From contig CAYPGT010000005.1 of assembly GCA_964410425.1 (NCBI GenBank), positions 13,656 through 60,703 of the forward strand: 47,048 bases of DNA, in the 5' to 3' direction. The notes under the pieces were generated by a model. The model did no database searches. It was not told where the DNA came from and was given only the letters and a program-made list of their open reading frames with translations. This stretch comes from an uncultured Gammaproteobacteria bacterium (GTDB taxonomy: Bacteria; Cyanobacteriota; Vampirovibrionia; LMEP-6097). Position numbers and translations under genes: made by a program. This document shows positions 1 through 47,048 of the stretch, piece after piece (within the stretch, counting starts at the first letter, position 1; each line of letters opens with the position of its first letter).

Positions 1-45
1 CTATATGCGGATCTAGAAGTTTAACCTACGCAACATAGTGTTTGC

Positions 46-2022
46 TTAGATTGCGTAATCAATTAGTGCTGTTACTTTTCTGTGGTCGGAACCATGCCAC
101 TTGCCAACACTTACTCCACTTGGATGTTGTAGATTTTTATGTAGTCTTTTACGTTCTGACCGTGGCTCACATTCGTATTGTTTTATTTTCTGTGAAACTG
201 TATCCTCATCAATATTGTGAAATTTCAAATGATGATTAATGGCGATTAAATCTAGAGATCTGCGTAAATTACCCAAAAGTGGTTTTAAAAAAGTTCTTTT
301 ATCTAAATGAGTCGTTGATTTATTCCTAAAGGGACTTTCAAATCCATATTCTTTGAGAACTTGTTCCAATTGACTTTCTTCTGATCGAGCAGATGCTCTG
401 GTCATAAATAAATCTGGTGAGAGTATTTCGTCTAAGGGATTGAAATCACCAGCAAGAATAGTTGCAAAGTCCTGCACCGCGAGTGTTTTGTTTCCTAAAA
501 TGCTCTTTAATAAATTTAATCGTCCGCTAGTATTCATCACTGCTGGTAAGTGAAAGTTTACTATTTGTAGAGTTCGGTTTTCTAGATCTTTTAAGCGAAC
601 TGCTAGTGCTGAGCTGATCTTCTCCCCCCAGCCTGTTAGGGTATGTATGAATTTGTCTTTTAATGAACTATGGTTTTTTTCCTTGAAAATTCTAAACCAC
701 GGCTTGGGTTCTTCTTTAACTTCATTACTATTTTCTGTTAGATCGTGTTCAATTTTGAAATACTCAGTAGGTGCAATGGTGACAATATATTGCATGCCCT
801 TCCTATCTTGATGCTCAGCTTTAGTTCTTGACGTAGTTTCATCACAATAAAGGTCTACCAAACTAATAGGAGGTCCTTGATTAAAATCAGGCGCCCAAAA
901 AATATGCAAGCCATTTATTAATTTGTAACCACCTTCAATAGAGGGTTCTTCATCTATTAGTTCTTTTAAATCCCTACTATTGAATTCTTGAAAGTTATGT
1001 ATTCTTTTGTGATGAAGTCTATCTCTTAGCTCTTGGGCTAATGGATCATAATGTGGGTCCTTGTAATGTCGGGGTAGAGGTATAACATTACCCTGTAGAT
1101 TGTGAGTTACTACTGTTGAATCAGCTAAATTTTCATTATCTCTGATTTGAGCTGGTAGCTTTCTTCTTGCGGCATAGAGGAAGCTATGAGTATCTTCAAA
1201 ACTTGAAAGCTTGTCACTAATAGCGCGGTGATCACTATCATGTGGATCTTTTATAAACACACAATGTGCTTTGAAGCCATGCTCTATTGCTAGATCTTTT
1301 AATGCTTCCATACCTTTAATATCAGAATTACTGTTGCCAAAATAAAAAACTTGATCTGGCTTTTTATTTTTTCGAAGAGAATGTTTAATGATACGTTCTA
1401 TACCAAATCTTTTTGAATTAATATATTCATCAAAGATTTTCATGATCTTGCTGGAACCCTTTTTCTTGGGGTCTTTTGTTTTGTTCTTTAGGTTTGCATG
1501 AACTCTGTGCACTACTGCATATAAAGCAGTTAGTGCGAGCCTTTTAGGATGCCAAAGGTCATAACTCTTACGGCTTACATCTTCTTCTAAGTCAAATGGA
1601 TAAAGATGCTCAGAGCCATTAGAACATAATCTATCTAAATTGGCTGGTATATTTGAATGAGTTATTGCGTAGGCTGGTCTACTACTTAGAGTTACTACTT
1701 TAACGTTTGGGAAAGTATTTAATTCACTCAATACCTGAGCAATTTTAGGATCAATGGCATCATTGTGAATATAAGAGTCACTGTTGTTTTCTCTTAGTGT
1801 TCCATCTATATCAAAAATTAGTACATAATTTTTAGCAGAACTTGGATCGAAATTATCTAATAACTTATTTATAGTTTTCTGGTTAGAGTCGTTAAGACCA
1901 TGTTCTAGAGTAGCTGTGTTAGTTAATCCGTTAGGAGTACTGTTTCTATGAGGAGGGGAAACCGAACTAGCTCTTGAAGCTTTACTTTCTGTGGTGAAGG
2001 CTGTTGTCAGTCCTTCAATCAT
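46..2022 (-). CDS. Fusion of a HAD-family (trehalose-phosphatase-like) domain and an endonuclease/exonuclease/phosphatase (EEP) domain, with S/T/P-rich N-terminus
   Basis: HAD motif I FDIDGTL, motif II SSR, degenerate motif IV FGNSNSD; EEP motifs NFHL, AGDFN, LDLI and C-terminal SDH. Confidence 0.7.
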   Translation of the reverse strand: MIEGLTTAFTTESKASRASSVSPPHRNSTPNGLTNTATLEHGLNDSNQKTINKLLDNFDPSSAKNYVLIFDIDGTLRENNSDSYIHNDAIDPKIAQVLSELNTFPNVKVVTLSSRPAYAITHSNIPANLDRLCSNGSEHLYPFDLEEDVSRKSYDLWHPKRLALTALYAVVHRVHANLKNKTKDPKKKGSSKIMKIFDEYINSKRFGIERIIKHSLRKNKKPDQVFYFGNSNSDIKGMEALKDLAIEHGFKAHCVFIKDPHDSDHRAISDKLSSFEDTHSFLYAARRKLPAQIRDNENLADSTVVTHNLQGNVIPLPRHYKDPHYDPLAQELRDRLHHKRIHNFQEFNSRDLKELIDEEPSIEGGYKLINGLHIFWAPDFNQGPPISLVDLYCDETTSRTKAEHQDRKGMQYIVTIAPTEYFKIEHDLTENSNEVKEEPKPWFRIFKEKNHSSLKDKFIHTLTGWGEKISSALAVRLKDLENRTLQIVNFHLPAVMNTSGRLNLLKSILGNKTLAVQDFATILAGDFNPLDEILSPDLFMTRASARSEESQLEQVLKEYGFESPFRNKSTTHLDKRTFLKPLLGNLRRSLDLIAINHHLKFHNIDEDTVSQKIKQYECEPRSERKRLHKNLQHPSGVSVGKWHGSDHRKVTALIDYAI

Positions 2023-2143
2023 TGCTATTTATTAAATGCTCTGACATTTACTTGAAAATAAGTATAATAGTATTTTTATTATTTGTCAGACTATTAGAAT
2101 AACCCCGATAAATTAATAATATGGCATAATATATTGATACCTT

Positions 2144-3976
2144 ATGCCCCCACAGAAAGAAACATCAACTGGAGCTAAATCTCTATTAAAAGAACTAAGA
2201 CGCCAAGGCGTTAAGAGGTTCTTTGGTTATCCGGGTGGAGTTTTGCTTGGGCTTTATGATGAGCTTTATCACGAAGAAGAATTAATGCATATACTTGTGC
2301 GTCATGAGCAGGGTGGTTGTCATGCTGCTGAAGGTTATGCTCGAGTATCTGGAAGACCAGGGGTGGTCTTGGCTACTAGTGGTCCGGGTGCTACTAATTT
2401 AGTAACAGGTATTGCTGATGCTTATATGGACTCTACTCCTATTGTCTGTCTTACAGGACAAGTGCCAACTTTTGGAATTGGAACTGACTTTTTCCAAGAA
2501 GCAGATATCACTGGGATTACTTATCCTATTGTGAAACATAGTTACCTCGTGCGTAAGCCAGAAGATTTGGCTCGCTGTGTTGCTAATGCTTTCCATATTT
2601 GCTCTACTGGTCGTCCAGGACCGGTTCTTATAGATATGCCTAAGGATGTATTAAATGGTCAGTATGAAGTAACTAATGCTAATAGAATTGATGATAATTA
2701 TAAGCCTGATATTAAAGGTTATAAACCCGTGCTTAATGGCAATCCTAAGCAGATTGCTAATGCTGCTAAACGTATCTTGAAAGCCCGTCGCCCAGTGATT
2801 TATGCAGGTGGTGGTGTTATTAGTTCTGGTGCTTCTGCATTATTACGTGAGCTCGTGCAGACCTGTAATATTCCAGTGACTACTACACTACAGGGTAAAG
2901 GTGCTATGCCGCATAAACATCCTCTATTCTTAGGCATGTTAGGTATGCATGGAACAGCCTATGCTAATTACTCTATTTATAATTGTGATCTATTAATTGC
3001 GATTGGAGTTCGCTTTGATGACAGGGTTACAGGTAAGATCGAGACATTTGCACCCGATGCAGATGTGATTCATATTGATATAGATCCAGCTGAAGTTAGT
3101 AAGAATCGTAAAATGCGTGAGATGATTGATATCCCAATCGTGGGTGATGCAAAGAATGTTCTTAAAGAATTGATTCAACAAATAAATAAGCAGAAACCTG
3201 ACATCGAAGAATGGCATAAAAAAGTAAAAGAATGGAAGGATGAGTATCCATTAGATCACGATCCGATTGCAGAAGATTTAATTAGTCCGCAGCATATTCT
3301 CAAAACTATCAAGAAGCTTGCTGGTGACAAGGTTGTATACGCTACAGATGTTGGACAGCATCAAATGTGGGCAGCACAGCATGCTGAGATTGATCATCCA
3401 CGTCAATGGCTTACTAGTGGCGGTGCTGGAACTATGGGTTTTGGTTTGCCAGCAGCGATGGGTGCGGCGGCAGCGTTAGAAGATTCTAAGGGAACTAAGA
3501 ACGATAGATCAGATGAAATAGTAGTTAATATTTCTGGTGATGGTAGTTTCCAGATGTGTGAGCAGGAGTTAGGAACGCTTAAGGCTTATAAGCTTAAAGT
3601 TATTAATTGTATTTTTAATAATCAAAACCTAGGCATGGTACGTCAATGGCAAGATCTCTTCTATGATAAAAATTATTCTCATGTAGATTTGAAACATGGT
3701 AGTCCTGACTTCGTGAAGCTTGCTCAAGCTTATGGTCTTAATGGACATAAACCAGAGACCAGAGCTGATGTAGAGACTGTACTTAAGGCTGCTTTAGCTG
3801 ATGGTGAAGCTACAGTGATAGACTTCCCAATGGCTTATGAGATGAATGTTTGGCCAATAGTGCCTCCTGGTGCGTCTAATATGGATATGATGGGCATAGA
3901 TAGTTGCACACTTACTAGTAAGACTAGAGAAAGTATTGATAGACCCGTAAACGACTATGGCTGGGAGCAAGTCTAG
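2144..3976 (+). CDS. ilvB: Acetolactate synthase large (catalytic) subunit
   Basis: FGYPGG, RHEQG, TSGPGATN, GRPGPV, DVGQHQMW, GTMGFGLPAAMGA, TPP-binding GDGSFQM, GMVRQWQ. Confidence 0.95.
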   Translation: MPPQKETSTGAKSLLKELRRQGVKRFFGYPGGVLLGLYDELYHEEELMHILVRHEQGGCHAAEGYARVSGRPGVVLATSGPGATNLVTGIADAYMDSTPIVCLTGQVPTFGIGTDFFQEADITGITYPIVKHSYLVRKPEDLARCVANAFHICSTGRPGPVLIDMPKDVLNGQYEVTNANRIDDNYKPDIKGYKPVLNGNPKQIANAAKRILKARRPVIYAGGGVISSGASALLRELVQTCNIPVTTTLQGKGAMPHKHPLFLGMLGMHGTAYANYSIYNCDLLIAIGVRFDDRVTGKIETFAPDADVIHIDIDPAEVSKNRKMREMIDIPIVGDAKNVLKELIQQINKQKPDIEEWHKKVKEWKDEYPLDHDPIAEDLISPQHILKTIKKLAGDKVVYATDVGQHQMWAAQHAEIDHPRQWLTSGGAGTMGFGLPAAMGAAAALEDSKGTKNDRSDEIVVNISGDGSFQMCEQELGTLKAYKLKVINCIFNNQNLGMVRQWQDLFYDKNYSHVDLKHGSPDFVKLAQAYGLNGHKPETRADVETVLKAALADGEATVIDFPMAYEMNVWPIVPPGASNMDMMGIDSCTLTSKTRESIDRPVNDYGWEQV

Positions 3977-4529
3977 GGTCGCCATTATTGGTGCTGCTGG
4001 TGTTGGTAAGACGACACTTCTTAATGAGTTGTTTAAGGATAAGGGTATTAATCAATCCTATTCTAAAATAGATGAAGTAGTAAGAGTGCTTTGTGCGGAG
4101 AGAGGCTATAGTTCTCCATATGATATCCCTGAGTTAGAAATACATCAATTTAGAATTGATGTGTTAAATAAGCAGATAGCTCTTGAGAATGAAGCTAATA
4201 GTTTTATCGTTGATCGTTCTACGATAGATGCTTGGGCATATTTTATGCGTTGGTCTTGGAATTCAGTCACAGTCGAGCTTACAGAAGAGTTCTACCAAGC
4301 TGCTTATAAACAAGCTCAGCATTATGATCTTTTAGTTTATTTACCTAGATCTATTCCCCTAATGGACGATGGCTATCGCTGGAATAATATTGTCTATCAA
4401 GAACAAATTGATCGTTTGCTTAAATCTATAATTAAGGATTGGGAGCTTGAATCTAAGTTCTGTGAAATTAAATCCAAAGATTTGAAAGTAAGAACAAATG
4501 AATTAAAAGAAAAATTACTTTTAAGCTAG
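3957..4529 (+). CDS. P-loop ATPase/kinase, NadR/AAA_28-like
   Basis: Walker A GAAGVGKT, IVDRS motif, YDLLVYL...DDGYR; overlaps the ilvB 3' end by 20 nt. Confidence 0.7.
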   Translation: MAGSKSRVAIIGAAGVGKTTLLNELFKDKGINQSYSKIDEVVRVLCAERGYSSPYDIPELEIHQFRIDVLNKQIALENEANSFIVDRSTIDAWAYFMRWSWNSVTVELTEEFYQAAYKQAQHYDLLVYLPRSIPLMDDGYRWNNIVYQEQIDRLLKSIIKDWELESKFCEIKSKDLKVRTNELKEKLLLS

Positions 4530-4591
4530 GTAATAGTACCTAATTTTTGAGTGATTTTAGATTAATTTCATTTTATATTATTTATTAATCA

Positions 4592-6604
4592 ATGTGTTAT
4601 TATGGTTCGGCGATGCATGGAATCCCTTTGGATTCTCCTTGGTCGGGAGAGCAACCAGAACCTCTAAAATCTAATCTTATAGTCGCGGCAAGGAGTCTTT
4701 CTCGGGGTCCTGGTATTGGTGTTTTAGAGAGACTTGCTAACCAGTGGAAGATTGCTTCGGAATTACATCAAGCGCCTTCAGTAGAAACTCAAAGCTCTAG
4801 TGGTCATGAGAACACGATATCAGCAAGCCGATTATTTATTAGGGTTATTGGATTACTCAGAGATCTTTTTTCAGATGGAAAGCAAATTTTTTCTAAGAGG
4901 AAAGTTATTAAATCAATTGATGATTTTCAAAGGAAAGTAGTAGAAGCATTTAGTGCCGGTCCAAATGCAATACGACAAGAGGATAGAAACTTATCTTCTG
5001 TGCCTGATGGAGCGCGCGTTACAGCTCAACTAACTGCACTTACAAATGCAGCTAAAGTATCTACTGCGGAAATATTGAAAGGCCTTCCTATGGTGCTTGA
5101 ACAAATGCATAAGTCTACCCCGCTGAATTCGGCGATCAGTAATGGTCCACACAATGAATTTAATGCTCCTGATTATTTGACGAAGTTAGTAACAGAGTTT
5201 TACCAGGATGCTAAGCTCGATAACTGGATAGGCAATACTCCTAAAACAGCAGTTTTAAGTGTTTTAGAGGAGAAATTAAGTGGACTTGGTGTTGGAGATA
5301 CAAAGGAATTTTTCGTCAAACTATCGTTAAAACTACTTAAAAATAGTGATTTAGCTGGAACAGTTAAAGATAGAATACTTCATACATTGCATGAGTTGAA
5401 TTTTAATGGAGGTATCTTCTCACCTGCAGTTCTTGAAGTGGTACTTCACAGACCAGAATTGGTTGCTCGCTTACACCCTATTATTAGTAAAATGGATTAT
5501 GAGCAGCTTATTGATTTTCTTCAAAAGACTCCATTGAATCATAGGCAAGTTGAAGAATTAGCTAGTACTTGTATTAGTGACAGGTCTGATGTTAAAGAGA
5601 TATTAGCTGAAATTGATAGACGAAGTGATTCTGCTGATATCTTGGTGGCAGAGAAAGAAAGATTAGATATAGCTTTAGTAAGACTATTATTGAATGCAGA
5701 AGCACCCCTTAAGCCAATTGCTGCAAAGCAAATGGTTGATTTATTAGAGAGTAAAAGCTTGCCAATTTTAATTCAGGGAGAGCTTGCTAATGCATTGATT
5801 GCTGCTGATGCAAAATTAGCTCGTATTTATTTCTATAATTTAGCTAAGTCAACAATTAACAATGCAGCTGACTCTTCTGTCTCTGATACTTTGGATATAG
5901 ACTTGCCCTTAACTGTTGAAGTGACAGATGCTGAAATTGGCAAGAGAGTTCTTGCTGTAGAGAAATTTGTAAAAAGCTCAATTGGACAAAAGTCTGTAAC
6001 TGATTTGATGAGTATACTTAAAACCAGTAATTATCCAGATGTACGAGTAGCAGCTTTGTCTGCACTTTGTTCTGATGCGCTTAGATCACAAGGAAGTTTA
6101 GATATTCTGAATCGTCGACTAGAGGGAGAATGCCCATATCCAGACAATGTAAGTGAGATTAAGAATGAGGATCCTGTGTTATTACACACTATCTTGCATT
6201 TGAGTTTTTATGATGATATACCTGGACTGGTTAAGAATAAAGGAGCTACCGATAGCTTGAAAGCCTTGTTTGAAAGAATCTTAAGCCTTTCTAGCTTAAA
6301 TGATCTTAAAGGAAAAGTAGATAGCTATAATGAAACGTTATCCACTAATAAAACTACATCTAAGAAATTAAATCTTAAGAAAGCAGAGCCACTGGAAAAG
6401 ATCTTAGGTGCGGAAACCATATTTAATATAGTCACAAGTACTAATTCTAATCTGATCCTCACGAAAAACTGTATTGAACTTTTAGGTCGTCTAGAAGATC
6501 GCACCGTAGTCAAAGCACTAGCCAATGAGGTTCAACAGCCAAAACCTGGTCATATTTCTTTAAGTAATGTTATACAGACCCTTGTTAGCCACAGCAAAAC
6601 ATAA
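4592..6604 (+). CDS. Hypothetical alpha-helical protein, possibly HEAT/ARM-like in the C-terminal half
   Basis: 670-aa open frame; Leu/Ala-rich helices such as PDVRVAALSAL and CIELLGRLEDRTVVKAL; start may be at MHGIP. Confidence 0.6.
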   Translation: MCYYGSAMHGIPLDSPWSGEQPEPLKSNLIVAARSLSRGPGIGVLERLANQWKIASELHQAPSVETQSSSGHENTISASRLFIRVIGLLRDLFSDGKQIFSKRKVIKSIDDFQRKVVEAFSAGPNAIRQEDRNLSSVPDGARVTAQLTALTNAAKVSTAEILKGLPMVLEQMHKSTPLNSAISNGPHNEFNAPDYLTKLVTEFYQDAKLDNWIGNTPKTAVLSVLEEKLSGLGVGDTKEFFVKLSLKLLKNSDLAGTVKDRILHTLHELNFNGGIFSPAVLEVVLHRPELVARLHPIISKMDYEQLIDFLQKTPLNHRQVEELASTCISDRSDVKEILAEIDRRSDSADILVAEKERLDIALVRLLLNAEAPLKPIAAKQMVDLLESKSLPILIQGELANALIAADAKLARIYFYNLAKSTINNAADSSVSDTLDIDLPLTVEVTDAEIGKRVLAVEKFVKSSIGQKSVTDLMSILKTSNYPDVRVAALSALCSDALRSQGSLDILNRRLEGECPYPDNVSEIKNEDPVLLHTILHLSFYDDIPGLVKNKGATDSLKALFERILSLSSLNDLKGKVDSYNETLSTNKTTSKKLNLKKAEPLEKILGAETIFNIVTSTNSNLILTKNCIELLGRLEDRTVVKALANEVQQPKPGHISLSNVIQTLVSHSKT

Positions 6605-6688
6605 ATTACAACTTATCTAAAACTGCAGCTTTTGTGAGGATTGGGGCGTGCTTGAATAGTAGAGCATGTTATTATTTGCAATTGCGAC

Positions 6689-9600
6689 ATGATTGCAAAA
6701 ATTACATCAGCAACTCCGCCCGTTTCTCCAGCTTCTGCGCCAGTCGAGGCTGGTGAGCGCCCGTCAAGTGTAGAGACAACTGGAGCCAATAGGTTTGACC
6801 CTGATGCATCCGTAACTCTTCCAGTAGCTTCAGTATCAAGTCCTGAAAGCTTACTTGTCCTAGAAGCATTTAAAACTGATCTTCTGAGTCCTGTATGTTT
6901 TCCTGATACTGATTTAAGACAAACTGACTCAAAGTTTATCTGTAGTGTTAATAATCCTAATGGACATGATCCTTATATTTCCTTGAAATCTAAATTTGTT
7001 GACCCAAAAGATAGTAAGAGAAAAGAGACTGAGTATAGATTTAGATTTAATCCTAATTTAGATAGACCTAGGCGTCCAAGCATACCAGTTATTGGAGGAA
7101 TAAATGAAGTTGAGTTAGTTAGCTCAGATACTAAGTCAGGTTTAAGTTCTGAACAAATTCAGAAAGCGAATCAAGGTGCCTTAAGGGGAGTACTAATTGC
7201 TGATCCTTACTGGAATGCACGGCATAGACCCCAAAAAGCTAAGAAAGGCAAAGTAGATCTTAAATTAGAGCCCTTCCAAAAAGCTGCTAGTCAAGCTGGT
7301 TTTAAGGCTTTAACTGAACAAGCTAGTAAATCTGCGTTAATCGAAACACCTACTGGTACAGGTAAAACAGTTATTGCTTGGGATTTAATGGATAAGTATA
7401 ATAGCTGGTTGCGTTCTCAGAATAAACCCGTGGGTTCAACAGTTTTTGTTGTTAATAGTAAGGCGATCTTAAAAGATGCACAGAACAAGTTAAATAAATA
7501 CTATCCTGGACAATATGAAGCTGTACGTTATTACAAAGATACTGATACTAATTTTGATCCCAAGTTAGTGGATAAAAAAACTGTGGCAAAAAAGGTGATG
7601 AATAGTATAACTGCTGCTGCCAAACCTAGAGTTTATTTTACTAGCCCAAGAAGTTTGTTTAAATTGTTACGTGACATAAAGGATAAGGAATCAATCTCTC
7701 AGGCTATTTTTGATGAAGTGCATCACTTACCAGCTCCACTACATCGTTTGAGCTTAAAATGTCTTCGAGATGATCATCCAGATGTTGCTGTAGCTGGTTA
7801 TTCTGCAACTCCGTTTAGAACTGATGGTTTGTCTGTATCTGGACATATAAACAATGATACTACTGCTAATAAATCTAAGACATTTTCTTATTCACAACGA
7901 GAAGCATGGCTAGATGGTTATTTGCCAACAGTACATATTGCCCAACCTCGTTTACCTTCTATTAAATCAGCTGATCAAGATCCTGATACTGAATATCCTG
8001 AAACTTTAAATTTAGGAACTAAACTTATAAAATATAGTGACATTTGGAGCAGATACCAAGAACTAAGACCAAGTTTATATAACGGTAAAACACTTATATT
8101 AGTACAGAGTACAAAAGACGCTGATAAATTAGCCGAGTATTTTCAACGTCAGAATGTTAATGCTGCCGTTTATCATTCTCATAAAGAAGGCAGTTATCAA
8201 AATTATCTAGCTTGGAATACAGGAAAATGGCTAGATGCAGCTAAGCATAATGATCCAAGTCCAGAGGTCTTAATAGCTGTTGATGCTCTTAAAGAAGGTG
8301 TTGATGCAATGCCAGCACATTTAATGATTTGCAAATCAGTGGATTCTCTTTCTTCTTTAACTCAAATCATTGGAAGAGGTACGAGAATAGCTCCTGCCAA
8401 GACTCATTTGGAGGTGTCTGATATGGCAGGTATCACAAATGCACCAGCTTTCCTTTCAGCGATAATGAATTACTTTAAGACTATTCATAGCTTAGATCCT
8501 AGGTCATCTGACAATCATTCTAGTTATATGGATCGTTGTCATCAGGCTATGGGTGAACCGGGAGATGAACTAGATTTAGAACTATTTAAATTGGATAGTA
8601 ATATAGCTGATCGTCTGAGAAAGTATGTAGATGTCATACCTAAATATTTAGCAAGAAGATATATTAATTATGAAAAACTTAAGGAGCATGATGATGAGCT
8701 TGCAATACTTGATGAGTATATTGCTAAGCAATTAAAACTAGTGCCTGAAAGTAAAGCGAACGCAGTTGATATTAATCGTGAACTTGGAAATTACTTTGGA
8801 CGTTTGAGAAAGCTTCTTGACAGTGAGAAAAGTAGCTCTAAGGCAAATGCTTTGTACACGTTACGTAGTCAGATGATTGATGCTTTATTTACTGAGAACG
8901 ATGAAGTTAACCCAGAGTATTTTATCAAATCGACTGCGTCACATAGGATTATTTTTAAGAGATTAGTAGCTTTATTAGAGCAACATAGTAATTCAGTTGC
9001 TGCTGAGCATCTAAATTGTTTCAAAGATATGGAGCAGATTCTACCGGAATTTGTGATTAAGCACAAATTGAATATTAGAAATGCAAGAGAAAACATTACG
9101 GTACTTAGGAATACTTTATTAAGCAAATTATCAGTGAGTGATTTATTTGCGAACTATCTGACTAATCAAGAATTCATTAATACTTTAAGTCCTTTCTCTC
9201 AAGCTGTTTTAAGAGATATTCAGGATTTAGAATCTAGTGGAACTATTGATAGGCGTTTATGGTTTAAATCCATGGAAAGTGGTAGGGCTATTAAAGAAGA
9301 AAAAAGCATTATATGGCCTGGTAATGATGGACGGCGATGTATAGCAGCCTTATATGAAGCTTACTGTAAAATTGCTGAACGTATTGCTGATCCGATGTTG
9401 AAAGATAAACTAAGTTCTATGTTTGATCCCTCTCCATATTTCAGTTTTAGAACTGAGAAAGCTCTAAAACTTTATGATTTATATCGGCTATCTCAAGACT
9501 TTATTTCCAAGTTAGTTGAACTTGGATTACATGAAGGTGTAAATGATCCACTTTTTAGGTTGCATGATTATTTGAATATATTGAAGCGCAATAAGTCTTC

Positions 9601-11395
9601 AGTAATTTTTGCGAGGTGGATTGCTGAAATTGATGAGCTATTAGCTAATGCTGATATTAAAGAAAAGATGGCAGCTCTAAGAACTAGTACACTGAGTTCT
9701 TATTTAACTTGTCGCGATACGTTTGCTACTGTTCTTGCTAGGAATCTTAATGGTTTAGCTCCAGAGTTGCAATCAAGTGCAACTGAAGCTAATCAACAAA
9801 GATTAGCGAAGTTAGATGAGCTAATAGAAATTGGTTCTGTTATTGCGAGATCTAATTTCAATGAACATGCTTATCAATTAAGAAAGGATGTTAAGAGAGA
9901 GGGTAGACATTATCATATCGGAGATAATAAATTTAAATTAACTAAGTCATCTGATGATAATTCACCAGTTCTAGTTAATTGGATAGAGAAGATTGGTGAT
10001 TTTGATGAACATAGTTTTTTAGTATTGAGTAGAAAAAATTTAACTAATATTGAATCTGATTATGCAGCAATTCCAAGAGAGGATGACTCTTCAAGAATGC
10101 AATTTCTGGAAACTTTTGCTAGTCTTTTAAGATCTTTTAGTAGACCTAACTCAAAGTCCCTGGTGTTTGTTTTTCCTGCTGATATAAGTAATTCAAGATT
10201 TTTTAGTGATCTACAAAAATATTTATTTGAAAAGGGCTTGGATGTTCTTGGTCCCTTTGAAGGTAGTTCAATAGATCATGCTTTAGATCTTAATAATTTT
10301 AGAATAAGTGCTTTGAAGGACTCAGATGCTGAAAGACTGTTTATTGAAGGACAGCAAGCAAATCAAAGATCAAGGCTCTTAGCGGCTATTTATAAAGCAG
10401 TACTGAAGCGTAATCCAGATCTCGTCGAAGATAAGTTTTCAAGTTTACGGATGGCTATGGCTAGTTTTGAGACTAATGATTCTATCTCTTTAGATTTTAT
10501 TCGACAATGTTTGCTAGATTGGAACAATGATAGTTCAGCTAAATATACTTTATCAAAGGCTTTTGGCTTAGCTGAAAAGTATATTCAAATTTTACACGCT
10601 AAAGGTTTAACTTTAACTGAACTAGATATGAAAGCTTTAGCTCTTGCTATCTTGATTGAACGCAAAAGAGGGGATCCTAGAACTGATTGGTGTCAACCTG
10701 TAAAGAAATTAATAGAAATCTATATCAGATTAAGAACTTCATCAAATGAACAAGTCAAATCAAGTTATGAGTCTAAGTTAAATGAGCGTATTGTTACGCT
10801 GACGGAGATAATATTGAGTGGTAGTTTAGGGACTAGAATAACTATAAGTAAACGTTGGCAAATTGGTTCTAGCCCACTTGAAACCCATCTAGGTCGTTCA
10901 AGTCAAGTTGCATTAGTAAATAAATTAATTAAAGAACTAGATGATAAGCTTGAGCCATTAGCGGAAACTTTAAGCTTACAAGATTCAGCACCAAGTAGTG
11001 GAGTAGTTAAAACAATTTATGTTGATAGTAACAAGAGTGATTCTAAGGTTCTACTTTGGTTGACTAATGTCGCTGTGATTAGAAGTTCAAAGGAGTTTGA
11101 TCGTCTTGCTACAACTAAGCGCACAAATAATCCCATAATCCACTTAGATCCTCAATGTGATAAATATACTAAATACAAGGAGCCTAATGCAAAAACTAAG
11201 AGTTCGTATACTGTAGTCGATAATTTTCATAAATATACAAATCGTAAACGATTTGTAGCTTGTCAGAGTTGTTGTAAGGGTTTACCAGAAGATCGTGATC
11301 AGTTAGTAGCATATTTACAGAAAATACAAGAAGAATATGAGAGATCTCAAACTAAGCCTTCTACTTTATTTAATTTTGTAACAAGTGCTATTTAA
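6689..11395 (+). CDS. Large superfamily-2 DEXH helicase-domain protein (ResIII/Irc3-like core) with ~950-aa unknown C-terminal region
   Basis: Motif I PTGTGKT, II DEVHH, III SAT, V LKEGVD, VI QIIGRGTR; C-terminal IHLDPQC...ACQSCC putative metal site. Confidence 0.8.
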   Translation: MIAKITSATPPVSPASAPVEAGERPSSVETTGANRFDPDASVTLPVASVSSPESLLVLEAFKTDLLSPVCFPDTDLRQTDSKFICSVNNPNGHDPYISLKSKFVDPKDSKRKETEYRFRFNPNLDRPRRPSIPVIGGINEVELVSSDTKSGLSSEQIQKANQGALRGVLIADPYWNARHRPQKAKKGKVDLKLEPFQKAASQAGFKALTEQASKSALIETPTGTGKTVIAWDLMDKYNSWLRSQNKPVGSTVFVVNSKAILKDAQNKLNKYYPGQYEAVRYYKDTDTNFDPKLVDKKTVAKKVMNSITAAAKPRVYFTSPRSLFKLLRDIKDKESISQAIFDEVHHLPAPLHRLSLKCLRDDHPDVAVAGYSATPFRTDGLSVSGHINNDTTANKSKTFSYSQREAWLDGYLPTVHIAQPRLPSIKSADQDPDTEYPETLNLGTKLIKYSDIWSRYQELRPSLYNGKTLILVQSTKDADKLAEYFQRQNVNAAVYHSHKEGSYQNYLAWNTGKWLDAAKHNDPSPEVLIAVDALKEGVDAMPAHLMICKSVDSLSSLTQIIGRGTRIAPAKTHLEVSDMAGITNAPAFLSAIMNYFKTIHSLDPRSSDNHSSYMDRCHQAMGEPGDELDLELFKLDSNIADRLRKYVDVIPKYLARRYINYEKLKEHDDELAILDEYIAKQLKLVPESKANAVDINRELGNYFGRLRKLLDSEKSSSKANALYTLRSQMIDALFTENDEVNPEYFIKSTASHRIIFKRLVALLEQHSNSVAAEHLNCFKDMEQILPEFVIKHKLNIRNARENITVLRNTLLSKLSVSDLFANYLTNQEFINTLSPFSQAVLRDIQDLESSGTIDRRLWFKSMESGRAIKEEKSIIWPGNDGRRCIAALYEAYCKIAERIADPMLKDKLSSMFDPSPYFSFRTEKALKLYDLYRLSQDFISKLVELGLHEGVNDPLFRLHDYLNILKRNKSSVIFARWIAEIDELLANADIKEKMAALRTSTLSSYLTCRDTFATVLARNLNGLAPELQSSATEANQQRLAKLDELIEIGSVIARSNFNEHAYQLRKDVKREGRHYHIGDNKFKLTKSSDDNSPVLVNWIEKIGDFDEHSFLVLSRKNLTNIESDYAAIPREDDSSRMQFLETFASLLRSFSRPNSKSLVFVFPADISNSRFFSDLQKYLFEKGLDVLGPFEGSSIDHALDLNNFRISALKDSDAERLFIEGQQANQRSRLLAAIYKAVLKRNPDLVEDKFSSLRMAMASFETNDSISLDFIRQCLLDWNNDSSAKYTLSKAFGLAEKYIQILHAKGLTLTELDMKALALAILIERKRGDPRTDWCQPVKKLIEIYIRLRTSSNEQVKSSYESKLNERIVTLTEIILSGSLGTRITISKRWQIGSSPLETHLGRSSQVALVNKLIKELDDKLEPLAETLSLQDSAPSSGVVKTIYVDSNKSDSKVLLWLTNVAVIRSSKEFDRLATTKRTNNPIIHLDPQCDKYTKYKEPNAKTKSSYTVVDNFHKYTNRKRFVACQSCCKGLPEDRDQLVAYLQKIQEEYERSQTKPSTLFNFVTSAI

Positions 11396-11427
11396 AATGA
11401 TAGCTACTTTTGTAAATTTGTAGAATT

Positions 11428-12780
11428 TTATCTCTTAAATTTTAAGCGCATCGCTTTTGGCGTATCCCAGAACTGATCATTATGGTATGCAATGTGACCA
11501 TTGATGAAGGTGTAAATTACCTGAGAATGAAATGTAGTTCCTTCAAACGGTGACCAAGCACACTTATAGAGTATGTTTGACTTCTTCACTGTCCAAGCTT
11601 TATTCAAGTCAATCAAAACCATATCAGCGTAGTAGCCAGGTCGAATAAATCCTCTGCGATCTATCTTAAATCTCTTCGCGACGTTGTGTGAGGTCTTCTC
11701 TATTACTGTAGCTAGATCAAAGACACCTTGATGGGCTAATTCTAGAACTGCTACTAGAGCGTGTTGTACTAGGGGACCTCCAGAAGCAACCCTAAAATAG
11801 TCAGTGCCAGTTTTCTCTTCAAGGGTATGCGGTGCGTGATCTGTTGCTATGATGTCAATTAAGTCAGAATTAATAGCGTCTCTAAGAGCGTCTCTGTCTT
11901 CAATAGATTTAATTGCTGGATTCCACTTGATAAAGTTACCTTTCTCTGCATAATCCTTATCACTAAACCAGAGATGATGTACACATACCTCTGCTGTGAT
12001 TTTTTTCTCAGAGACGTCCCCTGGATCTAATAATTTTAATTCCTTATGTGTAGTTAAGTGTAATATATGAAGGTTGGCATGGTGCTTACGAGCAAGTCCT
12101 ACTATCCAAAAGCTTGACTTATAGCAAACTTCAGCATCTCTAATAAGAGGGTGATGTTCTATCTTGATATCGTCACCATATTTTTCCTTGAACTTAGCGA
12201 TATTTTCTAAGATACTTGGTTCATGCTCACAATGAGTGGTTACTATGAGCCCTGTTTGTGCTGAATATTCTAGTATCTTTTCTATGGTGTTTTGATTGTC
12301 AACAAGCATATTGCCTGTAGAAGCACCTAGGAAGATTTTAATCCCACAAACCTCATCAGGATTGGTTCTAAGTACTTCTTCTAAGTTGTCATTGGAAGTA
12401 CCCATGTAAAAAGAATAATTAGCAAGTGATTTATCTGCTGCTAGTTGATACTTCTGTTCTAATAATTCTTGCGTTAAGGTTCGTGGATTAGTATTAGGCA
12501 TATCCATAAATGAAGTGATGCCTCCAGCTATGGCTGCACGTGACTCTGTAAATAAATCACCCTTATGAGTTAATCCTGGATCACGAAAATGCACTTGATC
12601 GTCAATCATGCCAGGTATGAGGTAAAGTCCTGTGGCATCGATGGTATTTCTTATGCGTATATTGGGTTCGGCTTCTCTGTATATCTTCTTAATAAACTCA
12701 TCTTCTATAAGAACAGATCCAATGAAAGTTTCCCCTTCGTTGACTATCGTTGCATTCTTGATTAGTTTTTTATTGGGCAT
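11428..12780 (-). CDS. pyrC: Dihydroorotase
   Basis: IDDQVHFRDPG, DMPNT, KWNPAIK, IATDHAPH. The ORF track says +, but the + strand has TTA at 11428-11430 and CAT at 12778-12780, so the gene is on the minus strand. Confidence 0.92.
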   Translation of the reverse strand: MPNKKLIKNATIVNEGETFIGSVLIEDEFIKKIYREAEPNIRIRNTIDATGLYLIPGMIDDQVHFRDPGLTHKGDLFTESRAAIAGGITSFMDMPNTNPRTLTQELLEQKYQLAADKSLANYSFYMGTSNDNLEEVLRTNPDEVCGIKIFLGASTGNMLVDNQNTIEKILEYSAQTGLIVTTHCEHEPSILENIAKFKEKYGDDIKIEHHPLIRDAEVCYKSSFWIVGLARKHHANLHILHLTTHKELKLLDPGDVSEKKITAEVCVHHLWFSDKDYAEKGNFIKWNPAIKSIEDRDALRDAINSDLIDIIATDHAPHTLEEKTGTDYFRVASGGPLVQHALVAVLELAHQGVFDLATVIEKTSHNVAKRFKIDRRGFIRPGYYADMVLIDLNKAWTVKKSNILYKCAWSPFEGTTFHSQVIYTFINGHIAYHNDQFWDTPKAMRLKFKR

Positions 12781-12785
12781 GGTAA

Positions 12786-13520
12786 TTAATGTTTGCTAAT
12801 GACTATCTCTGGTTCTACATGGAAAGGATTGAGATCTGTATCGTAATCATAATAATCTTCACCTTCGGATTTTTTTAGAAACTTAATCAAATGCACTGTT
12901 AGTATAGGATAGGCAATAATTTCCCATACTACCTTAATGATGTATTTGCTTATCATCATTTTCACTACAAGGCTTACCGGATAGCCTTCCGCTCCTAAGA
13001 ATCCTAATGGGTAAATTATCAGTGTGTCTACCAGCTCACCTGCTATGGTAGAACCTATTAGCCTTGCAACCATAAACTTACCTTTCATAAGCATTTTCAT
13101 CTTGGCTACGACATAACTATTGGTGAATTCTCCGCACCAGAAGGCAATCATACTAGCAATACTTACTCTAAAGCTTTGGTTAAAAATCTGTGCATATGAA
13201 CCTTGTAGCTGCCAATCCGGATCTGGTGGCAAGAATATAAAAAACTGAATTATTAGATTAGAAATAATTAGAGCTGTGAATCCAGTATAAATGACCCTCC
13301 GAGAAGCTGAATAACCGTAAATCTCTGTTAGTATGTCTCCAATTAAATAAGAGATAGGGAAGAGTAAGATTCCGGTAGTGGTACTGAAACAAAACCATTC
13401 ATCCCAGCCTATACATAGTCGAGTAACTTTAACACTACCAACTAGATTAGTAATAATTAGCACCACTACGAAGGTTATGGTGATTATATCTAGGTATTTG
13501 TATTGTTTGAGCTTTTGCAC
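12786..13520 (-). CDS. yhhQ: Queuosine precursor transporter (VUT/YhhQ family)
   Basis: Multi-TM protein with GILLFPISYLIGDILTEIYG, ASMIAFWCGEFTNSYV, STIAGELVDT and C-terminal DYYDYDTDLNPF. Confidence 0.88.
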   Translation of the reverse strand: MQKLKQYKYLDIITITFVVVLIITNLVGSVKVTRLCIGWDEWFCFSTTTGILLFPISYLIGDILTEIYGYSASRRVIYTGFTALIISNLIIQFFIFLPPDPDWQLQGSYAQIFNQSFRVSIASMIAFWCGEFTNSYVVAKMKMLMKGKFMVARLIGSTIAGELVDTLIIYPLGFLGAEGYPVSLVVKMMISKYIIKVVWEIIAYPILTVHLIKFLKKSEGEDYYDYDTDLNPFHVEPEIVISKH

Positions 13521-13581
13521 GATTTGTGAATAAGGTACTAGTTTAATTATAGTATAGTATCAACTTGCTACAATTCTTCCT

Positions 13582-14136
13582 ATGATTTTGCTTTATCTAC
13601 TCTGCTTACTACTCAGTTCTTGTCACCATAAAGAGCCTAAAGTTTATAGATTATCCAAGTCACTTGATGGTGATTCTATGTTTGTTACTGATTATAATTG
13701 TCGTAAGGCCTGTGCCGAAACTGAGCTTAGATTACTTGGTATGGACGCTCCAGAGTATAGCCAAGACCCTTGGGGGAAACGTGCTAGAGAGTTCTTAGTC
13801 TCTCAGATCCACGGTGACACTAAATTATATGTAGAAACTACTTCACCTGTTCATGATAAATATGGACGGACGCTTGCGTTTCTTTATTATGAAACTAATA
13901 ATGAGAGGAAGTTTTTGAATTATGAAATGTTGAAGAATGGATACGCTCAGCTCTTCATTCTTTCTAAGAATTTTAAGCATGCGACTAAATTGAAAGACGC
14001 AGAAGCATATGCTAGAAGCCGTAAATTACATATTTGGCAAGAAACTGGTGGCTTAACTATGAGCCCATACAAGTATAGAAAGATGAAGAAAAAAGCTCTT
14101 AAGAAAGCTCAGAAAGCTGTTAATCATCCTGTATAA
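13582..14136 (+). CDS. Thermonuclease (SNase-like) family lipoprotein
   Basis: Lipobox LLSSC; DGDS, RLLGMDAPE, DKYGRTLAF, G(Y)A and AE..AR..KLHIW motifs. Confidence 0.88.
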   Translation: MILLYLLCLLLSSCHHKEPKVYRLSKSLDGDSMFVTDYNCRKACAETELRLLGMDAPEYSQDPWGKRAREFLVSQIHGDTKLYVETTSPVHDKYGRTLAFLYYETNNERKFLNYEMLKNGYAQLFILSKNFKHATKLKDAEAYARSRKLHIWQETGGLTMSPYKYRKMKKKALKKAQKAVNHPV

Positions 14137-14146
14137 TGTTCTCTAA

Positions 14147-14740
14147 GTGGCTTTGAACCAACATAAGAAGAATTTATTTGATGAACTTGCTGGTCCGAAT
14201 AGCTTGTCAGAGTTAGGTGTTGATAAGGCGAAAATTATAAGAGCGGTAGAGTCACTTAAAGTTCACTCTATAGAAATTAATCCAGTGAATATTGCTTTAG
14301 AGTTGGGAGTGCCCAGATCCTTTGTTTATGCAGATCTAGAGTTACTGCAATATATTTATCGTAATGCTACTAATCTTACAGGACAGGACAAGCTTCTCTC
14401 TGACTTGATTACAGAACTTAAATCGCATAAGCGCAAAATCCTTCGTCTTAATAACCAGCTTGAGCAACTAGAGAAAAATAAGGATAGTAGTTTTAATGAT
14501 GGTTTCTCTAAAGGTGCTTCTTTGAATTTTACTAAGCTTACTCCCAGCCCTGTGGCTCGGGACCTATGGGCTAGAGGAGTTCTATATATCGATTCTGAGC
14601 TTTCTCTAAATGAGCAAATAATCAAGAAAGCCTACCGTAATATGGTGACACTCTTGCACCCTGACCAAACAGGTAAAGATACATCCAGCCTATTGAACAC
14701 ACTAAAAGAAGCCTATGAATATCTCTTAGCTCAAGTCTAG
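14147..14740 (+). CDS. Protein with C-terminal J (DnaJ) domain, coiled coil and N-terminal HTH-like segment
   Basis: IKKAYRNMVTLLHPDQTG...LKEAYEYL (HPD motif); NIALELGVPRSFVY is HTH-like; GTG start. Confidence 0.7.
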   Translation: MALNQHKKNLFDELAGPNSLSELGVDKAKIIRAVESLKVHSIEINPVNIALELGVPRSFVYADLELLQYIYRNATNLTGQDKLLSDLITELKSHKRKILRLNNQLEQLEKNKDSSFNDGFSKGASLNFTKLTPSPVARDLWARGVLYIDSELSLNEQIIKKAYRNMVTLLHPDQTGKDTSSLLNTLKEAYEYLLAQV

Positions 14741-14838
14741 GTGTAGAGCTTGCCGCTTTTACCTTTCCTTAAGCGTTATCCAGGAATTTTATTGTAGAAT
14801 CTACTAAGCGCACTTGGTCTACTGAGTGATTGTTACAT

Positions 14839-14926
14839 GCCGATGTGGCGGAATGGTAGACGCAACAGACTTAAAATCTGTTGGGAGCTTGCTCCCGTGC
14901 CGGTTCAAGTCCGGCCATCGGTACCA
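14839..14926 (+). tRNA. tRNA-Leu (anticodon TAA), intronless, CCA encoded
   Basis: GCCGATG acceptor stem pairs with CATCGGT-ACCA; D-loop GGAATGGTAGAC; anticodon arm ACAGA-CTTAAAA-TCTGT; long variable arm GGGAGCTTGCTCCC; T-loop GGTTCAAGTCC. Confidence 0.97.
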
Positions 14927-14930
14927 TTTT

Positions 14931-15974
14931 CTAAAAATACTCTTTAACAGAGAACTCGAACTGTTGCATAAATAACTTCTTAAAATGCACGATGCTGTTT
15001 TGCTCGTAGAACAAGATCAGGCACTTTTTATAGTCATACTCATCTACATTTCGGTAGGATAAAGGGCAATAGTTATGTGCTAATAAGATCGCCGTAGCTA
15101 GGATTCTCGCGGTTCGTTTATTGCCATCCTGGAATGCTTGTATGTAACTTATCATGGCTAGACTAATTAGTGCTTTAGCTGGGGGGGAGTTCTCAGTATT
15201 AATGGTTTTGCATAGCAATTGTATAGCCCTCTTGATATCAGCTTCATTGGCTAATGGTTTGTATTTAGTGCCAATGATTCCTACTTTTTTATTGCGAAGG
15301 CCGCTTGCTATATCCAAGTCCTTCACTAGTAGAGAGTGTATTTTGAGGATTTTTTTGATATCAATTTTAGTAAATAGTTTCTGATTTTTAATAATATAAT
15401 CAAGTGCTGCTTTGTGATTAAGTATCATTGTGGCTTCTTCTTTGCTGTGTCCTTTTGATTCTATTCTTTCTTTAATAAGCCTTTCAGTATCCAACAGAGT
15501 ATAGGTGTTACCTTCAAGCCTAGATGATTTCCAGCTCAGTTCTATAACTAAACGCTCTAGCTCTTTCCGGTAGATTGTTTGAGAGCTTTTTTTGATGTTT
15601 GATAGATATTGCTTATTTAATGTGTCCAATTGAAGCTCTTCTGATTTAGAGAAAATGTTTGATAAATTATTGAATAAATCAAAATCAAATCCCTCTTGAA
15701 TCCTCCTATCGTCTGAATCTATTGAAAAATATTCTGCAAAATTTACGTTTCGCAATAATTTATATTTACTGGAGAGCTTATATCTTATAGTTTTGCCTTC
15801 GCCTTCTGTGCTAACTAGACTTTCTTGAATTAGCATGCGCAAATCTCGATTCAGAGTAACCTTGCTGATATCAAAACCCTTATCATGTATTTTGCTTAGC
15901 AACTCACTTATCGCTAGAGAAGCTTTCTCTAGGAGTTTGAGTATTAGCTCTGTTCTTGGATTGAGCTGAAACAT
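14931..15974 (-). CDS. Fic family protein with N-terminal winged HTH
   Basis: Fic-like motif IQAFQDGNKRTAR; inhibitory-helix motif SSRLEGN; HTH SKVTLNRDLRMLIQESLV. Confidence 0.9.
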   Translation of the reverse strand: MFQLNPRTELILKLLEKASLAISELLSKIHDKGFDISKVTLNRDLRMLIQESLVSTEGEGKTIRYKLSSKYKLLRNVNFAEYFSIDSDDRRIQEGFDFDLFNNLSNIFSKSEELQLDTLNKQYLSNIKKSSQTIYRKELERLVIELSWKSSRLEGNTYTLLDTERLIKERIESKGHSKEEATMILNHKAALDYIIKNQKLFTKIDIKKILKIHSLLVKDLDIASGLRNKKVGIIGTKYKPLANEADIKRAIQLLCKTINTENSPPAKALISLAMISYIQAFQDGNKRTARILATAILLAHNYCPLSYRNVDEYDYKKCLILFYEQNSIVHFKKLFMQQFEFSVKEYF

Positions 15975-15984
15975 GAGAATTTAT

Positions 15985-16048
15985 CGTATCATTTTATAGT
16001 CAAATGCGTATCATTTTTGATATGCATCTTAACAGTTCATGATACGCA
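15985..16048. promoter_or_regulatory. Putative operator repeats upstream of fic
   Basis: Palindrome ATGCGTATCA-TTTT-TGATATGCAT at 16004-16027; CGTATCATTTT at 15985 and 16007; inverted ATGATACGCA at 16039-16048. Confidence 0.55.
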
Positions 16049-16062
16049 AAAGACTTGAAAAT

Positions 16063-16107
16063 GAGCTTGCTCCCGTGCCGGTTCAAGTCCGGGCGTCGGT
16101 ACCATTT
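16063..16107 (+). repeat. att-like duplicate of the tRNA-Leu 3' end
   Basis: GAGCTTGCTCCCGTGCCGGTTCAAGTCCGGgCgTCGGTACCATTT is 43/45 identical to 14885-14929. Confidence 0.92.
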
Positions 16108-16488
16108 ATTTAAATTGATATCATTTTGACATTTGATTGATCACTACTGGACACTAAGTAAATATCTTGATTATCTACGAGTTGGAAATTTGTCTTTAGT
16201 TAAAGCCAAGTGAGTTTTCAATTAATTAAGCACTTAACTATCTAAATCTTCAAACACCGCATACATAATCTGAATTATAATGAAAACATTAGGTAAATAC
16301 ACTTGATTAAAACATAGTTAAGATGTACAATTTTAAGCCCGATTTGGAACCTTAGTCGTTACAATTAAGACTAGGTATATAGATTCCGAATCCGTAATAG
16401 GCTAATTTTATAGCAAAAGAAATTAAACGGCCCCCAGAATCGACTATCAATTGTAATAGTATTGTGCTTTATATAAAGGAGAGTGTAG

Positions 16489-17547
16489 ATGTCAAGAAGA
16501 AAATCTGCAGAGACTAAAAGTGCTATGGATGAGAATATACTTACTTTTGACGATGATGATGCGTTGATTGATACTCCTGATTGTTTTGATCAGGTGGATC
16601 TTGATGATGTGAATCTAGAGTCGGATATTATATCCTCCGCTGCTTCACGCAGAAAGGATGATTCAGCAAATGATGATAACAGTGATGAGTTAGATGGTGT
16701 TTCACCTCTATCTGATGACTCTGTGAAGATGTATTTGCGTGAGATCGGGCGTGTGCCACTACTTAATGCTAAGGAAGAGATTGAATTAGCTAGAGGTATT
16801 AAAGAAGGTGATATTAACGCTAAGCGTAAGTTGGTTAGACACAACTTAAGACTAGTAGTTTCTATCGCTAAGAAATATATCAATCGTGGATTGCCATTCC
16901 TTGATTTAATTCAAGAGGGTAATTTAGGTCTGATTAGAGCTGCTGAGAAGTTTGATCCAGAGCGTGGTTATAAGTTTTCTACTTATGCTACTTGGTGGGT
17001 TAGACAAGGTATCACTAGATCCTTATCAGACAAGTCTCGTACTATTCGTGTACCAGTACACATGGTTGAGACTATTAATAAGTTCAAGAAGATAGCTCGT
17101 AAACTTGGTCAAGAACTTAATCGTAGACCAACAGAGGAAGAGTTAGCTGAAGTAATGGAAGTATCTACCATTAAGATCAAGGAGATAGTCTCAGCTATGA
17201 GAACTCCAGTAAGTCTTGAGTCACCTATTAATAGTGATGACGATGGTAAGTTAGAGGACTTCATTGCAGATCCTAATCAAGCGATTAGACCAGAGATGGC
17301 TGCAACAGAGAACCTACTTGCTGACGATATCGTTAAGGTGCTTGATACCCTTACACAGAAAGAGAAAGCTGTAATCCAGTTACGTTTCGGAATTGACTCA
17401 GGTCAAGAACGTACTTTAGAAGAAGTTGGACGTATGCTCAGAATTACACGTGAGCGTGTTCGCCAGCTTGAGTTTAGAGCTCTGAAGAAACTAAGACATC
17501 CAGAGAGAGCAATTAAACTTAAAGATTACTTAGATATGGTGCTTTAA
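16489..17547 (+). CDS. rpoD: RNA polymerase sigma-70 factor, RpoD/SigA family
   Basis: [48 protein letters not shown]...TRERVRQLE; SD AAGGAG upstream. Could be a group 1 or group 2 paralogue. Confidence 0.9.
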
Positions 17548-17565
17548 TCCCCCCGACCAAATTAA

Positions 17566-17600
17566 AATAAAAAGCCACTCGTAAGGGTGGCTTTTTTATT
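17566..17600 (+). terminator. Intrinsic, probably bidirectional, terminator after rpoD
   Basis: AAAAAGCCACTC-GTAA-GGGTGGCTTTTTT hairpin with A and T tracts. Confidence 0.85.
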
Positions 17601-17647
17601 CGTCTTGGTAGGTATTTATACTTATTTTAATATACAATTGACAAGGC

Positions 17648-19447
17648 ATGACCCCAGAACAAGTACTGTTACAAACTTTTACCATTGCAATTTTTGCAGG
17701 TATTTTGATACAGGTACTTACTGAGAAATTTAAGATGCCTGGAATCGTTTTTTTGATTCTGACTGGCGCTAGCCTTGGACCACAATGTCTTGGCTTAATT
17801 CATCCAGAGGTTTTAGGTGATGGTTTGGCAGTGCTTATTTCATTGGGTGTAGCTTTGATTCTGTTTGAAGGTGGTTTGTGCTTAGATCTTAATTCGCTTA
17901 AGACTGTAAATAAATCTGTTTATAACATGACGGTTATCGGTACACTGATACATATTATTGGTGGAGCGGTACTTGCTCATTATTTGGTAGGTTTGAGCTG
18001 GGGTATCTCTGTGCTTTATGGATCGTTCATTAGCATTGCTGGTATCACTGCTATTAATCTAATATTGGATCGTGTCAAAGTTAAGAAAGAAGTCACCACC
18101 ATTATGCGTAGTGAAGGGATCTTTTCCGATGCTATTGGTGCTTTTCTTTCGGTCGGTATCCTTCAGTTTATTCTTGCTGCTAAAGGCGCGTCAGTAGTGG
18201 TTTTGATCTATCAGTTTACAGAGAGGCTTTTTGTTGGAGTATTCATTGGTTTCTTGATGGGTTGGATCTTAGGTAAGATTCTTAAACATAAATTGGTTAG
18301 TCTCGAGTTAATTAATCTTGCAGTTTTGGCTTGGGTTTTCATGACTTACTTCTTAAGTAATTTAGTTGAGAGTAATACTGGAATTATGGCTGTTGCTGTA
18401 GCAGGTTTTGCCGTACAAAGAGAGAAAATTCCACAACTGGCTACTTTGAAATATTTTAAGAGTCAGCTTACAGTCTTGTTTATAGCGGTTCTTTTTATAC
18501 TCATTTCTGCCGACTTAGATTTAAGTATTCTTAGTAAGGTTGGTGGATTAGGGGTGATAGTTTCATTACTAATTATATTTGTGGTTAGACCTTTAGCAGT
18601 TTTCACTTCTAATCATGGTCTACTAAGTTTTAAGGATAAGGTGTTTATTTCTTGGATTGGACCTAAGGGTATTGTGGCAGCCTCGGTAGCTTCTTTGTTT
18701 AAGCTGATCTTAGAGAAGAACGGCATTGAGCAAGGGATGATACTTGAGTCGCTGGTCTTCGTTACTATTATTATCACGGAAACTTTACCTGGTTTAACTG
18801 CGCGTAGCATGGCTAGATGGTGTGATTGTTTAGTTACTATGAATAGCATTATTGTTGTTGGTGCTAATGCTTTAGGACGTACTCTGGCTATGGCTTTTAA
18901 GGAGATTGGTAAGCCCGTAATTTTAATCGATAATAATATTGATCGCTGTAAGATTGCTGAAGATGAAGGATTGGAAGTGATACATGGTAATTGTTTAGAT
19001 CCGCAAGTATTGGAGGCTGCTAATGCTGAGAGAACTTCTGTCTTGATTGCTACTACAGCTAATGCTGAAGTAAATTTTTTAGCTTGTAAACTCGCTAAGG
19101 AGCTTTATAAAATCCCTGAACTTTATCCTGCCATAGATTTACCTCATAAGGGTTTGCAGCATGATCTGGTGGAAGAGATTGGCGGTAATTTAGCCTATGC
19201 TAAGCCTGTCTCAATAGAAGACTGGAAGGCAGCTATTGATGCTAATGAAGTTAAAATTGTGGATATTATGCTTACGGGTAAGGGTGGAATTCTCAGTGGT
19301 ATCGAGCTTGAGGGCTTAGATTCTTTTGATTGGATTCCACTAATACTAAAATCTAAGGACAAGTATTTCTTTGCCCATGCAGATCAAATCTGGCATCAAT
19401 CCGATTTATTGATTTATTTAGTTAAGAGTCCTAAAGCTATTTCTTAA
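17648..19447 (+). CDS. CPA1 cation:proton antiporter (NhaP-type) with C-terminal TrkA-N/RCK domain
   Basis: About 12 TM segments, ILFEGGL, SEGIFSD, WIGPKGIVAASVAS; Rossmann IIVVGANALG. Confidence 0.88.
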   Translation: MTPEQVLLQTFTIAIFAGILIQVLTEKFKMPGIVFLILTGASLGPQCLGLIHPEVLGDGLAVLISLGVALILFEGGLCLDLNSLKTVNKSVYNMTVIGTLIHIIGGAVLAHYLVGLSWGISVLYGSFISIAGITAINLILDRVKVKKEVTTIMRSEGIFSDAIGAFLSVGILQFILAAKGASVVVLIYQFTERLFVGVFIGFLMGWILGKILKHKLVSLELINLAVLAWVFMTYFLSNLVESNTGIMAVAVAGFAVQREKIPQLATLKYFKSQLTVLFIAVLFILISADLDLSILSKVGGLGVIVSLLIIFVVRPLAVFTSNHGLLSFKDKVFISWIGPKGIVAASVASLFKLILEKNGIEQGMILESLVFVTIIITETLPGLTARSMARWCDCLVTMNSIIVVGANALGRTLAMAFKEIGKPVILIDNNIDRCKIAEDEGLEVIHGNCLDPQVLEAANAERTSVLIATTANAEVNFLACKLAKELYKIPELYPAIDLPHKGLQHDLVEEIGGNLAYAKPVSIEDWKAAIDANEVKIVDIMLTGKGGILSGIELEGLDSFDWIPLILKSKDKYFFAHADQIWHQSDLLIYLVKSPKAIS

Positions 19448-19449
19448 AA

Positions 19450-19659
19450 CTACGCTTTCTTAGCAGCACCGTATTTCTTCTGGAATTTATCAATTCTACC
19501 TGCGGTATCTATAACCTTATTAGTACCAGCAAAGAATGGGTGACATGAAGAACAAATCTCAACCCTAAGTGAATCGAGGGTACTTTCTATTTGGAACTCA
19601 CCACCACAGATGCAGGTAGCTGTAATCACTTGAGTTTTAGGATGAATGCCTTGTTTCAT
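19450..19659 (-). CDS. rpmE: 50S ribosomal protein L31 (Zn-binding type)
   Basis: [34 protein letters not shown]. Confidence 0.97.
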
Positions 19660-19735
19660 AATCGATTTAATATTAGCATATTGGCTTTGCTAAGCAGCGA
19701 ATGACCAAGTCTTAAAGGATAAAAAAACTATTAAT

Positions 19736-20152
19736 TTAGCTAAAACTAGGCAAAATAGGCTCTATTTGAGCGTGTGGGTCTTGTGAAAGCATATCAATTA
19801 AAGCTTCTTGTTTAGCCGTGAGCTTCTCAAAATCTGCCAATTGTTGGTTAAGTTTTTTGTTTAATTCTAATAATTTATGTAATTCATCGTATAGGTTCTT
19901 AAGCTCTTTTTCACGCTCATTTAACTGCCAGTCTAATTTCTGAATCTCAAAATTTTTGTCATCGATTTCCTTAGTTAGGAACTCTACTTCTGCGTCTGAA
20001 TTCTTACTTGATTTAGATTGCTTGAACTGAATAAATTTAGAGGCATCTTCAGAACCAATATCCCATAAGCTATCAAATCCAATCAAGTTTACTTCAGAAC
20101 TCGAATCGACTCCTGATAGTTGGCCCTGTCTTGAATTAGTTTTCTTATCCAT
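19736..20152 (-). CDS. Hypothetical coiled-coil protein
   Basis: 138-aa ORF with heptad-rich C-terminal half. Confidence 0.65.
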   Translation of the reverse strand: MDKKTNSRQGQLSGVDSSSEVNLIGFDSLWDIGSEDASKFIQFKQSKSSKNSDAEVEFLTKEIDDKNFEIQKLDWQLNEREKELKNLYDELHKLLELNKKLNQQLADFEKLTAKQEALIDMLSQDPHAQIEPILPSFS

Positions 20153-20267
20153 AGAGAAAATTTAGCTTATAAATACATTTTAATTTATTTATGGGATTAG
20201 TCAAATGCGCATGAAATATGCCAAAAAATATTACGTATTTAGCATAATTAAGCTAAAATTATGCACT

Positions 20268-21200
20268 ATGGCAGAAGAGCTTCAATCAGACACTAAGATT
20301 AAATCCAAAAAGACTAGCTTCAAGAAGAATGTGAATACAGCTAATGTTGACAGTGATGATTACAGCGAAATGCCAGATAAGCATCAATTACCGGCACTTT
20401 TAGATGAGACCCCAGTGGCATTAGGTAATCGCCTCAAACGTATTGAAGAGCAATTACTCTCAATTTATGAAAGACAAAAGAGTGGTGTCTCAGCTGAATT
20501 TAGTGCCTTAATGGATGGTTACGTTAATAAAGCCAATGAGAGTCAGGAGTTTAAGGTTAAGTTTGAAAATATTTTTAGTCAGTATGAAGAATTGAAGATT
20601 GAGTTTAAGACTCAGCGTGAAGAAAATAAAAAACTTAAGCTTGATATGGATGCCGCGAAAGAAGCTCTAAGAAGCTCAGAGACTGAATTGCAGCGTAATC
20701 GAAAGGATTCTGAGAATAATAAGCTTCGCTACGACGAGCAAATCTCTGATCTTATTCAAGAACGTGAAAAGCTCAAAACCAAACTTAAGCAATTAATGGA
20801 TCACCAGGAGAAAAGCGCTGTTGATTATAATGATCTTAAAGCTGAATTATTAGAGTTTAAGTATAAGACTAAACAGTTAGAACAAGAGAAAGAAGTAGAA
20901 GTTGAAACTGCAAAACGCAGTGTCAGAGAGTCAAACAAGATTATTGATGAATTAAAAGAAAAACTAGATTTGAGAACTAGAGAAGTAGAATATAAAGATG
21001 CTCTCTTAAATCAGCTTATTAAGCAAGTTTCAGCAGAAGAATCATTGCATGATGTTGTTGGAGAAGGTTTAGGACACCACGCTAATGAATATCCTAGACA
21101 TCATAGTTATGAAGAATTACAAGAGAGACCTAAGCCTAGATCTGAGATTAGGATTGAAGATAGTAACGATGGTCCTAGTTGGGGAGCCTTTCGTAAATAA
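20268..21200 (+). CDS. Hypothetical long coiled-coil protein
   Basis: ORF 20205-21200; start placed at MAEEL (20268), 8 nt after TAAAAT; E/K-rich heptads. Confidence 0.7.
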   Translation: MAEELQSDTKIKSKKTSFKKNVNTANVDSDDYSEMPDKHQLPALLDETPVALGNRLKRIEEQLLSIYERQKSGVSAEFSALMDGYVNKANESQEFKVKFENIFSQYEELKIEFKTQREENKKLKLDMDAAKEALRSSETELQRNRKDSENNKLRYDEQISDLIQEREKLKTKLKQLMDHQEKSAVDYNDLKAELLEFKYKTKQLEQEKEVEVETAKRSVRESNKIIDELKEKLDLRTREVEYKDALLNQLIKQVSAEESLHDVVGEGLGHHANEYPRHHSYEELQERPKPRSEIRIEDSNDGPSWGAFRK

Positions 21201-21203
21201 CTA

Positions 21204-22034
21204 ATGGGTTTGATCGTATATCCTCCACAGGATCACAGTACGGATAGTCCAAGTATTTTTTTTATAGGTTCTGCTAAAAGTTATTGTTTAATCAATGCTA
21301 AAAATGTTGAGCTCGTTTATGCTGGAAATTTCTGTCCAGTGTTTGATCTAAATATTGGTGAGAATATTTTTAAGATTGAGATTGATGGAGTTAAGTTTGC
21401 ATCTAGAGTAACTAGACTGGATCGCCACGTCGGGCTTCGCCCTCCTCGCGATGACGAATTCAAAGCTCTTCAGAATAATTATACTCCTCGCGATGACGCA
21501 TCTCTGAGTATCTGTATAGATCCTGGTCACGGTGGCTCTGCTCGTGGAAGCTGCTCACCAAAAGGTGTTGCAGAGAAGGACTTGAACTTAGGTTTAGCTA
21601 AAATAATTAAAGCTGAATTAGAGAAGAAAGATATAGGAACTGTTCTTACTAGAGATGCTGATATAGATTTGAGTTTGGCTGATAGAGTAAAAATTGCTCA
21701 GGAAAACAACTGTGACTTATTTATTTCTATACATCATAATGCTATTCCTGATAATGAAAATCCTCTAGAACATAGAGGTATATCAGTTCATTACTATTAC
21801 GATGAAAATATTGCTTTAGCTGAAAAAATATTGAAATCTTTAGTTGAAGTTACTGGCTTATCCTCTGCGGGAATTATCAAACAAAACTTACATGTTTTAA
21901 GAGAGAATACTCAAATGCCAGCTGTCTTAATAGAATTTGGTTATTTAATTCATCCCATAGAGTCTGAAATAATTTGTGACCAAGCTTTTCAGGAAAATGC
22001 TGCAAAGGCAATAGCTAAGGTCTTAAATAGTTAA
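21204..22034 (+). CDS. N-acetylmuramoyl-L-alanine amidase (Amidase_3)
   Basis: IDPGHGG, EKDLNL, LTRD, FISIHHNA, PAVLIEFGY. Confidence 0.92.
   Translation: MGLIVYPPQDHSTDSPSIFFIGSAKSYCLINAKNVELVYAGNFCPVFDLNIGENIFKIEIDGVKFASRVTRLDRHVGLRPPRDDEFKALQNNYTPRDDASLSICIDPGHGGSARGSCSPKGVAEKDLNLGLAKIIKAELEKKDIGTVLTRDADIDLSLADRVKIAQENNCDLFISIHHNAIPDNENPLEHRGISVHYYYDENIALAEKILKSLVEVTGLSSAGIIKQNLHVLRENTQMPAVLIEFGYLIHPIESEIICDQAFQENAAKAIAKVLNS
21417..21498. repeat. GC-rich REP/RPE-like element inside the amidase coding sequence
   Basis: CTGGATCGCCACGTCGGGCTTCGCCCTCCTCGCGATGACG at 21417-21456, plus a second CTCCTCGCGATGACG at 21484-21498. Confidence 0.7.
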
Positions 22035-22087
22035 TTTATTATTAGTACTAATCTATTGTTATATAATAAATATACTTTCGATTTTAT

Positions 22088-23737
22088 ATGAAAGAATACT
22101 TAGAAAATAACTTTGATACCGTTGTAATTGGTTCAGGTATAGCTGGGCTAAACTTGGCACGTAAATTAGCGCAAGCCGGTCAGAAAGTTTTTATATGTTC
22201 TAAGGAAGCTATTACAGAAGGATCCAGTAAGTATGCTCAAGGTGGAGTGGCAGTAGTTAGTCCTCTCAACCCAGAAGATAACTTGGATAGTCATATACAA
22301 GATACCTTGAGTGCCGGTAAGGGACTATGTAACCAAGACGTAGTTCGTAAAATACTTGAGATGTCTTGGGATAAGGTTAACGAGCTTATTAAGCTAGGAG
22401 TCACGTTTGACAAGCATTTTAATATAGAGGGTTCTCATGGCTATAAGCGTATTATGCATGTGGGAGATTCTACTGGTAGAGCTATTGTTAAACCTTTGGT
22501 AGATAATGTTTCTAGAAACTTGAATATATTAATCTCTCAGGGAACTGAGGCTGTGAGCTTAATTAAAGACAAGCTACGTAATAAGATTATTGGGGTGCGC
22601 TTATCTCTTATTTCTGGTGATGAGTTTGATGTTTGGGCTGATAATGTAGTACTAGCCACTGGTGGTCTAGCCGCTCTCTATCAGGATTATACTTGTCCGA
22701 GTATCCTAACAGGTGATGGTATTGCACTGGCTTATGATGCAGGAGCGAAAGTAGAGAATCTGGAGTTTATTCAGTTTCATCCGACTGTATTTAAGACTAA
22801 GACTGGCAAGAATTTTCTTATCTCAGAAGCTTTGCGTGGGGCTGGCGCTACTTTGAGAAACTCTAAGGAGGCATTGTTTGCTAACAAATATCACCCTGAT
22901 GCAGAGCTTGCGACTAGAGATATAGTAAGCCGTGCCATTTGTTCAGAGATGAAGAATACTGACTCTGATTATGTTTTCATAGATGCTAGACATTTGGGTG
23001 AAGAGTTTTTGCAGAGAGAGTTTCCTACTATTTATAGTTTTTGTTTAAAGCATGGCTTTAACTTGTCTCAGGATTTATTGCCGGTGAGACCTGCTGCACA
23101 TTATAGTGTTGGTGGTATTAAGACCGATGTCTATGGAAGAACTAATCTTGCTGGTTTATTTGCTTTAGGCGAGTGTGCTTCTAATGGTTTTCATGGAGCT
23201 AATAGGCTTGCTAGTAATTCTTTGCTTGAGTGTATCGTTATTCCTGATTTAGTTGCAGAGGCTATTCTTGCAGACGAATTTAATATTGCTAATCAAAAGC
23301 TAGAAAGTTCACTTGAACAATTAGAAAGAGCTAAAGCCAAAATAGAAAACCCTAGTTTCGTTATTGATGATGAGTTTGATGATATGGCAAATGTCGAATA
23401 TTGTTCTAGTTATTTTGTTGCTATTGATTATGATGAAATTCAGTCACATAAAGAATTGGTAGACAATATTAGATCAGTAATGAGCAAAAATTTAGGTGTA
23501 GAGAGAAGAGAGAAATCTATCAGATCAACAGTTAAATTCTTGGAAGGTTTAGAAGAATCTAAGGAGAAAACAGTAGCTCTACTTATAGCTAATTCAGCTC
23601 TGCAGCGTAAAGAGAGTCGTGGAGTGCATTTTAGAGTGGATGCTCCTCGTTCTTTGCTTGCTTATGAACGTCCTACGATTCTGTCGAAAGAATCAGGGAC
23701 TATAAAGGAAGCTCGTAGAATCAGGATTAATGTATGA
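22088..23737 (+). CDS. nadB: L-aspartate oxidase
   Basis: GSGIAGL, SKYAQGG, LATGG, EFIQFHPT, LISEALRG, HYSVGG, HGANRLASNSLLE, RKESRGVH. Confidence 0.93.
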   Translation: MKEYLENNFDTVVIGSGIAGLNLARKLAQAGQKVFICSKEAITEGSSKYAQGGVAVVSPLNPEDNLDSHIQDTLSAGKGLCNQDVVRKILEMSWDKVNELIKLGVTFDKHFNIEGSHGYKRIMHVGDSTGRAIVKPLVDNVSRNLNILISQGTEAVSLIKDKLRNKIIGVRLSLISGDEFDVWADNVVLATGGLAALYQDYTCPSILTGDGIALAYDAGAKVENLEFIQFHPTVFKTKTGKNFLISEALRGAGATLRNSKEALFANKYHPDAELATRDIVSRAICSEMKNTDSDYVFIDARHLGEEFLQREFPTIYSFCLKHGFNLSQDLLPVRPAAHYSVGGIKTDVYGRTNLAGLFALGECASNGFHGANRLASNSLLECIVIPDLVAEAILADEFNIANQKLESSLEQLERAKAKIENPSFVIDDEFDDMANVEYCSSYFVAIDYDEIQSHKELVDNIRSVMSKNLGVERREKSIRSTVKFLEGLEESKEKTVALLIANSALQRKESRGVHFRVDAPRSLLAYERPTILSKESGTIKEARRIRINV

Positions 23738-25155
23738 AGGTAAGGACACGCATAGCTCCCAGCCCCACTGGTAACCTGCATATAGGTACAGTGAGAACTG
23801 CACTTTATAATTTACTTTTCGCGAAGCATTTTGCTGGAGATTTTTATTTTCGTTTAGAGGATACTGACACAGAGAGAAATAGAGATGAGTATACTCAAGA
23901 GATAATTGAAGGTTTTAAGCATTTAGGAATTGAATGGGATGGTGAGATAGTAAGACAGTCGCTTAGAGCTGATATACATAGAAACTATGTCGATCAATTA
24001 ATTCAAGCAGGCAAGGCTTACAAGTGTTATGCTACACCTCAAGAGTTAGAAGACTTGCGTAAAGAGCAGCGAGCTAAGAAGATAGCAGAGGGCTATGATA
24101 ATCGTTCTCGGACTTTAAGCAAGGAAGAGGCTAACAGGCTTGAAGCTGAAGGTAAACCCTATGTTATACGTCTCAATCTAGGTGCTGATCGTAATATTGA
24201 ATGGCAGGATGTTATTCGTGGAGAGATGTCTATTAATACTAAGGACCTTGGTGGTGACCCTGTCATCCAAAAACATAATGGTCAAGTTCTTTATAATTTT
24301 GCTGTAGTTGTTGATGATCATGATATGTCTATTACCCATGTTTTTAGAGGTGAAGATCATTTAACTAATACGGCCAAGCAAATAGCTATTTATGAGGCTT
24401 TTGGATTCCCGGTTCCAATTTTTGGACATTTACCTTTGATATTCACAAAGGATAAACAGAAACTTTCTAAGCGTAAACATGGTGATATAGCGGGTGTCGA
24501 TAAATATATACGTGAAGGCTATTTACCAGAAGCTTTAGTGAATTACTTAGTAGCTACTAGCTATACTGCTCCTACGGGAACTGTTCAAGAATTATATTTG
24601 ATTAAAGATGCCATTAAGGATTTTAATATAGAGGGTATGAGTAAAAGTCCAGCTATCTATGATATCCAAAAGCTTAACTGGTTCAACCGTGAGTATATGG
24701 CGAAGCTTAGTTTTGATGAACTTGTTTCTAATCTGAAGCCTTTTCTTAAATATGATCTTTCTGAATATTCTGTTGATGATCAGAAGTTAATGATTGATTC
24801 TATAAGAGGTAACTTAAATAAGTTTGATGATATTAATGAAAATATTTCTTATTTCTTTGAGGATAATATAGAGATTGATCCTAAATTATCCAAGTCACTA
24901 GCTGAATCTAAAATTCTTCTAGAATCTTTAGCTAAATCGCTTGAGAATCCTGATTTAGATTGGACTAACTCTGTTGCTTTGAAAGATGCTATTAATACTT
25001 TGGGTGATAATTTAGGACTTCATGGAAAGCAGTTATTCTTACCTATAAGAGTTGCTATTAGTGGTATTTCTCATGGACCTGACTTAGGATTAGTCATGTA
25101 TTTATTGGGAAAAGATTTGGTTTTGAAGCGAATTAAACAAGCCCTTGCTATATAA
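23734..25155 (+). CDS. gltX: Glutamate--tRNA ligase
   Basis: RIAPSPTGNLHIG, RLEDTD, RGEDH, KLSKR, GPDL. Confidence 0.95.
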   Translation: MKVRTRIAPSPTGNLHIGTVRTALYNLLFAKHFAGDFYFRLEDTDTERNRDEYTQEIIEGFKHLGIEWDGEIVRQSLRADIHRNYVDQLIQAGKAYKCYATPQELEDLRKEQRAKKIAEGYDNRSRTLSKEEANRLEAEGKPYVIRLNLGADRNIEWQDVIRGEMSINTKDLGGDPVIQKHNGQVLYNFAVVVDDHDMSITHVFRGEDHLTNTAKQIAIYEAFGFPVPIFGHLPLIFTKDKQKLSKRKHGDIAGVDKYIREGYLPEALVNYLVATSYTAPTGTVQELYLIKDAIKDFNIEGMSKSPAIYDIQKLNWFNREYMAKLSFDELVSNLKPFLKYDLSEYSVDDQKLMIDSIRGNLNKFDDINENISYFFEDNIEIDPKLSKSLAESKILLESLAKSLENPDLDWTNSVALKDAINTLGDNLGLHGKQLFLPIRVAISGISHGPDLGLVMYLLGKDLVLKRIKQALAI

Positions 25156-25165
25156 TATATAACTA

Positions 25166-25741
25166 ATGTCGGTAGTAATGTCAGAACAGGCTATTAGTGA
25201 AATTAAATCTAAACTTAGGGCTAAAGCTAAGGCTGAGCTTGCGGATTTACTTGCTGATAGAGAAGATTTCTACAAACGCCAACAAGAATTAATTGATCAA
25301 ATTGAATTGAGTCCTGAGTTTAAGAAATCTCAAACCATACTACTTTACTATCCACTGACAGATGAGTTTGACTTAAGTTCTATGATTATTAGTAACCCCG
25401 ATAAGCGTTGGGTCTTACCCAGAGCGATTGGCAAGGCGCGTATGCTTTTGTTTGAAGCTGGAGATTTATTTAATTTAGTGGATTCTAAGTATGGCACTAA
25501 AGCTCCTCCTGCTACTAATAAATTGGTTAAAGCTTCTGAACTTGACCTGGTAATAGTGCCAGCACTAGCATTTAATAAAGATTCTTATCGTTTGGGTAGA
25601 GGCGGCGGTTACTATGATCGATTATTAAACCAAATCTCTAAGAAATGTAAATCAATCGGTGTCTGCTTTTCAGAGTTACTATGGGATTCGATTCCAGTAG
25701 ATAAGCATGACATCGCGGTGAAGAAACTAATCGCAGTTTAA
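25166..25741 (+). CDS. ygfA: 5-formyltetrahydrofolate cyclo-ligase
   Basis: DLVIVPALAF...RLGRGGGYYDR, HDI motif. Confidence 0.92.
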   Translation: MSVVMSEQAISEIKSKLRAKAKAELADLLADREDFYKRQQELIDQIELSPEFKKSQTILLYYPLTDEFDLSSMIISNPDKRWVLPRAIGKARMLLFEAGDLFNLVDSKYGTKAPPATNKLVKASELDLVIVPALAFNKDSYRLGRGGGYYDRLLNQISKKCKSIGVCFSELLWDSIPVDKHDIAVKKLIAV

Positions 25742-26575
25742 TTAACACTTCACGGCTTGACTAAATCCCTGAGTCATAGCTTCTATTAAGCCATCTGTGA
25801 TTTCTTTGCCTGTCCAGAGACTGAGTGACTGTGCTGCTTGCAATATAAGCATTTTAGAACCGTCTATGGTTTGATGTTTGCATTTTTTTGCTTCTTCTAA
25901 GAATTGAGTTTCTGAATATATTAGATCGTAAACTATAGTCCCAGCTCTTAATAGTTCTATTTGCTCAATAGTAATAGGCATGCTATTTCCAAGGCGCCCT
26001 TGACCCACTGGAGTAGCATTAACTATTAGTGCTGAATTACTAAAATTCTCTTCTTCTGTATAGAGTTTTAGATTGATGTGTGTCTTTTTGACCTTAGGTA
26101 AAGTACCTTCTATCTTATGAATATTTCTAACATAGATATTTATCTCTTCGACACCCATATCTTCTAATGCAATGATTATGGCTCTAGAAGCTCCTCCAGC
26201 GCCAATAATAGACACAGGCTTACCCTTAAGATCAGCATCTTCTAATGATTTACTGAAGCCCCAATAGTCAGTGTTGTAACCGTGTATTTGACCATCTTTG
26301 ATCACGAGAGTATTCGTAGCTCCAATACGTTCTACCAATGGGTCTCTATAATTCAAATACTTTGTAATACTTTGCTTGTAAGGGATAGTGACGTTTAGTC
26401 CATTAAGTTCATGAAACAGTAAATTAATTTTACTGTTAAACTCTTCAGGCGCTACTTCAAACAGATCATAAGAACCTTCGATACCCAGATAATGTAAGCC
26501 TGCTTGTTGAATTTGTGGTGATTTACTGTGAGCTAATGTGCTGCCGAGTACGCCAAGTTTAAGTGGTTTGCTCAT
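25742..26575 (-). CDS. aroE: Shikimate dehydrogenase
   Basis: HSKSP, GLNVTIPYK, GATNT, GYNTD, IGAGGAS, NATPVG; ATG at 26575 preferred over TTG at 26584. Confidence 0.95.
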   Translation of the reverse strand: MSKPLKLGVLGSTLAHSKSPQIQQAGLHYLGIEGSYDLFEVAPEEFNSKINLLFHELNGLNVTIPYKQSITKYLNYRDPLVERIGATNTLVIKDGQIHGYNTDYWGFSKSLEDADLKGKPVSIIGAGGASRAIIIALEDMGVEEINIYVRNIHKIEGTLPKVKKTHINLKLYTEEENFSNSALIVNATPVGQGRLGNSMPITIEQIELLRAGTIVYDLIYSETQFLEEAKKCKHQTIDGSKMLILQAAQSLSLWTGKEITDGLIEAMTQGFSQAVKC

Positions 26576-26599
26576 CAAGAACAATATACCCTTATCAAG

Positions 26600-29500
26600 T
26601 TATTTTGCAATCTCCACCTTAAGATAATCTTGCAGCGACTTAACTGTGATTTCTGTTTTCTGTACTGATTCTAAAGCTTTCACAGTAGCCTGTGAGCCTG
26701 ATACTGTCGTTATTACTGGAATATTACGAGCTTGAGCTATCTTGGTGATGACCTGGCTGTCTTCATTGGCTTCCTTACCCCAAGGTACGTTAAGTATAAG
26801 GCTAATCTCGTCGTTCTTTAGCAGGTCCGTAATATTGGGTCTACCTTCATTAACTTTATAAGTTTTCTCAATACTTAATCCATCAAGTTCAAGTAACTTA
26901 GCAGTACCACTGGTGGCCACTATCTTATAACCTAATTCGATCAAATCTTCTGCGATACCCACTGCAGAAGTCTTGTCCCTATCATTAAAACTTATAAACA
27001 CCTTACCCGATTTAGGAAGATTGAGTGAGGCTGCTATTTGTGCTTTAGCAAAGGCTTCTGGGAACTCATTGCTGATGCCCATTACTTCTCCAGTACTCTT
27101 CATTTCTGGACCTAAGAAAATACTGCTGCCATCAAATTTATTGAAGGAGAACACAGCTTCTTTTACAGAGACTTGGTTGCGTGGAATCCTTTCTACTAGT
27201 TTATCTACGCCAAGTTCTTGAATAGTTTTACCTACCATTATTAGTGAAGCTAATTTAGCCCATGATATACCAGTGGCTTTGGAAATAAATGGCACACTAC
27301 GACTGGCTCTAGGATTGACTTCTAGAATGTATAACTCTTCGTCTTTAACAGCAAATTGAATATTCATTAAGCCCTTAACTTTTAAGGCTTTGGCAAGACT
27401 ATAAGTAGCTTCTTCAATTTTTTGAATGATGTCTTTTGAGAGTGTTTGTGGAGGATAAGTACAAGCAGAGTCACCACTATGAATACCAGCATACTCAACG
27501 TGTTCCATAATTCCAGCTATTACTGTTTCTTTGGAATCAGAGATAGCATCTACATCTATTTCTATGGCGTTATCGAGAAACTTATCAATTAAGACTGGGA
27601 ATTGATCTTCTTCGAGTATAATGCGTAGAAGCCAGTCATCGACTTCTTTTTCACTATATACTACTTCCATGCCTCTGCCACCTAATACATAACTCGGTCT
27701 TAGAACTAGAGGGAAGCCAATTTCTTGACATTTAATTAGAGTCTCTTCTTTATTATTCGCGATAGCATTGTGAGTTTGTTTAAGCTTAAGGTTAGTGAGA
27801 AGTTTACCGAAGCTATCCCTGTCTTCAGCTAGATCTATCTGTTCCGGCTGAGTACCAATGATAGTAACACCTTCAGCCTCAAGTGCTTTGCATATATTTA
27901 GAGGAGTTTGTCCACCAAGCTGTACTATTACTCCCTTAAGATTAGCACCGAGAGATTTCTCTTTATTCCAGATGGAAAGCACATCTTCTACCGTTATAGG
28001 TTCGAAGTATAATTTATCACTTATGTCATAATCCGTAGAAACCGTTTCTGGATTGTTGTTGATCATGATGGTTTCATAGCCAGCAGCTCTTAATGCTTGA
28101 CTAGCATGAACGCAACAATAATCAAACTCTATGCCCTGTCCAATACGATTAGGTCCTCCACCGAGAATAAACACTTTCTTCTTGTTACTTGTCGTAATTT
28201 CATCTTCTTCATCATAGCTAGAATAATGATATGGAGTGAACGATTCAAACTCTCCAGCACAAGTATCTATGGTCTTATACACTGGTAAGACTTTAAGTTT
28301 AATTCTGAAATTCCGTATATCTTCTTCTCTAACTGTTGTGTAAACGTCTAGTAGTATGGCTAACTGCTTGTCAGAGAAGCCCATCGATTTAAGTTTTTTC
28401 ATTCTTTCTGCAGTGATTGAACGTCTTAAAGTTTCTTCCAGGTCCAAACTTTGACAGAGATTGTCTTTAATAACCCTGTAAAAATCTGCTTGTATTAATC
28501 TGCTTTCATTAACTATTTGGTGTAAGTGAGTCAGAAACCAAATATCAATCTTGCTATATTCATGAATTTCTTCAATACTTAGTCCTAGGTATAGTGCATC
28601 AAAAATTCTATAAACCCTTTGTGAACTAGGAATTGCGACTTCTCGTTTAAGCTTGTCTTTTAGTTTTTGTAATTCTTCAGCTTGAGGCTTCTCTTGGTAA
28701 ACAAGCTTGATGATGTCTTTGTTGATAAAACCAGTAGGACCTTTGCTTTCTAGTCCTCTGAGAGCCTTCTGGAAGCTTTCCTTGAAGCTTCTACCTACAG
28801 CCATAGTCTCGCCGACAGATTTCATTTGTGTGTTAAGCAGGTCTTTAGTTTCAGGAAACTTCTCAAAAGCGAACCTTGGTATTTTGGTTACGACATAATC
28901 TATGCTTGGCTCAAAACTAGCCATAGTCTTCTTCGTGATATCGTTAGGTATTTCATCAAGGGTATAACCTACGGCTAGTTTAGCTGCTATCTTGGCGATA
29001 GGGAAACCAGTAGCTTTAGAGGCAAGAGCACTAGATCTAGATACTCTTGGGTTCATCTCTATGATTAGGATTTCGCCATTCTCAGGATTAAGCGCAAACT
29101 GAATATTGCTACCACCTGTTTCTACACCTACAGCTCTGATAATCTTAATAGAAGCATCTCTTAGAGCTTGATATTCTTTATCTGAAATAGTTTGTGTCGG
29201 TGCAACAGTGATACTGTCTCCGGTGTGCACACCCATCGGATCAAAGTTTTCAATCGCGCAAATGATTACTACGTTATCTTTCAGATCACGCATTACCTCA
29301 AACTCTATTTCTTTCCAGCCCAAGACTGACTGCTCTACTAGTACCTGCCTGACAGGGCTTGCTGATAAACCTTTAACCAAAATACTATCTAATTCTTCAA
29401 CGTTATAAGCTATACCGCCACCATAACCTCCAAGAGTAAATGCTGGTCTGATGATCACAGGAAAACCAATCTCAGCAGCTATTACGTGACCTTCTTGTAC

Positions 29501-29953
29501 TGTTGTCGCTGTTTCTGATCGTGGACTCTTGAGACCAATACTATCCATTAAATTCTTAAACTTCTCTCTATCCTCAGCAACTTCTATTGCTGGTAGTTTT
29601 GCTCCAATTAGTTCGACATTATACTTTTCTAAAACTCCGCTCTTAGCGAGAGCTACAGCTGTGTTTAAGCTAGTTTGACCACCCATGGTGGGTAAAATAG
29701 CGTCAGGTCTTTCTTTCTCTATAATTTTCGCTACGTACTCAGGAGTGATGGGCTCTATATAAGTCTGATCAGCAAACTCTGGATCAGTCATTATAGTTGC
29801 AGGATTACTATTAACTAATACAACTTCAAAACCTTCCTCTTTAAGAGCTTTACAAGCTTGGGTTCCAGAATAGTCAAATTCACATGCTTGACCTATAATA
29901 ATTGGACCCGCACCGATGATAAGTATTTTGCGGATATCAGTTCTTTTTGGCAC
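26600..29953 (-). CDS. carB: Carbamoyl-phosphate synthase large subunit
   Basis: [49 protein letters not shown]-terminal MGS domain. Confidence 0.98.
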
Positions 29954-30045
29954 TAAACGATGATTCTAGCAGAATAATCAAGAAGCTAGAATAGTCAAAA
30001 CTTTAGGTTCAAAGAGTTTTAATTGTTTTACTTAGAAAAGGAAAT

Positions 30046-30177
30046 AAGCTTTCGCGTCTCATATAATTCCGATAAGCGTTTTGTAGGGAGACTAAGTCTC
30101 TGCGTATGTAATATTCTCAAATAGACTGTTCGCCTATACGAAGCAAGCCACTCTTTTTCATGGTGATCCGATAAGCG
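30046..30177. repeat. Degenerate tandem repeat, 99-bp period
   Basis: AAGC-N9-TCAT-N5-TCCGATAAGCG at 30046-30078 and 30145-30177, each followed by a small hairpin (GAGAC-TAA-GTCTC; ATAGC-ATGC-GCTAT). Confidence 0.7.
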
Positions 30178-30290
30178 AATAATAGCATGCGCTATCTTTG
30201 GCTTGACATATCGGGACTCTTACTTATAAACATGAAGATTAGATCAAATAAGCTCAATTCTTTCTGATTAGAGTTGAACACGAACATTGA

Positions 30291-30318
30291 CCTGAACATA
30301 AGCAAGGTTATACTCCAA
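30291..30318 (-). other. Putative dif site (XerC/XerD chromosome dimer resolution)
   Basis: Minus strand reads TTGGAGTATAA-CCTTGC-TTATGTTCAGG: 11-6-11 layout with ATAA/TTAT inner palindrome; right arm 8/11 to the E. coli XerD arm TTATGTTAAAT; located at the apparent strand-bias switch. Confidence 0.7.
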
Positions 30319-30635
30319 GTTAAGAAGCTGATCACTAATAAAAATACACTCTGACTGTCCATACTTATATACTAGCATACAGAAGTATGGGTGTCAAGTA
30401 TTTCCCACTTAAATTTATAAGATCATCTATATAGTCTAGGTACAGTTCAAGATACTCCATAGTTATCTTGAATTTAAGCCCTTTGTTTGCAAGGGTTTTG
30501 GCTTTAAGCTTGAAAATGTAGCAACTTATCTGAATAGAGTATGTGTGATTTTTGAGTTGAGCCTGAAAATTATGTTTTAAGAAGGTTTTTGTAATACGAA
30601 TCTATCTTGTAGTACAATTTACTGTTCGGTACTTT

Positions 30636-31718
30636 ATGCAATTAACACTTGCTGAACCTCTGATTAACAATGCCTCTCGAAACTTTGCTTTTGGAATAGA
30701 TCGAGTTGCTGATTTTCACAAAGATATTCCTGAATCACTTGTAGATCATGGGACACAGAAGCTGCTGGCTCGCGAAACCGCATCGAACTTAATTGAGTCG
30801 GGACTTGAGAGTATGGAAATGCCTGGAAAGAGTAATTTTGCGAGCTTTTCCGATAAGCGTATTGAAATCCAAAATTCAAGTTGGGGTAATTGGATGCGTC
30901 TAATACATGCTCTTGATAAATACGCTTGTTCGTCCAACATAATATTCAATGTTATAGGTGCGTTTGCTATGCTCACAAATATTCCACCATCACTAAAACA
31001 AAATATCAAAAAATTTGTAGGCTTAATTACAAATTTAAGCTATGTTCCTTATGGTATCAGTGGCATGAACCAAGGTATAGATAAAAAAAACCCTTTTCAA
31101 GCAATTGGATTTTTAGGAGAAGCGGTACTACCTTGGTTTGGAAACTTAAAAGACATCTACCTAATTAGGGGAATTTCAGCTGGTATAGACCAGATCTGGG
31201 AATATGCCGATAGAAACCTGCCACAGAAGTTTGCCAAGGGTTTCTTTCCAGATTACTTAACAGGTCTTAAAGAAACATCTAAAGCTTGCTATAAGCTCTT
31301 TACAGAGATACTTCAGGATCCACTTAAAACAATATTTCCTGTAAGACATGATAAAACAACTAATACATGGAAGTTTGAGTCTAAGGGGCACAATGGCTTA
31401 CTCAGTACCATATTTGATGTTACTGCATCTTGTGGCTATATGCTTACTGGCAAGGAAAGGCTATTTGGTCCAATGAGAGACCTGGCTTCATGGCTATTTG
31501 ATATAGAATTAGCCTTCCAAGATAAACTGGCTAAAAAAGCTTCAGGAATGCTTTTTATAATTGAAGGTCTACTTGACTTTGTTGCTCGATACCTCAATAC
31601 GAATCAAGATATGAGACTATTCGTCAATATGCTAGCTCACGCATCAGGAAGAAGTGCGTTAATGCTTTATAAGAATTCATGTGCTTCAGCACAAAAAATA
31701 GCTGATTCTGATAAGTAA
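30636..31718 (+). CDS. Hypothetical protein with several moderately hydrophobic helices, possibly membrane-associated
   Basis: 360-aa ORF; no recognised motif. Confidence 0.65.
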   Translation: MQLTLAEPLINNASRNFAFGIDRVADFHKDIPESLVDHGTQKLLARETASNLIESGLESMEMPGKSNFASFSDKRIEIQNSSWGNWMRLIHALDKYACSSNIIFNVIGAFAMLTNIPPSLKQNIKKFVGLITNLSYVPYGISGMNQGIDKKNPFQAIGFLGEAVLPWFGNLKDIYLIRGISAGIDQIWEYADRNLPQKFAKGFFPDYLTGLKETSKACYKLFTEILQDPLKTIFPVRHDKTTNTWKFESKGHNGLLSTIFDVTASCGYMLTGKERLFGPMRDLASWLFDIELAFQDKLAKKASGMLFIIEGLLDFVARYLNTNQDMRLFVNMLAHASGRSALMLYKNSCASAQKIADSDK

Positions 31719-31821
31719 ATCATAGTATGAAACCAACACCCCAGCAGGGATTTCATACCCATATTACAAGTCGCTTATCGGGGGTATTCTTTTGCTCTAA
31801 ATTTTATCAGGGGTATATTAT

Positions 31822-32310
31822 CTACTTTTCTGTATACTGCTGCAGCTTAAGAGGTTCCATATTAGATTCTTTAACTACTTTAGCATTAGTGTTAGCGTAA
31901 GCTTCAATGCGTTTTTTGTTTGACTGTCTAATATTGTGTTTGATATTACTAAATATTCCATCAGCTGAAACAGGTTTACCAATAAATCTATTACTAATAT
32001 TCTGAGATAGCGAATTCTCTTCGGCTGCGACTACAGCCTTATTCGTACTCATAAATAAATCGTTCTTATCCATTTTGCCCAGTTTCTCCTCGTCTTCCAA
32101 ATCATTAATTAGTGCTTCTAGCTCTTTAATAGAGCTAGAACTGTTCACAGCCTGGTTTGTAGTCAATATAGTTGTAATCTCTTTAACCGCATTAGTATTT
32201 TGGGGTTGAGGATTACACAACTTATCCAGCTGACTATATAAATCTTCAAGCTCATCGTCTTGGAACATATAAGCTATATAGGCTCCATAGACAAATTTAA
32301 TGCCAATCAA
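31822..32310 (-). CDS. Hypothetical protein
   Basis: 162-aa ORF; real start is probably MFQDD (about 32268). Confidence 0.55.
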   Translation of the reverse strand: MIGIKFVYGAYIAYMFQDDELEDLYSQLDKLCNPQPQNTNAVKEITTILTTNQAVNSSSSIKELEALINDLEDEEKLGKMDKNDLFMSTNKAVVAAEENSLSQNISNRFIGKPVSADGIFSNIKHNIRQSNKKRIEAYANTNAKVVKESNMEPLKLQQYTEK

Positions 32311-32367
32311 AGTAAGGATTATTAGCTTAATTTCGAATACATTAATCCATCAGCAAGACTAGGGGTT

Positions 32368-33024
32368 TTAGCTATAAAGTACTGAGTTTAAGAGATTAAA
32401 GAGATGTTTCATTTTCTCTAGGGATTTAATCCCTGGATTAGTCTCTAAACCAGAAGAGATATCTATCATGGCAGGTTTACATTTAAGTAGAGCTTCTTCT
32501 AGGTTCTCAGTGTTGATGCCACCTGCGAGTCCAAGATCAACCTTTGTCAACGACTTAGCTTTAACATAGAGATCCCAATCAAAACTTAGTCCTGTGCCAC
32601 CTAGTATTGCAGCATCAGTAATCTTAGTATCAAGAATAATCACATCAGCACAGTCTAAGTATTCTTCTATTTGATCCAGATCATCTTCCGTAGCGATGTT
32701 GATAGGTTTAAATATTTTGTAGCCAAGTAATCGCAAACGATGTAAGTCATTATTAGAGAGCGATCCATAGGGCTGAAGAATTTTAATACCTAGCCTAGAA
32801 CTGATGTTAATAACAGTATCAATTGAATTGATATCAGTAAGCAAAACTACTTTTTGTTTTTCAGCTTCATTAAATGACTTAAGTATGTCTTCAATTTCTT
32901 CCGTAGTTATAAATCTTGAAGATCTATTGATATTAATAAATCCAATAAAATCCGCACCTAAATTTAATGCGTTCTTCGCATCAATTAAGTTAGTGATTCC
33001 ACATATTTTTATTCTTGGTTTCAT
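32368..33024 (-). CDS. trpF: Phosphoribosylanthranilate isomerase
   Basis: IKICGIT, GADFIGF, GGTGLSFDW, LAGGI, DISSGLE..PGIK. Confidence 0.93.
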   Translation of the reverse strand: MKPRIKICGITNLIDAKNALNLGADFIGFININRSSRFITTEEIEDILKSFNEAEKQKVVLLTDINSIDTVINISSRLGIKILQPYGSLSNNDLHRLRLLGYKIFKPINIATEDDLDQIEEYLDCADVIILDTKITDAAILGGTGLSFDWDLYVKAKSLTKVDLGLAGGINTENLEEALLKCKPAMIDISSGLETNPGIKSLEKMKHLFNLLNSVLYS

Positions 33025-33518
33025 CTACACAACTCTAGTAGGCCTTCATCTAATTTGATCTTAATATGAGTTCCTATCTTAACATCTAGTATATAATCTT
33101 CCACAAAAGGCACGATTAAATCACCCTTCGCTGCAAATTTATCTATCAGCCTAATATAAATCAATTCCTGTCCCTGATTCGAGAAATCACTAACTATGCC
33201 GATTTCATTAGAGTTTTCATCCACAACATCCATACCCAATAAATCAGAAATATAATATTGTGAATCACCTAAATCTTCATTCAGTTCTGCTTTAATATAG
33301 CCAGAAAATCCTTCCACTGCATTACGACTATGATGATTCTTTAGCGTAACTAATACATTATTTTTATGCAGTCTAATGCCTGCTATCTCGTAATCTTTAT
33401 CGTCAATCTCAATTTTACCAAAATCATAAAACAAATCTAAGTCATCTACTAAAGGATAAATTTTAATCTCTCCCTTAATGCCATGAAAACCATTAATTTT
33501 GCCTACGACACGCTTCAT
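33021..33518 (-). CDS. rimM: 16S rRNA processing protein RimM
   Basis: VGKINGFHGIKGEIKI, YYISDLLGMDV, LIVPFV. Confidence 0.92.
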   Translation of the reverse strand: MKRVVGKINGFHGIKGEIKIYPLVDDLDLFYDFGKIEIDDKDYEIAGIRLHKNNVLVTLKNHHSRNAVEGFSGYIKAELNEDLGDSQYYISDLLGMDVVDENSNEIGIVSDFSNQGQELIYIRLIDKFAAKGDLIVPFVEDYILDVKIGTHIKIKLDEGLLELCR

Positions 33519-34768
33519 AGCAAGCCTGCTTCTGTTTCACCCAAATCAATATCACTATCTTGAATTGTTTCTAGGATACTATTACAAGCTTTAAGTAGCA
33601 TTGGATTAAGTTTACCATCAGCTCTAACTTTTAGTATCCTCTTATCCGTACTCTTAAACACATTTTCCTTCCATACTTTAATCATATAATCAATATTTTT
33701 AAGTTCACCATATATGAGATCTTCCATATTAGATTCTACAGGTATAGCCAATTCCATTGCGATGGGATCACCATTTAGACTGACTTTGAGTTGGTTAGCC
33801 TTCTCATGATATCCTAAAAATAAATGTATTTTATTGTAATTCAAAGTCTGAATTGACAGAGATGCAGACGAATCAAACTCTTCAATATCATAGTTAGAAT
33901 CATCTTCCTGTTTGTTTTGATTTTGTTCTTGTTTATTTTTTCGTTTCTCAATTCGACGTGTTTCTTTTTCGTCTTCATCAAACTCTTCATCAACATCCGC
34001 AAACTCAAACTGAAACGGTATCGGTAAAAAGAATTGCAATAGTGGTCTCAAGAAATTATTATTCTCAGATAAATTTATTTGAATAACGATTTCATTAAGT
34101 ATTTGCTTTAGCTGTGGTTCATCAGAGAATTCTCTAATTTTTGCCTGCAGTAATTTAATCAGTGAATTCTTGTCCAGGTCTGCTATATCAGCCTCCAAAC
34201 CCAAAAGCACTGCCAGACTATCAAAGCTACGCATCTCAGCAATACCATGACTAGCCAGTAACTTACGTGCATATTCGTTGATAAGATTAACGCTATCATT
34301 AGCTGACGATAAGGCTTCTTCTAACTTAGACATGTTATCAATACGATCATCAAAGACTGCCTGCAAGCGACCTGGCATATGTGGCTTAACACGACGCGGA
34401 TTAATCGCCCGACCCTTAGGAGCAAGCTGCACTCTAGTACCAGGTTCTGGCGGTGACTGCTTAGGTTTCTTAGCTGGAATTTTAGGTTTTTTGGGATTTT
34501 GTAATTTGGCTGCGAGAACAGGATTGCGCGCTAAAAGCTCTGATTCCTTCTTTAATAGAGTCTCTTGATCAACCTTCGCTACTTGGTGTTTAGCTTGTGC
34601 CTGTTGTGATTCACTCGGAGATTTATACACAGGATTAGCATCCATAGAATTAGACCTAGCAACAGCAGGAGCAACTTCACTACTAGGAACTTTAGCACTA
34701 TCCTTAGGCGTAAGGAATGGACTAGAGCTTGCTTTATTTCCTGGATCAATATTTCCTGAGTCGACCAT
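33515..34768 (-). CDS. Hypothetical protein: disordered P/S/K-rich N-terminus, acidic linker, compact C-terminal domain (possibly FliK/SctP-like)
   Basis: 417-aa ORF with a 4-nt overlap to rimM; the domain guess comes from sequence pattern only. Confidence 0.6.
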   Translation of the reverse strand: MVDSGNIDPGNKASSSPFLTPKDSAKVPSSEVAPAVARSNSMDANPVYKSPSESQQAQAKHQVAKVDQETLLKKESELLARNPVLAAKLQNPKKPKIPAKKPKQSPPEPGTRVQLAPKGRAINPRRVKPHMPGRLQAVFDDRIDNMSKLEEALSSANDSVNLINEYARKLLASHGIAEMRSFDSLAVLLGLEADIADLDKNSLIKLLQAKIREFSDEPQLKQILNEIVIQINLSENNNFLRPLLQFFLPIPFQFEFADVDEEFDEDEKETRRIEKRKNKQEQNQNKQEDDSNYDIEEFDSSASLSIQTLNYNKIHLFLGYHEKANQLKVSLNGDPIAMELAIPVESNMEDLIYGELKNIDYMIKVWKENVFKSTDKRILKVRADGKLNPMLLKACNSILETIQDSDIDLGETEAGLL

Positions 34769-34822
34769 AACTATAGTTATTATAAGTTAGTTTAAGCCTT
34801 TGTTAAACACAAAAACATAAAC

Positions 34823-34862
34823 CTTATATAGCACTTAACCATAGCTTAATCTCTATTTGTTC
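34823..34862 (+). promoter_or_regulatory. 11-bp-period direct repeats resembling an OmpR/PhoB-family box
   Basis: CTTATATA-GCA-CTTAACCA-TAG-CTTAATCT followed by TGTTC; same layout at 36204-36232. Confidence 0.5.
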
Positions 34863-34875
34863 TATTAAATACGTT

Positions 34876-35256
34876 ATGGTAGGGTCACTGTCTTCAACAA
34901 CTAGCCTTGGCCAGTTGAACACTATTAATTTTGGTAACAGTAATTCACTGTCATCAGGAATCCTACGCGATCCATCCCAACAACAGTATTTTAGCAATGG
35001 GCAGTTTGGCAACTTAAATTACACGCCTGGCTTCGGTACCGGTACCAGTGGCATTAGTCCATTACTTTTACTGTTCTCAGTATTACCAATGTTATTGTCT
35101 GTGATGGTACCCTTGCTGCAATCCATGTTCAGTTCTGGTTCCGGTCAAAACCAGTCTAATTGCAATACTTGTGGACAAAACAATAAGAGTAATAACAGCA
35201 GCAATAATATTAACTGCCAGAACAACAGTACTAATAATATAAATTTTCTAAATTAA
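34876..35256 (+). CDS. Low-complexity S/N/G-rich protein with one hydrophobic helix
   Basis: PLLLLFSVLPMLLSVMVPLL segment; Asn-rich tail. Confidence 0.65.
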   Translation: MVGSLSSTTSLGQLNTINFGNSNSLSSGILRDPSQQQYFSNGQFGNLNYTPGFGTGTSGISPLLLLFSVLPMLLSVMVPLLQSMFSSGSGQNQSNCNTCGQNNKSNNSSNNINCQNNSTNNINFLN

Positions 35257-35273
35257 GTAAGGAACCAAATTAA

Positions 35274-36185
35274 GTGAACACAACACCAGCAATAACACCA
35301 ACATCAGGTCAAGCAGCTAATGCTAAAGCAACAGCGAAAATATCAGGCTCAGACGTAAGTAATGGCGTTGTACTTAAAGACTTAAACGGTAATCCCATTG
35401 TGAGCGCAGGTAGGGCAAGTGCTATTGATCCACATAGCTCACCTGTGTTTACTGGTACTGGTAGCTTAGTAAGACAAAAGATAGGTAACACAGTAGCAGG
35501 AGTCCTAAACAGAGTACCAAACGTAGGTGGAGTAACAGACGCAGCTGCAGCTCGCGGCACAACAGGCTCTGAAGTAGATGGTAGAGGTGTAACATCTACT
35601 ATAGAGCAATTAAGTTTTGGTGGCACTGGTAATACATGGGGAAATAATAACGCTAATTCAGCAGCCTTTGCACAACTATCAACGATGGCTCCCTTACTAT
35701 CTTCAGGTATAGGCGCAGGTGCAGGCATGATGAGTGCATTGGGGGGACTAGGAAACATAGGTTTCGGTAGTGGTGGTGCACAAGGCAGTGGAGGAACTGG
35801 AAGCGGCAGTGGCAGCAATAATAGTAGTAATGGTAGTGGAGGCAGCCCAGGAGTTAGACCACCAGATCCTAGCACCAATCCAAATACTCAACAAGCTAAT
35901 GGAAATGATAATGCACTTGATGCTTCAGCTAAGGCAGCTAATCAGCGTGATCTGTTATTAGAAAATTACAAAGATAAAGACTCTCTGAAAGAAAGGTTTG
36001 ACAAAATAGATGATAAAGATGGTAAGAAAACTGAAGCATGGAATCAGTTCTCCGCTGTTATGGATAAGGAAGATTCCAGCAAATCAGATAAAGAGAAAGC
36101 AGCTGAAACATTTATTAAAGCAATTGAACCTGAAGATGTTAAAACCATACTTAAAAAAGATAAAGAAGAAAGTACGACTAGCTAA
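35274..36185 (+). CDS. Gly/Ser/Thr-rich protein with hydrophobic Gly-rich segment and charged C-terminus
   Basis: GTG start after TAAGGA; MAPLLSSGIGAGAGMMSALGGLG segment. Confidence 0.7.
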   Translation: MNTTPAITPTSGQAANAKATAKISGSDVSNGVVLKDLNGNPIVSAGRASAIDPHSSPVFTGTGSLVRQKIGNTVAGVLNRVPNVGGVTDAAAARGTTGSEVDGRGVTSTIEQLSFGGTGNTWGNNNANSAAFAQLSTMAPLLSSGIGAGAGMMSALGGLGNIGFGSGGAQGSGGTGSGSGSNNSSNGSGGSPGVRPPDPSTNPNTQQANGNDNALDASAKAANQRDLLLENYKDKDSLKERFDKIDDKDGKKTEAWNQFSAVMDKEDSSKSDKEKAAETFIKAIEPEDVKTILKKDKEESTTS

Positions 36186-36203
36186 TTAAATTATTTTTAA
36201 TTT

Positions 36204-36232
36204 CATAACCCAAACTTAACTTAAATATGTTC
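36204..36232 (+). promoter_or_regulatory. Second copy of the shared upstream box
   Basis: CATAACCC-AAA-CTTAACTT...TGTTC, with the same TAACC-N4-CTTAA-N8-TGTTC spacing as 34836-34862. Confidence 0.5.
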
Positions 36233-36273
36233 CTATCTCTATGGGTGGGAAAGGAATTAAGGAAAGCTAGTCT

Positions 36274-36783
36274 ATGACAACAATAGCATCAACATCATCT
36301 AGTCCATCATCAGCATCAGCTATGAAAAACGCTGCTGGCGAAACGCTTATCGCTGCTACTGATAAGGATGGTCTTACTAGTCTAAAGATTCTAGCTTCAA
36401 ATTCTAATGAAACAGCTGCCATTGGCAAAACCACAGCAGCAATGATACCAACTCCCACTTCGACATCAAATGATCCAAGTGCAGCTAATAATCAAATAAT
36501 GCAACAGCAGCAACTACAACAAAGCTATATGATGCAAACCATGATGGCACAAGCATTTGGTGGTCTTGCGGGTGCTTTCGGACAAATATTTTCAGGTCTA
36601 ACTAACGCTGGCAACAGCAGCAACAAAGCTAGTATGATGGCATCAAACGATAGATCAAATGGCGGCTGTGGACCAAATGGCTGTCCAAACAAAGATACTT
36701 CACAACAAGCATGGAATGATAATAAAGCAAACCCTCCACGCAATGAAGCTACGAATAGTACTAATAATGATCAAACAGGCTAA
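36274..36783 (+). CDS. Low-complexity S/T/Q/N-rich protein with amphipathic Gly-rich helix
   Basis: SD TAAGGA; poly-Q followed by MMAQAFGGLAGAFGQIFSGL. Confidence 0.7.
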   Translation: MTTIASTSSSPSSASAMKNAAGETLIAATDKDGLTSLKILASNSNETAAIGKTTAAMIPTPTSTSNDPSAANNQIMQQQQLQQSYMMQTMMAQAFGGLAGAFGQIFSGLTNAGNSSNKASMMASNDRSNGGCGPNGCPNKDTSQQAWNDNKANPPRNEATNSTNNDQTG

Positions 36784-36795
36784 GGAGAATATTTT

Positions 36796-37218
36796 ATGGT
36801 ATCAGATCCACTATTAAATTTAAGAAATCTATCAGGTCAAGCAAGAGAAAACTTGGTCAATCTATCAGGAAAAGGTTCACCTCTCATCACAAACTTGGTA
36901 CAAGCGGCAAATCCTTTCTCTAAAGAAGTTCTATTTGGACGTTATAGCCAAGCTCAACAGCCAGATCCCAAAGCTAATCAAGGTCAGTTAGCTGAAGCTG
37001 CAAGTGCAACTGCTTCACAAACACCAACAAAGCAAGGTCTTAACCCAGATCAAGTATATGTTCCTCCAACAAAAGCAACATCGGTATTTAAAGCCAAGGA
37101 AGAAGTAGAAAAAGTAACCGAAGAACCAACTACTGAAAAAATAGATCAACCTACCGTAGTAACTCAGTCAACAATTCCGAAAAGTAATAAACCAAACCTA
37201 GATGTGGAGATTAGCTAA
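36796..37218 (+). CDS. Hypothetical disordered protein
   Basis: SD TAAGGAG; internal repeat NLRNLSG/NLVNLSG; ends PNLDVEIS. Confidence 0.7.
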   Translation: MVSDPLLNLRNLSGQARENLVNLSGKGSPLITNLVQAANPFSKEVLFGRYSQAQQPDPKANQGQLAEAASATASQTPTKQGLNPDQVYVPPTKATSVFKAKEEVEKVTEEPTTEKIDQPTVVTQSTIPKSNKPNLDVEIS

Positions 37219-38244
37219 ATGAATAATGCAATTAAAAGTCATGTTGCATCAAGTATGAGTAATCCTCACCTTGGTCCAGGTATGTTTAGTAATAGACCAC
37301 CAATGATGCCAATAGCACCGGGACCATTAAAGTTTGCACCGTCGGTACCAAGTCTAGGCTCTGCAGGAACCGGTGCTGGAGCAGCATTAAAGAATAGTGG
37401 TAACAAACTTAATGCCAGTACTGATGCACTATTAGATGATATAGATGCCGCTGCCAATGGAGACTACGATGGGGCTACCGACTATATGAAGAAGCTCGAA
37501 GCCGATATCGAGCAAAAGAAGATACAACAACAAAAAGAAGAAAAAGCCATACTTGACAAAGGTATCAAAGAACAAAATGATGCAAAATTAGCTAAAGAAT
37601 ATGAAGAATATCAAAAAACTCAAAAAGAGAATCAAGCAAAAGAAAAATCTCTTAAAGATGAACAGGAAACTCAAAAGCAAAAATTAAAAGATGCAAAAAC
37701 TGAAGAAGAGAGAAGTGCAATACAAGAGCAACAAAAAGCTACACAAAAGAGTCTAGATGACCTTAGAGCAAAACAAGGCAAAGAAGCTCACCAAATGTAC
37801 TATGATTACGATCAAGCTTTAGAGAAAACTAATAAAAACGGTGAAAATGATGCCAAACGCAAAGATCTCTATTACTTACACAAGAGAGGGGAAGATGTTC
37901 AAAAACTAGAACAGGATTTCAACAATACAAAACGTGCTTATTTCGTCGATCCTAAAACTGGAGACTGGAGAACCAAAGCAGAATTTGATGCACTACCAGA
38001 CAGCGATAAAGAAGTCATTAGAACTGGTTACAAGAAAGGACTTATAGAGGATATTAAACCAACACTAGAAAGACTTAAAGGTGCATTTGGTGATGGTAAA
38101 TCCACTGTAGATCAAAGTTCTAGTGATATCTTCAGAAATCAGCAGCAACAATCCTACACTAGATTACAAGGTGATCTCAGAACAACAGCCCCAACAGAGC
38201 GTTATACAATAGGCTCTAATTTGGATTTCAGTAACGTTTCATAA
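37219..38244 (+). CDS. Hypothetical coiled-coil protein with P/M/S-rich N-terminus
   Basis: Abuts the previous stop codon; long E/K/Q heptad region; ends GSNLDFSNVS. Confidence 0.7.
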   Translation: MNNAIKSHVASSMSNPHLGPGMFSNRPPMMPIAPGPLKFAPSVPSLGSAGTGAGAALKNSGNKLNASTDALLDDIDAAANGDYDGATDYMKKLEADIEQKKIQQQKEEKAILDKGIKEQNDAKLAKEYEEYQKTQKENQAKEKSLKDEQETQKQKLKDAKTEEERSAIQEQQKATQKSLDDLRAKQGKEAHQMYYDYDQALEKTNKNGENDAKRKDLYYLHKRGEDVQKLEQDFNNTKRAYFVDPKTGDWRTKAEFDALPDSDKEVIRTGYKKGLIEDIKPTLERLKGAFGDGKSTVDQSSSDIFRNQQQQSYTRLQGDLRTTAPTERYTIGSNLDFSNVS

Positions 38245-39006
38245 CGCACTACCACAAGTCTTACCATTAAGTTTTTGGATAAATATTTTATGCTGTCTAT
38301 CAGTCGTAAGGTAGCCTTCAAATACTTCCTTCTTAATTAGACCACTATCAGAATAGGTTACCAAAAGATTTCTACGCATAGCCTGATCTATCTCCACACC
38401 ATCTCGCGTAGAATAGCAGAGCCAAGGTTTCTCATCCTTACGCACCACGAAAACATAATTATCCATACTCATATCAAGTCCCTGCTCAAATCCATCTGTA
38501 TCCTTAAACACTCTCGTCAAAGGCTCTCCAGAGATATCTATTAAGAGATCATAAGCACGCTCTTTCGGAGCAGGTTCCTTTTCATCTAGATTTTTGGGGC
38601 TAATAGTTTTTTGAGTTTTCTTAGCTTTAAGCTCAGCAAGTTTCTCCTTAGTGATATCGTCTTGGATTGCAGCCTGCTCTTCTAGCGCCTTCGAGAATAA
38701 TTGTTTTTCTATATCTTCAGCCTGTGTTAATGGCAACATTGTGCCATCTTCGTTCACAGGATCAAACGCAGAACCGATCTTCATCTTAATTCCATCAGTA
38801 ACACAGAACGCATAAGCGATAGCAGCTTTAAGATCGTCAGGCTGCAAACCCCTAAAGTTTCGCAATATTTCGGTATTGGATAAACCTTCAGCAAGACTAA
38901 GCAAAATATCAGAAACCAAAACTCTAGTACCTTTAATCCTAGGCTTACCCGAACAAACCTCTGGGTCTATCACTATTCTGGATTCAGCTATTTGTTTTAA
39001 GTTCAC
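38239..39006 (-). CDS. DUF433-domain protein with long C-terminal extension
   Basis: RIVIDPEVCSGKPRIKGTRVLVSDILLSLAEG...DLKAAIAYA is the typical DUF433 pattern. Confidence 0.8.
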   Translation of the reverse strand: MNLKQIAESRIVIDPEVCSGKPRIKGTRVLVSDILLSLAEGLSNTEILRNFRGLQPDDLKAAIAYAFCVTDGIKMKIGSAFDPVNEDGTMLPLTQAEDIEKQLFSKALEEQAAIQDDITKEKLAELKAKKTQKTISPKNLDEKEPAPKERAYDLLIDISGEPLTRVFKDTDGFEQGLDMSMDNYVFVVRKDEKPWLCYSTRDGVEIDQAMRRNLLVTYSDSGLIKKEVFEGYLTTDRQHKIFIQKLNGKTCGSAL

Positions 39007-39168
39007 AAGTCAAATCAATAGCAAATGCTACCTAAATAGTAGTATTCCACAGAAGCACCTCACTTTACTCGTTTCCGCTTCCAACTTAAAATAAACTCCC
39101 GTTCTAACGGCACAAAAATTATGCTAATCGACGTATTTTTATTTCTGAACTATAATGATTCTCGTATT

Positions 39169-39762
39169 ATGGAACTACTAGCTAAATATTCTCACTTACC
39201 TTTTTATGTACTTGCGACCATCACCGTCGTCTGTTCTTTAGGAATGATATTCTTACCTAATCTTATTAGGGCTGGGTTTTTATTAATAGGCGCCTTTTGT
39301 GCCATCGCAGGATTGTATTTTGTGTTAGCTGCTAATTTTGTTGCTATTTCACAAGTGCTTATTTATGCCGTTGGTATAGTCTTAGTAATAATTTTTGCTG
39401 TGATGCTTTGTAATCTTAAGGAACAAGCTGCTGACGTTGTTAAAGAAGAAGTTATAGATCCATTAGATATAGGTTTACGCAAACTCTCAGCCCTAGTAGT
39501 TTGCTCAGCTTTATTTGCGTTGCTAGTTTACGTTATCAACTCTCAAGACTGGGCGTCAATTGCTCAGCTTAGTGGTGCTGAAGCACATTTCAATATTATC
39601 TCTGAAGTATCTAATCAATATACAGCTCGTATCGGACAGTTAATGTTGACTCGCTACGTATTACCGTTCGAATTGATTTCAATACTTTTACTAGTGGTTT
39701 TAGTGGGAGTAGTGATTCTATCTAAAAAGCACTTAGACACAGAAGTTAAACAAGGGACTTAA
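39169..39762 (+). CDS. ndhG: NAD(P)H-quinone oxidoreductase subunit 6/J
   Basis: Multi-TM; A.FVAISQVLIYAVGI.LVIIFAVML, YVLPFELISILLL; start placed at MELLA (39169). Confidence 0.9.
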   Translation: MELLAKYSHLPFYVLATITVVCSLGMIFLPNLIRAGFLLIGAFCAIAGLYFVLAANFVAISQVLIYAVGIVLVIIFAVMLCNLKEQAADVVKEEVIDPLDIGLRKLSALVVCSALFALLVYVINSQDWASIAQLSGAEAHFNIISEVSNQYTARIGQLMLTRYVLPFELISILLLVVLVGVVILSKKHLDTEVKQGT

Positions 39763-39768
39763 TATATT

Positions 39769-40080
39769 ATGGAAATAACACTTAATCATTATCTAATACT
39801 TTCAGCTCTACTATTTTGTATTGGTCTCTATGGGCTAATTACCAGAAATAATGCTTTCCGTGTGCTAATGAGCATTGAGGTTATACTTAACGCTGTTAAC
39901 ATTAATTTCGTAGCTTTTGCACACTATATTGATCCAGTGATGGTTAAAGGACAAGTCTTTAGTTTATTTGTTATGGCTATAGCAGCAGCAGAAGCAGCTA
40001 TAGGACTTGCATTATTACTCCTTATCTATCGCAATCGTGTGAATATCAATATGGATAGTTTTGCGACAATGAAATGGTAA
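39769..40080 (+). CDS. ndhE: NAD(P)H-quinone oxidoreductase subunit 4L/K
   Basis: LFCIGLYGL, VLMSIEVILNAVNIN, KGQVFSLFV.AIAAAEAAIGLA. Confidence 0.93.
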   Translation: MEITLNHYLILSALLFCIGLYGLITRNNAFRVLMSIEVILNAVNINFVAFAHYIDPVMVKGQVFSLFVMAIAAAEAAIGLALLLLIYRNRVNINMDSFATMKW

Positions 40081-40117
40081 AAATACCCACCTTTTAGGTC
40101 TGGGGTATAATTTATTC

Positions 40118-41410
40118 ATGTCTGATATTTTAAAACGTGATGCTGAATACCTTTCTCCTGCTTTAGGCAGAGCTTTTGATCTAGTAGCTGTTCGAGGTGA
40201 AGGTTCGTATTTATATAGTGATGCAGGTCAAAAATACCTAGATCTTACTGCAGGTATTGCTGTTAACCAATTAGGGCATGCTCATCCAGAAATAGTACAA
40301 GCTATCTCTGAGCAAGCAGCTAAATGTATTCATACCAGCTGTGTAGTACATTACCCCGCTAATATTGATCTAGCTGAGAAGCTTGCTGAGATTATGCCTG
40401 GTGACATTAATAATACTTTCTTCTCTAATAGCGGAGCAGAGGGCATCGATGGTTCTATCAAACTAGCGCGTAAGCTCAGACCTGGCAGAGCTAATCTTGT
40501 AGTCTTCAAGGGTGGCTTTCACGGTAGAACTTTAGCTGGCACTTCTCTCACCAGTTCCAAATCCTCTTATAGACGCTATTACGAGCCTCTACTTTCTGGC
40601 ATACATTACTTAGATTTCCCGAATATTTACGATGCTAAGACTGAGAAGGATAGAAACTTTGTGGTTGAGCATAGTATCAGCTGCATGAAAAAATATTTCG
40701 ACCGAGTAATACATCCTGAAACAGTGGCAGCCATGATAGTTGAGCCTGTACAAGGTGAAGGTGGTTATATACCTGCAGCTGGACTTCATGGTGGCAGTAA
40801 TTTCTTACAGTTTTTACGCGACTTCTGCGATGAGCATGGCATCATATTAATATTTGATGAAGTACAGTCAGGCATGGGACGTACTGGTAAGTGGTTTGCA
40901 TCACAATGGTATGACGTAGTACCTGATATCCAAGTTATGGCTAAAGGACTCTCTGGTGGAGTGCCTTTGGGAGCTTTCGCTAGTAATAAGGAAATGATGT
41001 ACGAGATGGCTCCAGGCTCTCATGGCAGTACTTTTGGTGGTAATCCTATCGCTTGTAGAGCTGCGCTGAAACTTATAGAAATCATTGAAAGAGATAAAGT
41101 CATGGACAATGTTCTAGCTCGCTCAGAACAAATATTTAAGTTTTTTGAAGATAGATATCCTAAGTCAGACACACGTAAAGCTTCAGGTGAATTCAATGAC
41201 AAGATTAAAGTCAGAGGTTTAGGTTTAATGGTAGGTCTAGTATTCCCAGATTCTAAGATCGTTGACAAGATTAAGAAACAAGCCTACGAAAAGAATGTTC
41301 TACTATTGGGTTGTGGAACCTACGGCAATATTATTCGCTTAGCTCCAGATCTCATTATTAGCGAAAGCGATCTAGCGAAAGGGCTTGAAGTTATTGCTGA
41401 AGCAATATAG
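40118..41410 (+). CDS. Class III PLP-dependent aminotransferase (GabT/ArgD-like)
   Basis: YLDLTAGIAV..LGH, NSGAE, FHGRT, EPVQGEGG, DEVQSGMGRTG, AKGL, HGSTFGGNP. Confidence 0.92.
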   Translation: MSDILKRDAEYLSPALGRAFDLVAVRGEGSYLYSDAGQKYLDLTAGIAVNQLGHAHPEIVQAISEQAAKCIHTSCVVHYPANIDLAEKLAEIMPGDINNTFFSNSGAEGIDGSIKLARKLRPGRANLVVFKGGFHGRTLAGTSLTSSKSSYRRYYEPLLSGIHYLDFPNIYDAKTEKDRNFVVEHSISCMKKYFDRVIHPETVAAMIVEPVQGEGGYIPAAGLHGGSNFLQFLRDFCDEHGIILIFDEVQSGMGRTGKWFASQWYDVVPDIQVMAKGLSGGVPLGAFASNKEMMYEMAPGSHGSTFGGNPIACRAALKLIEIIERDKVMDNVLARSEQIFKFFEDRYPKSDTRKASGEFNDKIKVRGLGLMVGLVFPDSKIVDKIKKQAYEKNVLLLGCGTYGNIIRLAPDLIISESDLAKGLEVIAEAI

Positions 41411-41459
41411 CCTGTATGTATACTTCTACATAAAATCCCATAAGTTATGATATTAAATT

Positions 41460-41655
41460 ATGGGGGGAATTACTATTAGAATTTGGCAAATCACTATTTG
41501 CATTAGCAAATATGGTGTTTACACTAGTATTTTTGAAATCATTTTGGGATTATAACGATACAAGGGGCTTAATTATTGGTATAGTTGTATGGATTAGCTC
41601 GTATGCAATTGGATCAACGTGTATATGTTTATCAAATAGGGAGTTAAAGAAATGA
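41460..41655 (+). pseudogene. Small two-TM membrane protein (cassette gene A, copy 1), frameshifted in a G6 tract
   Basis: Removing one G from 41462-41467 gives MGELLLEFGKSLFALANMVFTLVFLKSFWDYND...ELKK (64 aa), an ungapped match of 27/64 to ORF 45760-45957; TATGAT lies 8 nt before the ATG. Confidence 0.7.
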
Positions 41656-41810
41656 CAGATTTTCAAATTGGAATTATCATTGCAGGAGCAGGAATCTTTT
41701 TTGGTTCCATATTTATTCTAAGCATTGCATTTATTATTGATAGAAAGTTAAATGAACACGCAACTAAAAGACAAACTAGCGGAACTTGCAGATATGCAGA
41801 TTATTGTTGA
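41652..41810 (+). CDS. Small single-TM peptide (cassette gene B, copy 1)
   Basis: MTDFQIGIIIAGAGIFFGSIFILSIAFIIDRKLNEHATK...(52 aa); ATGA overlap with gene A; runs across the ALDH start. Confidence 0.6.
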   Translation: MTDFQIGIIIAGAGIFFGSIFILSIAFIIDRKLNEHATKRQTSGTCRYADYC

Positions 41811-43263
41811 TGGCAAGATCATCAACCGCAATCCTGCACGTATCTCTGAGATAGTCTCGGAACACCGCATTAACACGGAAGAAGAGCTAGATGCCATGCT
41901 ACGTAAGTCAGCTCTGGCGTTTGAGTCATGGTCACAAGTACCAGCTCCTAAACGTGCTGAATATTTATTTAAAGCTCGTAACATCTATGCAGCGCGTAAG
42001 GAAGAACTTGCTTTAACATTACATAGAGAGAACGGCAAGCCTCTTGAAGAAGCTCGTGGAGAGATTCAAGAGATAGTTGATGTTTTTGATTTCTTTATAG
42101 GAGAAGGTAGACGTATCTATGGCATGACTGGTCAATCAGAGATGGCTAATAAATCTATCATCACTATCAGACAGCCTATCGGACCTGCAGCATTTATCAC
42201 TGCATGGAATTTTCCTGCAGCAGTGCCGTCGTGGAAAGCTGCTCCAGCATTGATAGCTGGTAATACTTTTATTCTTAAACCCTCAGAGCTAGCTCCGCTC
42301 TCTGGTAAATTATTCGTAGATATTCTTAACGAAGCGGGCTTGCCTAGTGGAGTAGCGCAGTTAGCTTTTGGTGCGGGTGACGTTGGGGAATACTTAGTAT
42401 CTAGCCCTTACACCAAGATAGTCAGTGTCACGGGTTCAGTAGCAGTAGGTCGTCAAGTAGCGACCATGGCAGCAGATAAATTCAAGAAATGTGCTCTAGA
42501 ATTGGGCGGTAAGAATAGCACTATAGTTCTAGCTGACGCTAATTTAGACCTGGCAGAGGAAGGTATACTCTGGGGTGCCTATGGCACTGGTGGACAGAGA
42601 TGTACTAGTACTAGTAGATTAATTATCGACAAGACTGTTAGCAATGAATTAGTAACTAGACTTAAGAACAAAGCTGCTAAATTTTATGACAAAACTAAGC
42701 ATCAAGCAGCATCTAACTATTCACCGATCATTAGCTTAAGACAACTTAAACGTATTCACCGAATGGTAGAAGAAGCTATAGCTGAAGGTGCCGAACTAAT
42801 CTGCGGTGGTGAAGTTCTAGATGATGGATCACATTCAGGTTACTATTACGCTCCGACTATTCTTAAAGCGAAGCATGGGATTAAGATCACTAAAGAAGAG
42901 GTCTTTGGACCAGTACTCTCCGTGATAGAAATAGAGCCTCAATCTAAATCTAGAGCTGCAGAAGACGTACTGAATGATGCTCTCATCATCGCCAATGATG
43001 TTGAATATGGATTATCGAATGCAATCTATACTATGAATATTAATCTAGGCATGAAAGCCGTTCACAAGCTAGAATCTGGGCTAGTCTATCTTAATGCACC
43101 AACTATTGGTGCTGAATGCGGCGGTGCTAGTTTATTTGGTGGTTGGAAACATACGGGTAATGGTTCTAGAGAGTCAGGTGTCTCAGCACTAGACAGTTAC
43201 ACACAGTACAAAACTATTTCTATAGATTACTCAGGAAAGTTACAGAGAGCCCAGATAGATTAG
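41752..43263 (+). CDS. Aldehyde dehydrogenase family protein
   Basis: ITAWNFP, LKPSE, TGSVAVG, LELGGKN, GQRCTS, EEVFGPVL, FGGWKHTGNG. Confidence 0.95.
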   Translation: MNTQLKDKLAELADMQIIVDGKIINRNPARISEIVSEHRINTEEELDAMLRKSALAFESWSQVPAPKRAEYLFKARNIYAARKEELALTLHRENGKPLEEARGEIQEIVDVFDFFIGEGRRIYGMTGQSEMANKSIITIRQPIGPAAFITAWNFPAAVPSWKAAPALIAGNTFILKPSELAPLSGKLFVDILNEAGLPSGVAQLAFGAGDVGEYLVSSPYTKIVSVTGSVAVGRQVATMAADKFKKCALELGGKNSTIVLADANLDLAEEGILWGAYGTGGQRCTSTSRLIIDKTVSNELVTRLKNKAAKFYDKTKHQAASNYSPIISLRQLKRIHRMVEEAIAEGAELICGGEVLDDGSHSGYYYAPTILKAKHGIKITKEEVFGPVLSVIEIEPQSKSRAAEDVLNDALIIANDVEYGLSNAIYTMNINLGMKAVHKLESGLVYLNAPTIGAECGGASLFGGWKHTGNGSRESGVSALDSYTQYKTISIDYSGKLQRAQID

Positions 43264-43294
43264 GCGAAGTACCATCACAAGTAATTAACTACTT

Positions 43295-44041
43295 TTAAGC
43301 AGTTAGGTCAACCTTATGAGAAACAGCCTTCCTATCCGATCTTTGTGATAATACAGTAAGTATTCCATCTAAATCTTTTTTGATCTCCTTAAAATCACTA
43401 ACAACACCAAGAAAATCTAAATTAGGGAATTTAATTGGATTAAATTTAACAGATTTAGTAATCCAATCTTGTGAACTATGTTTATCCACTAATTTATTTA
43501 ACTCAGCACCAGTAGCATCACCAGGCAATTTACCAAACTGACGTTTAATAGCCTCTTCTTGATGCTCACGATCACTCACTAAACCAGAAATTGACGTAAA
43601 ACCTGGATACAAAGCAGCCCACTGTTGAAGCTCAGATTTAGTCATTGACGATGCTTCAGAGCGTAAAGAATCAGCTATCATATCCGCCATACTAGCCTGA
43701 TATTCTGGAGTAATCTCTGGCTCCCCATTTGCATTAAGAGGAGCTGTAGCTTCTAAAATACTTTGCATTGCAGCAGTTGAGCTAACAGAAAGTAATAGTT
43801 CTTGCCTAATAAGATCTCGTTTAAGTTTTGCTTGCTCTTGATCAAAAGCATCCTTCTCTTGGTAAAATTCTTCTAAAAGTTTAAGCGTTAATCTCCTTAC
43901 AGATTCAGGATCTTTCAACTCACCCTTTGCCGCTAGTTGTTGAACACGATCTTTAACTGATAGAAAGAATCTATTAGAATCTTCCCGACTAGTATCATTT
44001 ACGCTCGTACTCAAAGCACGATCTATATGCATATAATCCAT
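43295..44041 (-). CDS. Hypothetical protein
   Basis: 248-aa ORF; GGTGAG upstream; ends HKVDLTA. Confidence 0.7.
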   Translation of the reverse strand: MDYMHIDRALSTSVNDTSREDSNRFFLSVKDRVQQLAAKGELKDPESVRRLTLKLLEEFYQEKDAFDQEQAKLKRDLIRQELLLSVSSTAAMQSILEATAPLNANGEPEITPEYQASMADMIADSLRSEASSMTKSELQQWAALYPGFTSISGLVSDREHQEEAIKRQFGKLPGDATGAELNKLVDKHSSQDWITKSVKFNPIKFPNLDFLGVVSDFKEIKKDLDGILTVLSQRSDRKAVSHKVDLTA

Positions 44042-44179
44042 TTCTCACCGTCCCTGGATTTGACTCGATAGTCTGAAACCCTCTTATCCCTTAATAAACA
44101 TACAAATTCACTTTCTTGATATTATTGACAAGCGGAAGATTAAATTAGCTTAATTTATACAGCATGCTAAAATCTCATT

Positions 44180-45586
44180 GTGAGTAAAAGCTCTAAATCT
44201 AAAAAACTATGGGGCTCTAGGTTTTCTGATAACCCAGCTGAAATACTGGAAAAATTCAACGCCAGTATCAGTTTTGACCATAAATTATATAGACATGATA
44301 TTCAAGCTAGCATAGCTCATGCTCAAATGTTATCCCAGCAAAATATTATTAGCAATAAAGAATATAAAACTATCGAAAAAGCCCTCAGACAAATAGAAGA
44401 AGAGATATCTCTTAACCCAGAAGTCTGGGCTCAAGAGAGAATTAAGGAAGAAGATATTCATTTAGCAATTGAATCAAGATTAACTTCGCTCATCGGCGAT
44501 ATTGGCAAAAAATTACATACTGCTCGTAGTCGCAATGACCAAGTAATCACAGATTTAAGATTATGGCTAAGAGATGAATTAAATGTTCTTCAAAGCCTAG
44601 TCAAAAAATTACGTCAACAATTAATTACAAGAGCTGAACAAGATCTAGATTGCATTATGCCAGGCTATACGCACATGCAGCAAGCACAACCTATCTCTGT
44701 GGGGCATTTTTGGTTAGCACATGAAGCTAGATTCTCTAGAGATGCTGAGCGACTAAGCGATTCGCTAAAACGCATTAATATTAATCCACTTGGTTCAGGA
44801 GCACTTGCAGGATCGACCTTCCCAATTGACAGAGATCTGACGACTAAGAGTCTTGGTTTCATTCGTCCCTCAGAGAATAGCCTAGATGCAGTCTCTGACA
44901 GAGATTTTGTCTTAGAGTATGAGTTTAATTTATCGATGATCATGTTACATCTCTCTCAATTAGCAGAAGAAATGATCATCTGGAATAGTCAGGAGTTTGC
45001 TTACATAGAGATATCAGATAGCTTCGCAACTGGTTCTAGTATGATGCCACAGAAGAAGAACCCTGATATCCCCGAGCTACTTAGAGGCAAGACTGGAAGA
45101 GTCATAGGTGTACTCAATGCTCTAATGATCACAGTGAAAGGTTTGCCACTTGCCTATAACAAAGATCTGCAAGAAGACAAAGAGATGTTATTTATGGCAA
45201 ATGAAACTACTCAAGACTGCCTAGCTATTACAGTTGAATTCTTGAATAATATTAAACTTAATCAAGAAAGAATGTATCAGGCTTGTGCTCATAGTTACAC
45301 CGCTGCTACAGATGCTGCTGAGTATTTGGTAAAGAAAGGTATGCCGTTTAGAGATGCTTACAAATGCATTGGTGAAATAATCAAGCATGCGATAGCTTCA
45401 GAAAAATATCTCACAGAGCTAACTCTAAAAGAATGGCAAAAATTCTCTAAGTTATTTGAATCTGATATCACCAAGAATTTAGCGCCAGAAGCCTGTGTTG
45501 ACGCCAGAGATATCATAGGCGGCACTAGTAGAAAACAAGTACGTAAGGCTATTAAATTTTCGCAGAAAAGGTTAGGGGTCAAATGA
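44180..45586 (+). CDS. argH: Argininosuccinate lyase
   Basis: KLWGSRF, EDIH, LHTARSRNDQ, MPGYTH, TGSSMMPQKKNPD, AYNKDLQEDKE. Confidence 0.97.
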   Translation: MSKSSKSKKLWGSRFSDNPAEILEKFNASISFDHKLYRHDIQASIAHAQMLSQQNIISNKEYKTIEKALRQIEEEISLNPEVWAQERIKEEDIHLAIESRLTSLIGDIGKKLHTARSRNDQVITDLRLWLRDELNVLQSLVKKLRQQLITRAEQDLDCIMPGYTHMQQAQPISVGHFWLAHEARFSRDAERLSDSLKRININPLGSGALAGSTFPIDRDLTTKSLGFIRPSENSLDAVSDRDFVLEYEFNLSMIMLHLSQLAEEMIIWNSQEFAYIEISDSFATGSSMMPQKKNPDIPELLRGKTGRVIGVLNALMITVKGLPLAYNKDLQEDKEMLFMANETTQDCLAITVEFLNNIKLNQERMYQACAHSYTAATDAAEYLVKKGMPFRDAYKCIGEIIKHAIASEKYLTELTLKEWQKFSKLFESDITKNLAPEACVDARDIIGGTSRKQVRKAIKFSQKRLGVK

Positions 45587-45691
45587 CCCCCTTCATTTCT
45601 TTAGAATATACATACTTAATAACGACAATATGTAAAACGTCATTGAATTATAAAGTTTTTTAGATAAAATCACAGAGGTTTTTTGACCCCT
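45574..45691. repeat. Hairpin and long-range inverted repeat at the argH end
   Basis: GGGGTC-AAAT-GACCCC at 45575-45590; AGGGGTCAAA (45574-45583) is inverted as TTTGACCCCT (45682-45691). Confidence 0.55.
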
Positions 45692-45759
45692 TTCGTTTTG
45701 AAGTCAAATCAATCATGATCATAATTTCAATTTAGAAGAAAACTTAATAGGGGAAATAT

Positions 45760-45957
45760 ATGAAAATAGCTCTACAAGAAACTGGAAAATCAATACAAGC
45801 TTTTGCCAATGTGGTTACAACCATAATATTTCTAAAACACTTTTGGGACTATCATGATTTAAGAAGTATCACAATGGCTTTAGTCGCGTGGTTTGGTTTA
45901 TACTTTATAGCGATCGGCTTGTTTGTTCTTAGCGAAAACAAAAAGAAGGAGAAATAA
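45760..45957 (+). CDS. Small two-TM membrane protein (cassette gene A, copy 2)
   Basis: 65 aa with two hydrophobic helices; homologous to 41460-41655; AGGGG upstream. Confidence 0.75.
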   Translation: MKIALQETGKSIQAFANVVTTIIFLKHFWDYHDLRSITMALVAWFGLYFIAIGLFVLSENKKKEK

Positions 45958-45958
45958 A

Positions 45959-46078
45959 ATGGACCCTGTAGATATGGCATTATTGGGATTTGGAGTATTA
46001 GGATTTATTGGTGGTTCAATAATTTTTTTCGTTATATTACCTAAGGTCAAAGAAGCAAATGCAAAACAGACCACGTAG
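45959..46078 (+). CDS. Small single-TM peptide (cassette gene B, copy 2)
   Basis: MDPVDMALLGFGVLGFIGGSIIFFVILPKVKEANAKQTT (39 aa); SD AAGGAG; overlaps the hemB start. Confidence 0.65.
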   Translation: MDPVDMALLGFGVLGFIGGSIIFFVILPKVKEANAKQTT

Positions 46079-47048
46079 ATTAAGATTAAACCAGCATATT
46101 AGGAACCTAGTTCAAGAGCATTCTATTACAGCTCACGATCTAATTTATCCAGTGTTCATTAAAGAAGGCGAAAACTCACAAGAAGCTATCTCATCAATGC
46201 CAGGAATTTACAGATGGGGTACGGAGAGTATACTAAGAGAGCTCGAAGAGGCTCAAGGATTAGGAATCAGTGCCATAGCTCTATTCCCGGTAATAGATGA
46301 TCAGTTTAAAACATTAAACGCAGAAGAAAGTTATAACCCCGAGGGCTTGACCCAGAGAGCCATAAGAAGAATTAAGGAAGAATTCCCAGGCTTATTGTTA
46401 ATAACAGACGTAGCACTTGACCCATATACTATTCACGGTCATGATGGCATTCTAGAAGACGGTAAGATAGTCAATGACAAGACTGTAGAAATACTAACTC
46501 TCATGTCACTCGCTCAAGCAGAAGCAGGATCTGATATAGTTGCTCCTTCAGATATGATGGACGGCAGAATCTCAGCTATAAGACATAAGCTTGATAAACA
46601 CGGATATGATGACACTCTTATCATGGCTTATACAGCCAAATACGCTTCTAGTCTCTACGCGCCTTTCAGAGAAGCTCTTAGCTCACTTGGTGCTAAAAAA
46701 TCAAACACGCTAACACTCGAAAAAGAACTTTCTATACCTCAAGACAAAAAAACTTATCAAATGAACATAGCTAACTCTAAAGAAGCATTGAAAGAATTAG
46801 AGTTAGATTTAGCTGAAGGCGCAGATATCGTCATGGTCAAACCTGCTGGCTGGTACTTAGATATAGTGCAACAATTTAAGTCCAAATCTAATGTCCCAAT
46901 AGCAGCATATCAAGTCAGTGGAGAATACTCGATGATACATGCTGCTGCTAAAGCTGGATATATAGACTTAGATAAAGCTATTTATGAATCATTGATAAGT
47001 ATTAAACGAGCTGGTGCTGATCTGATACTTAGCTATTTTGCGAAGGAT
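46059..47048 (+). CDS. hemB: Porphobilinogen synthase (ALA dehydratase), truncated by the window end
   Basis: Not in the ORF track. Own translation gives MQNRPRRLR, TDVALDPYTIHGHDG, APSDMMDGRI, YTAKYAS, DKKTYQM, MVKPA, AYQVSGEY, LSYFAKD. Confidence 0.95.
   Translation, partial: MQNRPRRLRLNQHIRNLVQEHSITAHDLIYPVFIKEGENSQEAISSMPGIYRWGTESILRELEEAQGLGISAIALFPVIDDQFKTLNAEESYNPEGLTQRAIRRIKEEFPGLLLITDVALDPYTIHGHDGILEDGKIVNDKTVEILTLMSLAQAEAGSDIVAPSDMMDGRISAIRHKLDKHGYDDTLIMAYTAKYASSLYAPFREALSSLGAKKSNTLTLEKELSIPQDKKTYQMNIANSKEALKELELDLAEGADIVMVKPAGWYLDIVQQFKSKSNVPIAAYQVSGEYSMIHAAAKAGYIDLDKAIYESLISIKRAGADLILSYFAKD

Follow-up and report, generated by a model that had tools for sequence, protein, structure and literature searches.

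Among the small membrane proteins described so far, those of DUF6722 (PF20482) come closest to the genes studied here. They are uncharacterised proteins of 63-68 aa with two helices, and in the same genus their genes are followed by an overlapping one for a peptide of 34-43 aa, with one helix and a basic tail. Other tiny membrane proteins are better known. For example, CydX, KdpF and AcrZ are small operon-encoded membrane subunits, which are encoded with the membrane complex that they serve, and Hok, TisB and Fst are type I toxin peptides. REP/REPIN elements with RAYT transposases offer a model for the hairpin repeat that neighbours one of our gene pairs. Small membrane proteins are widely missed by annotation, and the pair A-B is a conserved two-gene unit without a family model. 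In this study, we analysed a window, that is, the whole stretch of 47,048 nucleotides, which holds the pair twice. In the part of the literature that our search covered, the word DUF6722 appeared in no paper, and nothing relevant on the pair or its family was found.

The better preserved of the two, copy 2, lies between argH and hemB, which are also neighbours in G001, G002, G005, G008, G009 and G013:
44180..45586, + strand: argH (argininosuccinate lyase), upstream neighbour of copy 2, from sequence reading and synteny
45760..45957, + strand: gene A (copy 2), open reading frame with ATG, 65 aa, two-helix hairpin
45959..46078, + strand: gene B (copy 2), open reading frame, 39 aa, one helix plus basic tail
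46059..47048, + strand: hemB (porphobilinogen synthase), Pfam PF00490 at E 1e-132 and NCBIfam NF006762, runs off the window

The two-gene architecture that a sequence-only reading had described here is intact. Gene A has AGGGGA 7-12 nt 5' of its ATG, and its AF2 model (pLDDT 85.5) has helices at residues 2-31 and 34-60. The Shine-Dalgarno sequence of gene B, AAGGAG, lies within the last codons of gene A, and the last 20 nt of gene B overlap hemB, whose ATG is at 46059. With a profile built from metagenome B peptides only, gene B ranked first among the 20,602 small open reading frames of the genome (E 0.012). Compared with G001, dN/dS was 0.09 for A and 0.105 for B.

Gene A of copy 2 was used as the founding member for family searches and alignment. 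Thirty-two clusters, all of 51-89 aa, were recovered at E<=1e-3 among 1.84 billion representative proteins, with E7, K10, N17 and Y48 conserved. The tight pairing noted earlier is kept in the family: in 31 of the 32 metagenome loci, and in all four melainabacterial genomes with A, the gene after A encodes a coupled one-helix peptide, B. These four are the true carriers among the 401 genomes of the class scan, a patchy distribution, and the count leaves out three weak matches in frames of 435, 48 and 300 aa. The pair occurs in very different bacteria, in freshwater Melainabacteria and on low-GC metagenome contigs (22-39% GC, the nearest Atlas clusters being mostly Aquificota and Campylobacterota), within operons of soluble enzymes. 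The dN/dS of A was 0.05-0.16 in seven pairs, and that of B was 0.10-0.26 in six of the seven and 0.56 in the seventh. These results show that A and B are a conserved unit under purifying selection. The proposal that the family is unannotated was also borne out, since no Pfam, NCBIfam or PHROG model matched it and PADLOC left eight of nine A and B proteins without a match; the ninth, an A relative at locus L062, was weakly matched by PDLC03819, a DRT model (E 0.011). The word-indexed protein search returned only three close proteins for A, and a first metagenome scan with alignment A1 found nothing.

We also considered that the small frames might not be genes and might be frames open by chance, or spacers that are not translated. 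With 38% GC, the genome is AT-rich, hydrophobic small open reading frames are common in it, and A' of copy 1 (below) has no usable start. A generic screen for a two-helix frame followed by a one-helix frame gave 10 hits against 11 in the reversed genome; it did not rise above this null and is no basis for counting cassettes. Yet the dN/dS values are well below 1 for both genes, conservation at profile level reaches distant bacteria, and the order of the genes is kept along with the internal ribosome-binding site, so this explanation is hardly credible.

Several searches bear on a possible kinship of A with DUF6722, which had been named as a lead. A matched DUF6722 in architecture and neighbourhood (about 65 aa, two helices, a coupled one-helix peptide), and in both, helix 1 contains a polar residue and closes with a basic one. 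The Atlas neighbours of A include clusters with DUF6722 in 13% and 37% of members. An hhalign comparison of alignment A5 with five DUF6722-type proteins gave a probability of only 37.7%, with an E of 3.4e-4 over 54 colinear columns from residue 1. The conserved residues differ, being E..GK....AN and FLK.FW in the A family and E......lDiaK..F..L..G in DUF6722. The PF20482 model (gathering threshold 27 bits) matched none of 37 A-family members at E<=0.01, and with looser cut-offs it matched neither A nor A' (E<=1) nor 14 other members (E<=10). In the own genome at E<=10, only C13:35949-36080 was matched, and not A. The lead therefore holds for the same two-gene build within the genus and fails for a match of the Pfam model to A. 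Because of this shared build, A-B provides a handle on DUF6722.

Copy 1 lies between an aminotransferase and an aldehyde dehydrogenase (ALDH):
40118..41410, + strand: class-III aminotransferase, Pfam PF00202 at E 3e-105, upstream neighbour of copy 1
41460..41655, + strand: gene A' (copy 1), ATG at 41460, conserved two-helix frame 41464-41655 one base out of phase
41652..41810, + strand: peptide B', open reading frame, 52 aa, one helix, its ATG overlapping the A' stop (ATGA)
41752..43263, + strand: aldehyde dehydrogenase, Pfam PF00171 at E 8e-134, downstream neighbour of copy 1

Pfam matches confirmed the flanking genes named beforehand (aminotransferase, ALDH and ALAD). The claimed likeness of A and A' was upheld: 26 of 60 residues are identical (43%, E 4e-17), and the motif E..GKS....AN......FLK.FWD holds in the A family alignment. 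On the tree, the two are deep, old paralogues. For the peptides, BLAST gave no alignment between B and B', and B' ranked only 20th of the 20,602 small open reading frames with the B profile (E 4.4). B' is not demonstrably homologous to B. The G..G..G pattern ascribed to gene B is present in B of G000 and G001, and it does not extend across the family. As for the number of copies, only two members of the A family were found in the own genome, which is 78% complete, and metagenome loci carry the pair at many further junctions.

The conserved frame of A' at 41464-41655 carries the shared motif and has no ATG, GTG or TTG before 41512. The ATG at 41460 opens another frame, a 31-aa open reading frame, because a run of six G at 41462-41467 puts it out of frame with A'. 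The 64-aa gene described earlier is therefore not an open frame as written, and the description of copy 1 is borne out only in part. The six G recur in independent Logan contigs of the source sample, which show 0 differences over 41300-42129. In a relative (run X6), the sequence is ...TTTTATGGGGGAAT; it has five G, which puts A' in frame. P0006 is a near-identical intact homologue of 64 aa. A' of copy 1 thus carries an apparent +1 frameshift in the source genome, which may reflect a recent loss of function or else a switch at the G run that turns the gene on and off. B' runs 59 nt beyond the ALDH ATG at 41752, and it has positional orthologues of 45-47 aa in G001 and G002. In G001, G002 and G009, a peptide stands between aminotransferase and ALDH without any A, so B-type peptides can exist alone.

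In the sequence-only reading, each copy docked on the start codon of the next gene, with an Asn codon supplying the AT of the ATG. Both B frames do extend beyond the following ATG, and in both the AAT-G keeps one phase. In G002 and G005, which are free of the cassette at this site, argH itself crosses the hemB ATG with its terminal ...NAK*, and its phase there is that of ...ANAK of B. The overlap therefore belongs to the hemB start region and was probably there before the cassette, and it falls away as a trait of the cassette. The 'docking' is, as read from the junctions, ordinary translational coupling, the normal stop/start overlap of operons. An apparent insertion at a start codon can be such an inherited overlap, and this calls for caution elsewhere.

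The coupling itself is real. Our coupling table comprised 24 loci, and the neighbourhoods of 17 loci were checked with Pfam. The unit holds only A and B; A often begins on or beside the upstream stop, with TAG abutting ATG or with ATGA, and the final codons of A contain GAGGAG or AAGGAG, which serves B as ribosome-binding site. B stops a few nucleotides past the next start, and for fcl and rmlB alike it ends ...CAT GAA TAA over ATG AAT AAA of the next gene. The junctions thus show what is expected of coupled operon genes, namely stop/start overlap or abutment with an internal ribosome-binding site. Given the overlaps and the ribosome-binding site borne by A, ribosomes can pass from the upstream gene through A and B to the downstream gene without polarity. 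The suggestion of a translational-coupling module stood in so far as the coupling exists, and not as the purpose of the pair.

As had been supposed, many unrelated operon junctions are occupied. Within the bacterial family to which the window belongs, they are argH-hemB, aminotransferase-ALDH and a site upstream of an HD-domain gene. By Pfam tests, the pair was found at gmd-fcl in four loci, at rmlD-rmlB in three and beside rmlD only in one more, and also at manC-PMM, wecB-UDP-sugar dehydrogenase and sugar transferase-ugd. Nucleotide-sugar operons hold at least 17 of the 32 metagenome loci, and since all the metagenome loci were recovered by a single search with a single subfamily, their contexts are not independent samples. 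The pair might be an accessory linked to a pathway, tethering enzymes of nucleotide-sugar or other metabolism, or the mRNA from which they are being translated, to the membrane. The position of those loci between two enzymes of one nucleotide-sugar pathway speaks for this, as does an expression that, predicted from the junction layout, would be strictly co-translational with the neighbours. Since argH-hemB, aminotransferase-ALDH, the HD-domain gene and, for the DUF6722 type, aroG-ispH share no pathway, close relatives have these junctions without the pair, and the metagenome contexts are not independent, we consider such a role unlikely.

With moderate confidence, we favour the explanation that A-B is a two-subunit accessory membrane module, carried as a passenger in host operons and gained and lost by small indels. 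To this module, A would supply the hairpin of two helices and B a single helix and its basic tail, and the two proteins may assemble in the membrane. A complex prediction for A (alignment A5) with B (alignment A7) gave no answer either way, its score being 0.02 against a mark of 0.32, with controls not run. The module would have no fixed promoter, being expressed from whichever operon houses it, and its role would be independent of the flanking enzymes. Copies would arise by rare duplication or transfer and be lost through small deletions at short homologies, presumably with no dedicated transposition machinery involved. The pair resembles CydX, KdpF and AcrZ in its tiny one- and two-helix proteins, stop/start overlaps, internal ribosome-binding sites and frequent lack of annotation. 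Unlike them, it lies between soluble enzymes of varied pathways with no partner complex nearby.

A role as toxin/antitoxin or in defence against phages had also been raised. Here, B would be a pore like Hok or TisB and A its membrane-embedded neutraliser, or the two an abortive-infection pair, and the host operon would thereby become hard to lose. B is like type I toxin peptides and holin/antiholin pairs in size and shape (27-52 aa, a single helix, a charged tail) and in having another small membrane protein as its partner. The pair is also accessory and patchily distributed, and one of the 17 scanned loci, L058, adjoins ParE and Uma2 genes. A-B differs from type I toxins and holins in that it is embedded in operons of housekeeping genes, that B-type peptides can stand without A (in three genomes at aminotransferase-ALDH), and that no lysis genes or, in a general inspection of the sequence, antisense RNA were seen. 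Besides the nearly blank PADLOC result, tblastn of phage and plasmid records gave no match to the pair, nor did the viral contigs searched. In the window, A' is frameshifted while B' is open; like the peptides without A, this is odd if B depends on A as its neutraliser. G002 shows a clean loss. We found no link to phages, plasmids, viral contigs or known defence systems, and this role seems quite unlikely.

The comparison with empty sites that had been proposed was made at argH-hemB, which is occupied in G000, G001 and G009 and empty in G002, G005, G008 and G013. In G002, argH overlaps hemB with no cassette; the indel is of about 478 nt and lies between two (C)AAATG. An empty allele like that of G002 co-occurs in the source sample. 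In G001, the spacer between aminotransferase and B' still contains 10 nt from the start of A' and an end that resembles that of A'. Congeneric species differ in occupancy at three junctions, and a tree of argH+hemB, weakly supported at its deep forks (ultrafast bootstrap 82-84), requires at least three gains or losses at argH-hemB. Occupied and empty junctions in sister species, even in one sample, are a natural experiment on how tiny genes enter and leave with coupling intact.

A dispersed repeat lies directly upstream of copy 2:
45575..45695, no strand assigned: dispersed repeat of two hairpins about 100 nt apart (GGGGTCAAATGACCCC and GAGGTTTTTTGACCCC), the first spanning the argH stop

The repeat is terminator-like, contigs break at it, and its motif gave 37 strand-wise matches at about 14 places in the genome, three of them also directly upstream of other small membrane pairs. 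An Rfam scan of 41000-47048, the repeat included, gave no match. Like REP/REPIN elements, it consists of short GC-rich dispersed intergenic palindromes, often paired, and the genome has four Y1-transposase-like genes (Y1_Tnp matches); unlike them, its hairpins stand about 100 nt apart with partly conserved DNA between, and it does not accompany every cassette. Two metagenome loci lie beside IS-type genes, L062 (IS200-like) and L034 (IS30-like).

The pair could be a mobile micro-cassette that inserts at gene starts, mobilised in trans, e.g., by Y1 (RAYT/IS200-like) enzymes acting on the hairpin repeat. The many types of occupied junction, the differences within the genus, the four carriers among 401 genomes, the repeat beside copy 2 and three other pairs, and the Y1 and IS genes point this way, and the tree pattern at argH-hemB also fits repeated site-specific insertion. 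Against it, copy 2 is syntenic in G001 and also in G009, which belongs to another genus, at 80% and 36% identity, the divergence of old orthologues, and the window copies are deep paralogues. As the earlier reading had it, there is no transposase or obvious target duplication at the ends; we found no inverted repeat either, and microhomology of 5-6 nt, the (C)AAATG, alone bounds the unit. No attC-like ends were seen by eye, and the pair shows neither an own recombinase, nor defined ends, nor near-identical copies elsewhere. Neither copy 1 nor the DUF6722-type cassette has the hairpin motif, which is only partly kept in G009 and G011, and the argH tail of G002 resembles what a deletion would leave, or else the ancestral state, and not an excision footprint. 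Active spread to start codons was not borne out, and mobility of this kind appears improbable to us. Turning back to the passenger module, the relation of B' to B, the stand-alone peptides, the nucleotide-sugar bias, the number of gains or losses at argH-hemB, the repeat with the Y1 genes, and the two loci beside IS-type genes fit it less well.

If the pair targets operon products to the membrane or propagates itself, it would be a new kind of operon component. A wider reading, which we take to be possible with far less confidence than the passenger module, is that A-B, the DUF6722-type pairs and a third Pfam-less family of the same genome belong to one undescribed class of 'operon hitchhikers' that lack a promoter. 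Such two-gene membrane modules would persist through the housekeeping chain of translational coupling and move between junctions, perhaps by the hairpin repeat and Y1 transposases, each with its own selectable membrane or addiction function.

A few matches were set aside. With alignment A1, a search of genome contigs brought up nothing beyond the record of G011 itself and an FLKHFW that occurs by chance within a Paludibacteraceae membrane protein of 274 aa. A match in G010 (E 0.005) was dropped as a member of the A family, being antisense within a der/engA-like gene. The label 'ABC-type ... permease subunit' on P0010 and P0038 is an automatic source label on proteins of 64-67 aa.

The DUF6722-type pair occurs at aroG-ispH in G000 and G002 and not in G001, and DUF6722 genes of the same genus also lie at ispH-typA, with varying occupancy. 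The joint of A' and B' (AGGGAGTTAAAGAAATGACAGA) resembles that of the DUF6722-like pair in the own genome (AGGGAGTGGATAAAATGACAGA).

The cassette of gene A and gene B is real, conserved and unannotated. The second copy, between argH and hemB, was as the sequence-only reading had given it, with B running over the hemB start (its 3' end lies 20 nt beyond the hemB ATG at 46059). The frames are as follows.

45760-45957, plus strand: gene A (copy 2), 65 aa, with AGGGGA upstream
45959-46078, plus strand: gene B (copy 2), 39 aa, beginning one base past the A stop
41464-41655, plus strand: motif frame of gene A' (copy 1, between the aminotransferase and ALDH genes), without ATG, GTG or TTG before 41512

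In copy 1, the frame with the shared motif was recovered (26 of 60 residues identical between A and A', 43%, E 4e-17), but it is not open from the ATG at 41460, because six G after that ATG place it in another frame; the 64-aa protein read earlier appears to have been obtained by taking five G instead of six. The six G were confirmed in Logan contigs from the source sample, with 0 differences over 41300-42129. A relative with five G in sequencing run X6 reads ...ATGGGGGAAT at the A' start, in frame, and P0006, an A' homologue in the representative protein library, is an intact 64-aa protein with 1 of 60 positions different from the window's A' frame. A' is therefore a genuine gene, which carries a frameshift in the source population.

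A profile from six A sequences, searched against 1.84 billion representative proteins, gave a family of 32 clusters at E<=1e-3, of which 8 reached E<=1e-10, every one 51-89 aa long. In an alignment of 37 rows, N17 and Y48 never varied and E7 and K10 hardly ever, and AlphaFold2 with this alignment predicted a hairpin of two helices, residues 2-31 and 34-60 (mean pLDDT 85.5). The dN/dS values (Nei-Gojobori) were 0.05-0.16 for A in 7 pairs, 0.10-0.26 for B in 6 pairs, with a seventh at 0.56, and those of argH and hemB, for comparison, were 0.04-0.05. These values indicate that each frame is translated into a protein under constraint, and we consider it very improbable that they are non-genes. A and B matched no model in Pfam, NCBIfam, PHROG or PADLOC, except that the A relative of metagenome locus L062 had a weak PADLOC match to the DRT model PDLC03819 (E 0.011). 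That A and B form a toxin/antidote pair is, in our judgment, quite improbable. A surface-level literature search found no description of the pair.

The scan of metagenomes with a distant A subfamily as the query returned 32 loci of 22-54% GC. A scripted search found a one-helix frame of 27-45 aa beginning a few bases from the A stop in 25 of them. Six loci missed by the script were re-inspected, and the frame was found in five, the other (L063) being an A fragment; L054, also missed and outside these six, gave the same sequences as L053. The total is thus 31 of 32, and B was present in 4/4 melainabacterial genomes with A. With a profile built solely from metagenome B peptides, the window's B was the top hit among the 20,602 small ORFs in its own genome (E 0.012). 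Peptide B' of copy 1 ranked 20 (E 4.4) with a B profile free of B' rows, and BLAST gave no alignment of B with B', so it is position and shape that argue for its kinship to B.

The junctions showed how the two genes are coupled. The final codons of A (…KSEE, …KKEK) double as the Shine-Dalgarno sequence of B, GAGGAG or AAGGAG, and the A start often lies on or directly past the stop of the preceding gene (TAG/ATG, ATGA). In the metagenome loci, the B end …CAT GAA TAA overlaps the ATG AAT AAA of the next gene, for fcl and rmlB alike. Such an arrangement is standard for operon genes coupled by termination-reinitiation. Copy 2 departs from it upstream, where approximately 170 nt with terminator-like hairpins and promoter-like hexamers separate argH from A, which has its own ribosome-binding site. 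It had been proposed that the cassette spreads to gene starts, docking on them through an AAT codon that supplies the AT of the ATG. The same-phase overlap is there, but at sites without the cassette the argH C-terminus itself, …NAK* in G002 (same genus) or …NAKK* in G005 (a further relative), spans the hemB ATG in phase with the …ANAK of B. The AAT-G overlap thus belongs to the region where hemB is initiated and is inherited by whichever frame lies upstream, and the evidence does not favour start-codon targeting. The same phase in two overlaps is not remarkable, since just two phases are possible.

The metagenome junctions were assigned by scanning 29 neighbours from 17 loci against Pfam, and further ones were read from their sequences.

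Junctions of the A-B cassette in metagenome loci
gmd, A-B, fcl: L048, L052, L056, L059 (Pfam scan)
rmlD, A-B, rmlB: L049, L039, L064 (Pfam scan); L041, L042, L047, L050 (sequence read)
rmlD upstream of A-B: L046 (Pfam scan)
manC, A-B, phosphomannomutase: L040 (Pfam scan)
wecB, A-B, UDP-sugar dehydrogenase: L051 (Pfam scan); L045 similar (sequence read)
sugar transferase (opposite strand), A-B, ugd: L055 (Pfam scan)
KdsC-like gene after the pair: L044 (sequence read)
single loci (Pfam scan), beside: ParE/Uma2, L058; IS200-like Y1 transposase, L062; IS30-like integrase, L034; response regulator, L037; flavodoxin, L038; HAMP/CheR genes, L053

Taken together, these junctions place at least 17 of the 32 loci in nucleotide-sugar operons, all loci coming from one search and one subfamily. 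Within the window's family, the cassette was seen at argH-hemB, at aminotransferase-ALDH and upstream of an HD-domain gene. It sits within operons at many junctions, a regularity that is both true and unusual. We think it unlikely that A-B has a pathway-linked role, and lean slightly towards an accessory two-subunit membrane module, which would ride as a passenger in host operons and turn over by small indels.

The distribution among relatives bears on this turnover. The window's own genome (78% complete, from a freshwater metagenome) has two A-family copies. Within its family, 5 of 30 genomes matched A, including G010, whose match lay antisense within a der-like gene, so that G010 was not counted as a carrier. 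Among the 401 genomes of the class, 7 matched at E<=0.001, with full-length small ORFs in four (G000, the window's genome, G001, G009 and G011). The cassette is kept in place between argH and hemB in G001, a member of the same genus whose A is 80% identical, and in G009, from another genus (36%), and hemB is directly abutted or overlapped by argH in G002, G005, G008 and G013. The indel between G000/G001 and G002 is approximately 478 nt, comprising a hairpin repeat, A and most of B, flanked by two (C)AAATG; the source sample also contains the G002-type allele, at a depth of ~33 versus ~83. In the argH+hemB tree, the genus was supported at 100/100 and deeper forks were weak (82-84). Because occupied G009 groups with empty G013, at least three gain or loss events would be needed. 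The A tree had one melainabacterial clade (93/82) with copy 1 branching first, which makes the window's two copies old paralogues.

The aminotransferase-ALDH junction holds only a B'-type peptide in G001 and G002, a different 51-aa one-helix peptide in G009, and nothing in G005 and G011. The 30-nt spacer of G001 retains AATTACTATT, the bases directly after the A' G run, a 10-mer found in approximately 0.1% of random 250-nt genome windows, and its 3' end is A'-like. These features suggest a deletion of A' in G001. As a separate observation, the ALDH N-terminus is longer by ~15-20 residues (MNTQLKDKLAELADM…; window 41752-41795) only where a peptide gene precedes it (G000, G001, G002, G009), and in G005 and G011 it begins near MNKIIN / MPKIIN, straight after the aminotransferase.

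The repeat within the indel consists of two GC-rich hairpins ~100 nt apart (…CCTTAACYTCYAGRGGTTTTTTGACCCCCTTGA … CAGRGGTTTTTTGACCCCTTTC), with no match in Rfam. Several copies lie at contig ends, and public contigs also break there. Upstream of A in G009 and G011, the motif is only partly retained. On each of C34, C37 and C59, a further copy precedes a pair of a third family by 40-90 nt, with ordinary genes just downstream of the pair. This family, without Pfam match, has four pairs of an 81-84 aa two-helix protein and an overlapping 37-52 aa one-helix peptide. Four Y1-like genes of the genome may be RAYT-like and able to act on the repeat; active mobility of the cassette itself seems to us unlikely.

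Hairpin repeat, third-family pairs and Y1 genes in the window's genome
Hairpin repeat, ~14 places: window 45575-45695; contigs C9, C28, C34, C37, C42/C70, C59, C87/C111
Third-family pairs (L076-L079): C34:17373-17757, minus; C37:1983-2338, plus; C55:3400-3787, plus; C59:6967-7342, plus
Y1 (IS200-like) transposase-family matches, frames of 196-319 aa: C11:18735-19073; C43:7142-7468; C80:3899-4225; C7:2205-2540

Some atlas clusters neighbouring A are partly annotated as DUF6722, and the Pfam DUF6722 model did not match A. A class scan with PF20482 found one copy above cut-off in each of G001, G002 and G023, and a second just under it in G002 and G023. Each encodes a two-helix protein of 63-68 aa and, as with A, has behind it an overlapping frame for a one-helix peptide of 34-43 aa with a basic tail; these pairs sit between housekeeping genes. 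Profile-profile comparison with A, colinear from residue 1, gave a probability of 37.7% (E 3.4e-4), which is no more than suggestive of kinship.

DUF6722-type pairs
G002: aroG, pair, ispH, pair, then typA convergent
G001: aroG and ispH adjacent (9 nt), then pair
G023: ispH, then pair
Window's genome, C13:35919-36244 (L032): aroG (DAHP synthase), pair, ispH; 17-bit match, below cut-off

The C13 pair, a 68-aa DUF6722-like protein with a 40-43 aa peptide, is a third cassette in this genome, and its joint resembles the A'/B' joint in DNA sequence. At aroG-ispH, G002 and C13 have a pair and G001 has none. Three junctions thus vary in occupancy among three species of the genus; a fourth, ispH-typA, is occupied in G001 and G002.

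Two further observations were made. A 248-aa ORF between ALDH and argH (43295-44041, minus strand) has no Pfam or NCBIfam match, and a co-occurring G002-like strain has 43262-44085 exchanged for 699 other bases. In L053, the only GC-rich locus (54%), a second, truncated copy of the B start comes after the B peptide (MNAIEIMASWMG…; 3170-3400).
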